DNA of 29,095 nt from IMG/VR virus record IMGVR_UViG_2872158770_000007; one strand, given 5' to 3'. This stretch comes from a virus (lineage: Duplodnaviria > Heunggongvirae > Uroviricota > Caudoviricetes). The notes beneath the pieces are model-generated. The model was given only the letters and a program-made list of their open reading frames with translations. It had not been told where the DNA came from and made no database searches. The translations under genes were made by a program, and so were the position numbers. This document shows positions 1 through 29,095 of the stretch, in pieces. How positions within the stretch are numbered: position 1 is the stretch's first letter; every line of letters begins with the position of its first letter.

Positions 1-795
1 TCATAGAATAGGAGAGTAAATTTCCACCTCAGGGTAATAAGCTCTAAGGTAATTTATAAGACCTTCATAAGCATTAAGAAGAGATATTTTATGTGAAATC
101 AAATCTTGTTCTATTATCAGTGCTTTATCGGATGGTAGCTCATCATAATTGAAATGACAAAGAAGATTATGATTCGCACCACCAAACACCTGAATGTTTC
201 TATTATCGGAAATCGGCAAATGTCCAGATATGATAAAATCAATATTTTTATACGAATCAATAAAACTTTGGAAATGACCGTGGAGTAATTTATCATTTAA
301 AGGATAGCTCGCTGGAAAATCCCTTAAAATACTATCAAACTGATCTCCAAAAATAAGAAGATTGATGTGAAAAGAATTAGGTAAAGTTTCAACTAATGAA
401 CGTACCCTCGCAAACGGTGTAAAGTGGAAGTAAGCGTTTAAAAAGTCCACATCTGACTGTCTTTTTTTATCTGAAAATAATGTATTATCGGTTGCACCCT
501 GTATATAAGCCTCATGTTCACTTTTGATTTGATGCAATTTTTCTACTGTATAAGTGAATGGATCTCTATCAACAAGAATATGATCATTTGCACAAAGCAG
601 GATAAGATTTTCATAAGAATTGTCATTTGCTAACAGGTCATCGCCCCTTGGTCCTTTTGGGCTTTTGGCTATTACATGAGCCATTTGTCCGATGTGAACC
701 TGCTCTTTAAAAAGAGAAGTTCGGCAAATATTACATTGCCCAGCGGATAGTCCATACAATTTTTTTATTGCTGCTGTAGTAATTGCATCACTCAT
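1..795 (-). CDS. HNH endonuclease-domain protein (N-terminal HNH, C-terminal ~170 aa domain of unknown function)
   Basis: 264-aa ORF complete within the window (stop at 1-3). N-terminal CNICRTSL...HVIAKSPKGPRGDD...NLILLCANDH matches the HNH/His-Me finger pattern (Cys pair, His, Asn, Cys-x-x-x-His). The C-terminal half has no motif I recognise. Confidence 0.6.
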   Translation of the reverse strand: MSDAITTAAIKKLYGLSAGQCNICRTSLFKEQVHIGQMAHVIAKSPKGPRGDDLLANDNSYENLILLCANDHILVDRDPFTYTVEKLHQIKSEHEAYIQGATDNTLFSDKKRQSDVDFLNAYFHFTPFARVRSLVETLPNSFHINLLIFGDQFDSILRDFPASYPLNDKLLHGHFQSFIDSYKNIDFIISGHLPISDNRNIQVFGGANHNLLCHFNYDELPSDKALIIEQDLISHKISLLNAYEGLINYLRAYYPEVEIYSPIL

Positions 796-855
796 AAATC
801 AAATCCTTAGATTGCTATTTTATTAACTCAAAACACATATTAAAGGAAAAATCTT

Positions 856-1149
856 TCAGCTTCCACCAACCATAATCAATAGCACTTGCAAAAGTTGTCC
901 TAATGGAACTTGGATCACAATAATTCCAAAAGCATCAAGTACTGGTACTATGATCCAGTTATAGAGAATGATAAGGGTTAGTACAAAACCGAGGGCATTA
1001 CGCCAGTGGAATGTTACCTTTTCAATCTCTTCTTTATTCGTTTCAATCTGCCCTTCTACATTCGTTTTCTTTACTTCCTGTTCAATAGTTTTCTTCTTAA
1101 TGAAAAAATCCAATCCTGACTTCAGAAACTCAATCAATATACTAATCAT
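856..1149 (-). CDS. small membrane protein (charged N-terminal half, two C-terminal hydrophobic segments)
   Basis: 97-aa ORF. K/E-rich N-terminus followed by ALGFVLTLIILYNWIIVPVL and FGIIVIQVPLGQLLQVLLIMVGG hydrophobic stretches. Overlaps the next ORF start by 4 nt, suggesting translational coupling. Confidence 0.35.
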   Translation of the reverse strand: MISILIEFLKSGLDFFIKKKTIEQEVKKTNVEGQIETNKEEIEKVTFHWRNALGFVLTLIILYNWIIVPVLDAFGIIVIQVPLGQLLQVLLIMVGGS

Positions 1150-1457
1150 TCAATAATCCCCACGGCATATACCCAAAAATGTTTACCCTTCACAAAGAGC
1201 TTTTTACTCTCAATTAGAAATACAGGCATCTTTTCACCCTGTAATTCCCATTCAAGTACTTCACCAACTTTGAAATCTTTCTTCTTCTCATAAATAACGT
1301 TCATATAGCTATCAATCTGATAATTACTTTTCTTAACGACCTTTTGAAATTTCTTATCAAGAAAACATTTGTTAATTGGCATACTATTACCATCTGGTGT
1401 CATGCCATTTAGCTTAATCTTGCTTATTAAATCACCATAATGTTGCTCAAAATTCAT
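1146..1457 (-). CDS. hypothetical protein
   Basis: 103-aa ORF, same strand and tightly packed with its neighbours. No recognisable motif. Confidence 0.4.
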   Translation of the reverse strand: MNFEQHYGDLISKIKLNGMTPDGNSMPINKCFLDKKFQKVVKKSNYQIDSYMNVIYEKKKDFKVGEVLEWELQGEKMPVFLIESKKLFVKGKHFWVYAVGIIE

Positions 1458-1532
1458 TGTCTACTTATCCTGAATGTTCCCTGAATACCGCTCATAATTA
1501 CCCTTACACCATCATTGGCTTCCTTATAGAAG

Positions 1533-2033
1533 TCAATAGATAAGGCGACGTTGTTTCTTCTCACGTAAGCCAATTACACGTTTGGTTTTCTTCTTGGTAT
1601 CTTTCTTTGCGGTATCAATTAATCGTTCTTTACCATTCTTACCCTTCACTACCTTATATCGTTCACTTAAAAGATTCTTTTTCAGTCCTGAAATGTTGCC
1701 CTGCTTAGTTAATCTTGTAGATGAAGTAGGTATAAACTTATCAATTGCCTTTGGCTGTACCAGTACTTGATAAAGGTACTTAGCCTGAATATCTTTAACC
1801 ATGATGGTCGATGTAACTGAATTTCTCCCAACCTTTCTATAGAAGAAAAGGATGGAACGTTGAGTAAAGCCCACTGCCCCACGGTCAACGCTATTATTCA
1901 AATCACCCTGCATTCTTTGGGATAGTAGCTTGGAACGTTTAATTATTTCATTCTGGAATTGATTATTTAATCTAACTCCCTGCGTTTGTATATAGTTCCT
2001 TATACTACCAATCCCATTTATTCCACTTGCCAT
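1533..2033 (-). CDS. hypothetical protein with highly basic C-terminal tail
   Basis: 166-aa ORF. The C-terminus KKDTKKKTKRVIGLREKKQRRLIY is strongly basic, suggesting nucleic-acid binding. No catalytic motif recognised. Confidence 0.4.
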   Translation of the reverse strand: MASGINGIGSIRNYIQTQGVRLNNQFQNEIIKRSKLLSQRMQGDLNNSVDRGAVGFTQRSILFFYRKVGRNSVTSTIMVKDIQAKYLYQVLVQPKAIDKFIPTSSTRLTKQGNISGLKKNLLSERYKVVKGKNGKERLIDTAKKDTKKKTKRVIGLREKKQRRLIY

Positions 2034-2042
2034 ATATTTACC

Positions 2043-2477
2043 TCAATTCAAGTACTCCAATAGTTCCTGTACTATTCCGAGTAGTCTTTTTTTATCCTTT
2101 GCATTTGGTGATCTAATCTTACTCATCATTGCCAGATTCAAACATTCCGGTTTAAGCATCTGATGAAGGATCAGTATTGCCTCTACAATCATTACCTCTC
2201 GCATAGTTGCGAAGCACCATAGAATCGTTTTTGAGTACTGTTCACCATTTTCAATTTTGTTTTTAACGACATTGGAACTACTGAGGTACTCACGCCAGCC
2301 ATTTTCCTTTGAAGTGGGCTTTAGCTTTCTCGCATCCTTAACCCGCTGATAGATTTGCTTAGCACCGACATAATTAGAACCATCCTCAAACTGAAAGATA
2401 TAAACGAAACCAGCATATTCACCGGATAACATTTCCTCCTCGCTCCAATCATCCGAGTATTTCCATTCACTCATCAT
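2043..2477 (-). CDS. putative GIY-YIG-like nuclease domain protein
   Basis: 144-aa ORF. GFVYIFQFEDGSNYVGAKQ has the Y-I-F ... Y-V-G spacing (about 10 residues) typical of the GIY-YIG motif, followed by a conserved Arg. Weak, motif-level only. Confidence 0.35.
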   Translation of the reverse strand: MMSEWKYSDDWSEEEMLSGEYAGFVYIFQFEDGSNYVGAKQIYQRVKDARKLKPTSKENGWREYLSSSNVVKNKIENGEQYSKTILWCFATMREVMIVEAILILHQMLKPECLNLAMMSKIRSPNAKDKKRLLGIVQELLEYLN

Positions 2478-2513
2478 AAATATTCCTATAAATTCATTAT
2501 AGGTATTTAGTAA

Positions 2514-2963
2514 ATGAGCGATTTAAAAACACGATTAAAAGAATATGAAGGTACTAAAGAGTATCAGGCAAATTTGAAGTACTTCAGAAATGGGAAATTC
2601 TATCCATATGCTGATAGTTTAGGATGTAGTACTATTGTATATGGTCACTTAATTCAGGCGGGAGAAGATTTTAGTACTGGCATTACTGAAAGCGAAGCAG
2701 ACAAGTTACTATCTCGCGATTTAGCCAAAACAATTATGCAGGTACAGACATTAGGGTTAAATCTTCCCGATGACTGGAATGATTTTATTATTATCATGAC
2801 CTTCCAGTTAGGTATTGGCGGGGTGAAGAAATTCCGTAAGATGTTAGCAGCCCTGAAAGCACATGATTACCTTGAAGCAATTAAACAGGCTAAGTGTTCT
2901 CTATGGTACAGGCAGACACCAAACCGTGTGAATTCCATGATTGCAGTACTTAAAAACAAATAA
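2514..2963 (+). CDS. phage lysozyme (endolysin), T4 lysozyme-like glycoside hydrolase family 24
   Basis: 149 aa. Collinear with T4 lysozyme: YEG (Glu11 equivalent), YADSLG (Asp20), STIVYGH (Thr26), ITESEADKLLSRDL versus T4 ITKDEAEKLFNQDV, and C-terminal SLWYRQTPNRVNSMIAVL versus T4 SRWYNQTPNRAKRVITTF. Confidence 0.9.
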   Translation: MSDLKTRLKEYEGTKEYQANLKYFRNGKFYPYADSLGCSTIVYGHLIQAGEDFSTGITESEADKLLSRDLAKTIMQVQTLGLNLPDDWNDFIIIMTFQLGIGGVKKFRKMLAALKAHDYLEAIKQAKCSLWYRQTPNRVNSMIAVLKNK

Positions 2964-2969
2964 AGAAAA

Positions 2970-3004
2970 GGCATAGTACGAATGACATACTATGCCTTTT
3001 TTTA
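2970..3004. terminator. bidirectional rho-independent terminator between convergent genes
   Basis: Perfect 9-bp stem ggcatagta / tactatgcc (2970-2978 and 2988-2996), 9-nt loop, then a T-run on the plus strand 2997-3003. An A-run (aaaagaaaag) precedes it, giving a U-tract for the minus-strand transcript. Confidence 0.7.
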
Positions 3005-3274
3005 TGGTCGTTGTTTCTGCTGAAGAATTGCAATAATCCTTTCAATCTTAACATCAAGTTCATGGATTTGTGTTTCCAGTTTACTTAGTGTATCTCTCAT
3101 CTTATCCTGATCATCCTCAATACGGGAAATACTACTTTCCAGTACAGCAATGGTAGTTTCAAGAGTAGCAACGCGAGTTAATAGATCATTCGTATCCTTT
3201 GTATTATCTCTAAAGATAGTATAAAGGAATACGCATCCAGAAATAACAAGAGCTAAAATAGCACCGATATCCAT
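3002..3274 (-). CDS. membrane-anchored coiled-coil protein (spanin-like or holin-like; function unproven)
   Basis: 90 aa. N-terminal hydrophobic segment AILALVISGCVFLYTIF followed by a heptad-like charged region (LETTIAVLESSISRIEDDQDKMRDTLSKLETQIHELDVKIERIIAILQ). AAGGGA-like Shine-Dalgarno about 8 nt upstream of the ATG. Confidence 0.4.
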   Translation of the reverse strand: MDIGAILALVISGCVFLYTIFRDNTKDTNDLLTRVATLETTIAVLESSISRIEDDQDKMRDTLSKLETQIHELDVKIERIIAILQQKQRP

Positions 3275-3287
3275 ACTGAAATCCCTT

Positions 3288-3338
3288 TGTTGTTATTGTT
3301 ATTGTTATTGTTATTGTTATTGTTATTGTTTTTGTATT
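3288..3338. repeat. hexanucleotide microsatellite (TGTTAT)n: 6 perfect units at 3291-3326 plus degenerate flanking units
   Basis: Direct reading: tgttat x6 followed by tgtttt and tgtatt. It occupies nearly the whole 59-bp spacer between the stop of the 218-aa gene (3334-3336) and the RBS/start of the 90-aa gene (3274). Confidence 0.9.
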
Positions 3339-3993
3339 AATACCCTGTAAATGTCGCCAATGCTATCTGGATACCATTATTCCCCATTGCCTGGCGGTAG
3401 GTTTTCTGGTTCTTTGAAACGTACTGTAGACTGAATGAAGTACTGGAATTACGCCTGATAACCAGACCAGAGTACCCAATTACTGTACCATCATCTGATA
3501 TGTTCCCCGGACATTGTGACCAGCAGAACCAGGGATCAGCTACTGGAGACGTTACCGTAATGGCAGTACTGAGATCGGTAGCCGCAGGTGCTGTCAAAAA
3601 TCCCCTGATACGTGGCATTGTTGCCGCTGATGCAGCAGACCAGATTAAAGTACCTTCTTCACTGAACACATCAAGAAAACCAGATGTGGGGGTAGCCGTG
3701 TGACTACTTGTCATGAACCTGCCCATGCCAGGCTGGAACATATAGGCACCAGGGAAACACCATGCCCCGTCTTTCTGTATCTGGAACCAGTACTGTGTTG
3801 TGTTCCTGTTAGCTACTACTGATGGCATAACGAAACCGAGCGATCCACCATTACCGAAGGCACAGGTAAAGCCTGTGTAGTATCCCGTATCAGTTAGATT
3901 TCCCATGGCCTTTACTGCACCCGTCATTATCGACTTGTTAGTACTATCTATAGTCAGTGCACCCGCTGAATTATATACCTCGAAACCTGCCAT
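3337..3993 (-). CDS. tail-associated hypothetical protein (paralogue of the adjacent 98-aa protein)
   Basis: 218 aa, immediately downstream of the J-like gene. N-terminus MAGFEVYNSAGALTIDSTNKSI aligns with MAQGLQCWNAAGVLVVDLTDYNI of the upstream gene. Gly/Thr/Ser-rich, beta-rich composition typical of fibre or receptor-binding proteins. Confidence 0.45.
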   Translation of the reverse strand: MAGFEVYNSAGALTIDSTNKSIMTGAVKAMGNLTDTGYYTGFTCAFGNGGSLGFVMPSVVANRNTTQYWFQIQKDGAWCFPGAYMFQPGMGRFMTSSHTATPTSGFLDVFSEEGTLIWSAASAATMPRIRGFLTAPAATDLSTAITVTSPVADPWFCWSQCPGNISDDGTVIGYSGLVIRRNSSTSFSLQYVSKNQKTYRQAMGNNGIQIALATFTGY

Positions 3994-3994
3994 C

Positions 3995-4291
3995 TTACGC
4001 CGTCCACTTATATACGTTAAAAGTGTAGTTACCAGCTAACGGTGCATATGTTGGCAAATAAACCGCAGTAAATGACCCATTATTACAAAAGGCTGACCAC
4101 TCATTAAAGGTATCACTGGCGGGGGCATAGTGTACAAACCAGCCTGTAGTTTTCATATTTGGTACTGATACAGTATAGGTCTGTGCAGAAGTAGCCTTGA
4201 CAGTATAAGTACCCATAAAACGTATGTTATAATCAGTCAGATCTACTACTAATACACCCGCTGCATTCCAACATTGTAATCCCTGTGCCAT
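3995..4291 (-). CDS. tail-associated hypothetical protein (short paralogue)
   Basis: 98 aa. Shares the N-terminal M-A-x5-N-x-A-G-x-L-x-x-D motif with the 218-aa gene. Its stop abuts the next start. Confidence 0.45.
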   Translation of the reverse strand: MAQGLQCWNAAGVLVVDLTDYNIRFMGTYTVKATSAQTYTVSVPNMKTTGWFVHYAPASDTFNEWSAFCNNGSFTAVYLPTYAPLAGNYTFNVYKWTA

Positions 4292-4448
4292 AGCTCTTAC
4301 TCCTGTAAATCCTTTTCTTCATTCCAATTGTTTCTTTTCCGCTAATACTGAATGGGTTAGTACTGGTACTATTGAAAGTACGTTCATTAGATTTCATTTA
4401 TGTATCCTTTTGAAATGAGGTTACAGTTAATAATCCCTGAATTATTTA

Positions 4449-9399
<4,951 letters not shown>

Positions 9400-9400
<1 letters not shown>

Positions 9401-10023
9401 TACTTGTATTTCCAGTTCTGATTTTGATTAACTTGACCTAACAGACTAAAGTACTCATCATTTCTATAGTAAGATTGATATACTGAGTTGGCGGCAATTA
9501 ATGCAGGTTGTCTGTCTAATTTCTTATAGACAGAATTCACATATATAGTCATTTCGTTTTGCTTCTGATTTGGATCAGTTACTGCCTGTACATAGTCAAT
9601 AAACCCCGTAAACATGAGCATTGAATCAATTACAGTACTATCATATGGATTGAGAATTACTAACTTGATATTCATCTGTGCATCTTTCAAGAAACCACCA
9701 AGGGCAAGAGCACGAACCGAGGCGTTTACATTGCTAATTTTAAAATTGATAGCATCATTAGACATGCCCTTTTGTTCAGAATATGAAGGTAATGAACCAC
9801 TGATAATGTCGGGGAAACTTATGTACTTATAACCATCCAGATCTATATCAATTAGTGAATCCGTCCAGTGAAAACCATTAGTACCTTTTGGTAGTACATC
9901 AAAACAAGTAACATTAACGCCTAAGCTCATAATTTCCATTAGTGTTAATCTTGTCTTGGTTGTACCTCTGACTAACTTCCAGTACTTAAGAAGATTAGCA
10001 TTAGTATATATACCTGAGTCCAT
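9400..10023 (-). CDS. minor tail protein, lambda gpL-like
   Basis: 207 aa, second gene after the tape measure. Weak collinearity with gpL. Start and stop overlap the neighbouring genes, suggesting coupling. Confidence 0.45.
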
Positions 10024-10580
10024 TAGATGATATTCTCCGTTGCTTTCAATGTAATATTCATGATGTTCCCAATAGGCAATGAATAATCATTGTCTGGATC
10101 TAATACAGCCTCGATCATGAGATTGTTATATTTGAGTGCTTCACTTGCCTGTACTGTATTTTGTAGAGCAGGGAAAATAGTAATTGAAGTACTGGTACGT
10201 TCTACGATTCGATATAGCTTATTGTGATTGGAAAACTGTACCCACTCACCCACAGCTAATGTGTTAGTACTGATAGGTACAACCATATTACCCGGTTTAG
10301 TGAGAGCAGTAGCGGTTACTGCACCAGTCTGTTTACCGTAATATGTACCTGCAAGCCCCAATGACATAGTGAAAGGTTTGCCCTGTGCATATTGAGCTAA
10401 AAAGCTATTCACTTCATTTAGTGATGCAGGATTAAAATTAAGGGTGAACTGAATTTGATAGTATTGAATTCCAGTACTTCTCATGATACGTTGACCTGTC
10501 CATGTTTGATTAGAATAGATCGGTTCAGTACTTTTAATTTGAAAGTTCGTTACTTTTATTTGATTTGAAAAGGATGCCAT
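10023..10580 (-). CDS. minor/distal tail protein, lambda gpM-like
   Basis: 185 aa, first structural gene after the tape measure module. Assignment is by position and weak motif similarity. Confidence 0.4.
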   Translation of the reverse strand: MASFSNQIKVTNFQIKSTEPIYSNQTWTGQRIMRSTGIQYYQIQFTLNFNPASLNEVNSFLAQYAQGKPFTMSLGLAGTYYGKQTGAVTATALTKPGNMVVPISTNTLAVGEWVQFSNHNKLYRIVERTSTSITIFPALQNTVQASEALKYNNLMIEAVLDPDNDYSLPIGNIMNITLKATENII

Positions 10581-10680
10581 TTTGTTACCTCGAATATCTT
10601 CTTTCTTTATTTATTTAAAAACCTCGATTCGTATTTTTTTTAACAGGCTTGATTGGCAGGCTGCATCCGTCATCGTTGCT

Positions 10681-11154
10681 ATGTTGTTATTTGCAGGCCA
10701 AATAGGCTATAACGCATATGATAAATGGAAAGAAAGTTCAGATGATGTTTTTAAGATGCGTGTAATCTTATTGAGCGAAATCAACAATAACCTTTTAGCT
10801 CTTGCTACTGGTGGCGATGAGTCTCAGGTGTTAGGCACATATGAAATATGTATTCCTCTTCCAACTGAAGATACAGAAGCTATTAAAAGAGTAGCAACTG
10901 CCGTTTCTTATTTGCATGATGATGTATATTATTCCCAATTAGAAAAATTAGCATCACTCCCAAAAAAAGAAGTAGATGCCATCGTAAAGAGTTATTATTC
11001 ATTATCGAGATTACGTACTCTTTCAACACAGCTTGCATACAATATTAAATACTCACCACCTAAAGTTAAATTATTGCGGGAAGAGTATTACAATCTCTAT
11101 ACCCTTTCATCTTCTCTTTCACAATATTTGTCTTATCACACGGAAAATCCCTAA
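10681..11154 (+). CDS. opposite-strand moron: hypothetical protein
   Basis: Only long ORF in the 585-bp gap between tape measure and gpM-like gene, on the opposite strand. The ATG at 10681 is preferred over the track's TTG at 10582, which abuts the divergent gene start. Predicted helical protein with no recognisable catalytic motif. Confidence 0.4.
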   Translation: MLLFAGQIGYNAYDKWKESSDDVFKMRVILLSEINNNLLALATGGDESQVLGTYEICIPLPTEDTEAIKRVATAVSYLHDDVYYSQLEKLASLPKKEVDAIVKSYYSLSRLRTLSTQLAYNIKYSPPKVKLLREEYYNLYTLSSSLSQYLSYHTENP

Positions 11155-11164
11155 CTGGGCTTTC

Positions 11165-13378
11165 TTATGTATTACGTTTTTGACTACTTCTCACAGCTTG
11201 AGAAACACTATTGGCGTGTTTCTTAAGCATCTCATTAAATTTCTTGTCATCATCAGCTACATCACCCTGGATGATCAATGGTGCGTTAACGGTAATATCA
11301 CCTGAAGTACTTCCACCTTCTTGTTTATCCAAGAATGCTGTTAATTTCTTATTCGCTTCAGGCTGCACCACTCTCTCGCCCTGCTTAAGTACAAATGATT
11401 TGTTGTCATAACTTGCTGGTAGTTCATCTACCCCGCCATGGAACTGACCAGCAGCAGCACCCTTTGCAGTACTAATAATCGACATACCAAGTGAAAGTAC
11501 TTGTGCATAGTTTGCCAATGAAGCTGGCCAAGGGGTAGCGAGTGCTTGGGCCAATGCTGACTGAATTGAAAGTACTGTCTGTGCAATGCTTATGCTCTTA
11601 CTTAGGGTAAATGCAGCTTGTGCAGCCCCACTACTTTCCCCAAACGCATCAACCATGCCCTGTGATAGTGACTGTGCAGTACTTGAGAAGATACTTAACT
11701 GATCCTGTGCATTCTGGTTACTGATTTGGATGGCCTGTGCATTGTACTTTGCCGTGATCTCAGCTTTACGTTTCTCATAGTCCTCATGGCCTTTCAGCAA
11801 CAACTCATTCTGCTGAAGTTCAGCATTCATAGCATCAGCGTTATCTTTCAACTTCTGATCGGTATCGTTATAGGCTAATGGATTACCACCATTGATACGC
11901 TGATTCTGTTGCTGTGCCAGATACCCCTTCTGATTGTCATTGAGTAGACCGGAACCAATAAGAGCATTGGTATCTTTCAGACCCTGATTAGGATCTTGAT
12001 AACCAACCATTGAATTCAGTAAATCAGTACGTTGTTTAGCACCATATGCAGTAGCGTTCTTTAGCATTTCATCAGGATTGATACCGAGTACTTGAGCACT
12101 ATCGGTGATGGTTTTAAGAAGTGCCTTTTGTTGTCTGTCGAACTGCTGTAGACGTACCTGAAAACCATCTTCCCCAACTTGAGCAAGAGCAGCTTCCAGA
12201 TTACGTTGAGCCTGTAGGCGTTTTGCATCTGCCGCCTTTTGTGCCGCTTCTGCCTGTTTACGTTGTTGTTCTAACTTCTTCGCTGCATCTTCAGCTTCTT
12301 TTGCCTGATCAACCCATCCGCCAGTAGGAGCGGTAGCAACCGCAACATCGGACTTTAGGTTGTTTGCCAGTTCTTCTAAACGTGCCTTAGCCTGAGCGAA
12401 CTCATTACCCTTGTTGCCCTTATCATCCATGATGCCAGTATTGAGTGCTGCACCCTGGTAGTTTAATGCCCCTGCTGTACGTAATTTTTCCCAGATATCC
12501 AACATATCCTGTAGAGAACCCTTGGAAGTTTTAATACGTTCATTCAGATCTTCAAACAAACCTGCCTCGTGAGGTTTTTGATTTGCAGCATCATAGACAC
12601 TGTTCATGGCATTAACTAAAGGTGATAGGCCATCAGCAATAGTACCTTTAATGCTGGTAGTAAGTTTCCCAAGGTTTTTATCGAATTCAGCATATTTTTC
12701 AGCAGCATCATTAGTTACTTCAGCATTTTGTGACTGGATATAGGCTGTAGCTTGAGCCTCATTATTGAACTGCTGAAGAGTACTAATCATGTGGCTTGAG
12801 TCACTGGCTAACGTTTCCATTACGTTAACTATTTCACTCTGTGATTTACCTGCATCACGCATGGCGTAAAAGGTGTGGATCACAGCCTGCATACCACCAT
12901 CAGCCTGTTTTAAGTACTTGTTATAGTCCTGTAGGTTGAGTCCATATTCTTTAAGATCATCGGATACACCACCGCCAGCACGAAAAGCATCACCGAGCTT
13001 ATCCAAGGTATCCTTGTTGAAATCACCAAACTTATCAATCTCAAGACCGAGGCCACTAAACGCCGCTGATAGCTGTTGTAACTGAACCACGGACAATCCG
13101 GTACTCTTACTGATCTGGTTCATTTCACGCACATATTCACGTGATGATTCTACTAATGCTGCCAGGCCACCAATACCAATAGCCGCAGCACCCGCGATCC
13201 CGGTCATAGCAGTACCGAACCCGCCAGCCATACCAGTTATTCGGCCTGTGAACTCTTCAACAATGCCACCAGCAGTACTACCAAATTCCTCTAATGATTC
13301 AGTACCAGACCTTAAAGCACGCTGTAAACCGGAAGAATCACCCGTAATATCTACACGTATTCTATTATTATTTGCCAT
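11165..13378 (-). CDS. tail tape measure protein
   Basis: 737 aa. Gly/Ala-rich N-terminal region (GMAGGFGTAMTGIAGAAAIGIGGLAAL) and long coiled-coil Q/A/K-rich repeats, directly downstream of the G/GT chaperone pair. Length implies a long non-contractile tail. Confidence 0.85.
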   Translation of the reverse strand: MANNNRIRVDITGDSSGLQRALRSGTESLEEFGSTAGGIVEEFTGRITGMAGGFGTAMTGIAGAAAIGIGGLAALVESSREYVREMNQISKSTGLSVVQLQQLSAAFSGLGLEIDKFGDFNKDTLDKLGDAFRAGGGVSDDLKEYGLNLQDYNKYLKQADGGMQAVIHTFYAMRDAGKSQSEIVNVMETLASDSSHMISTLQQFNNEAQATAYIQSQNAEVTNDAAEKYAEFDKNLGKLTTSIKGTIADGLSPLVNAMNSVYDAANQKPHEAGLFEDLNERIKTSKGSLQDMLDIWEKLRTAGALNYQGAALNTGIMDDKGNKGNEFAQAKARLEELANNLKSDVAVATAPTGGWVDQAKEAEDAAKKLEQQRKQAEAAQKAADAKRLQAQRNLEAALAQVGEDGFQVRLQQFDRQQKALLKTITDSAQVLGINPDEMLKNATAYGAKQRTDLLNSMVGYQDPNQGLKDTNALIGSGLLNDNQKGYLAQQQNQRINGGNPLAYNDTDQKLKDNADAMNAELQQNELLLKGHEDYEKRKAEITAKYNAQAIQISNQNAQDQLSIFSSTAQSLSQGMVDAFGESSGAAQAAFTLSKSISIAQTVLSIQSALAQALATPWPASLANYAQVLSLGMSIISTAKGAAAGQFHGGVDELPASYDNKSFVLKQGERVVQPEANKKLTAFLDKQEGGSTSGDITVNAPLIIQGDVADDDKKFNEMLKKHANSVSQAVRSSQKRNT

Positions 13379-13730
13379 TCTTTTTCTTTCCTAATACCTG
13401 AGATTTAATTAACTCCCCTATAGATTTAATATCATTGGATTGAGCCTCTTTAGTTTTTAATTTTCTTTCTTCAGCTTTCTCTGAAGTACTCTTAGTACTA
13501 TCACTAAGCACATCAAGAAAATCAAAATCCTGTACCTTGATACTTTTCCTTGCTTCTGGTGTTAGGTTGCCATTACTGATAGTGGTGTAGTAACACTGGT
13601 ACGCATGTTTCATCATTTCAATCTGCGTACCGGATGGTTCTATAAAAGTATCGTAGATCATAAGCATATTGAGTACATCAGGATCTAAACTAAAGTATTC
13701 TTCAGGTGATAAGCCTCTTTTGTTAACCAT
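13368..13730 (-). CDS. tail assembly chaperone T-like segment, expressed as G-T fusion by -1 frameshift
   Basis: 120-aa ORF in the -1 frame relative to the upstream G-like ORF. Translation across the junction in the -1 frame is open (KKVRGDIELKYFCKMVNKRG...). Confidence 0.55.
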   Translation of the reverse strand: MVNKRGLSPEEYFSLDPDVLNMLMIYDTFIEPSGTQIEMMKHAYQCYYTTISNGNLTPEARKSIKVQDFDFLDVLSDSTKSTSEKAEERKLKTKEAQSNDIKSIGELIKSQVLGKKKNGK

Positions 13731-13762
13731 CTTACAAAAGTACTTTAATTCGATATCACCTC

Positions 13763-14074
13763 TTACTTTTTTTCTACTTCATCTACAGGTTTCGCAGTAT
13801 TGATTAAAGCAATAATTGCTGAGTAAATTTCATTCTGGATTACAAAATCAATAGAGTTAACATTAATTCGTCCATCAATATCTTCTTCTGCGAAGATAGG
13901 ATCACCATTTTCATCTTTTACACATAGGATTAGAGTTTTAGCCACATCAGTGCATTTCTGGAAATCCTGACCATTTGGACGATGAATAAAGATGATTTCA
14001 CCCATTACTTCATGTGGTTTTAATTCTGGTTGTAGTTTTTTCTTCAATTCGTTTAAATTCATTTTCATCTCCAA
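13763..14074 (-). CDS. tail assembly chaperone, lambda gpG-like
   Basis: 103-aa acidic protein between the major tail gene and the tape measure. Ends ...VEKK at a slippery heptamer. Confidence 0.6.
   Translation of the reverse strand: MEMKMNLNELKKKLQPELKPHEVMGEIIFIHRPNGQDFQKCTDVAKTLILCVKDENGDPIFAEEDIDGRINVNSIDFVIQNEIYSAIIALINTAKPVDEVEKK
13766..13772 (-). promoter_or_regulatory. programmed -1 ribosomal frameshift site A AAA AAG (dnaX-type) at the end of the G-like ORF
   Basis: Minus strand reads gta gaa aaa aag taa. Plus strand carries c-ttttttt-c at 13766-13774. The stop codon follows immediately; the -1 frame is open into the T-like ORF. Confidence 0.6.
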
Positions 14075-14107
14075 TAAAAAAGGGAAAGTTGAGCACCTTC
14101 CCTTTAT
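14075..14107 (-). terminator. rho-independent terminator/attenuator after the major tail tube gene
   Basis: Minus-strand RNA: aaagggaagg-ugcucaa-cuuucccuu followed by a U-run (plus-strand A-run 14075-14080). Imperfect ~8-bp GC-containing stem. Confidence 0.55.
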
Positions 14108-14113
14108 TTATTA

Positions 14114-14587
14114 TTATTCGCCCGATTCTGGTTTTGGAGTAATCAGACCTGAATCAATTGCTTCACCATCAACTGCAAGGGTGAAAGTCTTAGTTACTAC
14201 TTCATCTTTATCACCACCGATAGTGGTACTTGAAACAAAGCAGGTATAAATTACAAAGAAACCTTCTTTTTTAGTTGCATCGGTAAAATAGCTTAGTTTT
14301 ACCTGACAACGTTTCTGATCGTCTGCAAGTTGTTCTAAATTCTGATGTACTGCATTATCTGGTAAGTAGTTAACTGCAAGAGAAATGTCCGGGATTGACT
14401 TAGTACCCAATAGCTTACGATCATAAGCATTATTGAATGTTTTTACGCTAATTACAGTACTTTCAAAGCCTGAAGTACTGAAGGTGTTTACCTCTGGTAC
14501 TTCTACAAAGTCAGTAGCAACTGTTTTACCAGCACTTGAACCTACTTCTACAGTAAGGTTAGCACCGGAAAAAATATCCATAGCCAT
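14114..14587 (-). CDS. major tail tube protein
   Basis: 157 aa, immediately upstream of the G/GT chaperones (conserved position of the major tail protein). Followed by a terminator. N-terminal ~145 aa paralogous to the N-terminus of the 883-aa protein. Confidence 0.65.
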   Translation of the reverse strand: MAMDIFSGANLTVEVGSSAGKTVATDFVEVPEVNTFSTSGFESTVISVKTFNNAYDRKLLGTKSIPDISLAVNYLPDNAVHQNLEQLADDQKRCQVKLSYFTDATKKEGFFVIYTCFVSSTTIGGDKDEVVTKTFTLAVDGEAIDSGLITPKPESGE

Positions 14588-14645
14588 AGTTTTATATCCT
14601 TATAAGAAAATTTTATTGGAGTGAATCCGTTCACCCCGTTTATAT

Positions 14646-17297
14646 TTATTTATTATTTAATAGCTGTTGTACTAAATCTTTTAGCTGATTAATTTCTTCT
14701 TGTTGGGCTTGAATAGCTCCCATCAAGTCCATCACTATTGGATTTAAATCAACACGTGGATGATCACGAGTGACAATCTCCCCTTCTATTTCAACTGTTT
14801 CTTCATCATGCTTAATGTACTGCGGAGCAGTCAACTCAGCATCTTCGGCGATAACACCAAACCTAACCCTTTCTTGTTCATCATCCTTGTAGATAAACGT
14901 TACTAAATCTTGTGACATTATCCGATCTAATGCTTCAACTGGATTTGCTGGAGTTATGTCTCTTTTAAACTCACGACCTGATGTACCTTGAGCTTGCATT
15001 ACTAACCATCCAAACCATGTTGTACCGTTCCCGCCTCGTACTCTTAAAGTACCACCACCGTCTATCTGAAGCTGAGAGCGATTTGCCCCTGGGTATCTTT
15101 GCATGTGCAATAAAGGGGAATATTTTTCACTATAGTTAATACCTGAGTCACCTGGCCCTGCATACATACCGTTAAAGGTGATGGTATTGGCATCTGTCGG
15201 TCCCGAAACAGCGGTATTAGTCATCCATCCTGATTGAACATCAGTTAGGATCGTTCCAGTCGGCCCTTTTAGCCCCCATAGTTTATCCTCTGCACCATTT
15301 TCAGAAATAAAAAGGGTGAGATCAGCCTGTCCAGTCTGTCCCATCGTTTTACCAACCCGAAAACCACCAGATATTTCAGTTGATGTACCAATGTTGCATA
15401 TCGAACGAATACGCCCTCCAGTTACATAACTACCAATTGCCGTAGAGGAAGGGGAAGAAGCAATAACATCCCATTGAGGACTAACTGAAGTACGACTACT
15501 CAGCAAGTTTTCAACCCAGCGTTTGGTAGTCGCGTCAGAATCAGAGACAGGATCTCCTGCTAAAGAAGTTGCACCCGTAGGACGAATCGCAGGCCATAAC
15601 TCAGCCTGAGTCTTAACACCAGTACCGCCCTGCGGAATTGCTAATGCTTTCCAGCCAGTGAAAGCACCCGCAATATATGTAGCTGAACCCCATTGCCCTC
15701 CATCATAAACCACTAATGCAGCGGAAGAATCAGCGGATTTAATAGTTGTTAAATTACTACCTTGATTAAAGCGATCCACCTGAAAGTTTAGGCGAGCACT
15801 CAAAGCATCTGTAGCCCCTGTCCCCCCCTGACCTATACCTAAAGCAATCCATCCAGTACCAGTACTTGCACCCCATGCCCCGTTATCCTGAATTCGGATA
15901 CGGTTAGTCAGGTCATTACTCATCAGATCGGTGTACGTAGCACCCTGAGTCAAACGGTTCACCTGTAGGTTAGTACGTGCTGTAGAGAGACTGGATAGAT
16001 CAGAAAGGTTACTCGCTTTCTTCATGGAAGCGGAATCAAGGGAAGTAATACTGTCAGCTAAAGCCGTTACCTCTGCATCTACTTCATCCATTGAGTAAAC
16101 AGCAAGGTTAATACGTGCTTCTTCCACGTCCCCCAGATCACTTAGATTACCTGCTATCGTAAGCTGGGCATCATCTGTAACCTTCCCTAAGCCAACATCA
16201 GTACTGGTAAGTACTACATCCTCACTGAGTACATGACCGTTGACCATACGTGTATCAGGTACTGAACCTGTATCTTCACTACTCAGTACTACATTTTCAC
16301 TAAGTACATGACCGTTCACTGTACGCGTGTCAGGTACTGAACCTGTATCTTCACTACTCAGTACTATATCTTCACTGAGTACATGACCATTAACTGTCCG
16401 TGTATCTGGTACAGAGCCGGTATCAGTACTGGTAAGTACTACATCCTCACTTAGAGGCTTACCATTCACAGTACGTGTATCAGGTACTGAACCTGTATCT
16501 TCACTGTTCAGTACTAAATTGGCCGTGAGTGCATGGCCGTTGATGGTACGTGTAAGGGGTACGTATCGCCCGTCCATCTGTGTAGCGGTATATATGCGTG
16601 TCCAGGCGGTTGTAGCGTTCTTTGCATAGATACTTAGAGTACCCGTCTTTGTCATCGCAAGAGAACTTACAGTAGTGCCATCTACAAGCCCTACTCCCAT
16701 CAGATCCGCCCCGGCAGGATTGCCTGCTTGAGATGATGGTACTTTGATGAAGCTGTTACCCGTAGGTACTGATGGTGAGTACTGAGGTACATCCGTAGTG
16801 TTCGAACCTAAACCGTAGTCCCCCTGATAGATTGGCGATAGTGCGTTAATGGTCATTGCACGTGCGATCACATCATGTGGGGCAAAACTGTATGCCTTGG
16901 TTACTACTGAACCTTTATCACCGTCCAACTTATAAGAGGTGATATAACCATTCACCATCGCATAAGTAATGGTATTTTCATCCTTATTCATCTGGTACTG
17001 AATGATGATCTGGAAAAGCTGCTGAGACTTAGCGGCATTATCCAAGAATTGATGTGTAGGATCATCAGGTAGGTAGTTAACTACAATATCAAATGGTGCT
17101 ACTGATTTATCAGATAGTAGTACTGTCCTGTAATCACTATCATACGTTTCAAAATTATTTGCTTCTGAATTTATTGTTAAGGTTGGAAAAGTATTAATCT
17201 GTTTAATTACTACATTGCCTGCTCCCTGTGGTGTTCTGTTACCAATATCAGCATTATACTGTACTGATAATTCTCTTCCTGAGAAAATATCACTCAT
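14646..17297 (-). CDS. tail-tube-domain protein fused to a repeat-containing fibre with C-terminal intramolecular chaperone (peptidase S74-like) domain
   Basis: 883 aa. Residues 1-150 align with the 157-aa tail tube protein (DIFSG..L.V, NTF.T, VNYLPDD..HQ.L, GDK..VVTK). Five tandem 25-aa repeats (PDTRTVNGHVLSEDVVLSSEDTGSV). Phage-fibre motifs GQGGTGATDALSARLNFQV and PQGGTGVKT. C-terminus SGREFKRDITP...RFGVIAEDAEL...QEEINQLKDL resembles the self-cleaving chaperone of tail fibres and endosialidases. Confidence 0.6.
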   Translation of the reverse strand: MSDIFSGRELSVQYNADIGNRTPQGAGNVVIKQINTFPTLTINSEANNFETYDSDYRTVLLSDKSVAPFDIVVNYLPDDPTHQFLDNAAKSQQLFQIIIQYQMNKDENTITYAMVNGYITSYKLDGDKGSVVTKAYSFAPHDVIARAMTINALSPIYQGDYGLGSNTTDVPQYSPSVPTGNSFIKVPSSQAGNPAGADLMGVGLVDGTTVSSLAMTKTGTLSIYAKNATTAWTRIYTATQMDGRYVPLTRTINGHALTANLVLNSEDTGSVPDTRTVNGKPLSEDVVLTSTDTGSVPDTRTVNGHVLSEDIVLSSEDTGSVPDTRTVNGHVLSENVVLSSEDTGSVPDTRMVNGHVLSEDVVLTSTDVGLGKVTDDAQLTIAGNLSDLGDVEEARINLAVYSMDEVDAEVTALADSITSLDSASMKKASNLSDLSSLSTARTNLQVNRLTQGATYTDLMSNDLTNRIRIQDNGAWGASTGTGWIALGIGQGGTGATDALSARLNFQVDRFNQGSNLTTIKSADSSAALVVYDGGQWGSATYIAGAFTGWKALAIPQGGTGVKTQAELWPAIRPTGATSLAGDPVSDSDATTKRWVENLLSSRTSVSPQWDVIASSPSSTAIGSYVTGGRIRSICNIGTSTEISGGFRVGKTMGQTGQADLTLFISENGAEDKLWGLKGPTGTILTDVQSGWMTNTAVSGPTDANTITFNGMYAGPGDSGINYSEKYSPLLHMQRYPGANRSQLQIDGGGTLRVRGGNGTTWFGWLVMQAQGTSGREFKRDITPANPVEALDRIMSQDLVTFIYKDDEQERVRFGVIAEDAELTAPQYIKHDEETVEIEGEIVTRDHPRVDLNPIVMDLMGAIQAQQEEINQLKDLVQQLLNNK
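16180..16560. repeat. tandem 75-bp direct repeats (about 5 copies) inside the fibre gene
   Basis: The unit tcaggtactgaacctgtatcttcact... recurs at 16255, 16330, (variant) 16405 and 16480. It encodes the 25-aa protein repeat. Confidence 0.85.
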
Positions 17298-17314
17298 CCT
17301 TTATATCCTTTTAG

Positions 17315-17706
17315 TTATCTTGTCTTTTCCGTAACTTGAATATTTATCGTAAAGGATAGGGAAACCGAGCCAGTTATAGGATCTGTGACAATATCGGATT
17401 GTTCATAAGAACACGAAAGCATTATTAAACCTGCATCACTGAATGCTGAAGTTTTCTCTTTATCAAAAGTACTAATAATCTGATCATAAGTGATGGATGG
17501 GGCTGTATTACCTGATTCTGGTTTAGGGGAAATCAGATACTGAATTGCAAAGTTACCTGCCCGGCGTTCATTGCTGAAACTTAAACTCGTTAATGAGTAA
17601 TCAAAAGCAATTTGTTCAAATACATCAACATCACGTGATACTGTCAGATTCTTAGTAGCATTGATAAGCTGCTTCATCGTATTCCGTACTTTTTGTACTA
17701 ACATCA
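17315..17706 (-). CDS. hypothetical head-tail joining protein
   Basis: Located between capsid and tail genes. Start moved to the ATG at 17706, just after the upstream stop; the track's N-terminal 26 residues overlap the previous gene in another frame. Confidence 0.35.
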
Positions 17707-17708
17707 TA

Positions 17709-18032
17709 TTAGTAGTCCTCTGCAAATGAAGCACCAGCAGAAGTACGGAAATAGCAATTAACCATACCTGATAGATCATCTTCAATGTTATAGATTGTCT
17801 GGTTTACACCATCAATGATTAGTACTGTACCAATTGCCACGTTTGCGGTTATTAGATCGTCCTTTCTGATTGTTAGGTATGTTTCCACGCTTTCGATAAA
17901 TCCACCTGCCGCCTCAATAGAAACGGGAAGTACTTCTACTATTCCTGTAAAAGTACTTCCCGTACAAGTTTGGATAGACTGACCGAAAGCATTTAGAAAC
18001 GCATCACACTGCGTATCTTTAAATACTCTCAT
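17709..18032 (-). CDS. hypothetical head completion/connector protein
   Basis: 107-aa ORF immediately downstream of the capsid gene. Assignment is positional only. Confidence 0.35.
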   Translation of the reverse strand: MRVFKDTQCDAFLNAFGQSIQTCTGSTFTGIVEVLPVSIEAAGGFIESVETYLTIRKDDLITANVAIGTVLIIDGVNQTIYNIEDDLSGMVNCYFRTSAGASFAEDY

Positions 18033-18045
18033 TATCTAATCCTTA

Positions 18046-23388
<5,343 letters not shown>

Positions 23389-23796
23389 TAGACTGGCCCC
23401 CTGAATCTCCAGACAACCAGTATCACTTAAATAAGTGATAGTCTTAATACTAGTTTTTAGACTAGTCATTGGAGTACAGATGATTGATGTCTTAGGGCCG
23501 GAGAAACGCAGACGGCGTACCACACAGGAAAAGATCGCAATTGTTCAGCAGAGCTTTGAACCGGGGATGACGGTCTCCCTCGTTGCCCGGCAACATGGTG
23601 TAGCAGCCAGCCAGTTATTTCTCTGGCGTAAGCAATACCAGGAAGGAAGTCTTACTGCTGTGGCCGCCGGAGAACAGGTTGTTCCTGCCTCTGAACTTGC
23701 TGCCGCCATGAAGCAGATTAAAGAACTCCAGAGCCTGCTCGGCAAGAAAACGATGGAAAATGAACTCCTCAAAGAAGCCGTTGAATATGGACGGGC

Positions 23797-26181
<2,385 letters not shown>

Positions 26182-26326
26182 ATGCGGTGCGGGTATGATC
26201 ATTTTGTTCACACACAATTGATTAAACCCGCTGCCGAAAACCCTCGATAGTACCGCCAGTATGGAGGGACCCATTGAATGCAATGGTTAATATACTTTGT
26301 AAGCTATATACAATGAATCATGAGTA

Positions 26327-26629
26327 TCAAAGCCGCTTACATTTAATATCATCGTACAAAGTTCCTTCTTTGTTTAGATATCTCGAACCGTAATTATATC
26401 CATCATCAAATGCTTCATTGGTTATTACCAGTTCCCTGTAAAATTTCTCATCAGGTGCTGTTTCATAATGAAATGCACCATAAGGCGGCGGCATTTTACC
26501 GAGATATCTTGTAACGTAGAAACTCATGTCAGTACTAAATGAATCGTTATGAATATCCCAGCATTTAAAGTCTGGAATAGCTGCACTTGTTGTTAAAGGT
26601 AATAATAATAGCAATATCAATTTTTCCAT
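26327..26629 (-). CDS. small secreted protein (signal peptide MEKLILLLLLPLTTSAA)
   Basis: ATG at 26629 gives a classic signal peptide; the track's upstream start is TTG. Mature protein about 80 aa with three Cys. Confidence 0.45.
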   Translation of the reverse strand: MEKLILLLLLPLTTSAAIPDFKCWDIHNDSFSTDMSFYVTRYLGKMPPPYGAFHYETAPDEKFYRELVITNEAFDDGYNYGSRYLNKEGTLYDDIKCKRL

Positions 26630-26848
26630 AAGAGATACCAATGCAAATGATTTAATTGCATGATAACACCTACAAAGTCTCAATACCAATTAACAAGCGA
26701 TATGGCTGATTTTGTTTCAATTACGTAAAATAATTTAAAATATCGTTAATTAAAACAATTGTGATGAAATGCTCACCTTGTAATTTGTTGCGTATTTGAT
26801 GAAAGTACTTACCCTTCATCAAATACACATTTCTTTAGTACTTGCCCT

Positions 26849-27289
26849 TTACTTGATAAGCAAACTATAGAATTTTCTTGTCTGCTCAACTGCAACGACA
26901 AAACAGCCAATTGCAAAACATGCTCTCAACCCACCATCCCCGCCGTGTAATGACATTGCGGTAGTGAATATAAAATTAGTCACCAAGAAAGTAATAGCCA
27001 TATACAAGATGAAATATAGAAATGAGAAAATGCGGCAAAGTATATTACTGCTTTTAATATCAAATATCTTTGCAAATACTTTCGTTAGTGGTGAAAAAAG
27101 CATAGCAATAAAACCAGGAACTACAGTTAGTAAGAATATCATTACTAACATTAAAGGTACTTTAACGTATTCATAACCACTAACACGAGTTAAAATAAGT
27201 ACTCCGACGATACCTGTTATTAAGCCACCGATTAGTAGTTCTTTAGTTCCTGCAAACATTTCAGAGATATTATCGACTGTAATTTTCAT
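26849..27289 (-). CDS. integral membrane protein, about 4 transmembrane segments
   Basis: 146 aa with four hydrophobic stretches (LLIGGLITGIVGVLIL, LMLVMIFLLTVVPGFIAMLF, IFSFLYFILYMAITFLVTNFIF, ACFAIGCFVVAV). Confidence 0.45.
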   Translation of the reverse strand: MKITVDNISEMFAGTKELLIGGLITGIVGVLILTRVSGYEYVKVPLMLVMIFLLTVVPGFIAMLFSPLTKVFAKIFDIKSSNILCRIFSFLYFILYMAITFLVTNFIFTTAMSLHGGDGGLRACFAIGCFVVAVEQTRKFYSLLIK

Positions 27290-27394
27290 TCTACTAACTA
27301 TTCCTTCATAAAAAGTTCACTCCGATCTTATCACCGCATAAAGAAAAAGCCCTGTAGATTCTCACCATACAGCCTAAGCACTAAACTTTTCGGA

Positions 27395-27664
27395 TTACTT
27401 CGATACTACCTGCCATTGTCCATCATGCCGGATGATCTCATACTGGTACTTACCATCACACCGTACATCAATACGTCCTGTACCATTCTCAGTACTATCC
27501 ATAGTCACCATATCGCATGGGTACTTACCCTTGATTAGTGACTGTGCGAAATCCATAGCGTTCTGGTTCTCATTGTCCGTGTACTGTGGCTGGGGTGCAT
27601 CCTCACCTGCAATGTTGAAGAGTACCCCAGCCAGTACTAACAAAATCACCATTACCTTTCCCAT
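27395..27664 (-). CDS. small exported protein
   Basis: 89 aa. N-terminal hydrophobic signal-like segment VMVILLVLAGVLFNIAG, then a polar domain with two Cys. Confidence 0.45.
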   Translation of the reverse strand: MGKVMVILLVLAGVLFNIAGEDAPQPQYTDNENQNAMDFAQSLIKGKYPCDMVTMDSTENGTGRIDVRCDGKYQYEIIRHDGQWQVVSK

Positions 27665-27671
27665 ACGTACC

Positions 27672-28034
27672 CTATAGATTGTCGAGGATATGGGATGGTG
27701 AATTGACCCCTTCTAACCAATCGTGAACACTATCGGTCTGATGTGGTACTACCTTACTTACATGCTCTCTATAGGGATGTAGTTCAGCAATGCGGGAATC
27801 TCGTATGAGGCATCCAGTACTTGTATTGTCATCATGATAGATCTTGTTATAGATGCGACCGCAATCACTCTGGAACTGAGGACGGTAGTACTTCACCCCA
27901 TTACGTGTTCCTGCATCAAACAGTACTACGGCCTTGTCATCTACATAGCCAACGTAAGCTTTATCCATGAAGCTGTGCGTAGTAGTACATCCAGTACTAA
28001 GGGCAATCAGTAACCCAATTAGTAATTTTTTCAT
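27672..28034 (-). CDS. putative lipoprotein
   Basis: MKKLLIGLLIALSTGC: positively charged n-region, hydrophobic core, lipobox-like STGC. 120 aa. Confidence 0.5.
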   Translation of the reverse strand: MKKLLIGLLIALSTGCTTTHSFMDKAYVGYVDDKAVVLFDAGTRNGVKYYRPQFQSDCGRIYNKIYHDDNTSTGCLIRDSRIAELHPYREHVSKVVPHQTDSVHDWLEGVNSPSHILDNL

Positions 28035-28039
28035 TATTG

Positions 28040-28591
28040 TTATCCTATTAATTTTTCACATTGCTCAAAACGCATTGGCCTGAACTCTCCCTGTACCGCC
28101 CATACACCGGCCTCTCTGAGAATTGGGTAATACGTTTTATCTCTGACGGGTACGATCACCTTCTCGCAGTACTGGCGAATGCTTTTTATGAGTACTGGAA
28201 AGATCAGACGGTCAATGTTCTCTTCTGTGTACCTTCTATTTAATCGGGCAACCTCGAAATCACCTGTAACCAGAGGAATAGCAGAACCACCATGTACACC
28301 GAGATCATCAAGCCACTGCTGGTTATGTACTTTCATATCCCTTGTCATCTGCCGAAGGAATGGTAAGTACTCGTATGGTTCACCACGGCCAGTAGTAATC
28401 ACACAATACAAACCGTTATCCCTGAACCATGCCGCCTTGCTTTCAATAAGCATTAGTTGCCCATGAAGTACTTCTTCTTCCCATAGGCCGATCTGCCTGA
28501 TTCCCTCGCGTTCTACATGGCTGACCAACTCAACCCCCAGCAACTGACCACCCAAACTTGTTATCGGTATTGCCCAATTATCAATGTTCAT
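28040..28591 (-). CDS. degenerate EAL-like domain protein (YdiV-like?), function uncertain
   Basis: 183 aa. QLLGVELVSHVEREG resembles the EAL/EVL motif region of degenerate EAL proteins. DDLGVHGGSAIPL sits where active EAL domains have DDFGTGYSSL. C-terminal AVQGEF is where QGY would be. Too short for a complete catalytic EAL domain. Confidence 0.3.
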   Translation of the reverse strand: MNIDNWAIPITSLGGQLLGVELVSHVEREGIRQIGLWEEEVLHGQLMLIESKAAWFRDNGLYCVITTGRGEPYEYLPFLRQMTRDMKVHNQQWLDDLGVHGGSAIPLVTGDFEVARLNRRYTEENIDRLIFPVLIKSIRQYCEKVIVPVRDKTYYPILREAGVWAVQGEFRPMRFEQCEKLIG

Positions 28592-28742
28592 AACTTTGCT
28601 CGTTACGCTTTAAGTTATTGATAATTGATCATTTTTAAAACATTGGCAATTAAATCGATCAATTTTATTGATCATTACAATAGAATTAATCATTCAAAGT
28701 GGTAAACAAAGGGGTGCTGGATTTTTGGGAAACTGACTGCAA

Positions 28743-28762
28743 TACTGTACATATATACAGTA
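28743..28762 (+). promoter_or_regulatory. LexA (SOS) box TACTGTACATATATACAGTA, 21 bp upstream of the ATG at 28784
   Basis: CTGT-N8-ACAG with an AT-rich spacer, 19/20 match to the enterobacterial consensus TACTGTATATATATACAGTA. Followed by AGGAGG (28771-28776) and the ATG. Confidence 0.8.
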
Positions 28763-28783
28763 ATACATAGAGGAGGGTAACAA

Positions 28784-29095
28784 ATGAGCAAAGACGGCTA
28801 TGATCCATCCATTACGCGAGGGGTTCAGAAGTTCTCACATAACGGTCGCTGGGCAACCGTGTGTTATTGGGGATCTGCACTAACAGAATTTCATTATGGG
28901 GATAGGGTATTCTTCCAGAATCAGTACAGGGAATACTGGTTAGGTACTATAGAGAGAGATTGTTTTGTACTTACCTGTGAAACACCACTAATAAGTGTTA
29001 TTGATGGGTTAGCATATCTATCTGCTGAGTACCGGATGAATCAAAGCAGTGAAGAAGGTGATTGGTTCTGTGATCAGGGGGAACTACCCTTCTGA
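28784..29095 (+). CDS. SOS-regulated small protein of unknown function
   Basis: 103-aa ORF with a strong RBS and a LexA box overlapping its promoter. No motif recognised. Stop at the window end. Confidence 0.5.
   Translation: MSKDGYDPSITRGVQKFSHNGRWATVCYWGSALTEFHYGDRVFFQNQYREYWLGTIERDCFVLTCETPLISVIDGLAYLSAEYRMNQSSEEGDWFCDQGELPF

Follow-up and report, generated by a model that had tools for sequence, protein, structure and literature searches.

A hexanucleotide repeat in the spacer between two genes of a Shigella sonnei prophage exists in ten allelic forms among 23 otherwise nearly identical copies of the locus, the spacers differing in length by whole repeat units, and five more diverged relatives all carry the unit only once. 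The repeat itself, the ladder of alleles and the stability of the single copy are observed in the sequences compared, and slipped-strand mispairing is strongly supported by them as the process that produces the variation. On present evidence the repeat is most likely an ordinary VNTR, carried by a prophage in decay. The whole stretch of DNA analysed (29,095 nucleotides of the IMG/VR virus record IMGVR_UViG_2872158770_000007) is called the window in what follows, and the features discussed are located in Table 1.

The Repeat and Its Spacer

From the list of open reading frames and from direct reading, the minus strand is the coding strand for the genes and the mRNA around the array. The repeat, which appears as (TGTTAT)6 on the plus strand, is (AATAAC)6 or, in RNA, (AUAACA)6 on the coding strand, where the spacer was read directly as TAC-AAAAAC-(AATAAC)6-AACAAA-GGGATTTCAGT-ATG and, in its full form with the preceding stop codon, as TAA-TAC-AAAAAC-(AATAAC)6-AACAAA-GGGATT-TCAGT-ATG. 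An earlier reading, made from the sequence alone and here called the sequence-only reading, had described six perfect units plus degenerate ones as filling almost all of a 59-nt spacer. The spacer measures 62 nt and not 59, from the stop codon TAA (3337-3339) to the ATG (3272-3274), and 48 of the 62 nt belong to the array when the degenerate units are counted. The array abuts the GGG (3283-3285) of the Shine-Dalgarno sequence.

Tandem Repeats Finder reports the array at 3290-3335 with a period of 6, 7.7 copies, 97% matches and a score of 85, and found no second array of such a kind in the 29-kb window. The longest perfect tract of period 6 extends over 41 bp (3290-3330). When the window was simulated 300 times with a Markov-1 model, the longest period-6 tract had a mean of 13.5 bp and a maximum of 18 bp, and the repeat is thus far above the level of chance.

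Table 1. Location of the array, the surrounding genes and other features of the window.
Feature	Position	Strand	Basis and remarks
Endolysin gene, Phage_lysozyme, convergent	2514..2963	+	Pfam PF00959 at 3.7e-10
Intrinsic terminator: hairpin with a 15-bp stem, then a T run	2966..3000	-	Terminator scan; common to the convergent endolysin gene
Downstream cistron, 90-aa protein with N-terminal transmembrane helix and coiled coil	3002..3274	-	ORF; last gene of the transcription unit
Intercistronic spacer, 62 nt	3275..3336	-	Direct reading; alleles of relatives 38-86 nt
Shine-Dalgarno sequence AAGGGA	3282..3287	-	8 nt between GGG and ATG; downstream of the array
Degenerate 3' unit AACAAA	3286-3291	-	Direct reading
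Sixteen uninterrupted A-A-N triplets in RNA	3286..3333	-	Ends at the Shine-Dalgarno sequence; predicted about 90% single-stranded
Six perfect AATAAC units, variable core of the VNTR	3292..3327	-	Tandem Repeats Finder, simulations, allele comparison
Degenerate 5' unit AAAAAC	3328..3333	-	In 'B' alleles, missing from 'C' alleles, doubled in L044
Upstream cistron, 218-aa protein, PHROG 4524 / Pfam DUF8377	3337..3993	-	phrog_4524 at 1.6e-54; stop codon TAA at 3337-3339
98-aa gene	3995-4291	-	ORF list
J-like tail-tip gene	4449-7469	-	First in transcription order here
IS transposase ORF	7399-8238		Truncates the J-like gene: 1006-aa GTG-start remnant, against 1100 aa in intact copies
Second IS	23803-24708		In the window

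Genes Around the Array

The cistron upstream of the array encodes a 218-aa protein whose homologues, with 37-45% identity, come after the tail-tip gene in HK639 and in T1-like phages. For the 90-aa protein encoded downstream, sequence searches against Pfam, PHROG, NCBIfam, PADLOC and the PDB yielded only coiled-coil noise or weak matches, which include phrog_1009 (4.6e-6), the Rz-like spanin family phrog_739 (2.7e-5) and PspA/IM30 (under the Pfam cutoff). As to a possible identity as an Rz-like i-spanin, a transmembrane helix and a coiled coil can be seen in the sequence, phrog_739 matches at just that E value, and no lipobox ORF for an o-spanin partner is embedded in the 90-aa gene or adjoins it. 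As to a possible moron (a prophage gene expressed autonomously), the terminator at 2966-3000 is present and no convincing promoter was found, and the gene accompanies the tail/endolysin module in all relatives instead of occurring sporadically; its homologues are always convergent with the endolysin gene. In comparison with the diverged relatives it shows 2-5 synonymous differences and no amino-acid difference, a pattern by which the protein is judged to be under purifying selection in the wider population.

The 90-aa gene is probably co-transcribed with the 218-aa gene, because it lies 62 nt behind this gene on the same strand and because the sole terminator detected follows it. On the plus strand, the terminator hairpin gives a sub-threshold match to STnc40. 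Matches of this type, sub-threshold and of low complexity, were all that the comparison with known RNA families returned, the other being the one between the array and CrcZ that is described below, and assignment to a known family was rejected.

A Decaying Shigella sonnei Prophage

An index of public assemblies lists about 590 blocks with a protein identical to the 90-aa product. Their sources name Shigella sonnei and, in a few cases, E. coli, and the S. sonnei 53G chromosome (HE616528.1) also encodes this protein. At the nucleotide level, no relatives of the window were found in INPHARED (megablast and blastn) or in complete E. coli genomes; among known phages, the relatives, HK639 and T1-like phages, are recognizable at the protein level only, with 37-45% identity. 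The window carries siphovirus genes for head, tail and lysis functions, namely those for terminase, portal, a fused protease-capsid protein, tape measure, J and endolysin. It also carries two IS elements, one of which has cut short the J-like gene (Table 1), and a 1-nt frameshift in a 166/192-aa gene. Similar lesions are present in other copies: in 53G and in CP179990 an IS interrupts the J-like gene at sites other than that of the window, and in strain L035 an IS has entered the 90-aa gene itself. The window is a defective S. sonnei prophage, decaying and replicated within the bacterial chromosome. The sequence-only reading had spoken of phage DNA, a term that needs qualification, as this DNA is copied as part of the Shigella chromosome. 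Several S. sonnei copies with long arrays keep an intact 1100-aa J gene, so that the expansion of the array is not simply due to the lesion in J.

Alleles Among Near-Identical Copies

Copies of the locus were taken from IMG/VR, from a set of species-representative genomes, from metagenomes and from contigs that encode exactly identical neighbouring proteins. The near-identical set consists of 23 independent copies, in which the 700 + 700 nt of flanking sequence contain 3 segregating sites in 1,400 nt; near-duplicate places were left out of the sampling, so that the allele frequencies are not representative. Ten spacer alleles occur in these 23 copies, with 2 to 10 perfect units and with lengths that always differ by exact multiples of 6 nt. 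The lengths are 44, 50, 56, 62, 68, 74, 80 and 86 nt, those of 62 and 68 nt being represented by two structures each. Their structures are TAC-(AATAAC)n, with n = 5, 6, 7 and 8 in the spacers of 50, 56, 62 and 68 nt; TAC-AAAAAC-(AATAAC)n, with n = 6, 8, 9 and 10 in those of 62, 74, 80 and 86 nt; TAC-(AAAAAC)2-(AATAAC)6, a spacer of 68 nt in which the AAAAAC unit is itself doubled (n = 6); and TATAAATAC-AAAAAC-(AATAAC)2, the spacer of 44 nt (n = 2). Taking the near-identical and the diverged copies together, the counts of AATAAC in copies other than the window are 1, 2, 5, 6, 7, 8, 9 and 10.

The ten alleles require at least nine changes in length, against three substitutions in the 1,400 flanking sites, and each background defined by the flanking SNPs carries several copy numbers. 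The suggestion of the sequence-only reading that the repeat is subject to slipped-strand length variation is borne out by this set of alleles and by the one fixed unit of the five relatives that have diverged by 3-4%; across relatives, the repeat number is not invariant and changes in 6-nt steps.

Relatives and the Origin of the Array

The five relatives just mentioned differ by 3-4% from the window and from one another, and all of them have a 38-nt spacer with a single AATAAC unit. More distant relatives, from Enterobacter, E. coli, Scandinavium, Pluralibacter and metagenomes, have A-rich spacers of 34-46 nt that lack an array and do not vary within a group; the contigs of the species-representative genomes and the metagenomes yielded just such distant, arrayless relatives. 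Instability thus follows copy number, as the one-unit tract is stable in five of five diverged relatives and the lineage with two or more units is polymorphic.

On these grounds, the ancestral spacer would have been the one of 38 nt, TATAAATAC-AAAAAC-AATAAC-AACAAAGAGG..., which already is a run of degenerate 6-nt units. The AATAAC unit would then have been duplicated in the S. sonnei lineage and, once a few copies were present, the tract would have become hypermutable, gaining and losing whole units to give the present range of 2 to 10 perfect units and of 44-86 nt. The most likely process behind these events is slipped-strand mispairing during replication of the S. sonnei chromosome, and the array is a genuine VNTR, situated in the untranslated stretch that separates the final two genes of the tail/late operon. 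The ladder of alleles on flanks that are nearly invariant, together with the one-unit and arrayless relatives, is what would be expected of a microsatellite that arose in a single lineage out of a degenerate proto-repeat.

Possible Consequences for the Downstream Gene

Changes in the length of the array are probably near-neutral, because the copy number affects neither a reading frame nor a promoter and alters neither the spacing of the Shine-Dalgarno sequence nor the predicted structure. The last 20 nt before the ATG are identical in all alleles of the S. sonnei type, as is the sequence AACAAAGGGATTTCAGTATG, and, as the array stands upstream of the Shine-Dalgarno sequence, the distance from this sequence to the ATG is constant. 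A consensus scan of the coding strand in and around the spacer found no sigma-70-like site at 9 of 12 matches. With a laxer custom scan the best candidate was TTAATA-16-AACAAT, with 8 of 12 matches, whose hexamer spacing is the same at any copy number, and the promoter-like matches found in relatives are inconsistent and in implausible positions. Furthermore, when the mRNA was folded in silico with 0 to 16 units, the repeat was predicted to be 0.87-0.93 unpaired from two units upwards (0.91 for the run of A-A-N triplets), and the predicted accessibility from the Shine-Dalgarno sequence to the AUG stayed at 0.50-0.52 throughout. An effect of copy number through RNA structure was rejected on this basis, the repeat being predicted unpaired at all copy numbers with the accessibility of the start site unchanged. 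A 10-bp AU-rich pairing predicted between the stop-codon and the start-codon regions was likewise set aside, as on inspection it did not recur in relatives.

The repeat RNA would accordingly be a single-stranded, A-rich extension of a leader that is already A-rich, and its length changes would be tolerated in a decaying prophage, where the most that they would do is to grade how strongly the 90-aa membrane protein is translated. In favour of near-neutrality, the expansion is confined to the lineage of the decaying prophage, where the 90-aa gene can be lost to an IS (L035). Several observations speak against it. The synonymous-only divergence of the 90-aa gene suggests that its leader may matter in functional phages; its homologues are always convergent with an endolysin gene; long arrays also occur in copies whose J gene is intact; other lineages hold the spacer at 34-46 nt, so that 50-86 nt might have consequences; and a run of sixteen A-A-N triplets adjoining the Shine-Dalgarno sequence, which resembles an Hfq operator and the motifs of CrcZ, may not be inert.

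This last resemblance can be described as follows. [quoted passage not shown] In the construct sequence of the P. aeruginosa amiE operator, a validated Hfq site, AAAAAUAACAACAAGAGG overlaps the Shine-Dalgarno sequence of amiE (PMC8266614), and the ancestral spacer contains almost the same string, AAAAACAAUAACAACAAAGAGG. The array shows sequence features of such distal-face sites, with more consecutive A-R-N triplets than the minimum of 3-6, a position near the ribosome-binding site and a predicted unpaired fraction of about 0.9; a triplet scan gave 6 as the length of the next longest AAN run in the 29-kb window, and across the alleles the run extends over 12-24 triplets. An E-value-thresholded Infernal search of Rfam gave a local match between the array and the A-rich motifs in the 5' part of CrcZ, with 25.2 bits and E = 1.5e-4 against a gathering score of 95. 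Membership in the CrcZ sRNA family (RF01675) was rejected, given 25.2 against 95 bits, an alignment restricted to the A-rich 5' and U-rich 3' ends and a narrower search that gave no match. AAN runs exceed the expectation from composition in 6 of 10 relatives (in L010, L011 and L018 p is 0.8-0.9), and other genes of the window also have A-rich leaders; as a sign of selection, the conservation of the runs is mixed and not convincing. The array closely resembles known Hfq distal-face sites without belonging to the CrcZ family, and a role in Hfq binding is a lead that we regard as unlikely to prove true. It is equally a long shot that the array works as an Hfq operator of variable copy number, in which three units (18 nt) would occupy the distal face of one hexamer and slippage would set the number of hexamers loaded beside the Shine-Dalgarno sequence.

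Other explanations of the variation, or of its effects, can be weighed against a near-neutral VNTR. That the differences in copy number are artefacts, repeats collapsed or expanded in short-read assemblies, is hardly credible: many of the sampled copies are indeed draft short-read assemblies, but arrays of 30-66 bp are below read length, the same alleles recur in independent assemblies, the structural subtypes follow the flanking SNP, and the number of units also varies among finished chromosomes (5 in HE616528.1, AAAAAC + 6 in CP026802.1 and AAAAAC + 10 in CP179990.1). Scarcely more plausible is a phase-variation (contingency) switch, in which gain or loss of units would flip the 90-aa gene through -35/-10 spacing or through the reading frame. 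Contingency loci usually have such an arrangement, with a hypervariable simple-sequence repeat just upstream of a gene for a membrane protein; here, however, the array is intergenic (3275-3336) and its 6-nt unit is a multiple of 3, which makes a frameshift impossible, while the lack of a promoter-like site spanning the array and the fixed spacing of the 8/12 candidate argue against promoter spacing. The Shine-Dalgarno-to-ATG distance, which is the same in all alleles, and the probable co-transcription of the 90-aa gene with the gene 62 nt upstream weigh in the same direction. For an array outside the reading frames, upstream of the Shine-Dalgarno sequence and not in a promoter, on/off switching is thus not supported.

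A graded 'rheostat', in which the copy number of a single-stranded (AAN)n leader would tune the amount of the 90-aa protein, deserves more consideration and is possible, albeit doubtful. Three routes are possible for it, among them an A-rich S1 or standby-site enhancer and a longer re-initiation distance that would weaken translational coupling, and the effect could be exerted through the length of the leader or through binding of Hfq or S1 to the (AAN)n RNA. Such a rheostat would fit a run of sixteen triplets that reaches the GGG of the Shine-Dalgarno sequence, has a predicted unpaired fraction of about 90% and is far longer than the next in the window, as well as the mutS precedent (PMC5580658), the near-identity with the amiE operator (PMC8266614) and the Infernal alignment to CrcZ; the six relatives with AAN runs above composition and the conservation of the spacer elsewhere at 34-46 nt are also consistent with it. 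Against this, the runs are not kept in all relatives (the three with high p values are the exceptions), those that exist are low-complexity (AAT)n tracts that slippage would make anyway, and A-rich leaders precede other genes of the window. The CrcZ match is far under the gathering score and disappears in the narrower search, the three sub-mechanisms predict effects of opposite sign, and expansion is seen solely in a decaying prophage that can lose the 90-aa gene. A VNTR whose length changes are near-neutral is consequently the reading that we prefer.

Known Systems and Significance

The closest parallel to the array is given by the VNTRs used in MLVA, such as SS1-SS26 of S. sonnei and TR4 and O157-10 of E. 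coli O157:H7. At 6-bp VNTRs of E. coli O157, mutation by whole units through slipped-strand mispairing takes place at 4e-5 to 2e-3 per generation (PMC3777172), and S. sonnei carries hypervariable VNTRs of 6-7 bp (PMC3310650), so that, for its class, the behaviour of the array is no surprise. The array shares with the MLVA loci the short, perfect head-to-tail units, the whole-unit changes between clonal isolates and an instability that depends on copy number, and slipped-strand mispairing is the accepted process there (PMC3310650, PMC3777172); it differs from them in lying in the spacer of a prophage operon and in that relatives allow its origin from a single unit to be traced. The forward primers of the MLVA26 loci SS1, 3, 6, 9, 10, 11 and 13 (PMC3420240) have no match with up to 3 mismatches anywhere in the window, and the remaining 6-bp MLVA loci, SS15 and SS17, were rejected as candidates, as they have 2-4 repeats (PMC3310650) against 5-11 units here. 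No such unit is present in the supplement of the S. flexneri MLVA scheme, and the literature searched for this motif among Shigella VNTRs gave no description of the locus, the original 26-locus primer table standing outside this comparison. Bacterial VNTRs are well known as a kind, and for this particular locus no description was found.

Rheostats based on simple-sequence repeats offer a second comparison. At hmw1A/hmw2A of H. influenzae (7-bp repeats) and at uspA2 of M. catarrhalis (AGAT repeats in the 5' UTR), expression has reportedly been measured to depend on copy number. The array is similar in that a simple-sequence repeat precedes the start codon of a gene for a surface or membrane protein and could grade its expression; unlike those loci, for which copy-number dependence was measured, it is described here from sequence and is situated in a decaying prophage. 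Contingency loci of the rheostat type are not a known trait of enterobacteria.

With the Hfq operators (amiE6ARN, CrcZ and the (AAN)3 of mutS), the array has in common uninterrupted A-A-N triplets, predicted here to be single-stranded, at or overlapping the Shine-Dalgarno sequence. While the known operators have 3-6 triplets and a fixed length, the array has 16 (12-24 across alleles), is polymorphic in length and is, again, a feature read from the DNA. Enterobacteria are not known to possess Crc. S1-dependent enhancers and leaders of the TMV omega type are fixed A-rich or CAA-rich sequences selected for function. They resemble the array as G-poor, A-rich, structure-free RNA placed directly 5' of the ribosome-binding site; here, by contrast, the state conserved in relatives is an A-rich spacer of 34-46 nt, and the long array is a lineage-specific addition.

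If the array did act as an Hfq operator, it would tune, heritably and reversibly, how strongly a conserved membrane protein is translated whose gene neighbours that of the endolysin. If the Hfq lead were true, slippage of repeats would have a new, post-transcriptional route to tune expression, by way of an RNA chaperone and through neither the frame nor promoter spacing. Differences in spacer length at this locus carry little phylogenetic weight, and the array may be of use in typing S. sonnei, as one more marker of high resolution. The locus illustrates, finally, how a microsatellite passes through its life cycle in the genome of an enterobacterium, from a stable proto-repeat through duplication in one lineage to hypermutability.

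The spacer in front of the 90-aa gene

A short motif, ATAAATAC, is kept in the spacer of all the relatives compared with the window (loci L005-L018 and L052-L065), where it lies ~30-35 nt 5' of the ATG of the 90-aa homologue, and it is retained even in those relatives in which the J-like tail-tip gene, and not the DUF8377 gene, stands upstream. In the S. sonnei B alleles, which have the AAAAAC unit before (AATAAC)n, and in the C alleles, which lack it, half of ATAAATAC has been deleted, TAA-TATAAATAC having become TAA-TAC (window 3330-3345 region). As a -10 element the motif is not convincing.

State of the prophage and other genes

The prophage is defective. Its J-like gene is cut short by the first of two IS transposase ORFs (see the table) and encodes 1006 aa vs 1100 aa in intact copies; in the J gene of other strains, IS elements are found at positions differing from that of the window. 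The window shares with L034 (CP026802.1) and L049 a truncated, 166-aa form of the ORF at 1533-2033; in L019, as in the majority of the other strains, this gene encodes 192 aa.

Features of the window
Feature	Coordinates	Strand	Remarks
264-aa ORF	1-795	-	N-terminal ~100 residues match HNH endonuclease effectors
ORF, 166 aa	1533-2033	-	ended by 1-nt frameshift
GIY-YIG SegE-like homing endonuclease gene	2043-2477	-	adjoins lone + strand endolysin gene
J-like tail-tip gene	4449-7469	-	1006-aa GTG-start remnant
IS transposase ORF	7399-8238	-	phrog_157, E = 1.5e-124
Tail-fibre-like gene, 883 aa	14646-17297	-	contains tandem repeat 16210-16554
614-aa ORF	18046-19890	-	phrog_617, phrog_4523, phrog_80
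IS transposase ORF	23803-24708	+	phrog_157, E = 1.1e-93

The effector match of the 264-aa ORF is to CBASS/SAVED systems (PADLOC; best E = 4e-23). The SegE-like gene is called as 129, 143 or 144 aa depending on the strain. The 614-aa ORF matches head-maturation protease and major head protein families alike and looks like a fused protease-capsid gene. The 75/150-bp tandem repeat of the tail-fibre-like gene (4.1 copies of 75 bp, ~80% identity) probably encodes repeated domains.

The 90-aa gene and its endolysin neighbour

In L035 (GCA_026013135.1, 2157-2350) an IS element lies within the 90-aa gene, after about codon 17, and the gene 3' of the repeat is therefore dispensable for the lysogen. An o-spanin partner for its product was looked for and none was found. 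The endolysin and 90-aa genes are invariably convergent and have a terminator in common (window 2514-3274 and loci L019-L065, with relatives down to 59% identity), and this constant pairing hints at a lysis-related role of the 90-aa transmembrane/coiled-coil gene.

Follow-up and report, generated by a model that had tools for sequence, protein, structure and literature searches.

Two adjacent genes lying just behind the J-like fiber gene of a prophage probably make up the distal cassette with which a lambda-like siphophage tail recognizes its receptor, and in which the larger product (218 aa) would be the receptor-binding protein (RBP) and the smaller one (98 aa) an adaptor, both seated on the tip of the J trimer. 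The genes are contained in a 29,095-nucleotide stretch of viral DNA (IMG/VR record IMGVR_UViG_2872158770_000007), which we refer to here as the window. A first-pass annotation, made from the sequence alone, had read them as paralogues serving as alternative receptor-binding or fiber-accessory modules on a common attachment domain. The tail-tip role and the shared attachment-like N-terminus of that reading were borne out by our analysis; the notions of alternative modules and of paralogy over the whole length were not. Modules of this kind are already known in other phages, and the window is a well-resolved further example.

The layout of the locus is summarized in Table 1. The small and large genes follow the J-like gene, as the first-pass annotation had noted. 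Both are on the minus strand and directly 3' of the J ORF, which a profile search assigned to phrog_31, "central tail fiber J" (E = 3.5e-61); Pfam matches to Phage_Tail_Tip, Phage-tail_3, and fn3 were obtained as well. A single base separates the stop codon of the small gene from the ATG of the large gene. The spacer between J and the small gene recurred in IMG/VR loci L026, L027, and L038, and the corresponding gaps in other relatives measured either -4 to ∼50 nt or ∼185 to 240 nt. The 90-aa ORF that follows the large gene was considered as a further member of the cassette and dropped. Judging by its surroundings, it is more likely a lysis gene, since in a few relatives an endolysin gene adjoins it on the 3' side and on the same strand.

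Table 1. Features of the J-proximal locus, in window coordinates
Feature	Position	Strand	Basis
Small gene, 98-aa small beta-sandwich protein (adaptor-like; phrog_7961)	3995-4291	minus	ORF list
Large gene, 218-aa receptor-binding-type protein (phrog_4524; PF28254 on homologues)	3337-3993	minus	ORF list
Small-protein N-terminal hairpin motif GLQCWNAAGVLVVDLT, residues 4-19	4235-4282	minus	Translation; predicted strands E6-8, E14-17
Large-protein N-terminal hairpin motif GFEVYNSAGALTIDST, residues 3-18	3940-3987	minus	Translation; predicted strands E5-7, E13-16
Large-protein internal second hairpin-like motif SGFLDVFSEEGTLIWSA, residues 104-120	3634-3684	minus	Translation; predicted strands E108-110, E116-119
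J-like central fiber, conserved 45-aa C-terminal tail, proposed socket for the pair	4452-4586	minus	Translation, cross-locus identity
J-like central tail fiber gene, 3' part (5' part displaced by IS element)	4449-7469	minus	ORF
Spacer between J and small gene, 157 nt	4292-4448	minus	AGGAG 8 nt 5' of small-gene ATG
90-aa membrane/coiled-coil ORF, 3' of large gene	3002-3274	minus	
Strong terminator-like hairpin, closing the unit	2966-3000	minus	

Both proteins could be placed in existing phage protein families. Residues 1 to 217 of the 218-aa protein aligned with positions 1 to 230 of the phrog_4524 profile (E = 1.6e-54), and residues 1 to 89 of the 98-aa protein matched phrog_7961 (E = 9.1e-16). 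All 77 of the 77 large-protein homologues carry a precomputed PF28254 assignment, which is an annotation of the homologues and not a score of the window protein; Pfam (in a copy that lacked the PF28254 model) and NCBIfam returned no family for either protein. Assignment of the 218-aa protein to DUF6453 was tried and dropped because profile comparison was not significant (hhalign of the window families against DUF6453: E = 0.031, with a probability of 1.6%, and E = 0.017), and the window proteins gave no Pfam match to PF20051 at E <= 0.1. Sequence searches of the PDB, whether started from one of the two proteins or from the profile of the small family, returned nothing or weak matches to antibody VH domains, which we regard as chance. 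At the nucleotide level, the region had no blastn match among phage records and no megablast match among complete E. coli genomes. Most annotation pipelines label both genes "hypothetical," and several GenBank records omit the small gene altogether.

The two proteins have a common start, G-[LF]-x-x-[WY]-N-x-A-G-x-L-x-x-D-x-T, and from the Asn on, the pattern N-x-A-G-x-L-x-x-D-x-T is exact in both (NAAGVLVVDLT and NSAGALTIDST; 6/11 identical). The beginning of the motif as originally proposed, M-A-x5-N, fits only the 218-aa protein, the 98-aa protein having six rather than five residues before the Asn, a register shift of one residue. Two sequences alone could not carry the motif claim, because their pairwise alignment, one of the checks that had been suggested, was not significant (BLASTP, E = 5.4). 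The families do carry it. We gathered 77 homologues for the large protein and 17 for the small protein, together with 111 clusters for the small family from an exhaustive profile search. When the family profiles were aligned with each other, only the N-terminal 14 to 19 columns matched (P = 1.4e-5 to 5e-6; probability, 80 to 86%). Once the small family was represented by a more diverse alignment, hhalign gave a score of 36.7, above that of every one of 150 column-shuffled controls (maximum, 25.0), and the reversed-profile control scored 14.7. A position-restricted shuffle of the single sequences, a test picked after the motif had been seen, gave P ∼8e-5. By the profile comparison and both shuffle tests, the common N-terminus goes beyond chance. 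Narrow per-family motif HMMs did not cross-detect the other motif copies, nor did they detect the putative motifs that we picked out by eye in the RBP of phage Oekolampad and in gp25 and gp26 of phage JLBYU60.

Past the motif, the two proteins diverge as described in the first-pass annotation, with nothing further aligning significantly. "Paralogous pair" is for this reason too strong a term for the whole proteins, of which only ∼16 to 19 residues are demonstrably related. Of the Gly/Thr/Tyr-rich composition ascribed to them, the Thr richness was confirmed (11.5 to 13.3%); Gly amounted to 6 to 11% and Tyr to 4 to 8%.

In neither family (74 and 82 distinct sequences) was any other segment as conserved as the N-terminal motif, with a column entropy of 0.6 to 1.2 bits over the first 20 residues versus 1.3 to 2.3 bits elsewhere. 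In the large family, G3, F4, and N8 were invariant and G11, L13, and D16 nearly so. That family also contains an internal segment, SG[YF]LDVFxxxGxLIWSA, which is patterned like the N-terminal motif and in which S104, G105, V109, G114, W118, and A120 were invariant; the profile similarity between the internal and N-terminal motifs of the large protein was weak (E = 3e-3). A hairpin-like motif was found at the equivalent position in three proteins from other phages, DEV gp54, JLBYU60 gp26, and phiXacJX1 gp21. AlphaFold produced confident models of both proteins (large protein, pLDDT of 84.6 and pTM of 0.79; small protein, pLDDT of 87.8), in which all three motif copies, one in the small and two in the large protein, formed beta-hairpins. 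The N-terminal motif of the large protein had the lowest pLDDT of its monomer model, 62 to 64 versus ∼90 in the core. A segment that is the most conserved and yet has the lowest pLDDT in the monomer fits one that becomes ordered on a partner. The fold predicted for the large protein may resemble that of a solved RBP (9RPT chain C), and the small protein is predicted to fold as a sandwich like those of lectins or tailspike tips. The C-terminal receptor-binding domain of lambda J, which is Ig-like, occupies the equivalent functional position at the J tip, and Matusiak et al. compare the small protein to the Ig-like domain of lambda J (PMC12309495); our 98-aa protein gave no fold match to it.

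To follow the genes across phages, we fetched the loci that contain the large protein, 19 from species-representative genomes and 80 from IMG/VR. The small gene stood directly upstream of the large gene and on the same strand in 98/99 loci, with gaps of -4 to +12 nt across the 99 loci when annotated starts were used; longer apparent overlaps traced to upstream alternative starts. The small and large genes thus form a fixed, translationally coupled cassette. Just 5' of it, a long J-like ORF ended in most loci, with the tail ...GW[QK][IL][ND]KxG...GR[ML]xI...IxI[YF]DxNxxLRVRMGL[WF]*. The last 60 aa of J were 53 to 92% identical across loci, and the 200 aa before them were only 24 to 32% identical in distant loci. 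In HK639-like loci, where both cassette proteins were 36 to 42% identical to those of the window, the values were 53 to 67% for the last 60 J residues versus 24 to 30% for the preceding 200. Because the tail is conserved while the preceding part of J diverges, we conclude that the J tail (∼45 residues) is inherited in one block with the small and large genes. Very different phages have the triad of J tail, small gene, and large gene too, namely Xanthomonas phage phiXacJX1 (gp20 and gp21) and Stenotrophomonas phage Yut1. One metagenomic contig encodes a 307-aa fiber ending ...VIKVYDSGGTLRVKIGDLSA*, a tail as in the window, and then a single 313-aa protein (P0173) in which the motif is present three times and whose first third is a bona fide member of the small family (E = 1e-12). 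Similarities of the J tail to residues 54 to 116 of the 218-aa protein (P = 6.5e-4) and of the last J-tail hairpin to the N-terminus of the small protein (P = 2e-3) were too weak to lean on.

The closest characterized counterpart of the locus is gp56-gp55-gp54 of Pseudomonas phage DEV. The gene order is the same, a J-like fiber followed by proteins of ∼99 and ∼220 aa, with start and stop codons that overlap or abut; in DEV, the three proteins have 429, 99, and 223 aa, and their codons overlap. In PDB sequence searches, the J tail of the window proved homologous to the C-terminus of DEV gp56 (9ze4_N, E = 9e-18), in an alignment that reached to within 4 residues of the gp56 end, and the J C-terminus also matched T1 gp33 (9l9p_S). 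The window J thus has the conserved tail of this fiber type, ...GTGRMxIxNxxIxxxDxxxxLRVxxG.... The N-terminus of DEV gp55, GFRFYDANGNVTVDSTNKS, aligned by hhalign with both window families (P = 1.1e-5 for the 218-aa family and P = 8.6e-5 for the 98-aa family), and its start, MSYGFRFYDANGNVTVDSTNKS, shared 58% identity with the large window protein's N-terminus over a stretch of 19 residues. Only the N-terminal 19 to 24 residues aligned (hmmsearch, E = 4e-5), the bodies having no detectable similarity. DEV gp54, like the large window protein, has one N-terminal and one internal hairpin and a similar length; the sequence scores between the two were not significant (E = 0.01 to 0.026), and its body differs from that of the 218-aa protein in having no detectable sequence homology to it. 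The phages themselves also differ. DEV is an N4-like podovirus with a short lateral fiber of 429 aa, whereas the window encodes a siphophage's central J of ∼1100 aa, and the DEV receptor, LptD, need not hold for the window.

Transcription of the three DEV genes is joint, and the phage can do without neither gp55 nor gp54, both being essential (Nieto Noblecia et al., mBio 2026, PMC12892993). DEV gp54 is the RBP, as mutations in it suppress an lptD resistance allele, gp55 was assigned the role of adaptor, and one gp55 and one gp54 were placed at the gp56 trimer's distal end by AF3 (ipTM of 0.8) together with low-resolution cryo-EM (PMC12892993). If the analogy holds, the RBP role, the need for both proteins, and the modelled 3:1:1 stoichiometry of these literature counterparts (PMC12892993) would extend to the window pair. 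There are no PDB entries for DEV gp55 and gp54, and in the T1 gp33 structure the C-terminus is unresolved. To our knowledge, no atomic structure of a junction between J tail, adaptor, and RBP exists.

The DEV match, the same hairpin in gp55, and the agreement in sizes and order led us to read the pair as an adaptor and an RBP that act jointly rather than as alternatives. According to the opposite view, each tip would carry the small protein as a homotrimer or else a single large protein, giving two virion subpopulations with different receptors; the first-pass annotation had spoken of alternative modules, and alternative caps are, independently, hypothesis 1 of Matusiak et al. 2025 (PMC12309495). 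Proteins with a common N-terminal motif could indeed compete for one J site, for three phages AF2-Multimer could model the J tip with the one protein or the other (PMC12309495), and the small protein has the lectin or tailspike-tip-like sandwich. We nevertheless consider alternative caps quite unlikely, given that the genes are strictly linked and coupled, occurring together in 98/99 loci, that DEV needs both counterparts, of which AF3 puts one copy each on the same trimer (PMC12892993), and that one hairpin plus two would add up to a joint cap. The P0173 chain, with its three motif copies behind a fiber with the same tail, likewise speaks against them.

The small protein might also be non-structural and absent from virions, serving as a chaperone in the assembly of the large protein or the J tip as tail-fiber assembly proteins do. 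It is small, its gene adjoins that of the putative client and is translationally coupled to it, and virion mass spectrometry of DEV was uncertain for gp55 (PMC12892993). Such a role is very unlikely in our estimation: the most conserved part of the small protein is the hairpin that its structural partner also uses, orthologues are reported to be structural in phage LIT1 (PMC12892993), the small-protein module is fused into P0173 as the first of three modules, and the fold resembles fiber-tip domains and not known chaperones.

For the joint cassette, we propose the following arrangement. The J-like fiber would be a trimer ending in three identical tails of ∼45 residues. The 218-aa protein, as the RBP, would sit at the J tip in a single copy and contact a host outer-membrane protein, and the 98-aa protein would be a small beta-sandwich adaptor on that same tip that stabilizes the attachment. 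Each protein begins with the beta-hairpin, of which the large one has a second, internal copy, and these hairpins would act as plugs fitting the J tail. Docking of the hairpins onto the J tail is suggested because they are extremely conserved, because the pLDDT of the hairpin is low in the monomer model of the large protein, because they are co-inherited with the J tail, and because one plus two hairpins, or three in the P0173 chain, would be available for three tails. The idea of a common attachment element in the first-pass annotation gains from the motif being the most conserved segment, inherited with the J tail, and recurring in DEV gp55, an essential adaptor (PMC12892993).

A different origin of the motif has to be weighed here. 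It could be the first element of a common beta-sandwich domain, the relic of an old domain duplication, with no role in docking. The motif does occur internally in the large protein, the predicted strand order of the 98-aa protein (a hairpin plus six strands) resembles that of large-protein residues 103 to 200 nearly element by element, and residues 115 to 196 of DEV gp54 align weakly with the small-family profile (P = 4.9e-4). On account of the matching strand order and the DEV gp54 alignment, the small protein and the large protein's C-terminal half may be domains of one kind, although the hint is weak. If the hairpin were purely structural, one would not expect it to remain the most conserved part while the rest of its domain drifts, nor would block co-variation with the J tail across unrelated phages be expected, and we regard a relic without docking as unlikely. 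The relic reading is otherwise compatible with the arrangement proposed above and differs from it only on the point of hairpin docking.

A more general form of hairpin docking is possible, although we put it forward only tentatively. The hairpin and the J tail may be a portable plug-and-socket, with the cap supplying exactly three hairpin-led modules for three tails. The modules would be split as one (98 aa) plus two (218 aa) here, as in DEV, JLBYU60, and phiXacJX1, and would be joined in one chain elsewhere, e.g., in P0173 (313 aa); the Oekolampad RBP may be similar. If true, a pseudo-threefold cap would solve the 3-to-1 symmetry mismatch, and the last ∼45 J residues would be the point at which receptor-binding modules can be exchanged between very different phages.

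Related systems place the pair among genes that determine receptor use. By tblastn, full-length homologues of both proteins adjoin J in the lambdoid phage HK639 (gp24 and gp25), in Klebsiella Webervirus phages, and in the Tempevirinae IME347, IsaakIselin (Bas10), and JohannLBurckhardt (Bas11). Relative to the latter three, the 218-aa protein was 35.6 to 37% identical over 100% of its length and the 98-aa protein was ∼31 to 33% identical, so that both window genes pass the homology threshold used for the YncD-type locus (>30% identity at near-full coverage; bioRxiv 10.64898/2026.04.02.716166). All three phages depend on YncD (PMC8594841; bioRxiv 10.64898/2026.04.02.716166 Table S1), and the locus beside gpJ has been tied to receptor specificity in Drexlerviridae and Dhillonvirus (Maffei et al. 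2021, PMC8594841; bioRxiv 10.64898/2026.04.02.716166). The RBP label that the preprint gives for Bas10, "CDS_0024," could not be matched to a GenBank gene. The J tail of the YncD-type phages is the same as that of the window. In these lytic phages, however, the cassette lies on the strand opposite to J, and the third gene of the locus, which comes after it, encodes a secreted protein of 110 aa, whereas in the window it is co-oriented with J and followed by the 90-aa membrane/coiled-coil ORF and an endolysin gene. As a best guess from sequence, held with low confidence, the receptor might be a TonB-dependent transporter such as YncD, because of the 36% identity to YncD-type alleles. That identity is low enough to allow a different specificity.

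Among the more distant systems, Dhillonvirus JLBYU60 resembles the window in having, after J, a 100-aa Ig-like protein (gp25) and a 224-aa "hand-like" one (gp26), with what appear by eye to be one plus two hairpin-like motifs. Its gp25 and gp26 differ in lacking significant sequence homology to the window proteins, and the phage depends on FhuA. It was by modelling alone that Matusiak et al. 2025 (PMC12309495) assigned the JLBYU60 pair, and those of other phages, to the tip of J; that paper does not mention a common N-terminal motif. The Oekolampad RBP (bas18_0025, DUF6453/PF20051) has been solved with LptDE (PDB 9RPT; bioRxiv 10.1101/2025.07.07.663478). Unlike the window pair, it is a single chain of 321 aa with no small partner gene, and its tail-proximal part is disordered in the structure. 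Phage T5 offers a likeness in principle, in that a separately encoded monomeric RBP, pb5, sits on the trimeric pb4 and binds an outer-membrane protein (PMC9586334, PMC12309495).

Relatives of the pair in JLBYU60 and tv24B are annotated as "membrane associated protein" or "outer membrane protein" (PMC12309495), which would suit host-directed or membrane proteins, whether Lom-like, membrane-associated, or acting in superinfection exclusion. Neither window protein has a signal peptide, lipobox, or transmembrane segment (maximum Kyte-Doolittle 19-residue means of 0.92 and 1.16), and their N-termini are taken up by the polar hairpin motif. Moreover, the pair is present in strictly lytic phages, and the exclusion-type gene of the YncD locus is a separate one, its 110-aa product carrying a Sec signal peptide and being more likely the exclusion factor. 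Since signal peptides and transmembrane segments are absent, we rejected a membrane or exclusion role, which is highly improbable.

The prophage itself is a defective, decayed remnant in a Shigella-type genome. Among database sequences, the one closest to the small protein was a Shigella sonnei protein, at 100% identity. An IS3-family element (ORFs at 7399-8238 and 8265-8603) divides the J gene, with the J start displaced to 8548-9003, and another IS breaks up the terminase region. Both cassette genes are intact, with identical copies in IMG/VR contigs L026 and L027, and the cassette is now unable to serve a working tail. Because the prophage is defective, we can only infer that the window's copy of the cassette ever functions, and because it is a decayed remnant, the practical meaning for this window is small.

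The wider meaning lies in the family. In the literature consulted, we did not find an explicit hairpin motif common to adaptor and RBP, the proposed pairing of that motif with the J tail in siphophages and podophages alike, or the proposed count of three hairpins. The pair marks the end at which many siphophage tails, and some tails of podophages, recognize the receptor, and the combination of the J tail with a small hairpin protein and a large protein with two hairpins is a sequence signature by which the RBP may be found in new phages and prophages. If the hairpin docks as proposed, it would also define a cut site for swapping specificity, and the last ∼45 residues of J should then be moved together with the cassette.

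The two-gene cassette that follows the J-like central tail fibre gene, made up of a small (98-aa) and a large (218-aa) gene, is bordered by a stretch that varies even between near-identical relatives. We found a TTGTTA hexanucleotide repeat just 3' of the 218-aa gene, with about 7.7 copies in the window, 6 in the related loci L026 and L027, and about 1 in L038. These differences in copy number suggest slippage directly upstream of the ribosome-binding site of the next gene. That gene, a 90-aa ORF, closes the tail operon and probably has a role in lysis; its counterpart comes after the cassette in 53 related loci, with 26 to 100% identity. In the window and in most relatives, the adjoining lysozyme gene and this ORF lie on opposite strands; a few relatives have both on one strand. 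Beyond it, the position of the gene for the 144-aa GIY-YIG protein is filled in most related loci by ORFs of 141 to 152 aa (matched by size and position), which would be odd if the gene were a mobile homing endonuclease.

Location and properties of features in the window and in related loci (L numbers)
Feature	Coordinates	Properties
144-aa protein	window 2043-2477	SegE-type GIY-YIG domain, Pfam E 2e-16
Phage lysozyme gene	window 2514-2963	adjoins 90-aa ORF
90-aa ORF	window 3002-3274	N-terminal hydrophobic segment and coiled coil; weak Rz-like and XhlA-like matches
(TTGTTA) x 7.7 repeat	window 3290-3335	within the 62-nt gap between 218-aa gene and 90-aa ORF
IS3-family element inside J-like gene	window 7399-9003 region	orfB 7399-8238, orfA 8265-8603
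883-aa fibre-like ORF	window 14646-17297	~25-residue unit (...SVPDTRTVNGHVLSEDVVLSSEDTG...) repeated several times in tandem
Second IS3-family element	within window 21888-25122	ORFs 23435-23845 and 23803-24708
bas10_0024 of IsaakIselin	L002 5729-6061	third gene of YncD-type locus; 110-aa protein, classical Sec signal peptide MKKIMLAMALVAPLNAMA
Small gene, Cronobacter phage SG01	L106 4001-4290	
Small gene, ENT39118	L107 3001-3298	
Small gene, Stenotrophomonas phage Yut1	L111 2501-2810	

Elsewhere in the prophage, an 883-aa fibre-like ORF has the head genes on one side and the gene for the major tail protein on the other, which is not where a fibre gene usually lies. Two IS3-family elements were also detected. 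The first, whose OrfA we take from its sequence to be IS911-like, has moved the start of the J-like gene to 8548-9003, and this tail gene of the prophage is thus broken. The second, presumably IS2-like, separates two pieces (21888-23348 and 24679-25122) that look like parts of the large terminase gene, a further sign of a decayed prophage.

The surroundings of the cassette differ among the related loci. In the receptor-specificity locus beside J in YncD-dependent coliphages, the product of the third gene (bas10_0024 in IsaakIselin) may act in the periplasm as a superinfection-exclusion factor; among the 98 loci analysed, only L025 encodes a relative of it. No J-like ORF precedes the small/large pair in the IMG/VR contigs L087 to L091, L097, L099, L101, L103 and L105, which are 50 to 112 kb long; in L090 the gene on one side of the pair is methyltransferase-like (561 aa) and the one on the other side UmuC-like. 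These large contigs may be phage-plasmids that encode the cassette apart from the fibre gene. Across L106, L107 and L111, the small gene lacks annotation in two GenBank phage records, and in Yut1 two short wrong-frame ORFs stand in its place.

As to the origin of the cassette proteins, the conserved last ~45 residues of the J-like fibre (4452-4586, minus strand) aligned weakly with residues 54-116 of the 218-aa protein (3646-3834; hhalign P 6.5e-4), the two having in common W-Q-I-x-K-x-G and G-x-G-R-[MF], followed by a hairpin. The alignment is a hint that duplication of the end of J may have given rise to the cap. Residues 27-97 of the small-family profile, in turn, matched repeatedly, in up to 12 stretches, within giant proteins of 1,200 to 3,900 aa (P0120, P0124, P0145, P0171 and P0176), which suggests that a beta-sandwich domain of a widespread, repeated type makes up the body of the small protein.

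What the first reader, a model, noticed from the sequence alone, without database searches (positions are those of the whole stretch)
10581..11164. Opposite-strand moron inserted between tape measure and distal tail genes
In lambda-like tails the gene after the tape measure follows directly. Here a 585-bp insert carries a single plus-strand ORF (about 157 aa from the ATG at 10681) antisense to the whole structural operon. Such morons are typically lysogen-expressed accessory genes (superinfection exclusion, abortive infection, virulence).
Basis: inference. Interest (0 to 1): 0.5.

Follow-up and report, generated by a model that had tools for sequence, protein, structure and literature searches.

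The report
Antisense cargo gene in tail operon
A real, selected gene for a small membrane-anchored protein sits backwards between two tail genes of a defective Shigella-type prophage, in a slot that related phages leave empty or fill with other backward genes, and it is most likely a host-protecting (phage-exclusion) accessory gene of an uncharacterised family.

Summary
A 584-bp gap between the tape measure gene (11165-13378, -) and the distal tail gene (10023-10580, -) carries one + strand ORF. The gene probably starts at TTG 10582 (190 aa), not at ATG 10681, which lies inside the predicted membrane helix.

It is a real gene: dN/dS is 0.09-0.22. It stays intact in two decayed prophage remnants, in Citrobacter and Enterobacter, where the flanking tail genes are frameshifted or truncated.

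Among 35 related viral loci, the same junction is empty in 21. It holds this family in 6, a DUF6216 membrane protein in 4 and a DUF726 hydrolase-like protein in 4. Every cargo gene is antisense. Near-identical phages differ sharply only in this cassette.

The protein has a basic N-terminus, one membrane helix and a four-helix bundle (AF2 pLDDT 84). It has no Pfam, PADLOC or PDB relative. Remote homologues sit beside a TIR defence candidate (PDC-S66), DUF4238-Pers and methyl-directed restriction enzymes on integrative islands.

So the moron reading is supported and extends to a cargo hotspot. Function is inferred only: most likely envelope-level phage exclusion or defence. Neither a promoter nor expression in a lysogen was shown.

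The parts
10582..11154 (+). Cargo (moron) gene, 190 aa. It encodes a basic N-terminus, one hydrophobic helix (about residues 25-47) and a C-terminal four-helix bundle. The family is uncharacterised (weak phrog_3829 hit).
   Evidence: ORF listed. dN/dS 0.09-0.22. Homologues. AF2 model with pLDDT 84. Hydropathy. phrog_3829 E=1e-5.
10654..10722 (+). Region coding the predicted membrane helix (residues about 25-47, WQAASVIVAMLLFAGQIGYNAY).
   Evidence: Single Kyte-Doolittle peak in every family member, with K/R enriched on the N-terminal side. In the AF2 model, helix 25-75 is continuous with the bundle.
10570..10574 (+). AAGGA, a Shine-Dalgarno-like sequence 7 nt upstream of TTG 10582. It lies inside Dit codons 3-4 on the other strand.
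   Evidence: Read directly from the sequence. Invariant in 4 aligned loci, but also constrained by the Dit N-terminus.
10587..10591 (-). GAGGT, the Shine-Dalgarno sequence of the Dit gene. It lies inside codons 2-4 of the cargo gene, so the two back-to-back translation starts overlap.
   Evidence: Sequence. Junction comparison.
10608..10614 (-). ATAAATA heptamer (degenerate TATAAATAC motif), 29-34 nt upstream of the Dit ATG. It marks the Dit-side boundary of the cargo slot. In this family it is read on the other strand as codons I-Y-L/I-K.
   Evidence: Found at the same position in 30 of 35 related loci, whether empty or occupied.
11142..11164 (.). Imperfect hairpin GGAAAATCCC-TAACT-GGGCTTTC between the convergent stop codons. 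It marks the TMP-side boundary of the slot. Its left arm encodes the last codons (E-N-P) and its loop holds the TAA stop. It is weak in the window and strong in relatives.
   Evidence: Fold energies: window -7.2 kcal/mol (+ strand) and -9.4 (- strand); relative L023 -15.6 kcal/mol, z=-3.8. The same hairpin ends DUF6216 cargo genes (..RKP*).
10456..10464 (+). Candidate extended -10 promoter element, TGATAGTAT, about 110 nt upstream of the start and inside the Dit coding sequence. It is a hypothesis only.
   Evidence: My own scan. The block also encodes the conserved Dit peptide IQYYQIQF, so its conservation is uninformative. It was not reported by the consensus scan. It lies inside the segment retained by both remnants.
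11165..13378 (-). Tape measure protein gene, the upstream flank in the late operon. Its stop codon is 10 nt from the cargo stop codon.
   Evidence: phrog_13674 E=5e-86.
10023..10580 (-). Distal tail protein (Dit, T5 pb9-like) gene, the downstream flank in the late operon.
   Evidence: phrog_1302 E=8e-17 and PF21430 E=0.0025.

Best explanation
ORF 10582-11154 is a genuine accessory (moron) gene. It occupies a recombinational cargo slot between the tape measure and distal tail genes of an enterobacterial siphophage lineage.

SHOWN:
- It codes for a protein under purifying selection.
- The slot is bounded by a post-TMP hairpin and an ATAAATA motif upstream of Dit. In relatives it is either empty or filled by one antisense gene from at least three unrelated families.
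- Alleles are swapped between otherwise near-identical phages.
- The gene outlives the tail genes in prophage remnants.

INFERRED:
- The product is a bitopic inner-membrane protein. Its basic N-terminus faces the cytoplasm and its four-helix bundle faces the periplasm.
- It is made from the + strand in the lysogen. Convergent late transcription would silence it on induction.
- It protects the cell against other phages at the envelope. The most likely mechanism is interference with formation of the DNA-injection conduit at the inner membrane. This is superinfection exclusion in the manner of HK97 gp15, P22 SieA or Sie2009, with allele-specific target range.
For: Real gene:
- dN/dS is 0.092 (dS 0.72) against Citrobacter, 0.13 against Enterobacter and 0.22 against Dryocola.

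Insertion and hotspot:
- Of 35 loci found through Dit, 21 are empty (31-257 bp; one of them also has IS1 inserted in Dit). Six carry this family, 4 carry DUF6216 and 4 carry DUF726. All cargo genes are antisense.
- In DCP80, TMP and Dit are adjacent.

Cassette exchange:
- L015 vs L017 have flanks 91-100% identical but the ORF only 51-66% identical.
- L018 vs L004 have flanks 95-100% identical but the ORF only 46-64% identical. The drop is sharply bounded at the ORF ends.
- ORF dN against Dryocola is 0.36, versus 0.08-0.15 for seven flanking genes.

Host retention:
- The Citrobacter remnant keeps only window 9764-11530 and the Enterobacter remnant only 10171-11395.
- In both, Dit is frameshifted and the TMP is reduced to its last 77-120 residues, yet the ORF is an intact 190 aa.

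Protein architecture:
- There is one hydrophobic peak, with K/R on the N-terminal side, in all 14 family members examined.
- The AF2 model has pLDDT 84.3 and pTM 0.68, with helix 25-75 running into a four-helix bundle.

Defence association of remote homologues (hhalign probability 99% and 97%):
- One sits 38 bp downstream of a TIR protein matching PADLOC PDC-S66 (E=2e-112), next to an integrase.
- Others sit downstream of DUF4238-Pers, in an island that also holds methyl-directed restriction enzymes II and IV.

Precedents:
- HK97 gp15, a tail-operon moron, is an inner-membrane Sie protein (PMC3594210).
- Tab, Tai and TERi are defence genes transcribed antisense to lytic operons (PMC10884400, PMC11364771, bioRxiv 10.1101/2025.02.27.640495).
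Against: - No expression evidence exists. The consensus scan found no + strand sigma-70 promoter and no terminator, and the window's hairpin is weak.
- There is no hit to any PADLOC, Pfam or NCBIfam model.
- The fold is a generic helical bundle with no significant PDB or BFVD match, so the function rests on context alone.
- Topology is inferred only from the positive-inside rule, and the hydrophobic peak is moderate (KD 1.52).
- The allele does not co-vary with the adjacent TMP or Dit, so a link to those proteins is not indicated.
- The defence association involves remote subfamilies (19-27% identity) and few loci.
- Purifying selection measured between lineages may largely predate the decay of the remnants.
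- A second lone + strand gene in this prophage, the lysozyme at 2514-2963, shows that antisense orientation alone does not prove lysogenic expression.
Confidence: 0.5

Rival explanations
1. It is an abortive-infection or membrane-effector protein rather than an entry blocker. The membrane-anchored bundle would sense or respond to infection, alone or with a partner, and collapse membrane integrity. In remote relatives it would serve as the effector partner of TIR or DUF4238 proteins.
For: - A remote homologue, P0012, lies 38 bp downstream of a ThsB-like TIR protein (PDC-S66) on the same strand.
- P0018 and P0020 follow DUF4238-Pers genes.
- Single-pass membrane effectors are common in signalling defence systems (general knowledge).
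Against: - In the prophage slot the gene stands alone, with no partner in the cassette.
- P0016 occupies the same ICE slot without the TIR gene.
- The positive-inside rule puts the bundle in the periplasm, away from cytoplasmic signals.
- There is no PADLOC effector hit.
Confidence: 0.17
2. It is a lysogenic-conversion gene unrelated to phages. It would be an envelope protein that improves host fitness, for example through stress tolerance, immunity to colicins or contact-dependent toxins, or host interaction, as lambda Bor and Lom do.
For: - It is retained intact in prophage remnants in two genera.
- It is predicted to locate to the envelope.
- The other cargo families in the slot, DUF6216 and DUF726, have no known defence role.
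Against: - Sharp allelic replacement between near-identical phages and elevated dN are more typical of antagonistic co-evolution.
- Remote homologues lie among defence genes.
Confidence: 0.18
3. It serves the phage's own lytic cycle. It could be a class III holin, an i-spanin-like lysis protein or an entry/assembly helper. Both holins of that class and i-spanins are N-in/C-out single-pass proteins with helical periplasmic domains. It would be transcribed from the + strand like the lysozyme gene.
For: - Its topology and size resemble T4 holin T and Rz-type i-spanins (my own knowledge).
- The only lysozyme gene in the window, 2514-2963, is also a lone + strand gene.
Against: - It is absent from 21 of 35 related phages and replaced by unrelated genes in 8.
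- It is intact in remnants that have no virion genes.
- Homologues occur on non-phage integrative islands.
- It matches no holin or spanin model.
- Candidate holin (856-1149) and Rz-like (3002-3274) genes exist elsewhere in the window, though with weak scores.
Confidence: 0.06
4. It is not a functional gene. It would be a chance or decaying ORF on the antisense strand of a long intercistronic spacer.
For: - No promoter or terminator matched the consensus.
- No annotated family matches it.
Against: - dN/dS is 0.09-0.22 with dS of 0.7 or more.
- The frame is full-length and open in all 15 or so loci and in three divergent allele types.
- A confident AF2 fold comes from a 13-sequence alignment.
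- Remote homologues are found at E=4e-5 to 4e-45 in a library of 1.84 billion proteins.
Confidence: 0.02

Closest known systems
HK97 gp15 moron (Cumby et al. 2012; PMC3594210)
   Same: Both are accessory genes inserted in the tail-gene operon next to the tape measure gene. Both are absent from related phages. [quoted passage not shown]
   Different: - gp15 lies between the tail assembly chaperone and TMP genes; this gene lies between TMP and Dit and is antisense.
- gp15 is a small YebO-like protein; this one is 190 aa with a four-helix bundle and shows no detectable homology (no Pfam hit).
- Function and expression are untested here.
P22 SieA (PMC10883804)
   Same: Both are prophage-encoded and of similar size (162-164 aa for SieA). 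[quoted passage not shown] It exists as three sequence types less than 30% identical, which parallels the divergent alleles seen here (45-60% identity between types).
   Different: - SieA has three predicted transmembrane helices and a conserved cytoplasmic motif; this protein has one helix and a predicted periplasmic bundle.
- The genomic locations differ and there is no homology.
Antisense prophage defence genes in lytic operons: Tab (JBD26), Tai (phi80), TERi (Listeria)
   Same: In each case the defence gene sits inside or interrupts a lytic operon and is transcribed from the opposite strand, so it is on in the lysogen. In TERi, the locus is a hotspot with alternating unrelated genes.
   Different: - Those proteins are cytoplasmic, target virion assembly or packaging, and need a cognate counter-defence gene in the lytic operon.
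- No co-varying partner is seen next to this cassette, and the product is predicted to be membrane-anchored.
Defence hotspots of P2-like and P4-like elements (Rousset et al. 2022, cited in PMC10884400)
   Same: Both have conserved flanks with a variable cargo that is either empty or drawn from several unrelated families, exchanged among close relatives.
   Different: - This slot is in a siphophage tail module between TMP and Dit.
- It holds a single antisense gene.
- None of its three cargo families is a recognised defence system.
Periplasmic four-helix-bundle sensor domains of chemoreceptors (Tar, PcaY, PilJ)
   Different: - The matches are generic: designed bundles and talin score higher, and Foldseek finds nothing at E<=0.001.
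- This protein has no second transmembrane helix and no signalling domain.
- There is no sequence similarity.

Membership tests
Moron (Juhala/Hendrix definition) | Present in some phages and precisely absent from close relatives at the same junction. | tested here: met
   Of 35 related loci, 21 are empty and 14 occupied. In empty loci, Dit follows the TMP after a hairpin and the TATAAATAC motif.
Moron (Juhala/Hendrix definition) | Own promoter. | tested here: inconclusive
   The consensus scan found no + strand sigma-70 site. The only candidate is an extended -10, TGATAGTAT, at 10456-10464. Reduced synonymous divergence in Dit codons 1-40 among carriers is ambiguous.
Moron (Juhala/Hendrix definition) | Own terminator. 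| tested here: inconclusive
   The window hairpin at 11142-11164 is weak (-7.2 and -9.4 kcal/mol, no T-run). The homologous hairpin in L023 is strong (-15.6 kcal/mol, z=-3.8).
Moron (Juhala/Hendrix definition) | Base composition differs from the neighbouring genes. | tested here: inconclusive
   GC is 0.344 for the ORF, against 0.439 for the TMP but 0.369 for Dit and 0.346 for the next gene.
Moron (Juhala/Hendrix definition) | Expressed from the repressed prophage. | not testable with these tools
   This needs RNA-seq or a reporter assay in a lysogen.
HK97 gp15 / YebO family | Sequence homology to gp15/YebO. | tested here: not met
   hmmscan against Pfam-A found 0 families at E<=0.1. The homologue searches returned only unnamed proteins.
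Lipoprotein Sie proteins (T5 Llp, Cor, TP-J34 Ltp) | N-terminal signal peptide with a lipobox cysteine. | tested here: not met
   The only cysteine is C90 and the N-terminus has no lipobox (sequence).
Superinfection exclusion proteins in general | Blocks DNA entry of superinfecting phage without killing the cell. | not testable with these tools
   This needs phage challenge, adsorption assays and K+ efflux or DNA-entry assays.
Thoeris-like TIR plus effector systems | An adjacent TIR (ThsB-like) gene. | tested here: not met
   The window gene is flanked only by the TMP and Dit genes. A TIR neighbour occurs only with the remote homologue P0012 and is absent for P0016.
PHROG 3829 (unknown function) | Match to the family profile. 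| tested here: met
   E=1e-5, 26.4 bits, residues 21-143. The match is weak and the family carries no functional annotation.
Holin class III / Rz-type i-spanin | Match to holin or spanin profiles, a position in the lysis cassette and, for a spanin, an o-spanin partner. | tested here: not met
   No Pfam or PHROG lysis hit. The gene lies in the tail module and is absent from most relatives. Candidate holin and Rz-like genes lie elsewhere in the window.
4HB_MCP sensor domain | Sequence-profile match and a second transmembrane helix leading to a signalling module. | tested here: not met
   No Pfam hit. There is a single hydrophobic peak. The fold resemblance is only generic.

The most novel reading that the evidence does not exclude
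The TMP-Dit junction of this enterobacterial siphophage lineage may be a previously undescribed single-gene, always-antisense defence hotspot. Its conserved hairpin and ATAAATA motif would serve as recombination anchors. The window gene would then found a new family of stand-alone, membrane-anchored four-helix-bundle anti-phage proteins. The same family also rides ICE integrase-proximal slots and pairs with TIR (PDC-S66) or DUF4238 genes. In that case DUF6216 and DUF726 cargo would also be new anti-phage genes.
Probability: 0.3. Interest if true: 0.65.

Novelty: new member of a known kind. Interest (0 to 1): 0.45.

Why it matters
If the inference holds, three things follow.
- It adds a new protein family, and two sibling cargo families (DUF6216, DUF726), to the set of prophage-encoded phage-exclusion or defence genes in Enterobacteriaceae, including Shigella, Klebsiella, Citrobacter and Enterobacter.
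- It defines a simple, searchable slot (TMP stop, hairpin, cargo, ATAAATA, Dit) in which to mine further accessory genes.
- The natural allele swaps between near-identical phages are ready-made material for mapping specificity, and this bears on phage-therapy host-range failures in these genera.

If the function turns out to be unrelated to phages, the finding is still a well-documented case of a gene domesticated from a decaying prophage.

Tried and rejected
- Megablast of the region found nothing in the phage collection or in complete E. coli genomes. tblastn of the ORF against phages found nothing.
- Pfam, NCBIfam and PADLOC gave no hit for the ORF.
- The first AF2 run, with 5 close sequences, was unusable (pLDDT 44). 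Only the 13-sequence alignment gave a confident model.
- The search for related loci with the 13-sequence alignment failed because no stretch was conserved enough.
- TATAAATAC as a repeated phage promoter motif was rejected for the window: 18 matches at 1 mismatch against 16.6 expected. It is conserved only at the Dit junction across relatives.
- Conservation of the candidate promoter block cannot be used as evidence, because it encodes the conserved Dit peptide IQYYQIQF.
- The other genes in the two remnants gave no informative defence hits, apart from a methyltransferase.
- The paper that mentions DUF6216 in an H-NS and immunity context could not be opened.

Full report
**1. Observation**

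The window carries a minus-strand structural block:
- portal, protease-capsid fusion, tail tube (14114-14587), chaperones;
- tape measure (TMP) 11165-13378;
- distal tail protein (Dit) 10023-10580, a 207-aa tail protein, a DUF6950 protein and a J-like tip protein.

The TMP matches phrog_13674 (E=5e-86). Dit matches phrog_1302 (E=8e-17) and weakly matches the T5 pb9 B domain. Between the TMP stop and the Dit start lie 584 bp (10581-11164). This gap holds one long ORF on the + strand, 10582-11154.

**2. Gene model**

Several results point to TTG 10582 (190 aa) instead.
- Between the window and the Dryocola locus, substitutions upstream of 10681 are mostly third-position changes, and the peptide ..FF.(R/N)L(D/N)WQAASVI.. 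is conserved.
- TTG 10582 is the only canonical in-frame start upstream of 10681, and the frame closes at a TGA at 10561.
- Divergent alleles each keep a start codon at the extreme 5' end: TTG in four loci, ATG one codon later in L030/P0006, and ATG overlapping the Dit start in L024.
- Remote homologues all have a basic N-terminal segment before the hydrophobic helix.

An AAGGA lies 7 nt upstream of the TTG, inside Dit codons 3-4. The Dit GAGGT lies inside cargo codons 2-4. The two back-to-back translation starts therefore interlock.

**3. It is a real gene**

Nei-Gojobori dN/dS values:

| Comparison | dN/dS | dS |
|---|---|---|
| Window vs Citrobacter | 0.092 | 0.72 |
| Window vs Enterobacter | 0.13 | 0.75 |
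| Window vs Dryocola | 0.22 | 1.6 |

The family is small. Only 5 clusters were found in 5.8 billion proteins, and only 11 representatives with E<=1e-3 in 1.84 billion. The full-length members are 179-218 aa.

**4. It is an insertion, and the site is a hotspot**

Searching viral contigs with Dit gave 35 loci with 42-100% Dit identity. I located the TMP stop in each and inspected the junction.

| Junction content | Loci |
|---|---|
| Empty, 31-129 bp | 19 |
| Empty, with IS1 inserted in Dit | 1 (L031) |
| 257-bp gap, no antisense ORF | 1 (L052) |
| Window family (190-191 aa) | 6 |
| DUF6216 multi-pass membrane protein, 208-225 aa (Pfam E about 1e-23) | 4 |
| DUF726 / alpha-beta-hydrolase-like protein with GHSLG, 260-280 aa (E=4e-12) | 4 |

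Every cargo gene is antisense to the tail operon. None matches PADLOC.

Empty junctions read: TMP stop, GC-rich hairpin, TATAAATAC, about 25 nt, SD, Dit ATG. Occupied junctions keep the ATAAATA heptamer at the same distance from Dit, in 30 of 35 loci. They also have a hairpin abutting the TMP stop. The window family and the unrelated DUF6216 cargo share the same hairpin (GAAAGCCC/GGGCTTTC). Its arm encodes their last codons (..ENP*..RKP*). In the distant cultured phage DCP80, TMP and Dit are 36 bp apart.

**5. Cassette exchange**

All eight additional loci found through the ORF itself are syntenic. Sliding-window identity shows the following.
- L015 vs L017: flanks 91-100% identical, ORF 51-66%.
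- L018 vs L004: flanks 95-100% identical, ORF 46-64%.
- In both pairs the drop coincides with the ORF ends.

Against Dryocola, ORF dN is 0.36, versus 0.08-0.15 for seven neighbouring genes at comparable dS. There are at least three allele types, 45-60% identical to one another.

**6. Survival in prophage remnants**

In Citrobacter cronae, only window 9764-11530 survives, inside a small island next to modABC and a split HAD-hydrolase gene. In Enterobacter sp., only 10171-11395 survives, next to IS3-family and recombinase fragments. In both remnants:
- Dit is broken into 2-3 frames;
- the TMP is reduced to its last 77-120 residues;
- the ORF is an intact 190 aa, at 87% and 84% identity.

Both remnants keep at least 411 nt upstream and at least 241 nt downstream of the ORF.

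**7. The protein**

Each family member has a single hydrophobic peak. K/R residues are enriched on its N-terminal side and the C-terminal side is neutral or acidic. By the positive-inside rule this predicts N-in/C-out. That is an inference.

With a 13-sequence alignment, AF2 gives pLDDT 84.3 and pTM 0.68. The model has helix 6-22, a continuous helix 25-75 (the membrane helix running into the bundle), a loop carrying the conserved C-x-PLP-x-x-D-x-EA motif, and helices 97-125, 128-153 and 159-187. Together these form a membrane-anchored four-helix bundle.

**8. Remote homologues**

Profile-profile comparison links the prophage group to two other subfamilies, with probability 99% (E=2e-18) and 97% (E=8e-11).
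- P0012 (E. coli) lies 38 bp downstream, on the same strand, of a TIR protein. That protein matches PADLOC candidate PDC-S66 (E=2e-112) and ThsB models, and sits next to the integrase of an ICE-like element. This pair occurs in 6 of 5,426 complete E. coli genomes.
- P0016 occupies the same slot without the TIR gene.
- P0018 and P0020 follow DUF4238-Pers genes. The P0018 island also carries methyl-directed restriction enzymes.
- P0017 sits between recombinases, and P0013 is in a small islet.

The family therefore rides the cargo slots of several kinds of mobile element, often among defence genes.

**9. Expression signals**

- The consensus scan finds no + strand sigma-70 promoter and no terminator in 9900-11900.
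- The window's hairpin (11142-11164) is weak. The homologous hairpin in L023 is strong.
- A candidate extended -10, TGATAGTAT, lies at 10456-10464. Its conservation is explained by the Dit peptide IQYYQIQF, so it is uninformative.
- Among carriers of this family, synonymous divergence in Dit codons 1-40 is 26% of that in the rest of Dit, against 73% among empty loci. This could mean an embedded regulatory region. It could equally mean a co-transferred recombination tract.

Lysogenic expression remains unproven.

**10. Interpretation**

The moron reading is supported and strengthened: this is one occupant of a cargo slot.

Taken together, five observations best fit a prophage-encoded envelope protein that excludes or defends against other phages:
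- membrane anchoring;
- allelic turnover;
- retention in remnants;
- defence-island neighbours of remote relatives;
- published precedents, namely HK97 gp15, P22 SieA with its three divergent types, and the antisense Tab/Tai/TERi genes (PMC3594210, PMC10883804, PMC10884400, PMC11364771, bioRxiv 10.1101/2025.02.27.640495).

I favour an injection block at the inner membrane. An abortive-infection effector role, or a conversion function unrelated to phages, cannot be excluded. A lytic-cycle role (holin or i-spanin-like) is unlikely for three reasons. Most relatives lack the gene. It persists without virion genes. Candidate holin and Rz-like genes lie elsewhere in the window.

**11. Verdict**

This is a genuine gene of an uncharacterised family in a known kind of element. 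It is a useful lead rather than a surprise.

Noticed in passing
window 7390-8642 (with 4449-7385 and 8640-9003): An IS911 copy, 99.5-99.8% identical to E. coli copies, splits the J-like tail-tip gene into an N-terminal part of about 121 codons and a C-terminal part. The gene is an intact 1067 aa in the Dryocola relative and uninterrupted in IMG/VR copies identical to the window. The window's prophage is therefore defective.
   Followed up: yes
window 10608-10614 (- strand); L020-L054 around position 3467: An ATAAATA / TATAAATAC motif sits 29-34 nt upstream of the Dit start in 30 of 35 related loci, whether the slot is empty or occupied. It resembles the T4 late-promoter box or a -10 element and follows a post-TMP hairpin. 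It is not enriched elsewhere in the window (18 matches against 16.6 expected). Its function is unknown.
   Followed up: partly
window 10613/10614; L007, L008, L009: Three independent Shigella sonnei short-read contigs start exactly at 10613/10614, inside the ATAAATA motif. The protein cluster of 38 'partial' sequences begins there too. This suggests a repeat boundary, either a second related prophage sharing the Dit side or an IS insertion in those strains. It was not resolved.
   Followed up: no
window 2514-2963 (+), 2043-2477 (-), 2487-2495: The T4-type lysozyme gene is a second lone + strand gene inside the minus-strand block. It lies next to a GIY-YIG (SegE-like) homing-endonuclease gene and is preceded by TATAAATTC 19 nt upstream of its ATG. 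The same arrangement is seen in the Dryocola prophage.
   Followed up: partly
L023, L033, L047 around 2827-2860; window 11142-11164: Unrelated cargo genes (the window family and DUF6216) end in the same hairpin. Its arm encodes their last three codons and its loop holds the stop codon. This points to a shared portable 3' module or recombination anchor. DUF726 cargo genes carry a different, stronger hairpin.
   Followed up: partly
L055 6090-7657; L059 5973-7546; L064 526-2094: Remote homologues of the window protein form recurrent same-strand pairs with a TIR protein (PADLOC PDC-S66, currently listed as a single-gene candidate) and with DUF4238-Pers proteins. These may be unrecognised two-gene systems.
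   Followed up: partly
window 14646-17297 (-): An 883-aa protein with a Peptidase_S74 (intramolecular chaperone, tail-fibre type) domain is encoded between the head genes and the tail tube gene. This is an unusual position for a fibre gene.
   Followed up: no
PQ671644.1 (L019) 14463-18124: Phage DCP80 is filed under Straboviridae (141 kb) yet carries a siphophage-type TMP-Dit module related to this prophage. Its Dit ORF (record 16914-17462) is unannotated. The record may be chimeric or misclassified.
   Followed up: no

Follow-up and report, generated by a model that had tools for sequence, protein, structure and literature searches.

The window analysed here, a stretch of 29,095 nucleotides from a virus (Caudoviricetes; IMG/VR record IMGVR_UViG_2872158770_000007), carries a tail gene module in the order tube, G, T and tape measure, with every gene on the minus strand. 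Its genes and the elements at the junction of G and T are the following.

14114..14587, minus strand: tail tube (major tail) protein gene, 157 aa, directly 5' of G (PHROG 158, E 6e-19)
13763..14062, minus strand: putative G-like tail assembly chaperone ORF, 99 aa plus TAA, with a probable start at ATG 14062
13766..13772, minus strand: slippery heptamer A AAA AAG in the X XXY YYZ phase, with 0-frame codons GA[A AAA AAG]
13763..13765, minus strand: 0-frame UAA stop abutting the heptamer (TAA in 53/53 junctions, see below)
13368..13766, minus strand: T-like coding region in the -1 frame, 132 codons plus stop; first post-slip codon GTA 13766-13764, first ATG 13730
11165..13378, minus strand: tape-measure protein gene, 737 aa, directly 3' of T (PHROG 13674, E 5e-86)

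The tube protein also matches Pfam PF08813 (Phage_tail_3) at 34 bits, exceeding the cutoff, and at the other end of the module the 3' end of T overlaps the start of the tape-measure gene (13378). The first-pass annotation had placed the G/GT region at 13368-14074. The T end at 13368 held, but the G start at 14074, a TTG, did not: homologues begin MNLNEL, so that G probably starts at ATG 14062. G matched PHROG 344, 'tail assembly chaperone', with E 2e-5, and Pfam PF16459 (Phage_TAC_13) with 24 bits, below the 28.8 cutoff; 34 of 37 members of the G family matched PF16459 at E<=0.01. Searched with Foldseek, an AF2 model of G (pLDDT 83.8) had no significant match in the PDB. Among its structure matches in BFVD, of which the top 15 ranged in E from 8.5e-4 to 0.1 and in TM from 0.48 to 0.62, those with names were mostly tail assembly chaperones. 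T had no family match in Pfam or PHROG.

The G-like ORF ends as had been described, with GTA (13777-75), GAA (13774-72), AAA (13771-69), AAG (13768-66) and TAA (13765-63). Translation of the -1 frame bore out the proposed readthrough into T after a slip of one base, as there is no stop before TAA 13370-13368. The frame is open from 13778, so no stop separates the heptamer from T, and it reads S R K K V R G D I E L K Y F C K M V N and onward. Its upstream limit is a TGA at 13781-13779, which confines the shift to 16 nt, 13778-13763; in relatives this interval spans 10-55 nt, mostly 10-31. The predicted G-T fusion is 231 aa long.

The -1 relation of G and T is common to 62 of 64 related loci, from which 53 distinct junctions were drawn. 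Family members reside in prophages of Shigella/Escherichia, Scandinavium, Enterobacter, Pluralibacter, Buttiauxella, Phytobacter, Klebsiella, Rahnella and Pantoea, and identity in G falls to ~45% within it. The heptamer takes the form A AAA AAR in all 53 junctions (39 with G, 14 with A) and lies within an invariant stretch of 12 nt, GAAAAAAARTAA. Entropy across this stretch is zero except at R, whereas nearby codon positions of the G frame average 0.9-1.3 bits, and the D-E codons adjoining the slip site do vary synonymously (GAG/GAC). Over the 39 nt that follow the slip, stops are present in the 0 frame of all 53 junctions and the +1 frame of 45, and in the -1 frame of none. The linker ahead of the T ATG encodes a conserved peptide, V/I-R-x-D-x-x-L-x-Y-F-C-K-M, and its third codon positions vary most when it is read in the -1 frame. 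In L009, the Phytobacter massiliensis JC163 locus, and in L063, which has the same sequence over the region examined, G and T stand in an apparent +1 relation; the run there is one A shorter (A7 versus A8), a probable homopolymer miscall or recent mutation, which explains the relation and led us to reject a separate mechanism.

The heptamer alone is not rare, as AAAAAAG occurs 16 times in the window against 8.5 +/- 2.9 expected; what raises the G/GT site above chance is the family-wide conservation of GAAAAAAARTAA. Only the copies in G/GT, IS911 and IS2 follow at least 98 open codons in the right phase and are extended by 132 or more codons in the -1 frame. The remaining 13 were discarded as recoding sites, being out of phase or without a long -1 extension. 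The two insertion sequences and their heptamers lie as follows.

7391-8639: IS911 body, with a 3-bp target duplication
8310..8316, minus strand: IS911 orfA/orfB frameshift heptamer, TT A AAA AAG, in phase, with GGAG 11 nt upstream
about 23389-24719: IS2 body, judged from the inverted-repeat pair 23398-23430 / 24679-24711
23797..23803, plus strand: IS2 orfA/orfB frameshift heptamer, GC A AAA AAG, in phase

That these elements use the same dnaX-type heptamer had been proposed from the sequence, and this was correct for both: it is in phase at 8310-8316, in the orfA/orfB overlap of an element with 99.5-99.8% identity to IS911, and in phase at 23797-23803, in an element ~99% identical to IS2. Each encodes Pfam HTH_Tnp_1 (orfA) and rve (orfB), overlapping in the -1 frame. 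The further suggestion of three recoding sites in 29 kb stands as a count of in-phase AAAAAAG copies with a long -1 extension, but not as a shared system, since two IS3-family insertions coincide in a prophage.

In protein libraries holding 1.84 billion representatives, the family is present solely as separate ORFs, with G of ~99 aa and T of ~120 aa, and no full-length G-T fusion of ~230 aa was found. P0060 (130 aa) crosses the G-T junction, covering query residues 96-206. Where a source names the G proteins, they are 'hypothetical', 'uncharacterised' or 'phage protein'. A word-indexed protein search, in which the T homologues P0001 and P0002 showed 58-60% identity, gave no more than two T matches with the fusion as query and missed every G homologue; a G-only protein query found 43 homologues. 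The single match of the family in 50,697 phage records was a T-like segment with 36% identity. Megablast of positions 13000-14600 had zero matches in phage, E. coli complete-genome and plasmid collections, and the phage module is therefore absent from those sets. The IS elements of the same window, unlike the phage module, are ubiquitous in E. coli.

Synteny, phase, the open -1 frame and the invariant slip site all agree, as does the absence of a ribosome-binding site ahead of T, and we consider it very probable that the site is a programmed -1 ribosomal frameshift of the lambda G/GT type. With the same high confidence, the locus appears to be the tail assembly chaperone pair of a defective prophage of Shigella type and siphovirus type, expressed in the manner of lambda G/GT. 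Most ribosomes would make the 99-aa G and terminate at the UAA at 13765-13763. A minority would move one base back on A AAA AAG (13772-13766), take GTA as the next codon and translate 132 more codons in all, giving the 231-aa fusion with the predicted junction ...VDEVEKK-VRGDIELKYFCKMVNKRG.... The slip could be a tandem one, by two tRNA-Lys on AAA AAG; equally possible is a 'shifty stop', in which the P-site tRNA-Lys would move from AAG to AAA while a slowly decoded UAA occupies the A site. Both routes would yield the same protein, and the adjacent UAA may help the frameshift. By analogy with lambda, the tape-measure protein, whose gene follows directly, would be coated by many G and a few GT molecules, and the T part of GT would bring in the tube protein, whose gene directly precedes the pair. 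Sequence anatomy, synteny and conservation across the family are what the analysis shows. The shifting itself, its efficiency, the roles of the stop codon and of a downstream helix, and the chaperone function are all things that we infer from the sequence.

The lambda G/GT heptamer is G GGA AAG, whereas here it is A AAA AAG/A and the G stop abuts it in every family member. The lambda proteins gpG and gpGT are reportedly tail assembly chaperones, a subject on which Levin et al. in 1993 and Xu, Hendrix and Duda in 2004, 2013 and 2014 are said to have written. As in lambda, an overlapping ORF pair lies between the major tail and tape-measure genes (reviewed in PMC5009743). In both, the second ORF is in the -1 frame and lacks a dedicated ribosome-binding site, the slippery sequence occupies the last stretch of G, and the longer fusion is the minor product, which for the present pair is an expectation. 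The family-level links to known chaperones are the weak PF16459 and PHROG 344 matches. Tailed phages widely conserve G/GT frameshifting, which in lambda sets a ratio of ~30:1 (PMC5009743).

The site uses the dnaX heptamer, as noted at first reading, but resembles dnaX only in part. The heptamer A AAA AAG is identical, and decoding by tRNA-Lys and an enterobacterial host are also shared, but the upstream SD-like motif and the order of product lengths do not agree, and here the 0-frame stop abuts the heptamer. At dnaX the shift rate is ~50% and yields the shorter of the two proteins, whereas the present -1 product is the longer; a low rate is expected here, and the long-range 8-bp helix described below is of doubtful significance. 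The dnaX site is stimulated by a Shine-Dalgarno-like sequence 5' of its heptamer and by a compact hairpin 3' of it (PMC3711429). In a dnaX-type cassette the former lies about 10 nt upstream and a stable stem-loop about 6 nt downstream. By eye, the 25 nt upstream of the present heptamer (ACTGCGAAACCTGTAGATGAAGTAG) contain no GGAG, GAGG or AGGA, and no SD-like motif stands out in the upstream columns of our alignment A2. A AAA AAG ranks with the most efficient heptamers of E. coli, and A AAA AAG/A accounts for 72% of IS1/IS3-family heptamers (PMC4066793); the present family mirrors this alternation of G and A at the last position. Heptamer and phase are thus those of IS911 and IS2, but the proteins and biology are unrelated, and the orfA stop of IS911 lies 16 codons past the heptamer instead of abutting it. 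IS911 has a three-way-junction stimulator, according to a paper cited in PMC4066793. Another likeness is to a GeneTack cluster of prophage 'tail assembly chaperone' genes, for which 6-7% frameshifting was measured (PMC3711429). That cluster likewise consists of tail chaperone pairs of prophages in bacterial genomes, and it belongs to the clusters chosen for A-rich heptamers. It differs in being described as HK97-protein-like, whereas the present family matched no phage record beyond the T-like segment noted above.

Minimum-free-energy folds of the region downstream of the heptamer suggested the following elements.

13754..13761, minus strand: 5' arm of a possible stimulatory helix, AGGUGAUA, 4-5 nt 3' of the heptamer and overlapping the SD-like TAAGAGGTGAT
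13704..13711, minus strand: 3' arm of the same helix, UAUCACCU, within the L-S-P codons of T
13717..13740, minus strand: inner hairpin CUUUUGU / ACAAAAG, enclosed by the long-range helix

The AGGUGAUA/UAUCACCU helix has 8 bp and closes a 42-nt loop, and the fold of the junction window is not unusually stable (z -1.28). Within the subfamily to which the window belongs, 16-21 of 21 sequences retain the core pairs of the helix and a single double compensatory change was seen, in L007 (GGCGAU / GUCGCC), with no excess of covariation over shuffles (95/500). Native pairing of the arms compared with cross-cluster pairing gave p ~0.02. The inner hairpin is paired in 86% of cells in the subfamily, with zero double changes. 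Across all 53 junctions RNAalifold returned no consensus structure, and the helix, specified by hand, is paired in just 61% of cells. In this lineage it may provide a modest stimulus to frameshifting; support for this is weak and does not extend family-wide. The TAAGAGGTGAT motif just past the G stop was also considered as a start signal for T and rejected, since the nearest in-frame start, ATG 13730, is ~25 nt off and the motif is missing from several subfamilies (TAAAAACCGAT, TAATTGAGTCT). A more speculative proposal, which we think rather unlikely, is that A AAA AAR plus UAA would constitute a minimal, self-sufficient cassette, in which the pause at the stop and not RNA structure would set the G:GT ratio, and that lineage-specific long-range stems, pairing the first codons of T with the K-R-G-L-S-P codons, would tune it.

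We consider the chances about even that the site is a relic in this genome, with its frameshift signal intact but expression or selection gone because the prophage is dead. The large terminase gene is split by IS2 and a tail-tip gene by IS911, so this copy of the prophage is defective. Such decay speaks to present use and not to the nature of the element, however, and the G/T/tape-measure region is 100% identical to that of L010 and L011, copies without the IS911 insertion; the IS insertions are therefore recent and the signal is undamaged. The G/GT site itself is intact in this genome, though probably idle.

Slippage could instead occur in transcription: RNA polymerase stuttering on the run of seven A (eight in AAAAAAAA-TAA variants) would add one A in a few percent of transcripts and give the same G-T fusion without a ribosomal slip. 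All 53 junctions have a homopolymer of 7-8 A at the slip site, and as the protein would be identical the sequence is compatible with some contribution of this kind. Polymerase slippage is known to occur at A runs, and E. coli genes avoid AAAAAAA, for which slippage may be the reason (PMC4066793, PMC3711429). Documented slippage sites, however, typically range from A>7 to A9-10 (PMC3711429), and selection for polymerase slippage should lengthen the run, which is 7 A in 39 junctions and 8 A in 14 and never reaches 9 or more in any family member. The invariant phase, the last base of G or A (Lys both ways) and the abutting UAA are hallmarks of ribosomal shifting that are irrelevant to RNA polymerase, and we regard polymerase stuttering as an improbable source of the fusion.

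Least probable of all, and very unlikely in our judgement, is that no recoding takes place, with a separate 120-aa T made from ATG 13730 by re-initiation after the G stop 33 nt upstream and the heptamer being simply the conserved E-K-K C-terminus of G: gene callers do give T-only ORFs from the Met at this ATG, that Met is conserved (K-M-V/I-N-K) and the distance from the G stop is short, but the interval 4-16 nt ahead of the T ATG holds an SD-like motif in none of the 48 junctions scored, the 12-13 codons preceding that ATG contain no -1 stop in any of the 53 junctions and show the conserved peptide and coding periodicity noted above, GAA AAA AAR is never swapped for synonymous GAG or AAG-AAG despite varying neighbour codons, and L001, a degraded prophage whose junction is 2 nt shorter, has G and T joined in frame with the linker still alignable.

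Read as a ribosomal frameshift, the G/GT site is an ordinary, previously unannotated case of the well-known frameshift in phage tail-chaperone genes, and our understanding of G/GT frameshifting is not changed by it in any fundamental way. The invariant 'heptamer plus UAA' does offer a clean natural case of a slip site abutting a stop codon. If the minimal cassette were real, the 53 natural variants would be a ready series for separating the effects of the stop codon from those of structure in low-level -1 frameshifting in enterobacteria. The value of the finding lies mainly in annotation: the joined GT product should enter the annotations of these prophages.

The minus strand reads as the first-pass annotation had it, with the G-like ORF ending in GTA GAA AAA AAG TAA (TAA at 13765-13763). 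Because homologues begin MNLNEL, the ORF probably starts at ATG 14062; the ORF listing carries it further 5', to TTG 14074. Its 3' end holds the slip site:

13772-13766, minus strand: slippery heptamer A AAA AAG, in X XXY YYZ phase.

The -1 frame had been described as free of stops between the heptamer and the T-like ORF, and its translation agrees: after a TGA at 13781-13779 it is open from 13778 to the TAA at 13370-13368, beginning S R K K V R G D I E L K Y F C K M V N K R G..., and the third frame is dense with stops. Room for the slip is only 16 nt. Since the -1 frame is open past the heptamer, a slip there would yield a 231-aa G-T protein, with 99 residues predicted from the first ORF and 132 from the second.

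AAAAAAG occurs 16 times on the two strands of the AT-rich window, where dinucleotide shuffles lead one to expect 8.5 +/- 2.9; 2 of 100 shuffles reached 16. Only three copies (the phage site, IS911 and IS2) have both a long in-phase upstream ORF and a long -1 extension; each of the other 13 is either out of phase or has no long -1 extension. The main evidence for the phage site is comparative, and we consider it decisive as far as sequences go.

A profile of the fusion recovered 64 related loci, 7 in species-representative genomes (Scandinavium, Pluralibacter, Buttiauxella, Phytobacter, Pseudescherichia and Enterobacter) and 57 on IMG/VR contigs. G ends in GAA AAA AAR TAA with T in the -1 frame in 62 of them, and the overlap window in these relatives is 10-55 nt, mostly 10-31. 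The 12 nt GAAAAAAARTAA are unchanged in all 53 distinct junctions save R (39 G, 14 A). Over the same set, G identity to the window protein drops to about 45%, flanking G-frame codon positions have a mean entropy of 0.9-1.3 bits, and synonymous codons do occur at the adjacent Asp and Glu. An identical protein could come from transcriptional slippage on the A7/A8 run, but in this family the run never reaches 9 A, and a conserved phase, restriction to Lys codons and the stop codon are translational features; this route may be at most a minor contributor.

In the 39 nt past the slip, none of the 53 junctions has a stop in the -1 frame, against all 53 in the 0 frame and 45 in the +1 frame. The 12-13 codons 5' of T's first ATG specify a conserved peptide (V/I-R-x-D-x-x-L-x-Y/H-F/Y-C/L-K-M), and in this linker third codon positions, as set by the -1 frame, vary most (1.27 bits, vs 0.75 and 0.88 for the other two). 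The conserved peptide, open frame and third-position variability together indicate that the linker before T's ATG is translated in the -1 frame, 5' of any start codon. A start of T at ATG 13730, whether independent or by re-initiation, is contradicted by this coding signal already 5' of that ATG, by the missing ribosome-binding site (a Shine-Dalgarno-like motif 4-16 nt 5' of T's ATG was found in 0 of 48 junctions scored) and by the invariance of the slip site at the nucleotide level.

Some loci depart from the pattern. In Phytobacter massiliensis JC163 (locus L009, about 6284-6320) the junction reads A7-TAATAG, versus A8-TAATAG in its closest relative, L060; another locus, L063, equals L009 over the region examined. 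With one A fewer, T falls in the +1 frame in both; probably the homopolymer was misread in sequencing, or it has recently undergone an inactivating mutation. In L001, a prophage in visible decay on a contig of 1.37 Mb (ENA ERZ1332367, junction at 10040-10130), the junction is 2 nt shorter (GAAAAAATAAGAGGTGAT), and the G and T frames are thus fused in phase. The fused product (...DEIEKIRGDSHLLHFCKMVNKRG) is alignable across the junction; the upstream portion of G is also broken. Such an in-frame fusion fits what would be expected if the G-T fusion is the natural product.

Scanning 1.84 billion representative proteins in full with HMMER gave no more than 31 relatives, each the size of G (about 99 aa) or of T (about 120 aa); a full-length fusion of about 230 aa was not among them, though one 130-aa library match (P0060) spans the junction, at query residues 96-206. 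The family is small; in these searches it came only from genomes of Enterobacterales and from metagenomic or viral contigs, and every source that names it labels it 'hypothetical'. Among 50,697 phage records the sole counterpart is a 36%-identical T-like segment in Escherichia phage DCP80 (L067, 3930-4110; PQ671644.1, around 14.1 kb). This segment, in the -1 frame, follows a 118-aa ORF and precedes one of 804 aa, with synteny as in the window, and all genes at the locus are annotated as hypothetical. The A AAA AAR-TAA cassette is absent from the DCP80 junction, which has TCA AAA GAT, possibly an A_AAA tetramer.

Programmed -1 ribosomal frameshifting on tRNA-Lys has the best support as the mechanism. 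With the 0-frame stop directly next to the heptamer, one and the same protein could arise in two ways: by a classical tandem slip, the P site occupied by AAA and the A site by AAG, or by a slip of the P-site tRNA-Lys from AAG to AAA while UAA awaits release factor. The second would be the 'shifty stop' effect that Weiss et al. reportedly described in 1987, a P-site slip while the stop codon waits. The sequence fits the tandem and the P-site slip equally. In E. coli, A AAA AAG ranks among the heptamers of highest efficiency, and together with its A-ending form it accounts for 72% of IS1/IS3-family heptamers (PMC4066793); the G/A alternation at the last base is found likewise in the G/T family.

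The first-pass annotation had proposed a G/GT-type -1 frameshift using the dnaX heptamer. The G/GT type is supported and the heptamer confirmed; with dnaX the heptamer is the only feature in common. Unlike dnaX, the phage site shows no Shine-Dalgarno-like stimulator by eye in the 25 nt upstream, nor does such a motif stand out upstream in the alignment of G/T junctions, and every member of the G/T family has the 0-frame stop directly next to the heptamer.

RNA folding gave two elements past the heptamer:

13761-13754 / 13711-13704, minus strand: 8-bp helix AGGUGAUA / UAUCACCU.
13740-13734 / 13723-13717, minus strand: inner 7-bp hairpin, within the 8-bp helix.

The helix begins 4-5 nt past the heptamer, a spacing that suits a stimulator. 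Fold stability is ordinary (z -1.28), RNAalifold over the family junctions found no family-wide structure, and 61% of helix cells pair family-wide. In the window's subfamily 80% of helix cells pair, versus 34-56% with the partner slid; compensatory change is complete in only one case (L007, GGCGAU/GUCGCC), and covariation does not score above shuffles. Both regions also pair in other subfamilies, in differing registers (L059 has CCGGUGA/UCGCCGG and a 10-bp inner stem), and native arms fold at -11.2 versus -9.3 +/- 0.85 kcal/mol for swapped arms (permutation p about 0.02, 11 sequence clusters). A structural stimulator is a plausible candidate in the window's lineage. Just 3' of the G stop, TAAGAGGTGAT (13755-13765, minus strand) is a near-perfect Shine-Dalgarno sequence overlapping the helix 5' arm. 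As a start signal it was rejected, being without a suitably spaced start codon and missing from several subfamilies.

The G/T pair is flanked by two tail genes:

14114-14587, minus strand: tail tube protein, directly 5' of G (PHROG 158, E 6e-19; Pfam Phage_tail_3 above cutoff).
11165-13378, minus strand: tape-measure protein, 737 aa, directly 3' of T (PHROG 13674, E 5e-86).

The tape-measure start overlaps the 3' end of the T-like ORF, and the module also holds a distal tail protein, tail-tip (J-like) protein, capsid-protease fusion, portal protein and terminase subunits. Judged by these matches, the gene set is a siphovirus-type structural module with the G/T pair in the canonical G/T position. 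G matched PHROG 344 'tail assembly chaperone' (E 2e-5) and, at 24 bits, fell under the 28.8 cutoff of Pfam PF16459 Phage_TAC_13, also matched under cutoff by 34 of 37 G family members (E<=0.01). The AlphaFold model of G from 37 homologues (pLDDT 83.8) had no significant structural neighbours in the PDB; its named BFVD neighbours were mostly tail assembly chaperones of unrelated phages (best 15: E 8.5e-4 to about 0.1, TM 0.48-0.62). The T part matched no Pfam or PHROG family. The site would work like lambda G/GT: it agrees with that class in every feature testable at the sequence level except the family membership of G, which by curated thresholds is only marginal.

The tube gene forms a tandem pair with a paralogue at 14646-17297 (minus strand; 883 aa), whose N-terminal tube domain is 31% identical to the 157-aa tube protein (137 aa, E 3e-19) and is followed by about 740 aa resembling a tail fibre, with a Peptidase_S74 intramolecular chaperone domain at the end; a fibre carried on the tube subunit itself is unusual. 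A 614-aa protein (18046-19890, minus strand) matches PHROGs for the major head protein as well as for the head maturation protease and appears to be a protease-capsid fusion. A 2668-aa library match, P0066, has 8 stretches resembling G residues 50-83 (DENGDPIFAEEDIDGRINVNSID...), and two G homologues have weak matches to the serralysin C-terminal (RTX-like) family of Pfam; the motif in the centre of G may be a repeat of the calcium-binding type.

Two insertions mark the prophage:

7391-8639: IS911 copy (3-bp target duplication; 99.5-99.8% identity to IS911).
About 23389-24719: IS2 copy (about 99% identity to IS2).

IS911 interrupts the J-like tail-tip gene (flanks 8640-9003 and 4449-7390), and its insertion is recent, since two loci carrying the same prophage (L010 and L011) are 100% identical to the window over the region yet uninterrupted across 8640|7390. 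IS2 cuts the large terminase gene into 24679-25122 (147-aa N-terminal) and 21888-23348 (486-aa C-terminal), which cover positions 332-469 and 482-979 of the PHROG 15 profile; this makes the prophage defective, and its own copy of the frameshift site is probably idle. The closest G protein is from Shigella sonnei (99% identity), a source that fits the IS load. As noted in the first reading, both elements carry the same heptamer. Both are bona fide IS3-family elements, and in each the heptamer is in phase in the orfA/orfB overlap (with GGAG 11 nt upstream in IS911). IS insertion into the prophage explains why these two sites lie beside the phage site, and they do not form a functional group with it.

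Because the family is small, labelled 'hypothetical' and nearly absent from phage records, the site is best described as a new member of a known recoding type, the G/GT class, an assignment we consider well supported by the comparisons. The main use of the finding is in annotation.

Follow-up and report, generated by a model that had tools for sequence, protein, structure and literature searches.

The tail module analysed here lies on the minus strand of a 29,095-nucleotide stretch of viral DNA, which in its entirety we call the window. Two adjacent genes, encoding proteins of 883 and 157 amino acids, are referred to as the long and the short gene; both open reading frames were found at the positions initially assigned to them (14646-17297 and 14114-14587). 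The relevant features of the module are as follows.

10023..10580, minus strand: distal tail protein (Dit; phrog_1302, 8e-17)
11165..13378, minus strand: tape measure protein, 737 aa (phrog_13674, 5e-86)
13368..14074, minus strand: tail assembly chaperone G, and GT by -1 frameshift (phrog_344; slippery site)
14079..14105, minus strand: intrinsic-terminator-like hairpin with T-run, in the gap between the short gene and the chaperone gene
14114..14587, minus strand: short gene, 157 aa, major tail tube protein (PF08813, phrog_158)
14618..14637, minus strand: GC-rich hairpin, 8 bp, -10.5 kcal/mol, directly after the long-gene stop codon
14646..17297, minus strand: long gene, 883 aa, an ORF with tube-like N-domain, conserved linker domain, repeats, fibre shaft and S74 chaperone

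The short gene had initially been placed in the canonical position of a major tail protein gene, and its neighbours bear this out. It is the gene immediately upstream of the G/GT chaperone and tape measure genes: downstream of it come the tail assembly chaperone gene (phrog_344), the GT frame, opened at a -1 slippery site (A_AAA_AAG, 13766-13772), and then the tape measure gene. The long gene sits one position further upstream in every locus examined, and no other side-fibre gene was found within the window. Both genes belong to the same operon and share the ribosome-binding site TAAGGAT; because this is the generic site of the phage, the long:short stoichiometry cannot be read from it. The terminator-like hairpin after the short gene is kept across most related loci. 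The hairpin after the long-gene stop codon recurs at the same position, with another stem sequence, in about 30 related loci; RNAalifold predicted no pairs for this intergenic hairpin, MAFFT having left the stem arms out of register. A 130-aa neck-region protein, encoded in the terminator position and presumed to be the tail terminator, gave no significant PDB profile match and none in Pfam or NCBIfam.

The prophage, which exact protein look-up assigned to Shigella sonnei, is defective, with IS2 splitting the large terminase gene and IS911 splitting the gpJ-like gene; on S. sonnei contig CXBH01000059 the gpJ-like gene is intact and encodes 1100 aa. Such a background would be compatible with an annotation or assembly error, or with a pseudogene fusion in decay that only this IS-laden prophage would carry. 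We consider this explanation extremely improbable, indeed effectively refuted, because the identical 883-aa ORF is present on more than 100 S. sonnei contigs, and because about 150 divergent viral contigs and 106 clusters carry the fusion as an intact ORF, 560-1560 aa in length. The gene order on about 150 viral contigs is invariant (neck, long, short, G/GT, tape measure, Dit).

A word-index homologue search recovered just 7 fragments of the family, and an exhaustive HMMER search was needed; it yielded 133 matches, 106 of them at least 400 aa long and carrying the domain at residues 1 to ~148. The family comprises at least 106 sequence clusters at 50% identity, from Enterobacteriaceae prophages and metagenomes. 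A single-protein scan of genome contigs returned only three close relatives, in Scandinavium, Pluralibacter and Buttiauxella, and the locus had no Megablast match among complete E. coli genomes and plasmids. Related prophages lie in Scandinavium lactucae V105_6 and Pluralibacter gergoviae ATCC 33028. Among 50,697 deposited phage genomes the long N-domain occurs in only one, whose annotation lists the genes as hypothetical. The long protein goes by no more than 'tail fiber domain-containing protein' or S74 domain protein in public databases, and literature searches on a tube-fibre fusion, on fibres along siphophage tails, on DCP80 (a stock with a siphophage component) and on the S. sonnei prophage yielded no description.

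Domain organisation of the long protein

From its N- to its C-terminus, the long protein consists of the following parts.

16854..17297, minus strand: aa 1-148, paralogue of the neighbouring tube protein, with a predicted tube fold
16551..16853, minus strand: aa 149-249, family-conserved Gly/Pro-rich linker and domain (family consensus)
16176..16550, minus strand: aa 250-374, five 25-aa tandem fibre repeats (RTVNGHxLSEDVVLSSEDTGSVPDT)
14982..16175, minus strand: aa 375-772, fibre shaft with NLSD..AR.NL and QGGTG motifs
14649..14981, minus strand: aa 773-883, Peptidase_S74 intramolecular chaperone (Pfam; LtfB alignment)

The initial annotation held that the two proteins share an N-terminal domain, and pairwise as well as profile comparisons agree. 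BLASTP aligned residues 4-138 of the short protein with residues 3-139 of the long protein at 42/137 identities (31%; E 3e-19), and the motifs on which the claim had rested (DIFSG, NTF, VNYLPD..H and GDK..VVTK) all fall within aligned blocks. Profile-profile comparison of the two families with hhalign (27 loci each) gave 99.9% probability and an E value of 3.7e-32 over 137 columns, across which the alignment contains only one small indel and loses no structural element. The motif M-x-DIF-x-G is present at the extreme N-terminus in both families. The short protein matches Pfam Phage_tail_3 (PF08813; 34 bits, cutoff 24.2) and phrog_158, 'major tail protein' (5.8e-19). Residues 2-150 of the long protein match phrog_158 as well (1.3e-16); its N-domain has no match in Pfam or NCBIfam, and P0114, a distant member of the family, scores above threshold for PF16461. 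With the two tube families as queries, PDB profile searches returned nothing significant. The PDB entry 9occ_B, a 'putative neck whiskers protein', was considered as a lead and set aside, being the Sf11 tube protein under an old annotation.

Because single-sequence AlphaFold of residues 1-200 was too poor (pLDDT 31), the N-domain was modelled on an alignment instead, with moderate confidence (pLDDT 70.7). The modelled fold is a tube-protein beta-sandwich with one helix and a long beta-hairpin, in keeping with the tube-subunit fold of the initial annotation. Sequence comparison and modelling together show the N-domains of the long and short proteins to be paralogues with a predicted tube fold. 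The short paralogue is the major tube protein, since no other tail protein of the clade is as conserved and its gene is followed by a conserved terminator.

Residues 149-249 (consensus GDYGVGS..PQY..GNSFIKVP..TAWTRIYT; mean pairwise distance 0.46) have no relative detectable among solved structures by PDB profile search, and we presume that they make up a linker for splaying and the beginning of the trimeric shaft. The five tandem repeats reported initially are present at residues 250-374, where TRF detects a period of 75 nt (16210-16516; 4.1 copies, score 383); a similar repeat region is found in 65 of the 133 family members. The GGTGAT-type motifs typical of phage fibres correspond to QGGTG at residues 490 and 556, and the distal shaft is homologous to enterobacterial lateral tail fibres, namely DT57C LtfB and coliphage 'lateral tail fiber' proteins. 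Altogether the extension beyond the tube domain measures ~735 aa, or ~620 aa after the predicted cleavage, and no Ig/FN3 domain was found in the long protein.

The S74-like chaperone proposed for the C-terminus is recovered by Pfam Peptidase_S74 (PF13884; 34.1 bits, cutoff 22, residues 774-822), and the last 112 aa are homologous to DT57C LtfB (PDB 8hqz_d; E 1e-40 over the whole protein). The Ser-Lys dyad expected of such a domain is present as S773 and K778, with S-x4-K spacing and in alignment with SGIEYK of LtfB; among aligned family members the serine is conserved in 23/24, the lysine in 24/24 and G814 in 26/26. Autocleavage is predicted immediately before S773, with K778 as the probable catalytic partner. 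The dyad, the G-x-IA-E/Q motif and the extreme C-terminal position in the fibre are shared with the S74 domains of endosialidase and T5 pb1. The residue after the serine is Gly here (SG, as in DT57C LtfB), whereas it is usually Asp (SD) in S74 domains.

Family members retain the first ~250 aa but exchange what lies distal to them, be it an S74 tip, a T4 gp36-type domain or a fibre divided over two genes; virion-anchoring domains usually show this pattern. These data suggest that the tube gene was duplicated in tandem long ago and that one copy has since become the N-terminal anchoring part of a modular lateral tail fibre. Because the related loci L161, L163 and L165 lack the long gene and keep the remaining tail module, the gene is accessory, and with it the fibre-bearing ring that it may encode.

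Evolutionary constraint and placement in the tail

The two paralogues differ in evolutionary rate. Mean pairwise distance is 0.39 for the short protein and 0.55 for the long N-domain, and column entropy is 1.00 and 1.64 bits, respectively. The relaxation of the long N-domain peaks at the N-terminus and in a predicted hairpin between rings (residues 43-72). Siphophage tube proteins fold their beta2-beta3 loop onto the ring below (PMC8718954).

Co-variation between tail proteins was explored over several residue ranges using partial Mantel tests without phylogeny control, and the effect sizes, which are moderate, should be read as exploratory. Residues 21-60 of the long protein co-vary with Dit across 52 loci (partial r 0.38, p ~0.0003), and do so after de-duplication to 35 loci (r 0.36, p 0.001). 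Residues 61-150 co-vary with the short tube protein (r 0.44-0.47 for residues 61-100, 52 loci), which is also the best partner of the whole N-domain (partial r 0.40). Weaker signals link the short tube protein to Dit (r 0.2-0.27) and residues 101-150 of the long protein to the FII-like protein Hc107 (r 0.2-0.28). No co-variation of the long N-domain was seen with the G/GT chaperone (partial r 0.02), and none that was consistent with the 130-aa neck-region protein.

We infer both the ring position and the copy number of the long protein from these patterns, and the reading we favour, at a probability of a little under one half (about 0.45), is that it forms a dedicated ring, or a few of them, in line with the tube where it joins the tip. 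The initial annotation had proposed a fibre carried on a tube-fold subunit, which we retain, and a tail shaft decorated along its whole length, which we regard as less likely: a low-copy ring at the tip fits at least as well, because the N-domain evolves faster and the long gene is absent from a related sub-lineage, because part of the domain co-varies with Dit, and because in T5 and lambda side fibres are anchored at the tube-tip junction.

S74 domains are established drivers of fibre trimerisation and folding that subsequently cleave themselves off. In the long protein, the chaperone would act in the cytoplasm and then cut itself off before S773, leaving a mature trimer with three tube-type domains on flexible Gly/Pro-rich linkers. 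These domains would enter the tail tube lattice in line, in place of the 157-aa major tube protein, such that two trimers would make up one hexameric ring. At the distal end, the face including residues ~21-60 would lie on Dit and the other face would meet ordinary tube protein. The fibres would then project beside the gpJ-like central fibre and may mediate a reversible first binding to the cell surface, as the side fibres of T5 and lambda do.

Several features of the locus and the model speak against this arrangement. The long gene adjoins the neck genes, outside the tip module; two fibres per ring would be an unusual number; and the confidence of the structural model is moderate (pLDDT 70.7). 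The operon and the TAAGGAT site common to the long and short genes give no indication of a low copy number.

The shared expression signals would suit co-polymerisation of the long protein with the short one throughout the tube, in the manner of SPP1 gp17.1*, giving a tail that bristles with many trimeric fibres. The N-domain keeps every tube-protein element, the N-terminal arm motif included, and as a whole co-varies best with the short tube protein; both genes lie in one transcription unit upstream of the terminator; the long gene is dispensable, as gp17.1* is; and trimers formed beforehand could join the growing tube at any level. An interchangeable subunit should, however, match the constraint on the tube protein, which the entropy values contradict, and with only about one ring in 27 touching Dit, the specific co-variation of residues 21-60 with it would not be expected. 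Occupying roughly 160 lattice positions, each with an 883-aa chain, would moreover be costly; every siphophage side fibre with a defined structure is attached where tube and tip meet, and literature searches found no morphology of the shaft-wide kind. On balance we regard decoration of the whole shaft as unlikely, though it deserves to be kept in mind.

If gene order (neck genes, long, tube) reflected position, the long protein could instead be the last tube ring under the terminator and carry collar or whisker fibres near the head, for which the weak Hc107 signal also speaks. Tandem duplication nevertheless accounts for the tube gene being next door; the co-variation with Dit is stronger, and the protein in the terminator position shows no consistent co-variation. 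Fibres at the neck of a tail of ~110 nm (scaled from lambda, with a tape measure of 737 aa) could not reach the cell together with the tip, and the distal part of the long protein has its homologues in lateral fibres working at the tip. A neck location is accordingly improbable in our estimate. Much the same holds for a tube-like domain that never enters the lattice and works as an external collar or has a role in assembly alone, such as docking to the G/GT chaperone. Its faster evolution and the external collars that anchor lambda and T5 fibres would suit such a role, but the domain is 31% identical to the adjacent tube protein and keeps all lattice-forming elements, tube-fold domains found so far (Dit, T5 p140, T4 gp48/gp54) are in-line rings, and co-variation with the chaperone is absent; we hold this role to be doubtful.

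Relation to known side-fibre attachments

In T5, the duplicated tube protein p140 forms a single ring between tube and Dit that bears the collar and side fibres (PMC10038345). The long N-domain resembles p140 as a tube duplicate of the same predicted fold, and its placement between tube and Dit is suggested by the co-variation of residues 21-60 with Dit. It differs in being a single domain, whereas p140 has two domains in tandem and assembles as an undecorated trimer, and in its identity to the paralogue (31% here, 9% in T5). Furthermore, p140, the p132 collar and the L-shaped fibre pb1 are three separate proteins, with LtfC, LtfA and LtfB as the DT57C counterpart of the system (PMC10038345, PMC10713586), whereas the long protein joins one tube domain and the fibre covalently. 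No separate Ig-like collar protein (p132/LtfC) was found between the neck and tape measure genes or elsewhere in the tail module.

In Ur-lambda, a collar at the gpV-gpM junction takes up the three N-terminal domains of each trimeric side fibre, which splay on linkers of ~10 residues (PMC12617516). As in Stf, the anchor of the long protein is fused to the N-terminus of a fibre that would be trimeric, with three anchors per trimer on short flexible linkers, and the lambda attachment site, the tube-Dit junction (PMC12617516), is the one proposed here. The Stf anchor, however, is a 94-residue beta-sheet/helix domain that builds a 12-mer collar outside the gpV/gpM rings (PMC12617516), while the long protein has a full tube-protein paralogue, predicted inside the lattice, with six domains carrying two fibres. 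In T5 and lambda, then, a collar surrounds the tube, whereas the anchor of the long protein is proposed to be part of it. We propose that the long protein merges in one chain what T5 divides among p140, p132 and pb1, or the collar domain and fibre of lambda Stf.

Decorated tube proteins (SPP1 gp17.1*, lambda gpV, T5 pb6 and YSD1_22) likewise carry a C-terminal extension of the tube fold on the tail exterior, which is dispensable (PMC8718954); the external domains of gpV, pb6 and gp17.1* sit at the same end of the fold as the fibre does here. Each of those extensions is one monomeric Ig/FN3 domain of ~100 aa and belongs to the major tube protein itself (PMC8718954), whereas the long protein has a predicted trimeric ~735-aa receptor-binding fibre with an S74 chaperone on a separate, faster-evolving paralogue. 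The FN3 form of SPP1, gp17.1*, is made by frameshift at a 3:1 ratio (PMC8718954); the long protein has a paralogous gene to itself, complete with start codon and ribosome-binding site.

Side-fibre attachment in siphophages has been solved in only two cases, T5, with its collar around p140, and lambda, with the Stf collar, and the authors of the T5 work stated that anchoring must differ in other phages. The long-gene family points to a third solution, with the fibre directly on a tube-lattice subunit, and suggests a mode of side-fibre attachment not yet described. It raises the questions of how a pre-formed trimer enters a six-fold ring, how it is restricted to certain rings and whether it helps the tube to nucleate on Dit. 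Should the whole shaft be decorated after all, the virion would bear tens of self-processed receptor-binding trimers covalently continuous with tube subunits, making the entire ~110-nm tail an adhesion organ whose morphology and assembly logic (pre-trimerised tube subunits) are undescribed for any phage. The conserved 250-aa anchor with its swappable tips offers a natural scaffold for host-range retargeting.

Architecture of the tube-fibre fusion

A siphophage structural module occupies the minus strand of the window. Its head part runs from the large terminase through a 176-aa connector and the portal to a fused prohead protease and major capsid protein, followed by a neck part made of a 107-aa FII/Hc1-like protein (Hc107) and a 130-aa protein of unknown family. 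The tail part consists of an 883-aa gene (encoding the long protein), a 157-aa gene (the short protein), the G/GT chaperone pair and a 737-aa tape measure protein. The tip comprises the distal tail protein (Dit), further tip proteins and a gpJ-like central fibre. The features discussed here are:

7391-8640: IS911, splitting the gpJ-like central fibre gene
13766-13772, minus strand: A_AAA_AAG -1 slippery heptamer, the G/GT frameshift site
14079-14105, minus strand: intrinsic terminator-like hairpin between the short tube gene and the chaperone gene, AAAGGGAAGG...CCTTCCCTTTTTT
14114-14587, minus strand: 157-aa short gene
14618-14637, minus strand: GC-rich hairpin directly after the stop codon of the long gene
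14646-17297, minus strand: 883-aa long gene
17315-17707, minus strand: 130-aa protein gene
18046-19890, minus strand: fused prohead protease (Peptidase_S78) and HK97-fold major capsid protein, a single 614-aa ORF
23388-24719: IS2, splitting the large terminase gene into fragments 24679-25122 and 21888-23348

The 614-aa ORF overlaps the end of the portal gene, and the protease-capsid fusion is found in all related loci. The slippery heptamer overlaps the final codons of the G ORF, directly ahead of its stop codon, and the -1 frame past it is open through a 120-aa T segment that overlaps the start of the tape measure gene. Both insertion sequences are 99% identical to E. coli/Shigella copies; with IS2 in the terminase gene and IS911 in the gpJ-like gene, the prophage copy in the window is defective and unable to form virions. 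The gpJ-like gene is intact (1100 aa) on one Shigella sonnei contig (L007).

All the features described in the initial annotation are present: the N-terminal domain shared by the long and short proteins, the 25-aa repeats, the GGTG motifs, the S74 C-terminus and the position of the short gene before G/GT. The two proteins are 31% identical across 137 aligned residues (E 3e-19), their domain families align by hhalign at 99.9% probability (E 3.7e-32) with one small indel only, and an M-x-DIF-x-G motif is retained at the extreme N-terminus of both families. By sequence comparison, they are unmistakable paralogues. The short protein scores above the Pfam Phage_tail_3 threshold, and the two share a match to PHROG 158, 'major tail protein'. 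A model of the long N-domain, obtained with AlphaFold on a 95-sequence alignment (pLDDT 70.7), has only tail tube proteins as nearest structural neighbours (Foldseek E 2e-7 to the YDC107 tail core and to lambda gpV), and the predicted fold is therefore that of a tube protein. The label 'neck whiskers' on an Sf11 PDB chain was rejected as an old annotation of the Sf11 tube protein.

Downstream, the long protein carries five tandem repeats of 25 aa (aa 250-374; DNA period 75 nt, TRF score 383) and QGGTG motifs at aa 490 and 556. Residues 774-822 match Peptidase_S74 above the Pfam threshold, and there is clear homology between the final 112 aa and LtfB, an L-shaped tail fibre protein from the T5-like phage DT57C (PDB 8hqz_d; E 1e-40 for the whole protein). 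A putative catalytic Ser-Lys dyad, S773 and K778, has S-x4-K spacing; among family members ending in an S74 domain, the serine is conserved in 23/24 and the lysine in 24/24. The fusion, the tube fold and the chaperone domain proposed from the sequence were thus all upheld.

Distribution of the family

The identical 883-aa protein occurs on more than 100 S. sonnei contigs, one of them the strain 53G chromosome. The long and short proteins are annotated as 'tail fiber domain-containing protein' and 'phage tail tube protein', respectively, and no annotation anywhere marks the tube-like N-domain. An exhaustive HMMER search with residues 1-150 returned 134 representatives, 133 of which were examined: 106 are 400-1563 aa long with the domain at residues 1 to ~148, and the other ~27 are mostly plain tube proteins of ~150 aa. 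Conservation in the long family covers roughly the first 250 residues, beyond which members are mosaic; among the 133, the repeat region is found in 65 and the S74 tip in 25, and other members of the long family have T4 gp36-type fibre domains. In some lineages (e.g. within L077-L082, including L077-L079 and L082 (9001-14040), and in L001) the fibre is split across two genes, with a tube-fibre protein of ~560-700 aa followed by ~2.9 kb encoding a separate distal fibre segment and then the short tube gene, an arrangement that recalls LtfA/LtfB of DT57C.

The tube-like N-domain is annotated in no deposited phage genome, and the sole such genome to contain it is 'Escherichia phage DCP80' (L001, PQ671644.1, 763-17287). 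There, a 698-aa tube-fibre protein, a 745-aa distal fibre and a 164-aa tube protein are all annotated as hypothetical. The 141-kb GenBank record is classed as Tevenvirinae, yet the head-tail module of a siphophage from this clade is present in full, and the record looks like a chimera of two phages.

Two scans of IMG/VR yielded ~150 related loci and, wherever the DNA suffices, the order is portal, capsid, Hc107, 130-aa protein, long, short, G/GT, tape measure and Dit. The tube-fibre fusion is a widespread family and not an accident; that it is an artefact is extremely improbable. Comparison between loci shows independent recombination of the head module (portal and capsid) and the tail module (rank correlation about 0.3), with the 107-aa FII-like gene staying with the tail. 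In one S. sonnei assembly (L006, about 16176-18789), the tail module breaks off behind a 151-aa gene and Mu-type transposase A and B genes come next, as if a transposable prophage had inserted into this one.

Tube-building paralogue and placement of the long protein

Among the tail proteins compared over 52 complete loci, the short protein shows the greatest conservation (mean pairwise distance 0.39) and the long N-domain the least, level with the tape measure protein (0.55). Column entropy, taken from one set of 27 loci for both, is 1.00 bits for the short protein versus 1.64 bits for the long N-domain, with the greatest relaxation in residues 43-72, a predicted long beta-hairpin, and residues 1-10. 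In siphophage tubes, ring-to-ring contacts are made by the long beta-hairpin and N-terminal elements (PMC8718954). Furthermore, three loci (L161, L163 and L165, about 5250-6460) lack the long gene: their neck genes lead directly to the short tube gene in the order capsid, 90-aa protein, 147-aa protein, tube, with a short protein 53% identical to that of the window. This sub-lineage is in effect a natural control for the long gene, having either lost it or never gained it. It follows that the short protein can build the tube unaided, the long protein being accessory. The initial annotation had pictured a shaft decorated with trimeric fibres; such shaft-wide co-polymerisation is one of the possible placements, though an unlikely one.

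The gene arrangement includes two RNA hairpins. The terminator-like hairpin 3' of the short gene is conserved in most of the related loci folded; such a terminator is the usual device holding the major tail protein above the downstream chaperone and tape measure proteins in abundance. The hairpin after the long stop codon keeps its position in about 30 loci (e.g. L025, L054, L063, L085), with a stem of 7-13 bp, unrelated stem sequences and no adjoining U-tract; next comes a ribosome-binding site, ATAAGGA, that does not vary. Possible roles of the hairpin are to set the ratio of long to short expression or to stabilise the mRNA.

Co-variation was assessed from pairwise distance matrices of tail proteins across loci, using partial rank correlations controlling for all other tail proteins. 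For the long N-domain as a whole, the strongest coupling is to the short tube protein (r 0.40), against 0.22 for its own mid-domain downstream and 0.20 for the gene upstream. Simple linkage therefore does not account for it. In sliding windows, the Dit signal falls on residues 21-60 (r 0.38-0.43, partial Mantel p ~0.0003; with 35 loci left after de-duplication, r 0.36 and p 0.001), despite the 6-7 kb between the two genes. The short tube protein co-varies with residues 61-100 (r 0.44-0.47) and, more weakly, with residues 101-150; it has weaker Dit signals of its own too. A location outside the tube, or a role in assembly only, is improbable.

At the neck end, the 130-aa protein is terminator-like in position and size (the lambda tail terminator gpU has 131 aa), and searches of Pfam, PHROGs, NCBIfam and the PDB detected no relative of it, even with a 25-sequence profile. 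It has no consistent co-variation with the long N-domain windows, and the FII-like protein gives a weak signal. A neck-proximal ring of long protein is improbable too.

Taken together, the co-variation, from exploratory tests in which phylogeny is not modelled, is no more than suggestive of a polar in-line ring that rests on Dit with one side and underlies the first ordinary ring of the tube with the other. Our leading, tentative reading, with a probability of about 0.45, is that the long protein forms a dedicated distal ring or rings of the tail. S74 chaperones fold their trimer before assembly; if the long protein behaves likewise, a unit entering the tail would carry three tube domains, and two such trimeric units would fill one ring.

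Comparison with known side-fibre systems

In T5, p140, a duplicate of the tube protein, forms a single ring between tube and Dit, surrounded by a p132 collar that holds three pb1 fibres, and, according to the authors, other siphophages must anchor their fibres differently (PMC10038345). The long family likewise involves a tube-protein duplicate but lacks the collar protein. The collar of Ur-lambda is a 12-mer built at the gpV-gpM junction from the first 94 residues of Stf, and linkers of ~10 residues tie every trimeric fibre to its three collar domains (PMC12617516). As in Stf, the anchor of the long family is fused to the fibre, but it is predicted to lie inside the tube lattice. In tube proteins decorated with Ig/FN3 domains (lambda gpV, T5 pb6, SPP1 gp17.1*), the C-terminus of the fold points outward (PMC8718954). 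The long family resembles gpV in having an outward C-terminal extension, but here the extension would be a ~735-aa trimeric fibre (~620 aa after predicted cleavage) with a self-cleaving chaperone. The long family unites the T5, lambda Stf and gpV themes, yet differs from each.

What the first reader, a model, noticed from the sequence alone, without database searches (positions are those of the whole stretch)
16180..16560. Five near-identical 75-bp tandem repeats inside the fibre gene
The repeats are in frame (25 aa each), so recombination between them would lengthen or shorten the fibre without breaking the reading frame. This is a ready-made mechanism for length variation of a surface-exposed virion appendage.
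Basis: seen in the sequence. Interest (0 to 1): 0.45.

Follow-up and report, generated by a model that had tools for sequence, protein, structure and literature searches.

The report
Variable-number shaft repeats in tube-anchored fibre
Five in-frame 25-amino-acid repeats form the start of the shaft of a prophage tail fibre, their number differs among related prophages (0 to 5), and the fibre is unusual because its anchoring end is a duplicated copy of the phage's own tail-tube protein.

Summary
Five tandem 75-bp units lie at window 16176-16550 on the minus strand. They are in frame (aa 250-374) in an 883-aa gene (14646-17297). They are not "near-identical": pairwise nt identity is 64-89%.

The unit is a fibre-shaft motif, consensus RT[VI]NGKxLSx[ND]IxLTxxD[VI]G..VT. 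It matches no Pfam fibre-repeat family and no solved structure.

Copy number at this exact position varies among about 180 relatives from 0 to 5, and 1 is commonest. The first and last units are orthologous across genes. Internal units are gained and lost.

Two Shigella sonnei assemblies carry a clean 75-bp deletion allele. Its junction lies in the longest identical block (37 nt). More than 230 other S. sonnei contigs keep five units. So the repeats allow slow, stepwise, frame-preserving length change. They are not a hypervariable switch.

I infer, but have not shown, that the fibre is anchored by co-assembly into the tail tube. I found no published precedent.

The parts
14646..17297 (-). 883-aa fibre gene: tube-like domain, small beta domain, 5 repeats, shaft/knob, S74 chaperone
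   Evidence: ORF and translation. PHROG tail-fibre families match at E 1e-34 to 1e-37. The sequence is 100% identical to S. sonnei 'tail fiber domain-containing protein'.
16848..17297 (-). aa 1-150: tail-tube-protein paralogue domain, the presumed virion anchor
16551..16847 (-). aa 151-249: conserved small beta domain between tube domain and shaft; fold unassigned
   Evidence: This is the most conserved part of the family (GNSFIKVP...GNP..AD..G...AWTRIYT). AF2 predicts five strands with pLDDT ~78. Foldseek aligns full-length lambda gpV (tube plus Ig-like domain) over 245-271 columns, but at rmsd 11 A, so the equivalence to the Ig-like domain is only loose.
16176..16550 (-). five tandem 75-bp / 25-aa shaft units (aa 250-374)
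   Evidence: The unit consensus was derived from 32 non-redundant units.
16255..16366 (-). two copies of a 37-nt identical block (16255-16291 and 16330-16366) in units 3 and 2; site of the 75-bp deletion junction in the 4-unit allele
   Evidence: Searches give the block positions. One search gives the alignment with L002. A 34-nt identical block also links units 0 and 3 (16247-16280 and 16472-16505).
15000..16175 (-). aa 375-766: rest of the shaft and distal, presumably receptor-binding, region; mosaic among relatives
   Evidence: Relatives diverge after the repeats. Similarity to T5-like L-shaped tail fibre proteins (DT57C LtfB, PDB 8hqz) at aa 563-607. tblastn hits to many coliphage fibres. 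AF2 confidence is low.
14649..14999 (-). aa 767-883: Peptidase_S74 intramolecular chaperone / auto-processing domain; Ser773 and Lys778 in the S-x4-K spacing
   Evidence: Pfam PF13884 scores 34.1 bits against a cut-off of 22. DT57C LtfB 8hqz matches at i-Evalue 7e-32 for this domain, with SGREFK aligned to SGIEYK. Foldseek hits the MyRF ICA domain 7dc3. AF2 pLDDT is ~88.
14114..14587 (-). 157-aa major tail (tube) protein gene, the parent paralogue, 58 nt downstream of the fibre gene
   Evidence: Pfam Phage_tail_3 PF08813 scores 34 bits against a cut-off of 24.2. phrog_158 matches. Both genes carry the same AAGGATATAAA ribosome-binding context. A terminator-like hairpin follows at 14105-14079.

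Best explanation
The five 75-bp units encode five copies of a 25-residue shaft module. They sit at the proximal end of a trimeric tail fibre that depends on a C-terminal S74 chaperone. Each unit behaves as an autonomous cassette.

Unequal homologous recombination or replication slippage between units adds or removes whole 25-residue cassettes without breaking the frame. The units share exact blocks of 26-37 nt. The fibre shaft therefore changes length in steps over evolutionary time.

The rate is low. The units have diverged to 64-89% identity, and the exact blocks are close to the ~25-bp minimum needed for RecA-dependent recombination (my own knowledge: Shen and Huang 1986).

The fibre itself is an accessory side fibre. 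Its N-terminal 150 residues are a duplicated tail-tube protein. I infer that three tethered tube domains per trimer are built into, or onto, the tail tube, instead of wrapping round it as a collar. The repeats then set how far the receptor-binding end reaches from that anchor.

What is shown:
- the repeat anatomy;
- copy-number variation among relatives;
- the deletion allele;
- the tube fold and the paralogy;
- the conserved gene order;
- the S74 domain.

What is inferred:
- the trimeric shaft structure of the repeat;
- the physical length change;
- the place and stoichiometry of the fibre in the virion.
For: - **Anatomy and frame:**
- **Copy number at the same position:** 0-5 units in 121 cluster representatives and in 87 loci.
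- **Which units vary:** the first and last units are orthologous across genes, while the number of internal units varies. L022's internal units are 92-97% identical.
- **Deletion allele:** a 4-unit allele with its junction in the 37-nt identical block, in a gene otherwise 100% identical.
- **Any integer from 0 to 5 occurs.** This argues that a unit is a self-contained module.
- **The unit occurs elsewhere.** It is found alone further down the shaft in relatives, and in the tail fibres of Vibrio, Aeromonas and Microbacterium phages (PHROG fibre and tail families).
- **Monomer prediction:** the AF2 monomer gives pLDDT below 50 for the repeats. This would be expected if the segment folds only as an intertwined trimer, but low confidence alone does not establish that.
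- **S74 domain** with the Ser-Lys spacing.
- **Tube paralogy and fold:**
- **Gene order:** the fibre gene lies directly upstream of the tube gene in 65 of 71 loci with enough upstream sequence and in all 7 species-level genomes.
- **The fibre is accessory.** Four more distant members of the lineage (tube protein 53-54% identical) have the same neck genes and tube gene but no fibre gene.
- **Anchoring precedent:** in Ur-lambda, three N-terminal anchor domains are tethered by flexible linkers to one trimeric side fibre (PMC12617516).
Against: - There is no structure for the repeat. A profile of the unit finds nothing significant in the PDB (best E 0.11, a gp12 short tail fibre). The claim that a unit adds length is therefore an assumption.
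- Within S. sonnei the 5-unit allele is essentially fixed: contig counts of 101, 131 and 3 for the 883-aa variants against 2 for the 858-aa allele.
- The 858-aa allele could be an assembly shortcut through the 37-nt identical block. Many short-read contigs break exactly at the repeats, for example a 249-aa partial protein.
- No virion of this lineage has been imaged. Only one distant phage record (DCP80, 25% identity) has the N-terminal module.
- Six tube domains per ring do not map simply onto trimeric fibres.
- In this window the prophage is decaying. IS911 sits in the tail-tip module, and the gene is split in about 22 S. sonnei contigs. Nothing is being selected here now.
Confidence: 0.72

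Rival explanations
1. The repeats are a hypervariable (contingency-type) locus. Copy number would change often enough to create fibre-length heterogeneity within a single phage or lysogen population.
For: The units are in frame and tandem, and share exact blocks of 26-37 nt. One copy-number variant is seen within S. sonnei.
Against: The units are only 64-89% identical. More than 230 S. sonnei contigs carry the identical 5-unit allele, against 2 with four units. No 6-unit or 2-3-unit S. sonnei allele was among the 15 listed of 92 cluster members. The one variant may be an assembly artefact.
Confidence: 0.07
2. The repeats are an ordinary, fixed structural domain. The five units would fold together, for example into Ig-like beta-sandwich domains, and the apparent copy-number differences would be alignment noise between non-homologous shafts.
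For: The isolated repeat region scores 31.7 bits (cut-off 24.4) to Pfam GldM_2nd, an Ig-like domain. It also matches PorM weakly in the PDB, E 0.01.
Against: Relatives with 96% identical flanks differ by exactly two units. First and last units align as orthologues at 76-97% nt identity, while internal units differ in number. Every integer from 0 to 5 occurs. The S. sonnei variant differs by exactly 75 bp. The GldM hit did not appear when the full protein was scanned, and AF2 does not fold the region as a domain.
Confidence: 0.08
3. The units are binding modules, not mere spacers. Each 25-aa unit would contribute a weak glycan or surface contact, so copy number tunes avidity and not reach.
For: Tube-attached decorations in other siphophages are adhesive; the SPP1 gp17.1* FN3 domain is proposed to interact transiently with carbohydrates (PMC8718954). 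The lambda gpV Ig-like domain is a comparable tube decoration (own knowledge). The units have invariant N4, G5, L8 and D18 and acidic, threonine-rich faces.
Against: The motif lies at the virion-proximal end of the fibre. The same motif is scattered through the shafts of unrelated fibres. There is no similarity to a carbohydrate-binding family. Weakly and without correction for relatedness, proteins with more units have a shorter remainder (rho -0.36), which fits a length budget better than avidity.
Confidence: 0.1
4. The tube-like N-terminal domain does not enter the tube wall. It would be a docking domain bound elsewhere (on the distal tail protein or tail tip, or at the neck as whiskers), or the protein would be a non-virion remnant.
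Against: 31% identity to the phage's own tube protein, with the same ribosome-binding context, points to a recent duplicate that probably keeps tube-tube contacts. Relatives without the fibre gene keep the same two small neck genes, so the fibre does not replace a terminator or adaptor. The gene is conserved, intact and syntenic in 65 of 71 loci.
Confidence: 0.3

Closest known systems
T5-family L-shaped tail fibres (T5 pb1; DT57C LtfA/LtfB, PDB 8hqz) and other S74-chaperone fibres and spikes
   Same: Both have a C-terminal Peptidase_S74 intramolecular chaperone with the S-x4-K spacing. The match is E 1e-40 to DT57C LtfB overall and 7e-32 for this domain. Both have a trimeric modular shaft and mosaic distal parts shared with many coliphage fibres.
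   Different: T5-type fibres dock on a separate 12-mer collar protein (p132 or LtfC) wrapped round the tube (PMC12617516). Here the N-terminus is itself a tube-protein paralogue. The 25-aa tandem array is not matched in 8hqz.
Lambda side tail fibre Stf (Ur-lambda)
   Same: Both are accessory side fibres of a siphophage. In Stf, three N-terminal anchor domains are tethered by short linkers to one trimeric fibre, which projects from the distal tube and speeds adsorption (PMC12617516).
   Different: The Stf anchor (aa 1-91) is a six-stranded sheet plus a helix. It forms a dodecameric collar outside the gpV/gpM junction. The stf gene lies after J, and Stf needs the separate assembly protein Tfa (own knowledge). 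Here the anchor has a tube fold, the gene lies immediately upstream of the tube gene, and the chaperone is built in.
Decorated or extended major tail proteins (lambda gpV Ig-like domain; SPP1 gp17.1* FN3 extension by frameshift; lactococcal and streptococcal tail-protein extensions)
   Same: A tube-fold domain carries an outward-facing extension, and a minor long form coexists with a short tube protein. For SPP1 the ratio is 3:1 and the long form is dispensable (PMC8718954). Foldseek's best hits are full-length gpV.
   Different: Those extensions are single small globular domains. The long forms made by frameshifting come from the same gene as the short form. Here a separate paralogous gene (31% identity) carries a ~730-aa trimeric fibre with its own chaperone.
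In-frame repeat-number variation in phage fibres and anti-receptors (for example collagen-like Gly-X-Y repeats in lactococcal and streptococcal phage host-specificity proteins)
   Same: Tandem in-frame repeats in a fibre gene act as substrates for recombination that changes fibre length or swaps distal modules. The comparison rests on my own knowledge; I did not check it against a paper here.
   Different: The repeat here is a 25-residue beta-type motif, not collagen-like. The units are diverged. Variation is seen between prophages and not within populations.

Membership tests
Peptidase_S74 / intramolecular-chaperone (ICA) fibre and spike proteins | C-terminal S74 domain scoring above Pfam's gathering threshold | tested here: met
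   PF13884 scores 34.1 bits against a cut-off of 22, at aa 774-822. Foldseek matches the MyRF ICA domain 7dc3.
Peptidase_S74 / intramolecular-chaperone (ICA) fibre and spike proteins | Catalytic Ser-Lys dyad (S-x4-K) at the cleavage site | tested here: met
   Ser773 and Lys778 (TSGREFK) align with SGIEYK of DT57C LtfB. Homologues have SDIRLK and SDERAK. The identity of the dyad comes from my own knowledge of endosialidase and T5 pb1.
Peptidase_S74 / intramolecular-chaperone (ICA) fibre and spike proteins | Trimerisation and autocleavage of the chaperone | not testable with these tools
   This needs protein expression and SDS-PAGE or mass spectrometry.
Siphophage tail tube proteins (lambda gpV / Phage_tail_3-type fold) | Tube-protein fold | tested here: met
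Siphophage tail tube proteins (lambda gpV / Phage_tail_3-type fold) | Sequence membership in a curated tube-protein family | tested here: inconclusive
   There is no Pfam tube family hit for aa 1-166 even at E 10. However, phrog_158 'major tail protein' matches at E 1e-16. The domain is also 31% identical (E 3e-21) to the adjacent protein, which passes PF08813.
Siphophage tail tube proteins (lambda gpV / Phage_tail_3-type fold) | Polymerises into the hexameric rings of the tube | not testable with these tools
   No multimer prediction or particle data are available. The protein is therefore filed as 'tube-protein paralogue', not as 'the tube protein'. The 157-aa neighbour occupies the canonical slot next to the chaperone genes.
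Pfam phage fibre repeat families (PF22337 Phage_fiber_rpt; PF03406 Phage_fiber_2) | The repeat matches the family profile | tested here: not met
   PF22337 scores E 7 and 6.9 bits against a cut-off of 27. PF03406 is not reported even at E 10. NCBIfam gives no hit.
Hypervariable tandem-repeat (contingency / VNTR-type) loci | Near-identical units and copy-number heterogeneity among close isolates | tested here: not met
   The units are 64-89% identical. One variant allele occurs in 2 contigs, against more than 230 contigs with 5 units in S. sonnei.
Collar-anchored side fibres (lambda Stf, T5 pb1 with p132) | An N-terminal collar domain, or a separate collar protein, wrapped round the tube | tested here: not met
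   The N-terminal domain has a tube fold, not the Stf-type sheet-plus-helix fold (PMC12617516). No collar-type gene was recognised in the window among the 20 tail and head ORFs scanned.

The most novel reading that the evidence does not exclude
A lineage of Enterobacteriaceae siphoprophages anchors its side fibres in a way not yet described. The tube-protein gene was duplicated and fused to a modular, S74-chaperoned fibre. Fibre trimers are then built directly into one or more rings of the tail tube, not clamped on by a collar. The number of 25-residue cassettes next to the anchor tunes how far the receptor-binding tip reaches.
Probability: 0.4. Interest if true: 0.6.

Novelty: new variant of a known kind. 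Interest (0 to 1): 0.4.

Why it matters
In-frame repeat cassettes in fibre shafts are an expected way for phages to change fibre length. Here the idea is backed by comparative data: 0-5 cassettes at one fixed position, and a one-cassette deletion allele. That part is ordinary.

The more useful result concerns the gene that carries them. It belongs to a widespread prophage family, with more than 100 protein clusters at 90% identity across Escherichia, Shigella, Enterobacter, Klebsiella, Citrobacter and other genera. This family has almost no cultured phage representative. Its fibre anchor is a paralogue of the phage's own tube protein.

If such fibres are built into the tube, that would be another solution to the problem of attaching trimeric fibres to a six-fold tail. 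It would also offer a simple scaffold for engineering: a conserved 249-aa anchor, a variable spacer and a swappable tip. Finally, it would give annotators a reason to stop calling these proteins generic 'tail fiber domain-containing protein'.

Tried and rejected
- **Megablast of the gene.** No match against 50,697 phage records or against complete E. coli genomes. The DNA is Shigella- or prophage-specific at this level.
- **NCBIfam.** No hit.
- **Pfam fibre-repeat families.** No hit.
- **Pfam GldM_2nd and PDB PorM similarity of the repeat region.** I judged this to be beta-strand motif resemblance. It is absent in the full-length scan, has marginal E values, and the region is not folded by AF2.
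- **PDB sequence searches.** Searches with the repeat region and with a 33-unit profile found nothing significant. The best was E 0.11, to a gp12 short tail fibre.
- **AF2 monomer of the full protein.** The repeats and the distal half have pLDDT below 50, so there is no usable model of the shaft.
- **Idea: the tube-like domain replaces a missing tail terminator or neck protein.** Rejected. Relatives without the fibre gene have the same two small genes between capsid and tube genes.
- **Idea: the 883-aa protein is the real tube protein.** Rejected. The 157-aa neighbour passes the Pfam tube family, lies next to the chaperone genes, and is more conserved (72-89% against 42-67%).
- **Length-compensation test.** More units go with a shorter remainder (rho -0.36). 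This is not corrected for relatedness, so it is only suggestive.
- **Six full-text literature searches.** None found a description of a tube-paralogue-anchored fibre or of this 25-aa repeat. Absence in that library is not proof of absence.
Full report
**1. The observation**

Tandem Repeats Finder reports a 75-bp period at 16210-16516 (4.1 copies, 80% matches). It also reports a 150-bp super-period at 16210-16554. The repeat finder places copies in register every 75 bp.

The only long ORF here is on the minus strand: 14646-17297, 883 aa. Read on that strand there are exactly five 25-residue units, aa 250-374, at window 16176-16550:

| Unit | Sequence |
|---|---|
| 0 | RTINGHALTANLVLNSEDTGSVPDT |
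| 1 | RTVNGKPLSEDVVLTSTDTGSVPDT |
| 2 | RTVNGHVLSEDIVLSSEDTGSVPDT |
| 3 | RTVNGHVLSENVVLSSEDTGSVPDT |
| 4 | RMVNGHVLSEDVVLTSTDVGLGKVT |

Pairwise nt identity is 64-89%, so 'near-identical' overstates it. Lag-75 self-identity over 300 nt is 74.7%, against a maximum of 37.7% in 100 shuffles. This is the strongest periodicity in the window. The longest exact blocks shared between units are 37 nt (units 2 and 3), 34 nt (units 0 and 3) and 26 nt (units 0 and 2).

**2. What the gene is**

- **It is a fibre gene.** PHROG tail-fibre families match the C-terminal two thirds.
- **It ends in a self-cleaving chaperone domain.** The C-terminus is a Peptidase_S74 intramolecular chaperone domain, 34.1 bits against a cut-off of 22. 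It is closely similar to the C-terminus of DT57C LtfB (PDB 8hqz). The S-x4-K motif (Ser773, Lys778) aligns.
- **The N-terminus is a tube-protein paralogue.** Residues 2-150 match phrog_158 'major tail protein'. They are 31% identical (E 3e-21) to the product of the next gene downstream. That gene is a 157-aa protein at 14114-14587 which passes Pfam's tube-protein family PF08813.
- **A small beta domain follows.** Residues 151-249 form a small five-strand beta domain with pLDDT ~78. It is the best-conserved part of the family, and I could not assign its fold.
- **Both genes start alike.** They begin behind the same AAGGATATAAA ribosome-binding context, as expected for a duplication.

The gene order on the minus strand is:
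1. large terminase
2. a 176-aa head-tail joining protein
3. portal
4. protease-capsid fusion
5. two small genes
6. this fibre gene
7. tube protein
8. two chaperone genes
9. tape measure
10. distal tail protein
11. a J-like tip protein

**3. Where it comes from**

The protein is identical to 'tail fiber domain-containing protein' of Shigella sonnei. The window has 40% G+C. It carries an IS911 in the tail-tip module, so this copy is a decaying prophage.

All 120 best protein homologues share the N-terminal 249 aa at 41-100% identity. Their remainders are mosaic. They come from Escherichia, Enterobacter, Klebsiella, Citrobacter, Cedecea, Scandinavium, Pluralibacter, Kosakonia and other genera. 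This is the usual pattern of a conserved virion anchor with a swappable receptor-binding end.

Of 50,697 phage records, only one has the module: DCP80, at 25% identity, with the same gene order. The capsid and tube proteins likewise have no close cultured relatives.

In 7 species-level genomes and 80 IMG/VR contigs, the fibre gene lies directly upstream of the tube gene. The gap is typically 50-70 nt. It is larger when a small assembly-protein gene or a second fibre gene intervenes.

Searching from the tube protein instead gave 71 loci with enough upstream sequence:

| Loci | State of the fibre gene |
|---|---|
| 65 | fibre gene present |
| 2 | disrupted copies |
| 4 | no fibre gene, but the same two small upstream genes; these are the most distant (53-54% identity) |

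So the fibre is an accessory insertion into the tail module. It is not a replacement for a neck or terminator protein.

**4. The repeats among relatives**

I built an HMM of the unit and counted the tandem run that starts at aa ~248-252.
- In 121 cluster representatives the counts were 0 (6), 1 (56), 2 (25), 3 (7), 4 (1) and 5 (5).
- In the complete genes of the fetched loci they were 0 (17), 1 (45), 2 (14), 3 (3) and 5 (3).

The nearest non-Shigella relative (L012/P0003/P0135) is 96% identical in the anchor and has three units.

A unit-by-unit nt matrix shows that the first unit is orthologous across genes (window unit 0 to L012 unit 0 is 97%). The last unit is orthologous too (76-80%). The number of internal units differs: three here, one in L012, three in L022, none in L021 and L003. 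L022's internal units are 92-97% identical to each other, which indicates recent amplification or conversion.

Within S. sonnei the 883-aa allele dominates, with contig counts of 101, 131 and 3 for three point variants. An 858-aa allele occurs in two assemblies. Its DNA (L002) is 100% identical to the window outside a clean 75-bp deletion. The junction lies in the 37-nt block shared by units 2 and 3.

This is what unequal recombination or slippage would produce. An assembler short-cutting through the shared 37-mer would produce the same thing, and many short-read contigs do break at the repeats.

**5. What the unit is**

The consensus from 32 non-redundant units is RT[VI]NGK[AP]LS x [ND] I x L T x x D [VI] G .. 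V T. N4 is invariant, and G5, L8 and D18 are nearly so.
- Single copies recur further along the shafts of relatives.
- Similar arrays occur in the tail fibres of Vibrio, Aeromonas and Microbacterium phages.
- It matches no Pfam or NCBIfam fibre repeat.
- It matches no solved structure by sequence.
- The AF2 monomer leaves it unfolded.

I therefore treat it as a trimeric shaft module whose fold is still unknown.

Proteins with more units tend to have a shorter remainder (Spearman -0.36). This test is not corrected for relatedness and is only a hint of a length budget.

**6. Mechanism**

*Shown:*
- in-frame cassettes;
- gain and loss of internal cassettes among relatives;
- a one-cassette deletion allele with its junction in the longest identical block.

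*Inferred:*
- Each cassette adds a fixed increment to a trimeric shaft.
- The exact blocks of 26-37 nt are close to the ~25-bp minimum for RecA-dependent exchange (own knowledge). This, together with 11-36% divergence between units, would explain why change is rare.
- The fibre is anchored through its tube-protein domain.

For comparison, in Ur-lambda three N-terminal domains per Stf trimer are tethered by ~10-residue linkers. Twelve such domains form a collar outside the gpV/gpM junction. In T5 and DT57C a separate 12-mer collar protein does this job (PMC12617516). SPP1 mixes a short tube protein and a long, frameshift-extended one at 3:1, and the long form is dispensable (PMC8718954).

The present protein looks like a combination of the two ideas: a tube paralogue that carries a whole fibre. 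Which ring or rings it occupies, and how six-fold rings accommodate trimers, cannot be decided here.

**7. Verdict**

It is not supported as a fast population-level switch. As a repeat phenomenon it is ordinary.

The gene's architecture is the more interesting result. I did not find it described in six full-text searches.

Noticed in passing
window ~7383-8642 (ORFs 8265-8603 and 7399-8238, minus strand): An IS911 (IS3 family) copy, 99.5-99.8% identical to E. coli copies. It is inserted in the tail-tip module just upstream of the J-like gene (4449-7469). The prophage in this window is probably defective.
   Followed up: partly
L169/L170 (S. sonnei GCA_900158015.1 and GCA_900160365.1), fibre gene: In about 22 S. 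sonnei contigs the same fibre gene is split into 567-aa and 286-aa ORFs, by a break after ...KTQAEL. Another allele (P0002, 622 aa, 15 contigs) carries a 54-aa internal duplication (MKKASNLSDL...AWGAST) before the same break. The gene is decaying in part of the population.
   Followed up: partly
window 3290-3335: A perfect-looking hexamer array (TTGTTA x 7.7, 97% matches) in the short gap between two minus-strand ORFs (3002-3274 and 3337-3993). Its function is unknown.
   Followed up: no
L001 (Escherichia phage DCP80, PQ671644.1) 1-18530: This 141-kb record is classified as a T4-like Gaprivervirus. It begins with a siphovirus-type head-tail module that has this lineage's gene order, including a 699-aa tube-paralogue fibre plus a second 745-aa fibre gene. 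The record may be chimeric or misassembled.
   Followed up: no
window 14079-14105 (minus strand): A strong terminator-like hairpin (11-bp stem plus T run) lies right after the tube-protein gene and before the chaperone genes. No such signal lies between the fibre gene and the tube gene.
   Followed up: no
window 18046-19890 (minus strand): The capsid gene encodes a 614-aa fusion of a prohead protease (S78-type) and the major capsid protein. This fusion is conserved throughout the related loci.
   Followed up: no
L079, L084, L086-L089 (IMG/VR contigs): A distant sub-group has a short 561-aa tube-paralogue fibre, followed by about 2.9 kb of further genes before the tube gene. The anchor module can apparently carry different or additional fibre genes.
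   Followed up: no

What the first reader, a model, noticed from the sequence alone, without database searches (positions are those of the whole stretch)
26327..28034. Array of four small envelope-targeted proteins upstream of the packaging genes
Four consecutive minus-strand genes encode a signal-peptide protein, a 4-TM membrane protein, a small exported protein and a lipoprotein. This is where lambda-like phages usually carry lysis genes, but the lysozyme here is elsewhere (2514-2963). The set could be a holin/spanin-type lysis cassette without endolysin, or superinfection-exclusion or immunity proteins.
Basis: inference. Interest (0 to 1): 0.45.

Follow-up and report, generated by a model that had tools for sequence, protein, structure and literature searches.

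The report
Prophage accessory envelope-protein gene array
Four real but uncharacterised genes in a decayed Shigella sonnei prophage send small proteins to the cell envelope; they are optional cargo that related phages carry in different combinations, not the phage's lysis genes, and what they do is still unknown.

Summary
Window 26327-28034 carries four minus-strand genes: a lipoprotein (120 aa), a small Sec-exported protein (89 aa), a four-helix inner-membrane protein (146 aa) and a second exported protein (100 aa, true start 26629). All are under purifying selection (dN/dS 0.035-0.32).

The lysis-cassette reading is not supported.
- The prophage has its own lysis module at the other end: a Pfam GTA_holin_3TM holin (856-1149), a GH24 lysozyme (2514-2963) and a TM plus coiled-coil protein (3002-3274).
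- Related prophages with an intact large terminase carry the four genes in almost every presence/absence combination, always in the same order.
- Spanin gene order and protein features are not met.
- An opposite-strand gene separates the array from terS.

The array is a mosaic of two composition blocks (43-46% and 34% GC), with a terminator between them that relatives conserve. The sp89-type gene, that terminator and the tm146-type gene also occur together on Cronobacter phage-plasmid-like plasmids. The most distant tm146 relative lies between an integrase and a CI-like repressor.

None of the four matches Pfam, PHROGs, NCBIfam, PADLOC or PDB, and fold searches were uninformative.

Best reading: moron-type envelope cargo. 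Superinfection exclusion or envelope immunity is the most likely role, but this is unproven. The finding is ordinary in kind and new in sequence.

The parts
27672..28034 (-). lipo120: 120-aa predicted lipoprotein (signal peptide plus lipobox LSTG|C, Cys16)
27395..27664 (-). sp89: 89-aa Sec-exported (or N-terminally anchored) small protein with two invariant Cys
   Evidence: ORF and hydropathy. Alignment A3 has invariant C50 and C69 and the conserved motif DFAQ.LI...Y.C..VT. The Phytobacter homologue has a classical cleavable signal peptide. dN/dS 0.32. One family member gives a weak PepSY_2 hint (E 0.15), which is not evidence.
27340..27376 (-). Decayed intrinsic terminator between sp89 and tm146; also the boundary between the two GC blocks
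   Evidence: Relatives have a perfect stem plus U-run at the same place: L010 (z -3.9), L002 (z -2.2), and the Cronobacter copy read from its sequence. The Kluyvera copy has a differently sequenced stem, read from its sequence. The 5' arm is mutated in the window. GC drops from 43-46% to 34% here.
26849..27289 (-). tm146: 146-aa inner-membrane protein with four long helices, predicted N-in/C-in
   Evidence: Hydropathy. AlphaFold pLDDT 79.7, helices 15-37, 41-63, 82-111 and 119-145. Only 8 clusters among 1.84 billion representatives. dN/dS 0.035. No informative fold or sequence match.
26789..26829 (.). Hairpin with arms of about 15-17 bp just after the tm146 stop codon
   Evidence: Inverted repeat I1, 15-nt arms, 93% complementary. 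RNA fold -29.6 kcal/mol, z -5.8, with 0 of 200 shuffles folding as well. There is no U-run on the minus strand and a T-rich run on the plus strand, so it may act as a bidirectional or plus-strand terminator (inference).
26660..26689 (-). Predicted sigma-70 promoter (TTGGTA-18-TATCAT with extended -10 TG) about 30 nt upstream of the sp100 ATG
   Evidence: Consensus scan only. Promoter-like sites in the region are not enriched over shuffles, so this is weak.
26327..26629 (-). sp100: 100-aa Sec-exported protein (signal peptide ...TTSAA|IPDF), mature form about 83 aa, with one Cys near each end
   Evidence: ORF. Orthologue alignment A5 has invariant C23 and C97. Only its own 90% cluster was found in the word-indexed search. 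tblastn found orthologues in Enterobacter, Kluyvera and two viral contigs, always directly downstream of a tm146 homologue. dN/dS 0.26.
   Evidence: PDB 5hxg (Salmonella STM1697), E 4.6e-25. NCBIfam PRK11596, E 2.7e-5, far below its cut-off. Pfam EAL does not hit. It sits next to the lipoprotein gene in about 10 related contexts.
28577..28693 (.). Cluster of (A)TGATCAAT-like repeats with three GATC sites, upstream of g183; candidate operators
   Evidence: Five of the 25 window matches fall in these 120 nt. Similar repeats occur at the same place in relatives. Function is inferred.
28743..28762 (.). Consensus LexA (SOS) box TACTGTATATATGTACAGTA, 21 nt upstream of the divergent 103-aa gene
   Evidence: The only match in the window, 0.04 expected by chance. 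A CTG-N10-CAG box is present at the same place in the 7 related loci examined.
28784..29095 (+). p103: divergent 103-aa gene (phrog_2100, function unknown) behind the LexA box
   Evidence: It lies divergent from the EAL-like gene in many relatives.
25561..26181 (+). Context: opposite-strand ORF between the array and terS. The true start is probably Met20 at 25618. It contains a D...IEFK motif.
   Evidence: Homologues of 186 aa in relatives start further in. In other relatives this slot holds PLDc_2, DUF3800, mSLOG/DUF488/DuOB or a same-strand 125-aa gene.
25037..25582 (-). Context: Nu1-type small terminase subunit
   Evidence: phrog_57, E 1.3e-22. Phage_Nu1, E 7.6e-5.
856..1149 (-). Context: the prophage's likely real holin
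   Evidence: Pfam GTA_holin_3TM, 25.0 bits against a cut-off of 24.8, E 2.9e-5. PHROG holin, E 1.9e-4. C-terminal TM segments. Conserved in Enterobacter and Pantoea relatives.
2514..2963 (+). Context: GH24 lysozyme
   Evidence: PF00959, E 3.7e-10. phrog_13211, E 3.8e-38.
3002..3274 (-). Context: 90-aa protein with an N-terminal TM segment and a coiled coil, next to the lysozyme
   Evidence: TM segment at residues 5-21. PHROG 'Rz-like spanin', E 2.7e-5. The precomputed Pfam DUF2730 hit on the 99%-identical Enterobacter copy is marked weak. My own Pfam scan listed only coiled-coil families among its best 25 hits. DUF2730 is the family of the phage Mu gp25 releasin (PMC9239132).

Best explanation
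The four genes are accessory (moron-type) cargo of a decayed SOS-linked prophage in Shigella sonnei. They are not its lysis cassette.

**Shown**
- They are real genes under purifying selection.
- They lie in a fixed-order but presence/absence-variable region (EAL-like, lipoprotein, sp89, tm146, sp100) between a LexA-box control region and terS. This region is found in a family of Enterobacterales prophages with a serine integrase and Nu1/gpA terminase.
- The array is a mosaic of two composition blocks separated by a terminator.
- The sp89-type/terminator/tm146-type segment has moved into an unrelated plasmid backbone.

**Inferred from sequence**
- The lipoprotein is exported by Sec, lipidated at Cys16 and sorted to the outer membrane.
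- sp89 and sp100 are released into, or anchored facing, the periplasm, and each forms one disulfide.
- tm146 sits in the inner membrane as an N-in/C-in four-helix bundle.

**Inferred function (unproven)**
- The proteins change the envelope of the cell that carries the prophage so that it is protected.
- The most likely route is blocking adsorption or DNA entry of incoming phages. The lipoprotein would mask a receptor, as T5 Llp and Cor do. tm146 with its periplasmic partners would block entry at the inner membrane, as T4 Imm, P22 SieA and HK97 gp15 do.
- Neutralising envelope-acting toxins is the alternative.
For: **Origin.** The exact proteins are named Shigella sonnei and are seen on about 300 contigs each. 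An IS2 element at 99.6% identity splits the large terminase.

**Real genes.** dN/dS is 0.035-0.32.

**Not essential.** Relatives with full-length terL lack tm146 (L015, L017, L018, L019) or lack the lipoprotein (L010, L023). sp97 occurs without tm146 (L024, L046-L049). tm146 occurs without sp97 (L009, L013, L014, L023, L038-L040, L051).

**A separate lysis module exists.** The holin passes the Pfam cut-off, and it sits with a lysozyme and a TM plus coiled-coil protein. The module is conserved even in gutted relatives.

**Moron features.** There is a functional terminator after sp97 in four lineages, with a different stem sequence in Kluyvera. There is a strong hairpin after tm146. GC steps from 43-46% to 34%.

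**Mobility.** The sp97/terminator/tm146 segment, plus a p103 fragment, lies next to phoH on Cronobacter plasmids.

**Lysogeny-type position.** The most distant tm146 homologue lies between an integrase and a CI-like repressor.

**Neighbouring slot.** In relatives the adjacent slot holds varied non-structural cargo: PLDc_2, DUF3800, and mSLOG/DUF488/DuOB. I read these as defence-like.

**Not co-transcribed with packaging genes.** The convergent ORF 25561-26181 separates the array from terS.
Against: No functional evidence exists. There are no matches to any known exclusion, immunity or defence family in Pfam, PHROGs, NCBIfam, PADLOC or PDB. Fold searches were uninformative.

The array has the same orientation as the late genes and lies behind an operator-like repeat cluster next to a LexA box. 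It could therefore be expressed in the lytic cycle rather than in the lysogen.

Promoter predictions are weak and not enriched over shuffles.

The fixed gene order across relatives could mean an ancestral operon with repeated losses, not independently acquired morons.

Several relatives used for the 'dispensable' argument are uncharacterised prophages or metagenome contigs. An intact terL does not prove they are viable phages.
Confidence: 0.6

Rival explanations
1. Lysis cassette without endolysin: tm146 is a holin, and the lipoprotein plus sp89 form a two-component spanin at the head of the late operon, as in lambda.
For: The position is upstream of terS on the same strand, where lambda-like phages keep S, R and Rz. 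tm146 is a small multi-TM protein. A lipoprotein lies next to a protein with an N-terminal hydrophobic segment.
Against: - A holin that passes the Pfam cut-off sits with the lysozyme and a TM plus coiled-coil protein at the other end.
- Relatives with intact terL lack tm146 or the lipoprotein.
- The gene order, lipoprotein first, is the reverse of known spanin architectures.
- The mature lipoprotein is about 105 aa and not Pro-rich.
- The sp89 domain is about 65 aa and Cys-bonded, with no long coiled coil.
- No PHROG or Pfam holin or spanin hit.
- A convergent gene and a terminator separate the array from terS.
- A tm146 homologue lies between an integrase and a repressor in L051.
Confidence: 0.05
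2. Orphan immunity proteins: the periplasmic, lipoprotein and membrane products neutralise envelope-acting toxins of competitors (colicins, T6SS amidase or lysozyme effectors), so the prophage protects its host in bacterial warfare rather than against phages.
For: The small disulfide-containing periplasmic proteins diverge much faster (sp89 55%, sp100 71% identity to the Enterobacter copy) than the membrane protein (96%). A 4-TM N-in/C-in protein of about 150 aa resembles pore-forming-colicin immunity proteins in size and topology (my knowledge). Distribution among relatives is patchy.
Against: No hit to any Pfam immunity family or to PADLOC. No toxin or effector gene lies next to any copy examined. 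dN/dS is below 0.35 for all four genes, so there is no sign of an arms race at whole-gene level.
Confidence: 0.15
3. Lytic-cycle helpers: the genes are switched on after SOS induction and act during phage growth. They might tune lysis timing, or mask receptors so that progeny are not wasted on cell debris, as T5 Llp does.
For: The array has the same orientation as the structural genes. It lies downstream of a conserved repeat cluster that looks like operators, beside a conserved LexA box. The gene order is fixed across the family.
Against: Terminators lie inside the array. A convergent gene comes before terS. The L051 homologue lies beside the integrase and repressor. The cassette also occurs on plasmids without that control region.
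Confidence: 0.15
4. Host-interaction factors: with the STM1697-like EAL protein (a flagellar repressor type), the envelope proteins alter surface properties relevant to infection, for example serum resistance as with the lambda Bor lipoprotein.
For: The lipoprotein gene is tightly coupled to an STM1697-like gene. STM1697 restrains FlhD4C2 in Salmonella (PMC5622320). Lambda carries the bor lipoprotein gene in the same general place, between the lysis genes and cos (my knowledge).
Against: No similarity to Bor, Iss, Lom or TraT families. Relatives occur in plant- and environment-associated genera: Pantoea, Kosakonia, Buttiauxella, Rahnella. Shigella is non-motile, so a flagellar repressor has no obvious target there (my knowledge).
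Confidence: 0.05

Closest known systems
Phage morons / lysogenic-conversion cargo (for example lambda bor and lom, HK97 gp15)
   Same: Present in only some members of a set of closely related phages. Bounded by terminators. Composition differs from the neighbouring genes. Small envelope-targeted products. Transferable between unrelated phage backbones.
   Different: Expression from the repressed prophage is not shown. The genes keep a fixed order across the family, which looks more like a decaying shared operon than independent insertions. There is no sequence similarity to any described moron.
Superinfection-exclusion proteins: T5 Llp and phi80/N15 Cor (outer-membrane lipoproteins), T4 Imm, P22 SieA and HK97 gp15 (inner membrane), T4 Sp and P1 Sim (periplasm)
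   Same: The same three envelope compartments are targeted by small prophage-encoded proteins. Distribution is patchy.
   Different: No homology was detected in PHROGs, Pfam or tblastn against 50,697 phage records. No phenotype is known. Known systems are usually single genes, not arrays.
Lambda-type lysis cassette (holin, endolysin, Rz/Rz1 spanins) upstream of Nu1
   Same: Position upstream of a Nu1-type terS on the same strand. Includes a small multi-TM protein and a lipoprotein.
   Different: Not universal among relatives. Gene order and protein features do not fit spanins. The endolysin and a Pfam-recognised holin lie elsewhere. A convergent gene and terminators separate the array from terS.
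Pore-forming-colicin immunity proteins (A-type, four TM helices)
   Same: tm146 has a similar size, four TM helices and predicted N-in/C-in topology.
   Different: No sequence similarity. No colicin gene nearby. This resemblance comes from memory and was not tested.

Membership tests
Two-component spanin (Rz/Rz1 type) | o-spanin: a small outer-membrane lipoprotein (mature form usually well under 100 aa), proline-rich | tested here: not met
   The lipobox and Cys16 are present. However, the mature protein is about 105 aa, has 4 Pro, and is modelled with a beta-sheet core.
Two-component spanin (Rz/Rz1 type) | i-spanin: an N-terminal TM anchor plus a long coiled-coil periplasmic domain | tested here: not met
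   sp89 has an N-terminal hydrophobic segment. Its periplasmic part is only about 65 aa, with two invariant Cys. A homologue has a cleavable signal peptide instead of an anchor.
Two-component spanin (Rz/Rz1 type) | o-spanin gene embedded in, overlapping or directly following the i-spanin gene, within the lysis cassette | tested here: not met
   The lipoprotein gene comes before sp89. The lysozyme and holin lie about 24 kb away.
Holin | Small membrane protein with at least one TM segment | tested here: met
   tm146 has four long helices.
Holin | Sequence membership of a described holin family | tested here: not met
   tm146 has no Pfam, PHROG or NCBIfam hit. In contrast, ORF 856-1149 passes the Pfam GTA_holin_3TM cut-off.
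Holin | Linked to the endolysin gene and retained in all functional relatives | tested here: not met
   Absent from L015, L017, L018 and L019, which have full-length terL. Not adjacent to the lysozyme.
Holin | Triggers membrane permeabilisation and lysis when expressed with an endolysin | not testable with these tools
   Needs an expression experiment.
Moron / lysogenic-conversion gene | Present in some but not all closely related phage genomes | tested here: met
   Presence/absence matrix over about 20 distinct contexts.
Moron / lysogenic-conversion gene | Own transcription signals (promoter and terminator flanking the gene) | tested here: inconclusive
   A terminator follows sp97 in four lineages, and a strong hairpin follows tm146. 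Promoter predictions are weak.
Moron / lysogenic-conversion gene | Base composition differs from the flanking phage genes | tested here: met
   g183, lipo120 and sp89 are 43-46% GC. tm146 and sp100 are 34%. The structural region is 40%.
Moron / lysogenic-conversion gene | Expressed from the repressed prophage | not testable with these tools
   Needs RNA-seq or reporter fusions in a lysogen.
Superinfection-exclusion proteins (Llp/Cor, Imm, SieA, gp15, Sp, Sim) | Sequence or fold similarity to a described exclusion protein | tested here: not met
Superinfection-exclusion proteins (Llp/Cor, Imm, SieA, gp15, Sp, Sim) | Blocks adsorption or DNA entry of superinfecting phage | not testable with these tools
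   Needs plating and adsorption assays.
GtrA-type O-antigen modification flippase (4 TM, about 120 aa, in Shigella phages) | Pfam GtrA family membership with adjacent gtrB and gtrC | tested here: not met
   No Pfam hit for tm146 at E up to 1, apart from noise. No glycosyltransferase genes nearby.

The most novel reading that the evidence does not exclude
tm146 and the small periplasmic proteins that travel with it (sp89/97, sp100, and the p94/p99 family) form a previously undescribed inner-membrane-centred exclusion or immunity system. It would be portable between prophage families and phage-plasmids. The 4-TM protein would be the constant core and the exchangeable periplasmic partners would set specificity.
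Probability: 0.2. Interest if true: 0.55.

Novelty: new member of a known kind. Interest (0 to 1): 0.3.

Why it matters
If these proteins block phage entry or envelope toxins, they would add new sequence families to the short list of known exclusion or immunity proteins. They might also be relevant to phage sensitivity of Shigella sonnei, where the exact proteins are seen on about 300 contigs each. The comparative map also gives a clean set of natural presence/absence variants for testing each gene. As it stands, the finding is a typical block of unknown prophage cargo. The main practical result is negative: this is not the lysis cassette.

Tried and rejected
**Database searches with no result**
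- The four proteins had no significant match in Pfam, PHROGs, NCBIfam or PADLOC.
- A per-member Pfam scan of the sp89 family gave only one weak PepSY_2 hint (E 0.15). I do not count it as evidence.
- PDB sequence and profile searches found nothing for lipo120, sp89 or tm146.
- Megablast of the region against phages found nothing.
- Megablast against 5,426 complete E. coli genomes found only partial, distant matches.
- tblastn of the five concatenated proteins against phages gave two hits of unknown function.

**Structure work**
- The afdb50 library was not available.
sp89 and sp100 therefore have no models.

**Ideas considered and dropped**
- GtrA flippase: no Pfam hit and no gtrB or gtrC.
- Bor, Iss, Lom or TraT: no hits.
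- RexB: no partner RexA and no similarity.
- u-spanin: the lipoprotein has no C-terminal TM segment.
- sp89 plus tm146 as an obligate pair: each occurs without the other.

**A false lead**
- GGTAAGTAC-like strings repeated in the region looked like a motif. Two of them are the codons for Gly-Lys-Tyr in sp89, and one of the intergenic copies is the loop of the hairpin.
Full report
**1. Where the window comes from**

The exact protein sequences of the region are on record under Shigella sonnei, each on about 300 contigs including complete chromosomes. The window is a decayed prophage.
- An IS2 copy at 99.6% identity lies at about 23389-24720. It splits the gpA-type large terminase.
- A second transposase lies at 7399-8238.
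- The structural genes run on the minus strand from terS (25037-25582; phrog_57, E 1.3e-22) down to about 3300.
- No sequenced phage is close. Megablast of the region against phages found nothing. The portal is at most 35% identical to any phage record.
- Only distant, partial matches exist in 5,426 complete E. coli genomes.

**2. The observation**

All four ORFs are there.
- **lipo120 (27672-28034).** It starts MKKLLIGLLIALSTG-C. In 23 aligned homologues Cys16 is invariant and sits in a lipobox-like context. Cys58 and Cys75 are also invariant. The residue after the Cys is never Asp, so by the E. coli +2 rule it should go to the outer membrane (inference).
- **sp89 (27395-27664).** It has a strongly hydrophobic N-terminus. 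Its Phytobacter homologue has a textbook cleavable signal peptide (…FTALA|DDEQ). The family keeps two Cys and a DFAQ.LI…Y.C..VT core.
- **tm146 (26849-27289).** It shows three to four hydropathy peaks. A fairly confident AlphaFold model (pLDDT 79.7, pTM 0.72) has four long helices. The basic loop at residues 67-86 and the basic C-terminus suggest N-in/C-in (inference).
- **sp100.** It should be read from the ATG at 26629, not the TTG at 26689. Orthologues begin there, and the conserved mature sequence starts right after …TTSAA|IPDF.C. One invariant Cys lies near each end.

The genes are not chance ORFs. dN/dS against the Enterobacter copies is 0.19, 0.32, 0.035 and 0.26.

Two corrections to the description:
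- A fifth gene belongs to the unit. This is an EAL-like protein (28040-28591) whose stop lies 5 nt before the lipoprotein start.
- The opposite-strand ORF 25561-26181 lies between the array and terS.

**3. The lysis reading fails**

(a) The lysozyme (PF00959, E 3.7e-10) lies in a conserved module.
- The module includes a 97-aa protein (856-1149) that passes the Pfam gathering score for GTA_holin_3TM (25.0 against 24.8 bits).
- It also includes a 90-aa protein with an N-terminal TM segment and a coiled coil (3002-3274).
- The 99%-identical Enterobacter copy of that 90-aa protein carries a weak precomputed DUF2730 hit. My own Pfam scan listed only coiled-coil families among its best 25 hits.
- DUF2730 is the family of the phage Mu gp25 'releasin', which maps near endolysin genes (PMC9239132).
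- The module survives even in relatives that have lost all structural genes.

(b) I collected about 20 distinct related contexts from genomes, metagenomes, viral contigs and plasmids and mapped the window proteins onto them.
- The order EAL-like, lipoprotein, sp89, tm146, sp100, then either a same-strand 125-aa gene or the reversed p206-type gene, then terS, is always kept.
- Almost every presence/absence combination occurs.
- Relatives with full-length terL lack tm146 (Buttiauxella L015, Scandinavium L017, L018, Pluralibacter L019) or lack the lipoprotein (L010, L023).
- An essential holin or spanin would not behave this way.

(c) Spanin architecture is not met.
- The lipoprotein gene comes first.
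- Its mature product is about 105 aa and not Pro-rich.
- sp89 has a short Cys-bonded domain.

(d) In the window, a convergent gene and internal terminators separate the array from the packaging genes.

**4. What the array looks like instead**

- **Mosaic composition.** g183, lipo120 and sp89 are 43-46% GC. tm146, sp100 and p206 are 32-34%.
- **Terminator at the junction.** The break falls at an intrinsic terminator. It is perfect in the L010, Enterobacter and Cronobacter copies. In Kluyvera it has a differently sequenced stem, GCCCTATA/TATAGGGC in place of GCCCTGTA/TACAGGGC. In the window its 5' arm is mutated.
- **Hairpin after tm146.** A hairpin with arms of about 15-17 bp (z -5.8) follows tm146.
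- **Mobility.** The sp97/terminator/tm146 segment, together with a fragment of the p103 gene, sits next to phoH on Cronobacter sakazakii plasmids. These carry phage-type genes (Gp49, integrase) and are recorded in IMG/VR as viral contigs. The segment has therefore moved between unrelated backbones.
- **A distant copy in a lysogeny-type position.** The most distant tm146 homologue (29% identity) lies between a serine integrase and a CI-like repressor. It is followed by an exported 99-aa protein homologous to the one that precedes sp97 on the Cronobacter plasmid.
- **sp100 depends on tm146.** sp100 occurs only directly downstream of a tm146 homologue. This holds down to 40% identity, where stop and start codons overlap.
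- **Recurring theme.** tm146 is the core. At least three unrelated families of small Sec-exported proteins accompany it.
- **Neighbouring slot.** The slot between the array and terS holds other variable cargo in relatives: PLDc_2, DUF3800, mSLOG/DUF488/DuOB, and large ATPase-like ORFs.

**5. Function**

Nothing known matches.
- No Pfam, PHROG, NCBIfam, PADLOC or PDB hit.
- tm146 has only 8 clusters among 1.84 billion representatives.
- sp89 and sp100 have almost no recorded homologues.
- The lipoprotein family has 62 members, all unnamed and all Enterobacterales.
- Fold searches were uninformative.

My best-supported explanation is therefore by class: accessory envelope cargo of a temperate phage. 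The most likely role is protection of the carrier cell, through superinfection exclusion or envelope immunity. I rate 'accessory, not lysis' at about 0.8, and the specific exclusion role at about 0.3.

One caveat is real. The array lies behind a cluster of ATGATCAAT-like repeats next to a perfectly conserved LexA box. It may therefore be switched on with the lytic cycle.

**6. Comparison with known systems, and verdict**

The array behaves like morons: patchy distribution, terminators, odd composition and mobility. It targets the same compartments as Llp/Cor, Imm/SieA/gp15 and Sp/Sim. It is not a sequence member of any of these families.

It is ordinary in kind and new in sequence. Interest is modest.

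Noticed in passing
window 23389-24720: An IS2 copy (99.6% identical to IS2 in Shigella and E. coli phage records) splits the gpA-type large terminase. The N-terminal piece is 24679-25122. The prophage therefore cannot package DNA.
   Followed up: partly
window 7399-8603: A second insertion sequence lies in a high-GC (about 53%) patch at the upstream end of the 1006-aa tail-tip ORF (4449-7469), which the transposase ORF overlaps. The transposase hits phrog_157 at E 1.5e-124.
   Followed up: no
window 28743-28762: A perfect LexA box (TACTGTATATATGTACAGTA) lies 21 nt upstream of the divergent 103-aa gene (phrog_2100). A CTG-N10-CAG box sits at the same place in the 7 related loci examined. The small protein could be an SOS-controlled antirepressor-type switch.
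   Followed up: partly
window 28577-28693: A cluster of ATGATCAAT-like repeats with three GATC (Dam) sites within about 50 nt lies upstream of the EAL-like gene. Relatives have similar repeats. These could be operators or a Dam-sensitive switch.
   Followed up: partly
window 28040-28591: A shortened, degenerate EAL-like protein related to Salmonella STM1697 (PDB 5hxg, E 4.6e-25), an anti-FlhD4C2 factor. Related prophages carry one or two such genes. The gene is tightly coupled to the lipoprotein gene in about ten contexts.
   Followed up: partly
window 2514-2963, compared with L006-L008: The lysozyme gene is inverted relative to its neighbours in Shigella and Enterobacter, but co-directional with them in Pantoea relatives. 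A bidirectional-looking terminator (GGCATAGTA…TACTATGCC plus a T-run) lies at about 2966-3000.
   Followed up: partly
window 2043-2477: A SegE-type GIY-YIG homing-endonuclease-like gene (Pfam E 2.1e-16) sits inside the lysis module, between the lysozyme and the downstream genes. It is conserved in relatives.
   Followed up: no
window 25561-26181: The opposite-strand ORF abutting terS probably starts at Met20 (25618). It has a D…IEFK motif reminiscent of PD-(D/E)xK nucleases and a Cys-rich C-terminus. In relatives this slot instead holds PLDc_2, DUF3800, mSLOG/DUF488/DuOB or ATPase-like genes, so it looks like a defence hot spot.
   Followed up: partly
L002, L006, L010, L051 (related loci): This prophage family uses a large serine recombinase and has only about 5 kb between the integrase and the EAL/terS region. 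No obvious replication or CI/Cro genes appear in most members. Insertion sites differ: next to a rimO-like radical-SAM gene in Enterobacter, and next to msyB in L010. Many copies have lost the whole structural block but keep both end modules.
   Followed up: no
L030 (Cronobacter sakazakii plasmid pCsaCS931a) 6847-8019: A 51.6-kb plasmid carrying phage-type genes (phoH, a Gp49-family gene, an integrase) has three consecutive small envelope genes: exported p94, sp97 and tm146. A fragment of the p103 gene lies beside them, a footprint of recombination with the prophage family.
   Followed up: partly

What the first reader, a model, noticed from the sequence alone, without database searches (positions are those of the whole stretch)
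28040..28591. Short degenerate EAL-like protein next to the SOS-controlled gene
The protein retains EAL-family landmarks in altered form (GVELVSH for the EAL motif region, DDLGVHGGS for DDFGTGYSS) but is too short for catalysis. Degenerate EAL proteins act as protein-binding regulators (the YdiV type antagonises FlhDC). A prophage-borne version could reprogram host motility or c-di-GMP signalling. The assignment is tentative.
Basis: inference. Interest (0 to 1): 0.4.

Follow-up and report, generated by a model that had tools for sequence, protein, structure and literature searches.

The report
Prophage-borne shortened STM1697-like dead EAL protein
A defective prophage in a Shigella sonnei / E. 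coli chromosome carries a small, catalytically dead relative of Salmonella STM1697, a protein that switches off flagella by binding the master regulator FlhD, so this is probably a phage-delivered motility brake, which I did not find described in the literature I could search.

Summary
The ORF is real: 28040..28591, minus strand, 183 aa, with both quoted motifs at the stated places. Pfam's EAL model does not match it at all. It is nevertheless clearly an EAL-fold protein. Sequence search against the PDB finds only STM1697 (5hxg, E=4.6e-25). A profile-profile comparison with longer relatives, of which 34 of 43 aligned sequences match Pfam EAL, gives 99.95% probability. An AlphaFold model (pLDDT 91) superposes on STM1697 at TM 0.84, on YdiV at 0.81-0.83, and on active EAL enzymes at 0.6-0.73.

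It keeps only 4 of about 12 catalytic, metal or substrate residues. It is about 50 residues shorter because three internal segments are deleted, including two outer helices of the barrel.

Nine of the 11 STM1697 residues that contact FlhD can be aligned. Five are identical and three conservative, and they lie in the most conserved block of the family.

The gene evolves under purifying selection (dN/dS 0.14-0.19). It is rare and sits in a variable cargo slot of one siphovirus-type prophage lineage of Enterobacteriaceae.

Best reading: a phage-carried anti-FlhD4C2 factor. The homology is shown; the function is inferred. In non-motile S. sonnei it is probably idle, and it is often interrupted there.

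The parts
28040..28591 (-). Coding sequence (stop codon included) of the 183-aa stand-alone, degenerate, shortened EAL-fold protein
   Evidence: ORF. STM1697 homology at E=4.6e-25. Model with pLDDT 91.3. TM 0.84 to 5hxg_A. dN/dS 0.14-0.19.
28517..28537 (-). GVELVSH, residues 19-25: remnant of the EAL motif. The Glu (E21) is kept; the Arg of EALxR is replaced by His25.
   Evidence: Translation; alignments.
28283..28309 (-). DDLGVHGGS, residues 95-103: remnant of the DDFGTGYSS motif, with both Asp kept
   Evidence: Translation; alignments.
28169..28231 (-). YTEENIDRLIFPVLIKSIRQY, residues 121-141: the block equivalent to STM1697 F160-Y180, which carries the core FlhD contacts. It lies within the most conserved stretch of the family.
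   Evidence: Translation. Contact residues from PMC5622320 mapped through the alignments. Lowest-entropy 25-residue windows start at residues 116-125.
28621..28649 (-). Sigma-70-like promoter candidate for the EAL-like gene: TTGCCA, 17 nt, AATTAT
   Evidence: Consensus scan. Only 2 promoter-like sites were found in the scanned region against 4.6 expected, so this is a candidate and not evidence of function.
28617..28693 (-). Cluster of four AT(G/T)AT(C/T)AAT motifs with three GATC sites in the upstream region. It includes an invariant AAAAATGATCAATTATCAAT element about 25-45 bp before the ATG. It travels with the EAL-like gene.
   Evidence: Motif search. Intergenic alignment of six loci. Absent from the intergenic region of a relative that lacks the EAL-like gene.
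27672..28034 (-). Downstream 120-aa predicted lipoprotein (MKKLLIGLLIALSTGC...), starting 5 bp after the EAL-like stop codon. Probably co-transcribed, and part of the same cargo cassette in several relatives.
   Evidence: ORF. No family hits. A 120-aa gene follows the EAL-like gene in L001 and L004.
28743..28762 (+). LexA box. This is context: it belongs to the divergent neighbour, not to the EAL-like gene.
   Evidence: 1 mismatch to the consensus, 0.01 expected by chance. Conserved in related loci. It stays with the 103-aa gene where the EAL-like gene is absent.
28784..29095 (+). Divergent 103-aa gene of unknown function (phrog_2100), presumably SOS-controlled. Context only.
   Evidence: It occurs without the EAL-like gene in L017 and L019-L021.

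Best explanation
The gene encodes a stand-alone EAL-fold protein that has lost c-di-GMP phosphodiesterase chemistry. It belongs to the same branch as Salmonella STM1697, an EAL-like protein that binds the FlhD subunit of the flagellar master activator FlhD4C2. The proposed mechanism is as follows. The protein uses the conserved surface formed by helix 119-125 (Y121), R128 and helix 131-139 (V133, L134, K136, Y141), together with L97 and V108, to dock onto FlhD. Class II flagellar promoters are then no longer activated, so the lysogen makes fewer flagella and is less motile. STM1697 achieves this by blocking RNA polymerase recruitment, and YdiV by releasing FlhD4C2 from DNA. Which of the two modes applies here is unknown. 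The gene is accessory cargo in a variable slot between an SOS-controlled gene and the packaging genes of one lineage of siphovirus-type prophages of Enterobacteriaceae. What is shown: the homology, the fold, the loss of catalytic residues, the purifying selection, and the prophage-cargo status. What is inferred: FlhD binding, motility repression, and any benefit to the phage or lysogen, such as less flagellin exposure or protection from flagellum-dependent phages. In this window's host, S. sonnei, whose flhDC operon was lost through IS activity, the gene probably has no target.
For: Homology. phmmer against PDB sequences finds only STM1697 (5hxg_A), at E=4.6e-25. The family profile gives E=1.4e-28. 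In an exhaustive HMMER search of 1.84 billion representatives, the best long-form hit is a 235-aa STM1697-type protein at 2.2e-24. hhalign of the short family against the long family gives 99.95% probability, E=6.9e-38. 34 of the 43 aligned sequences match Pfam EAL.

Fold. The AlphaFold model has pLDDT 91.3 and pTM 0.87. Foldseek gives 5hxg_A at E=5.5e-17, TM 0.84, rmsd 2.9; YdiV 3tlq at TM 0.81-0.83; the YdiV-FlhD complex 4es4 at 0.76; and active EALs at 0.6-0.73.

Dead active site. R25->H, N->T66, ExxE->M82/D85, K->R116, D->N118 and EGVE->P148/R150. Only E21, D95, D96 and Q167 are kept.

FlhD interface. STM1697's contacts are V115, L116, L136, V147, F160, K167, L172, L173, K175, H176 and Y180. 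The mutants F160A/L173A and L172A/L173A/H176A lose FlhD binding (PMC5622320). In the query these positions are L97, V108, Y121, R128, V133, L134, K136, S137 and Y141. That is 5 identical, 3 conservative and 1 changed, and both basic salt-bridge partners are kept. These positions are more conserved than random sets of positions in the family (p=0.006), and the lowest-entropy 25-residue windows (starting at residues 116-125) overlap the block 121-141.

Selection. dN/dS is 0.14-0.19.

Cargo status. Synteny is the same in L001-L007 and L010-L011. Related phages carry the 103-aa gene and terminase without the EAL-like gene.

Background. STM1697 and YdiV neither bind nor hydrolyse c-di-GMP, and both repress motility through FlhD.
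Against: There is no experimental or complex-model evidence for FlhD binding here. Two of the 11 STM1697 contacts (V115, L116) lie in a helix that the short family has deleted, and H176, which is part of a triple mutant that loses binding, is Ser or Asn here. The conserved block 116-148 is also well conserved in the wider EAL-like family (FPVLIK.I..YC in the consensus), so its conservation could be structural rather than partner-specific. In the more divergent short forms the enrichment is weak (p=0.07). YdiV-type proteins also have other partners, such as Fur through SlyD. The window's host lineage lacks a functional flhDC (PMC7373316), and the gene is interrupted after codon 82 in many S. 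sonnei genomes. The time of expression, lysogen or lytic cycle, is unknown.
Confidence: 0.6

Rival explanations
1. It is a dead EAL scaffold that binds a partner other than FlhD. The partner could be another host transcription factor (as with YdiV-SlyD-Fur) or a phage protein, so the phenotype would not be motility.
For: The deletions remove a helix that supplies two FlhD contacts in STM1697, and H176 is replaced. [quoted passage not shown] The gene is kept intact on 307 contigs named S. sonnei or E. coli, and Shigella has lost flhDC.
Against: The central hydrophobic plugs (F160->Y121, L173->L134) and both basic contacts (K167->R128, K175->K136) are conserved. Every named genus that carries the gene other than Shigella (Lelliottia, Enterobacter, Escherichia, Scandinavium) belongs to the Enterobacteriaceae, most of which are flagellated (from general knowledge, not tested here). 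The many interrupted alleles in S. sonnei fit loss of use there.
Confidence: 0.25
2. It is a c-di-GMP phosphodiesterase, or a c-di-GMP receptor of the FimX/LapD kind, that reprograms c-di-GMP signalling in the host.
For: The fold is an EAL fold, and E21, D95, D96 and Q167 are retained. There is a weak NCBIfam hit to PdeH (E=2.7e-5).
Against: The catalytic Lys, the metal-binding Asn and Asp, the ExxE pair and both Glu of EGVE are substituted, and the Arg of EALxR that contacts the nucleotide is His. Pfam EAL does not match at E<=10. The closest relatives, STM1697 and YdiV, neither bind nor hydrolyse c-di-GMP. Two helices flanking the active-site side of the barrel are missing.
Confidence: 0.05
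3. It is a decaying, functionless remnant of an EAL gene carried along in a defective prophage.
For: The prophage is defective: IS2 is inserted in terL and a second IS3-family element lies in the tail module. The protein is shortened and has lost its catalytic residues. IS-type interruption after codon 82 is common in S. sonnei.
Against: The shortened form is a conserved family of 181-193 aa found in several genera, with dN/dS 0.14-0.19. The model is compact and confident (pLDDT 91). The gene occurs in apparently intact prophages with an uninterrupted terminase.
Confidence: 0.07

Closest known systems
STM1697 of Salmonella Typhimurium (PDB 5hxg; EAL-like anti-FlhD4C2 factor)
   Same: It is the closest solved relative by sequence (E=4.6e-25; 30% identity in the Foldseek structural alignment) and by predicted fold (TM 0.84). 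Both are stand-alone EAL-like domains with a degenerate active site. Five of the 11 FlhD-contact residues are identical and three conservative, including the central F160/L173 equivalents.
   Different: The window protein is 183 aa against 235 aa. Three internal deletions (6+4, 12 and 16 residues) remove two outer helices, one of which carries the contacts V115/L116, and the C-terminal tail is also missing. H176 is Ser. K-x-D is R-x-N here, whereas STM1697 keeps K-L-D. DD is kept here, whereas STM1697 has GD. This gene is prophage cargo, while the STM1697 papers I read do not mention phage. FlhD binding is untested.
YdiV / RflP / STM1344 (PDB 3tlq, 4es4)
   Same: A stand-alone EAL-like protein that is catalytically inactive, binds no c-di-GMP and binds FlhD. 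The predicted fold matches at TM 0.81-0.83.
   Different: There is no detectable sequence hit in the PDB search, and identity in the structural alignment is 17-18%. The key YdiV interface residues (F155, F168, F181, A184) differ from those of STM1697. YdiV displaces FlhD4C2 from DNA at high stoichiometry.
Canonical EAL c-di-GMP phosphodiesterases (Pfam PF00563), e.g. PdeH/YhjH, RocR, YahA
   Same: The same fold superfamily (TM 0.6-0.73). There are remnants of the EAL, DDFG and QG motifs. The weak NCBIfam hit is to PdeH.
   Different: There is no Pfam match. Only 4 of about 12 catalytic, metal or substrate residues are retained. The protein is about 50-70 residues shorter.
Plasmid-borne catalytically inactive EAL-only proteins of E. 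coli (Romling 2023 review, PMC10333796)
   Same: Horizontally transferred stand-alone EAL-like proteins in E. coli and its relatives.
   Different: The plasmid genes share only 20-33% identity with this protein, and only 4 of the 33 matching records cover 80% or more of it. This protein is on a prophage, not a plasmid. The same review lists only a GGDEF-only protein and a riboswitch as phage-borne c-di-GMP elements.
Other prophage-encoded regulators that lower motility (e.g. AppY of DLP12, PchE of EHEC prophages)
   Same: Prophage genes that act on the FlhDC regulon (titles and abstracts).
   Different: Those are DNA-binding transcription factors. This protein would act after translation, by binding the FlhD protein.

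Membership tests
EAL domain c-di-GMP phosphodiesterases (Pfam PF00563) | Match to the family profile above its curated threshold | tested here: not met
   Pfam gives 0 families at E<=10. NCBIfam PdeH gives 23.6 bits against a cut-off of 190. Homology is shown only indirectly: 34 of the 43 aligned sequences match PF00563, and hhalign gives 99.95%.
EAL domain c-di-GMP phosphodiesterases (Pfam PF00563) | EAL-type (beta/alpha) barrel fold | tested here: met
   The model has pLDDT 91.3. 96 PDB chains match at E<=0.001, and every one of the 50 listed is an EAL-domain or EAL-like protein. The barrel is reduced: the helices between strands 62-65/79-83 and 79-83/92-97 are replaced by loops.
EAL domain c-di-GMP phosphodiesterases (Pfam PF00563) | Catalytic, metal- and substrate-binding residues: E and R of EALxR, N, ExxE, DD, KxD, EGVE, Q (set taken from established EAL enzymology such as RocR and BlrP1, recalled from memory) | tested here: not met
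   Only E21, D95, D96 and Q167 are kept. The substitutions are R->H25, N->T66, E/E->M82/D85, K->R116, D->N118 and E/E->P148/R150.
EAL domain c-di-GMP phosphodiesterases (Pfam PF00563) | Hydrolysis or binding of c-di-GMP | not testable with these tools
   This needs a biochemical assay. It is predicted to be negative, from the residue losses and from the behaviour of STM1697 and YdiV.
Stand-alone EAL-like anti-FlhD4C2 factors (STM1697, YdiV/RflP) | Significant homology to a characterised member | tested here: met
   STM1697 at E=4.6e-25 with the single sequence and 1.4e-28 with the profile. TM 0.84 to 5hxg_A and 0.81-0.83 to YdiV.
Stand-alone EAL-like anti-FlhD4C2 factors (STM1697, YdiV/RflP) | Single EAL-like domain with no sensor, GGDEF or membrane domain | tested here: met
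   The 183 aa are entirely covered by the EAL-like alignment and by one compact predicted domain.
Stand-alone EAL-like anti-FlhD4C2 factors (STM1697, YdiV/RflP) | Conservation of the FlhD-contact residues defined in the 5hxg complex | tested here: inconclusive
   Of 11 contacts, 5 are identical, 3 conservative, 1 changed (H176->S) and 2 deleted with their helix. The alignable positions are more conserved than random in the close family (p=0.006) but only weakly so in the divergent short forms (p=0.07).
Stand-alone EAL-like anti-FlhD4C2 factors (STM1697, YdiV/RflP) | Full-size domain of about 235 aa with the complete set of outer helices | tested here: not met
   183 aa. Deletions of 6+4, 12 and 16 residues plus the C-terminal tail, relative to the long form.
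Stand-alone EAL-like anti-FlhD4C2 factors (STM1697, YdiV/RflP) | Physical binding to FlhD and repression of class II flagellar genes and motility | not testable with these tools
Pull-down and motility assays are needed.
Prophage accessory (moron-like) cargo gene | Located inside a prophage, and present or absent among otherwise syntenic relatives | tested here: met
   The window carries terminase, portal, capsid and tail genes. The EAL-like gene lies in the same position in L001-L007 and L010-L011. In L019-L021 the 103-aa gene and terminase are present without it. Six IMG/VR viral contigs carry it.
Prophage accessory (moron-like) cargo gene | Own promoter and terminator, with expression from the repressed prophage | tested here: inconclusive
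   There is a promoter-like site at 28649-28621 and a conserved upstream element that travels with the gene. No terminator-like site was found in 27300-29095. Expression could not be tested.

The most novel reading that the evidence does not exclude
A lineage of temperate phages of Enterobacteriaceae has captured an STM1697-type protein and trimmed it to a minimal EAL barrel lacking two outer helices. It may use this protein on a target other than, or additional to, FlhD, so that the dead EAL scaffold has been retargeted by the phage. Expression might be set by the unusual upstream region, which is rich in GATC sites and contains an IHF-consensus-like sequence.
Probability: 0.2. Interest if true: 0.65.

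Novelty: new variant of a known kind. Interest (0 to 1): 0.42.

Why it matters
EAL-like proteins that have given up c-di-GMP chemistry and instead bind FlhD are known as chromosomal regulators in Salmonella and E. coli. They help Salmonella hide flagellin inside host cells. E. coli is reported to have only one of the two, YdiV.

A phage-carried version closest to STM1697 would mean that temperate phages can install an extra post-translational brake on the flagellar master regulator in E. coli, Enterobacter, Lelliottia and related bacteria. That could affect motility, flagellin exposure, and sensitivity to flagellum-dependent phages.

In the literature I could search, no phage-borne member of this class is described. 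A 2023 review lists only a GGDEF-only protein and a riboswitch as phage-borne c-di-GMP elements. No viral protein in the BFVD fold library resembles the model.

The shortened barrel also shows how much of an EAL domain can be removed while it still folds, at least in prediction, and stays under selection. This bears on how enzyme folds become pure binding modules.

The practical interest of this particular copy is limited, because its host, S. sonnei, has no functional flhDC.

Tried and rejected
- Pfam and PHROGs scans of the protein gave nothing useful. Pfam returned no family, and PHROGs returned one unknown-function family at E=4e-4.
- A first AlphaFold run used only the 14 close homologues. 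It gave a poor model: pLDDT 69.6, with residues 69-112 below 50. I replaced it with a run on a 43-sequence alignment that includes the long forms.
- I asked whether the 103-aa LexA-controlled neighbour and the EAL-like gene form an obligatory functional pair, for example a regulatory switch. I rejected this. The 103-aa gene with its LexA box occurs directly next to terS, or beside other genes, without the EAL-like gene.
- I asked whether LexA directly controls the EAL-like gene. This is not supported. The box is about 150 bp from its ATG and about 94 bp beyond the candidate -35, and it stays with the neighbour when the EAL-like gene is absent.
- The 103-aa neighbour and the four small downstream proteins have no Pfam, NCBIfam or PDB matches, and their homologues are all 'hypothetical'.
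- DNA and protein searches of GenBank phages found only a 2175-bp Salmonella record at 31% identity, which looks STM1697-like.
- BFVD gave no match at E<=0.001.
- The cassette is not a compositional island within the prophage. The whole element is AT-rich, at 34-50% GC per kb.
Full report
**Observation**

The window contains an ATG-started ORF at 28040..28591 on the minus strand, 183 aa. GVELVSH is residues 19-25 (28517-28537) and DDLGVHGGS is residues 95-103 (28283-28309).

The gene is real. A word-indexed search of 5.8 billion proteins returned 15 proteins at E<=0.001. Fourteen of them align over at least 99% of the query, are 169-191 aa long and share 50-100% identity with it; they are named from Shigella sonnei, E. 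coli, Lelliottia amnigena and Enterobacter kobei. The fifteenth is a 101-aa fragment. Pairwise dN/dS against three homologues is 0.14-0.19. The exact protein occurs on 307 contigs named S. sonnei or E. coli, the longest 4.98 Mb, so the window is very probably S. sonnei chromosome.

**Is it an EAL protein?**

The direct test gives a negative answer that is misleading.
- Pfam finds nothing, even at E<=10.
- NCBIfam gives only a sub-threshold hit of the C-terminal half to PdeH/YhjH: E=2.7e-5, 23.6 bits against a cut-off of 190.
- phmmer against all PDB sequences finds exactly one protein, STM1697 of Salmonella (5hxg_A), at E=4.6e-25 in two stretches. A profile of the 14 close homologues raises this to 1.4e-28.
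- An exhaustive HMMER search of 1.84 billion cluster representatives with that profile finds only 56 proteins at E<=0.001. These are a handful of short forms (181-200 aa) and a set of 218-246-aa proteins, led by a 235-aa STM1697-type sequence at 2.2e-24.
- Of a 43-sequence alignment of short and long forms, 34 sequences match Pfam EAL (best 1.6e-23), but the query does not.
- hhalign of the short family against the long family gives 99.95% probability, E=6.9e-38.

**Predicted structure**

A first AlphaFold run on the shallow alignment was poor in the middle of the protein: pLDDT 69.6, with residues 69-112 below 50. With the 43-sequence alignment the model is confident, at pLDDT 91.3 and pTM 0.87.

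Foldseek against the PDB gives:
- the STM1697-FlhD complex chain first (E=5.5e-17, TM 0.84, rmsd 2.9);
- then YdiV (3tlq, TM 0.81-0.83) and the YdiV-FlhD complex (4es4, TM 0.76);
- then dozens of genuine EAL phosphodiesterases and receptors at TM 0.6-0.73.

The protein is therefore an EAL-fold protein on the STM1697 branch.

**Why it is short, and why it cannot be an enzyme**

The alignments place three internal deletions relative to the long forms:
- 6+4 residues after the N-terminal hairpin;
- 12 residues after the strand YCVITT;
- 16 residues after the strand LRQMT.

An 11-residue C-terminal tail is also missing. In the model the strands 62-65, 79-83 and 92-97 are all present, but the helices that normally follow the first two are replaced by loops. 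The barrel strands are kept and two outer helices are lost. More distant short forms (P0019, P0029, P0041) keep parts of these helices, so the reduction looks stepwise.

For the active site I used the residue set known from EAL enzymology (recalled from memory: E and R of EALxR, N, ExxE, DD, KxD, EGVE, Q). The long relatives show E.L.R / N / EISE / DDFGSG / KIDK / EGVE / QGY. The query shows E21, H25 / T66 / M82, D85 / D95, D96 / R116, N118 / P148, R150 / Q167. The catalytic lysine, most metal ligands and the nucleotide-binding arginine are gone. The published relatives STM1697 and YdiV neither bind nor hydrolyse c-di-GMP (PMC5622320; PMC10333796). A role in c-di-GMP turnover or sensing is unlikely.

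**What it most likely does**

The STM1697-FlhD crystal structure paper lists eleven contact residues: V115, L116, L136, V147, F160, K167, L172, L173, K175, H176 and Y180. It shows that F160A/L173A and L172A/L173A/H176A abolish FlhD binding, motility repression and the virulence effects. The residue letters at those indices in the HMMER alignment match the paper, so the numbering is consistent.

The equivalents in the query are L97, V108, Y121, R128, V133, L134, K136, S137 and Y141.
- Five are identical: L136, V147, L173, K175, Y180.
- Three are conservative: F160Y, K167R, L172V.
- One is changed: H176S.
- V115 and L116 fall in the deleted helix.

Both residues described as the centre of the interface (F160, L173) and both lysines that form salt bridges to FlhD are kept in kind. 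Within the 14-member family these nine positions are more conserved than random sets of nine (p=0.006). The lowest-entropy 25-residue windows of the protein start at residues 116-125, and so overlap the contact block 121-141.

I therefore propose that the protein docks on FlhD and prevents FlhD4C2 from activating class II flagellar promoters.

This step is inferred, not shown.
- The block is also conserved in the wider family, so its conservation could be structural.
- The enrichment is weak in the divergent short forms (p=0.07).
- Part of the interface is missing.
- I could not model the complex.

**Genomic setting**

The window is a siphovirus-type prophage. It carries tail fibre J, tape measure, major head-protease, portal, and lambda-type small and large terminase subunits. 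It is defective: IS2 splits the large terminase gene, and a second IS3-family element lies in the tail module.

The EAL-like gene is the first gene of a short leftward unit. It is followed 5 bp later by a predicted lipoprotein and then by three small secreted or membrane proteins with no family matches. It is transcribed divergently from a 103-aa gene (phrog_2100). That gene's ATG is preceded by a near-perfect LexA box at 28743-28762, with 1 mismatch and 0.01 matches expected by chance.

The same arrangement recurs in Lelliottia, in gut-metagenome and Logan contigs, in E. coli (a 169-aa variant) and in Scandinavium. The order is: serine recombinase, early genes, 103-105-aa gene with LexA box, EAL-like gene, variable small genes, an oppositely oriented 186-190-aa gene, terS, terL, portal.

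The pair is not obligatory. In L019 and L020 the 103-aa gene and its LexA box face terS directly. In L021 other small genes fill the gap. In L017 the 103-aa homologue sits next to a resolvase. The EAL-like gene is therefore cargo in a variable slot, not part of the phage's core circuitry, and LexA control applies to the neighbour.

The EAL-like gene brings its own upstream region. This holds a sigma-70-like candidate promoter (28649-28621) and a cluster of AT(G/T)ATCAAT motifs with three to four GATC sites. It also holds an invariant AAAAATGATCAATTATCAAT element 25-45 bp before the ATG. That element is absent where the gene is absent.

**Distribution and prior knowledge**

The short form is rare.
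- 2 of 185,579 GTDB species representatives carry it: Enterobacter chinensis and Scandinavium lactucae.
- 6 IMG/VR viral contigs carry it.
- 1 of 5,426 complete E. coli genomes carries a related gene, annotated 'hypothetical protein'.
- No sequenced phage in GenBank carries it, apart from a 2175-bp Salmonella record that looks STM1697-like.
- Plasmids carry only distant relatives, at 20-33% identity.
- No viral protein in BFVD resembles the model at E<=0.001.

On the literature side, a 2023 review states that E. coli has only YdiV and that inactive EAL-only proteins occur on plasmids. It also states that few c-di-GMP elements are known on phages, namely a GGDEF-only protein and a riboswitch. 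Full-text searches combining prophage, EAL-like and FlhDC/FlhD4C2 found no paper describing a phage-borne member. Prophage regulators that lower motility are known, but those listed (AppY, PchE) are transcription factors.

**Host caveat**

Shigella species have lost flhDC through IS activity (PMC7373316), so in this window's host the proposed target is missing. The gene is also interrupted after codon 82 in many S. sonnei genomes. An 88-aa product occurs on 125 contigs. There are 80-81-aa contig-end fragments. A 101-aa C-terminal fragment exists that one source already calls 'EAL domain-containing protein, partial'.

**Verdict**

The closest relative is STM1697 rather than YdiV. The Pfam negative is a false negative. 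Residue loss, not length alone, rules out catalysis.

It is a new variant of a known kind: a prophage-borne, helix-trimmed member of the stand-alone EAL-like group of FlhD binders.

| Claim | Probability |
|---|---|
| Homology and dead-enzyme status | about 0.95 or higher |
| Anti-FlhD4C2 function | about 0.55-0.6 |
| A different binding partner | about 0.25 |
| c-di-GMP enzyme or receptor | about 0.05 |
| Functionless relic, for the family as a whole | about 0.07 |

Interest is moderate, at 0.42.

Noticed in passing
window 28743-28762 and 28784-29095 (+): A near-consensus LexA box lies 21 bp upstream of a 103-aa gene of unknown function (phrog_2100). Box and gene stay together in relatives across several genera, including contexts without the EAL-like gene and one non-phage-like context next to a resolvase. 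The position suggests an SOS-induced antirepressor-type gene, but no family, PDB or named homologue supports any function.
   Followed up: partly
window 28617-28693 (- strand); alignment A4 of six loci: The upstream region of the EAL-like gene holds four AT(G/T)AT(C/T)AAT motifs with three GATC (Dam) sites in about 80 bp. It also holds an invariant AAAAATGATCAATTATCAAT-N-A-N-TTA element, which contains TATCAA-N4-TTA. By my reading that fits the IHF consensus WATCAANNNNTTR. The cluster is absent from relatives that lack the EAL-like gene. It could be an operator, an IHF site or a Dam-sensitive control region. This is unexplained.
   Followed up: partly
window approx. 23380-24740 (transposase ORF 23803-24708 +), splitting terL fragments 24679-25122 and 21888-23348: An IS2 (IS3-family) element, 98.8-99.3% identical to E. 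coli IS2 copies, is inserted in the large terminase gene, so the prophage cannot package DNA.
   Followed up: yes
window 7399-8603 (-): A second IS3-family transposase (phrog_157, E=1.5e-124), with an upstream small ORF, sits inside the tail module next to the tail-fibre J-like gene (4449-7469). This is further evidence of prophage decay, typical of Shigella.
   Followed up: partly
S. sonnei alleles of window 28040-28591 (proteins P0072, P0073, P0074, P0014): In many S. sonnei genomes the EAL-like gene is interrupted after codon 82. There is an 88-aa product ending in a foreign CQRHDV tail on 125 contigs, there are contig-end fragments of 80-81 aa, and there is a separate 101-aa C-terminal fragment annotated 'EAL domain-containing protein, partial'. 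An IS insertion is the likely cause, but I did not examine the junction sequence.
   Followed up: partly
window 26327-28034 (-): Four small genes follow the EAL-like gene: a 120-aa lipoprotein with an LSTGC lipobox, an 89-aa protein with a signal peptide, a 146-aa protein with several membrane segments, and a 120-aa protein with a signal peptide. None matches Pfam, PHROGs or NCBIfam. They may be envelope-directed cargo or superinfection-exclusion genes.
   Followed up: partly
loci L001-L007 and L019-L021 compared with window 25561-28783: The stretch between the LexA-controlled gene and terS is a variable cargo slot in this prophage lineage. It is empty in some relatives. In others it holds the EAL-like gene plus a lipoprotein, a DUF3800 protein, or other small genes.
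   Followed up: yes
window 14646-17297 (-): An 883-aa protein combines an N-terminal major-tail-protein match (phrog_158, residues 2-150) with long C-terminal tail-fibre-like regions (several PHROGs, residues about 240-880). That is an unusually large decorated tail-tube protein, or a fusion.
   Followed up: no
whole window: The prophage is AT-rich throughout, at 34-50% GC per kb. The highest values are in the IS elements. This is well below the roughly 51% I recall for E. coli and Shigella chromosomes, which suggests a donor lineage of different composition or H-NS-silenced DNA.
   Followed up: no

Follow-up and report, generated by a model that had tools for sequence, protein, structure and literature searches.

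A small gene behind a LexA box in a Shigella sonnei prophage belongs to an uncharacterised protein family with a conserved C-terminal tail

LexA-controlled genes of mobile elements decide when a prophage wakes up and how a damaged cell behaves. To our knowledge only few such genes are understood, namely Tum, GfoA/GftA, AntC and DinI. The stretch of DNA analysed here (29,095 bp, referred to as the window) represents a siphoviral prophage from Shigella sonnei that is riddled with IS elements, and at its very end a gene for a 103-aa protein follows a sequence that looks like a LexA operator. A sequence-only reading had proposed that a near-consensus LexA box drives this small gene and had named antirepressors, division inhibitors and toxins as possible products. 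The locus raises the question whether the gene is indeed under SOS control and, if so, what its product does for the element that carries it. The question reaches beyond this prophage, as the gene represents a further LexA-coupled family, restricted to Enterobacterales and present in about 130 independent loci of at least five phage types and on some plasmids. It concerns pathogens as well, with copies on contigs of Shigella sonnei and E. coli and relatives in P22-like phages of Salmonella and phage-plasmids of Klebsiella.

A LexA box over the probable promoter of a small gene

The operator TACTGTACATATATACAGTA is located on the plus strand at positions 28743-28762 and differs at one position from the 20-mer consensus of E. 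coli LexA, TACTGTATATATATACAGTA. It has the form of the 20-bp palindrome TACTG(TA)5CAGTA by which LexA operators are recognised, including the invariant CTG...CAG. When both strands of the window were searched with up to three mismatches to the consensus, this was the sole match in 29,095 bp, and dinucleotide shuffles of the window gave a chance expectation of 0.01 for a site of the LexA type. The looser core CTGT-N8-ACAG also occurs only once in the window, at the same site. The box ends 21 nt ahead of an ATG at position 28784, which opens a complete reading frame for 103 amino acids (28784-29095, plus strand, stop codon included; the TGA ends on the final base of the window). Six nucleotides before this start codon, a Shine-Dalgarno sequence, GAGGAGGG, can be read at 28770-28777 (plus strand), and most orthologous loci have a GGAGG-type motif in the same position. 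The frame is coding, and the gene is under purifying selection with a median dN/dS of 0.185. The coordinates, the 21-nt spacing and the protein length given by the sequence-only reading all proved correct when they were re-read from the sequence and the list of open reading frames.

Layout and conservation further point to a dedicated promoter. An alignment of 41 distinct upstream regions contains a single conserved block, TGCAATACTGTA...ATACAGT, which corresponds to an extended −10 element (TG-n-AATACT) with a 3' part that doubles as the left operator arm. In the window, this candidate −10 (28738-28746, plus strand) consists of TG at 28738-28739, a C and AATACT at 28741-28746 and thereby reaches into the left arm of the LexA box. 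The candidate −35 hexamer TGGATT is located 17 nt 5' of it (28718-28723, plus strand). With three of six matches this hexamer is weak, which is expected because the adjoining −10 is extended; a CTGGAT(C/T)T block recurs at the −35 distance in many of the orthologous upstream regions. A simple consensus promoter scan did not call the elements between 28718 and 28746. As the LexA box overlaps the extended −10, bound LexA would occlude RNA polymerase.

Similar arrangements have been described in the p95-tum(-orf97) unit of phage 186 and the LexA box-dinI-gftA unit of the Gifsy phages, in which a LexA box likewise lies over the −10 of a dedicated promoter outside the immunity region and small genes follow (PMC3121763). 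The annotation of p95 in phage 186 places the −10 where the LexA site starts, resembling the overlap at 28738-28746. The P2-like relatives of our gene are even part of such an SOS operon, where the LexA box is followed by a small ORF, DinI and then the homologue. In contrast to the 186 and Gifsy units, the family extends to plasmids and to phages that are induced by other routes.

The box is conserved together with the gene. We distinguish subfamily A, to which the window protein belongs, from the distant subfamily B, which corresponds to PHROG 2100. Counting sites with CTG...CAG and at most four mismatches no more than 60 bp upstream of the gene, 57 of the 64 orthologous loci of subfamily A carry a LexA box, and no further LexA-type site was detected elsewhere in these loci (693,802 bp). 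Protein identity drops to 37-50% across this set. In subfamily B, a box was found upstream of the gene in all 70 distinct viral loci, within 70 bp in 64 of them and at 200-585 bp, in operon position, in the remaining six; again, no additional LexA-type site is present elsewhere in these loci (402,731 bp). Inspection by hand of Cartapus, SE1, SSU5, a P2-like phage of Klebsiella and BZS1 revealed a LexA box just upstream of the gene in all five, and an individual check of plasmid pVKH10 led to the same result. Among the plasmid copies of subfamily A, that of Enterobacter has a LexA box. Control of the 103-aa gene by the SOS response is as well supported as sequence analysis allows, and LexA would be expected to bind to positions 28743-28762 in vivo. 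The proposal that the near-consensus box drives the small gene gains strong support from the promoter layout and from conservation in more than 130 loci.

Two other arrangements were observed. On the Serratia ureilytica plasmid NZ_CP070509.1 (locus L072, 3760-3860), a LexA box is missing and is replaced by the near-palindrome ATCCGATATATGTCGGAT, suggesting that the gene answers to another regulator on these plasmids; genes for a type IA topoisomerase, H-NS, Hha and a SprT-like protein are located nearby. At one P22-like locus (L107, IMG/VR contig 2630968702_000010), the LexA box upstream of the subfamily-B gene is present in two identical copies, at distances of 15 and 219 bp.

A protein family shared by unrelated phages and plasmids

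The encoded protein is acidic (pI 4.58; 15 acidic versus 8 basic residues) and lacks a membrane segment. AlphaFold2, run with the family alignment, predicted five strands (residues 14-63), a helix (residues 72-91) and a tail of low confidence (residues 92-103, pLDDT ~61), with a mean pLDDT of 84.8 for the whole protein. The model for subfamily B showed the same layout (pLDDT 79.9). Comparison of the predicted fold with PDB and BFVD did not yield a match.

Profile searches against Pfam, NCBIfam and PADLOC were equally without a match, and PHROG 2100, annotated as ‘unknown function’, was the only known family detected among these three collections and PHROG (E=4.8e-9, with residues 25-91 aligned to positions 9-77 of the 85-position profile). 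Its relationship to the window protein is further supported by alignments A2 and A3; in addition, a tblastn search matched gp46 of the P2-like phage Cartapus. Common to both subfamilies is the core VFFQ...YWLG. That no motif could be recognised in the product, as had been stated from the sequence alone, was therefore a fair description, and the homology search that had been recommended as a check has revealed relatives whose function is likewise unannotated. A profile comparison with PDB sequences pointed only to designed toroid repeat proteins; with no single stretch above the threshold, these were rejected as a summed-repeat artefact. The UniRef name ‘LF-82’ carries no functional information. 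Megablast searches with the region as query gave no match among phage records or complete E. coli genomes, and the host was identified from exact copies of the protein.

A characterisation of the family was not found in the literature. The authors of the BZS1 genome remarked in passing on a LexA motif upstream of phiBZS1_p37 and left the function of the gene open (PMC7556043). A paper on STM14_3218-3220 of Gifsy-1 was checked as a further lead and turned out to be unrelated. The regulatory device is of a known kind and the LexA link of a distant relative is already in print; it is the family, its fold and its tail that are uncharacterised. The window protein and phiBZS1_p37 or other PHROG 2100 members are homologous, share the VFFQ...YWLG core and have a LexA box upstream of their genes. 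They differ in length (~103 aa in the window subfamily versus 85-90 aa in PHROG 2100, at ~25-39% identity) and in their ends, which read QxELPF-COOH in the former and FDDDFxL[TF] in the latter. Moreover, the window subfamily is found in siphoviruses with a large serine recombinase, whereas the PHROG 2100 proteins occur in other phage groups.

Many NCBI assemblies encode the exact 103-aa protein, and the 449 contigs recorded for it carry the names Shigella sonnei and E. coli. Its close homologues form 21 clusters. A search of 1.84 billion proteins gave only 37 representatives. The loci found, 6 genomic and 49 viral, all belong to Enterobacterales. Subfamily B comprises proteins of P22-like Salmonella phages (SE1), SSU5-like phage-plasmids, P2-like phages of Klebsiella and Escherichia, and the Serratia phage BZS1, and subfamily A also occurs on plasmids of Serratia, Enterobacter and Cronobacter. 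The family consequently spans five unrelated phage types as well as conjugative or mobilizable plasmids. The lysogeny circuits of these elements are unrelated: BZS1 has a CI-type repressor, a tyrosine integrase and an excisionase of its own, and P22 relies on repressor cleavage (PMC3121763). Since the same fold, tail and LexA box are retained across such elements, a conserved protein of the host is a likelier target than a repressor of the phage.

The C-terminal tail and its possible partners

The best-conserved segment of the protein is its flexible C-terminal tail, residues 92-103 (GDWFCDQGELPF; codons at 29057-29092, plus strand), which we propose as a docking peptide. The protein ends in DWFCDQGELPF-COOH, and the last ten residues hold six of the 16 invariant columns of alignment A1 (W94, F95, Q98, L101, P102 and F103). 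Conservation amounts to 0.88 in the tail compared to 0.65 in the preceding helix, and the ELPF-COOH end is kept in relatives down to ~26% identity. Subfamily-B proteins have acidic-aromatic ends of the type FDDDFxL[TF], for instance KFMDFDDDFQLT, QFDDDFTLF and DPNLSLF. A floppy, invariant C-terminal peptide is the usual way in which bacterial replication and repair hubs are engaged, and with 6-12 residues it offers a precise and testable handle on the function of the family.

Among known peptides, the tail resembles most closely the C-terminal tip of SSB, of which DDDLPF is a variant; clamp-binding motifs are less close. Like the SSB tip, it is flexible and acidic and ends in [IL]-P-F with a free carboxylate (...EEGDWFCDQGELPF-COOH), the LPF being invariant. 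In SSB the corresponding sequence is DDDIPF (PMC5872125). Each subfamily shares a different part of the SSB end MDFDDDIPF, subfamily A the terminal [DE]-[IL]-P-F-COOH on a flexible acidic tail and subfamily B the (M)DFDDD portion. Compared to SSB, however, acidic residues are fewer in subfamily A, which also has an invariant Gln, the P-F end is missing from subfamily B, and the body of the family proteins is not an OB-fold ssDNA-binding domain.

The reading that we favour, at slightly less than even confidence, is that the family represents an SOS-timed, host-directed accessory protein of mobile elements which docks on a conserved host hub of replication or repair. In the lysogen, host LexA bound at 28743-28762, over the extended −10 and the likely start site, would keep the 103-aa gene off. 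DNA damage would activate RecA, LexA would cleave itself and the gene would be transcribed alone. Its product is a small acidic protein with an unrecognised fold of a beta sheet and a long helix, whose flexible DWFCDQGELPF-COOH tail presumably docks on the hub protein. As the closest likeness of the tail is the C-terminal tip of SSB, the pockets of SSB-partner proteins are the leading guess for its target. During the SOS response, the protein may compete for these pockets or be recruited to them, in an accessory, host-directed role similar to that of DinI. A bolder version, which we consider rather doubtful, holds that the family is the first class outside SSB with a mimic of the SSB tip (or a clamp-binding peptide), a LexA-timed decoy that occupies the pockets of repair and restart enzymes and thereby rewires or prolongs the SOS response for the benefit of the element. 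If docking on SSB partners or the clamp holds true, nature would have supplied, in the form of the tail, a peptide inhibitor for an interface already validated as an antibacterial target, and prophages would have a new handle on the SOS response.

Several other readings have to be weighed against host-directed docking on SSB partners. The proposal that the tail is a clamp motif and that the protein occupies DnaN during the SOS response, slowing replication or shutting out other polymerases, draws on the same residues. Clamp-binding motifs comprise the QL[SD]LF pentamer and hexamers such as QLSLPL of Hda and QLVLGL of Pol IV, and their consensus was reportedly defined by Dalrymple et al. in 2001. 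As a C-terminal hexamer of this type, QxELPF of subfamily A begins with Q, has L as its fourth residue and closes with an aromatic one, and its L-P-F is parallel to the L-P-L of Hda; QGELPF accordingly matches at positions 1, 4 and 6, with P at position 5 as in Hda, and Gln98, Leu101 and Phe103 are invariant. Subfamily B is mixed. Its NLSLF, NFSLF and DFTLF ends could be read as pentamers of the QL[SD]LF type (cf. QLSLF), and PNLSLF, NLPLF, NYSLF and DFTLF fit the pattern Q/N-hydrophobic-x-L-F, but many tails of this subfamily end in L-T or L-Q instead of L-F. Moreover, position 2 in subfamily A is G, Q, R, H or W and thus not hydrophobic, the acidic FDDD run is foreign to clamp motifs, and the strict placement at the extreme C-terminus suggests that a free carboxylate is read, as in SSB-Ct. 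We therefore regard a clamp binder as improbable. Still less probable is a DinI-like modulator of RecA, in which the acidic C-terminal helix and the tail would bind RecA filaments and tune the cleavage of LexA, UmuD or a repressor. Both proteins are small, acidic, LexA-controlled and often phage-borne, they are co-transcribed in P2-like phages, and the [ED]DDWF patch of the tail has a counterpart near the C-terminus of DinI (...ESADDWFY in Gifsy-2). The latter is a weak lead and spans four residues only. There is no sequence or profile similarity to DinI (no Pfam match; hhalign probability of 0.24% against Tum, which contains a DinI domain), the predicted order of secondary-structure elements and the fold differ, and an operon that already encodes DinI would have no need of a second protein with the same function.

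The suggestion that the gene encodes an antirepressor leads to a more specific proposal, namely that LexA is the sole damage sensor of the siphophages with a serine recombinase and that the protein, as an antirepressor or activator, starts lytic growth or the divergent late operon in the manner of Tum, GfoA and AntC. LexA control and a location outside the immunity region would fit, and LexA-controlled antirepressors outside the immunity region have a precedent (PMC3121763). The gene belongs to the core genes, keeps a fixed position and is in every case divergent from the small terminase gene (TerS) and the late operon, and no other LexA box is present in the window or across the related loci (694 kb). 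Furthermore, CI/Cro-type, S24 or HTH repressors were not recognisable in the phage group with Pfam and PHROGs (window plus loci L002 and L008). If this reading were true, these repressor-less phages would have revealed a new class of antirepressor or activator. Although it is the main rival to the docking hypothesis, we consider it unlikely, and the antirepressor suggestion in its original form is not supported. Comparisons with GftA and Tum by hhalign gave probabilities of 0.2-0.6%, which indicates no relationship; there is no sequence relationship between the protein and Tum, DinI or GftA, from which it also differs in its predicted fold and in its conserved C-terminal peptide. Gp44 of Cartapus has no similarity to Tum. 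Relatives of the window protein occur in phages that have a different induction route already, namely the P22-like SE1, BZS1 with its CI-type repressor and P2-like phages with a separate pair of small ORF and DinI, and also on plasmids. The most conserved part of the family is a short tail maintained across elements with unrelated repressors, which again points to a conserved host target.

An SOS-induced division inhibitor or toxin, as had also been suggested, seems highly improbable. Prophages do carry SOS genes of this kind (SfiC, Kil and TisB), and the conserved peptide could in principle mimic the C-terminal peptide of FtsZ. The motif of the latter is D-I-P-x-F-L, with which the tail does not match; Pfam searches detected neither a SulA-type nor any other domain, and an acidic, soluble protein with a predicted fold of beta strands and a helix and no membrane segment is not a membrane toxin. 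The gene is, in addition, stably intact on 449 contigs. We give the least credence to a role as recombination directionality factor, through which the SOS response would be linked to excision by the large serine recombinase. The phage group uses a 644-aa serine recombinase, and directionality factors of such enzymes are small and diverse, yet the family is also present on plasmids and in phages such as BZS1 that have a tyrosine integrase and an excisionase of their own, and a 61-aa gene beside the recombinase is the better-placed candidate. Docking on a conserved host hub, with SSB partners as the leading guess, remains the reading that we prefer.

Neighbouring genes and the prophage

According to PHROG scans, the late genes of the prophage are encoded on the minus strand and are of the siphovirus type. 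They include a small terminase (25040-25582), a large terminase whose gene is split by an IS3-family element (23435-24708) into fragments at 21888-23348 and 24679-25122, a portal, a head protein with a protease-like N-terminal part, a major tail protein and a tape measure protein (11165-13378). A second IS3-family insertion (7399-8603) adjoins the J-like tail gene. With insertions in the terminase gene and beside the J-like gene, the prophage is defective in this host, yet the gene behind the LexA box is intact.

The block leading into the packaging and late genes always adjoins the 103-aa gene in divergent orientation, whereas the opposite side of the gene borders on variable cargo. Past the end of the window follow a 14-bp hairpin, an AT-rich gene for a 222-aa membrane protein on the same strand, and minus-strand genes including HNH nucleases and the large serine recombinase. 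With this layout of neighbours, the 103-aa gene forms a lone plus-strand unit. The hairpin directly past the stop codon (L002, 6315-6372) has perfectly paired 14-bp arms, CACGTACTGCTCAC / GTGAGCAGTACGTG, on either side of a 25-nt loop and is stable as RNA (−28.7 kcal/mol, z=−2.97). Lacking a U tract, it is not a standard intrinsic terminator, and Rfam gave nothing meaningful for the region or for this hairpin.

On the side opposite to the late operon, there is a hot spot of cargo genes (L002, 6445-8669; L008, 7106-7912; L011, 8449-10440; L018, 7888-9000), the content of which varies from phage to phage. We observed the family of the 222-aa membrane protein, type II and type IV methyl-directed restriction enzymes, the candidate defence protein PDC-S31 and a GTPase-like protein. 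The phages of this group are 31-36 kb in size and encode a replication protein similar to helicases or primases, in addition to HNH genes and a large serine recombinase.

The divergent neighbour of the 103-aa gene (28040-28591, minus strand), taken from the list of open reading frames, encodes 183 amino acids and belongs to the variable cargo, outside of the SOS unit. It matches NCBIfam NF008617 at E=2.7e-5, which is far below the curated cut-off, in the C-terminal half of an EAL c-di-GMP phosphodiesterase, and has a weak match to PHROG 32988; it could be a degenerate cargo protein with a weakly EAL-like C-terminal half. In some S. sonnei genomes, an IS21 element (istA/istB) splits this gene. 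The intergenic region between the two genes contains five ATTGAT(C/A)ATT repeats and three GATC Dam sites (28576-28694). Of 12 matches to ATTGAT(C/A)ATT in the window, five fall within these 120 bp, and no such cluster was detected elsewhere in the window or in L002. The cluster may serve as operator through which a regulator acts on the minus-strand promoter in front of the 183-aa gene. As a second operator tying the region to an early promoter, ATTGATCATT was dismissed, as it is clustered only in this intergenic region and reveals no link.

Two further observations concern the remaining part of the prophage. At its tail-distal end, a gene similar to SegE-type GIY-YIG homing endonucleases (2043-2477, minus strand) adjoins a lysozyme gene (2514-2963, plus strand). 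In addition, two consecutive minus-strand genes (14114-14587 and 14646-17297) both match phrog_158, the major tail protein, with their N-terminal 150 residues. The second of them encodes 883 amino acids and runs into tail-fibre-like repeats, and the pair may represent a decorated or extended tail-tube protein.
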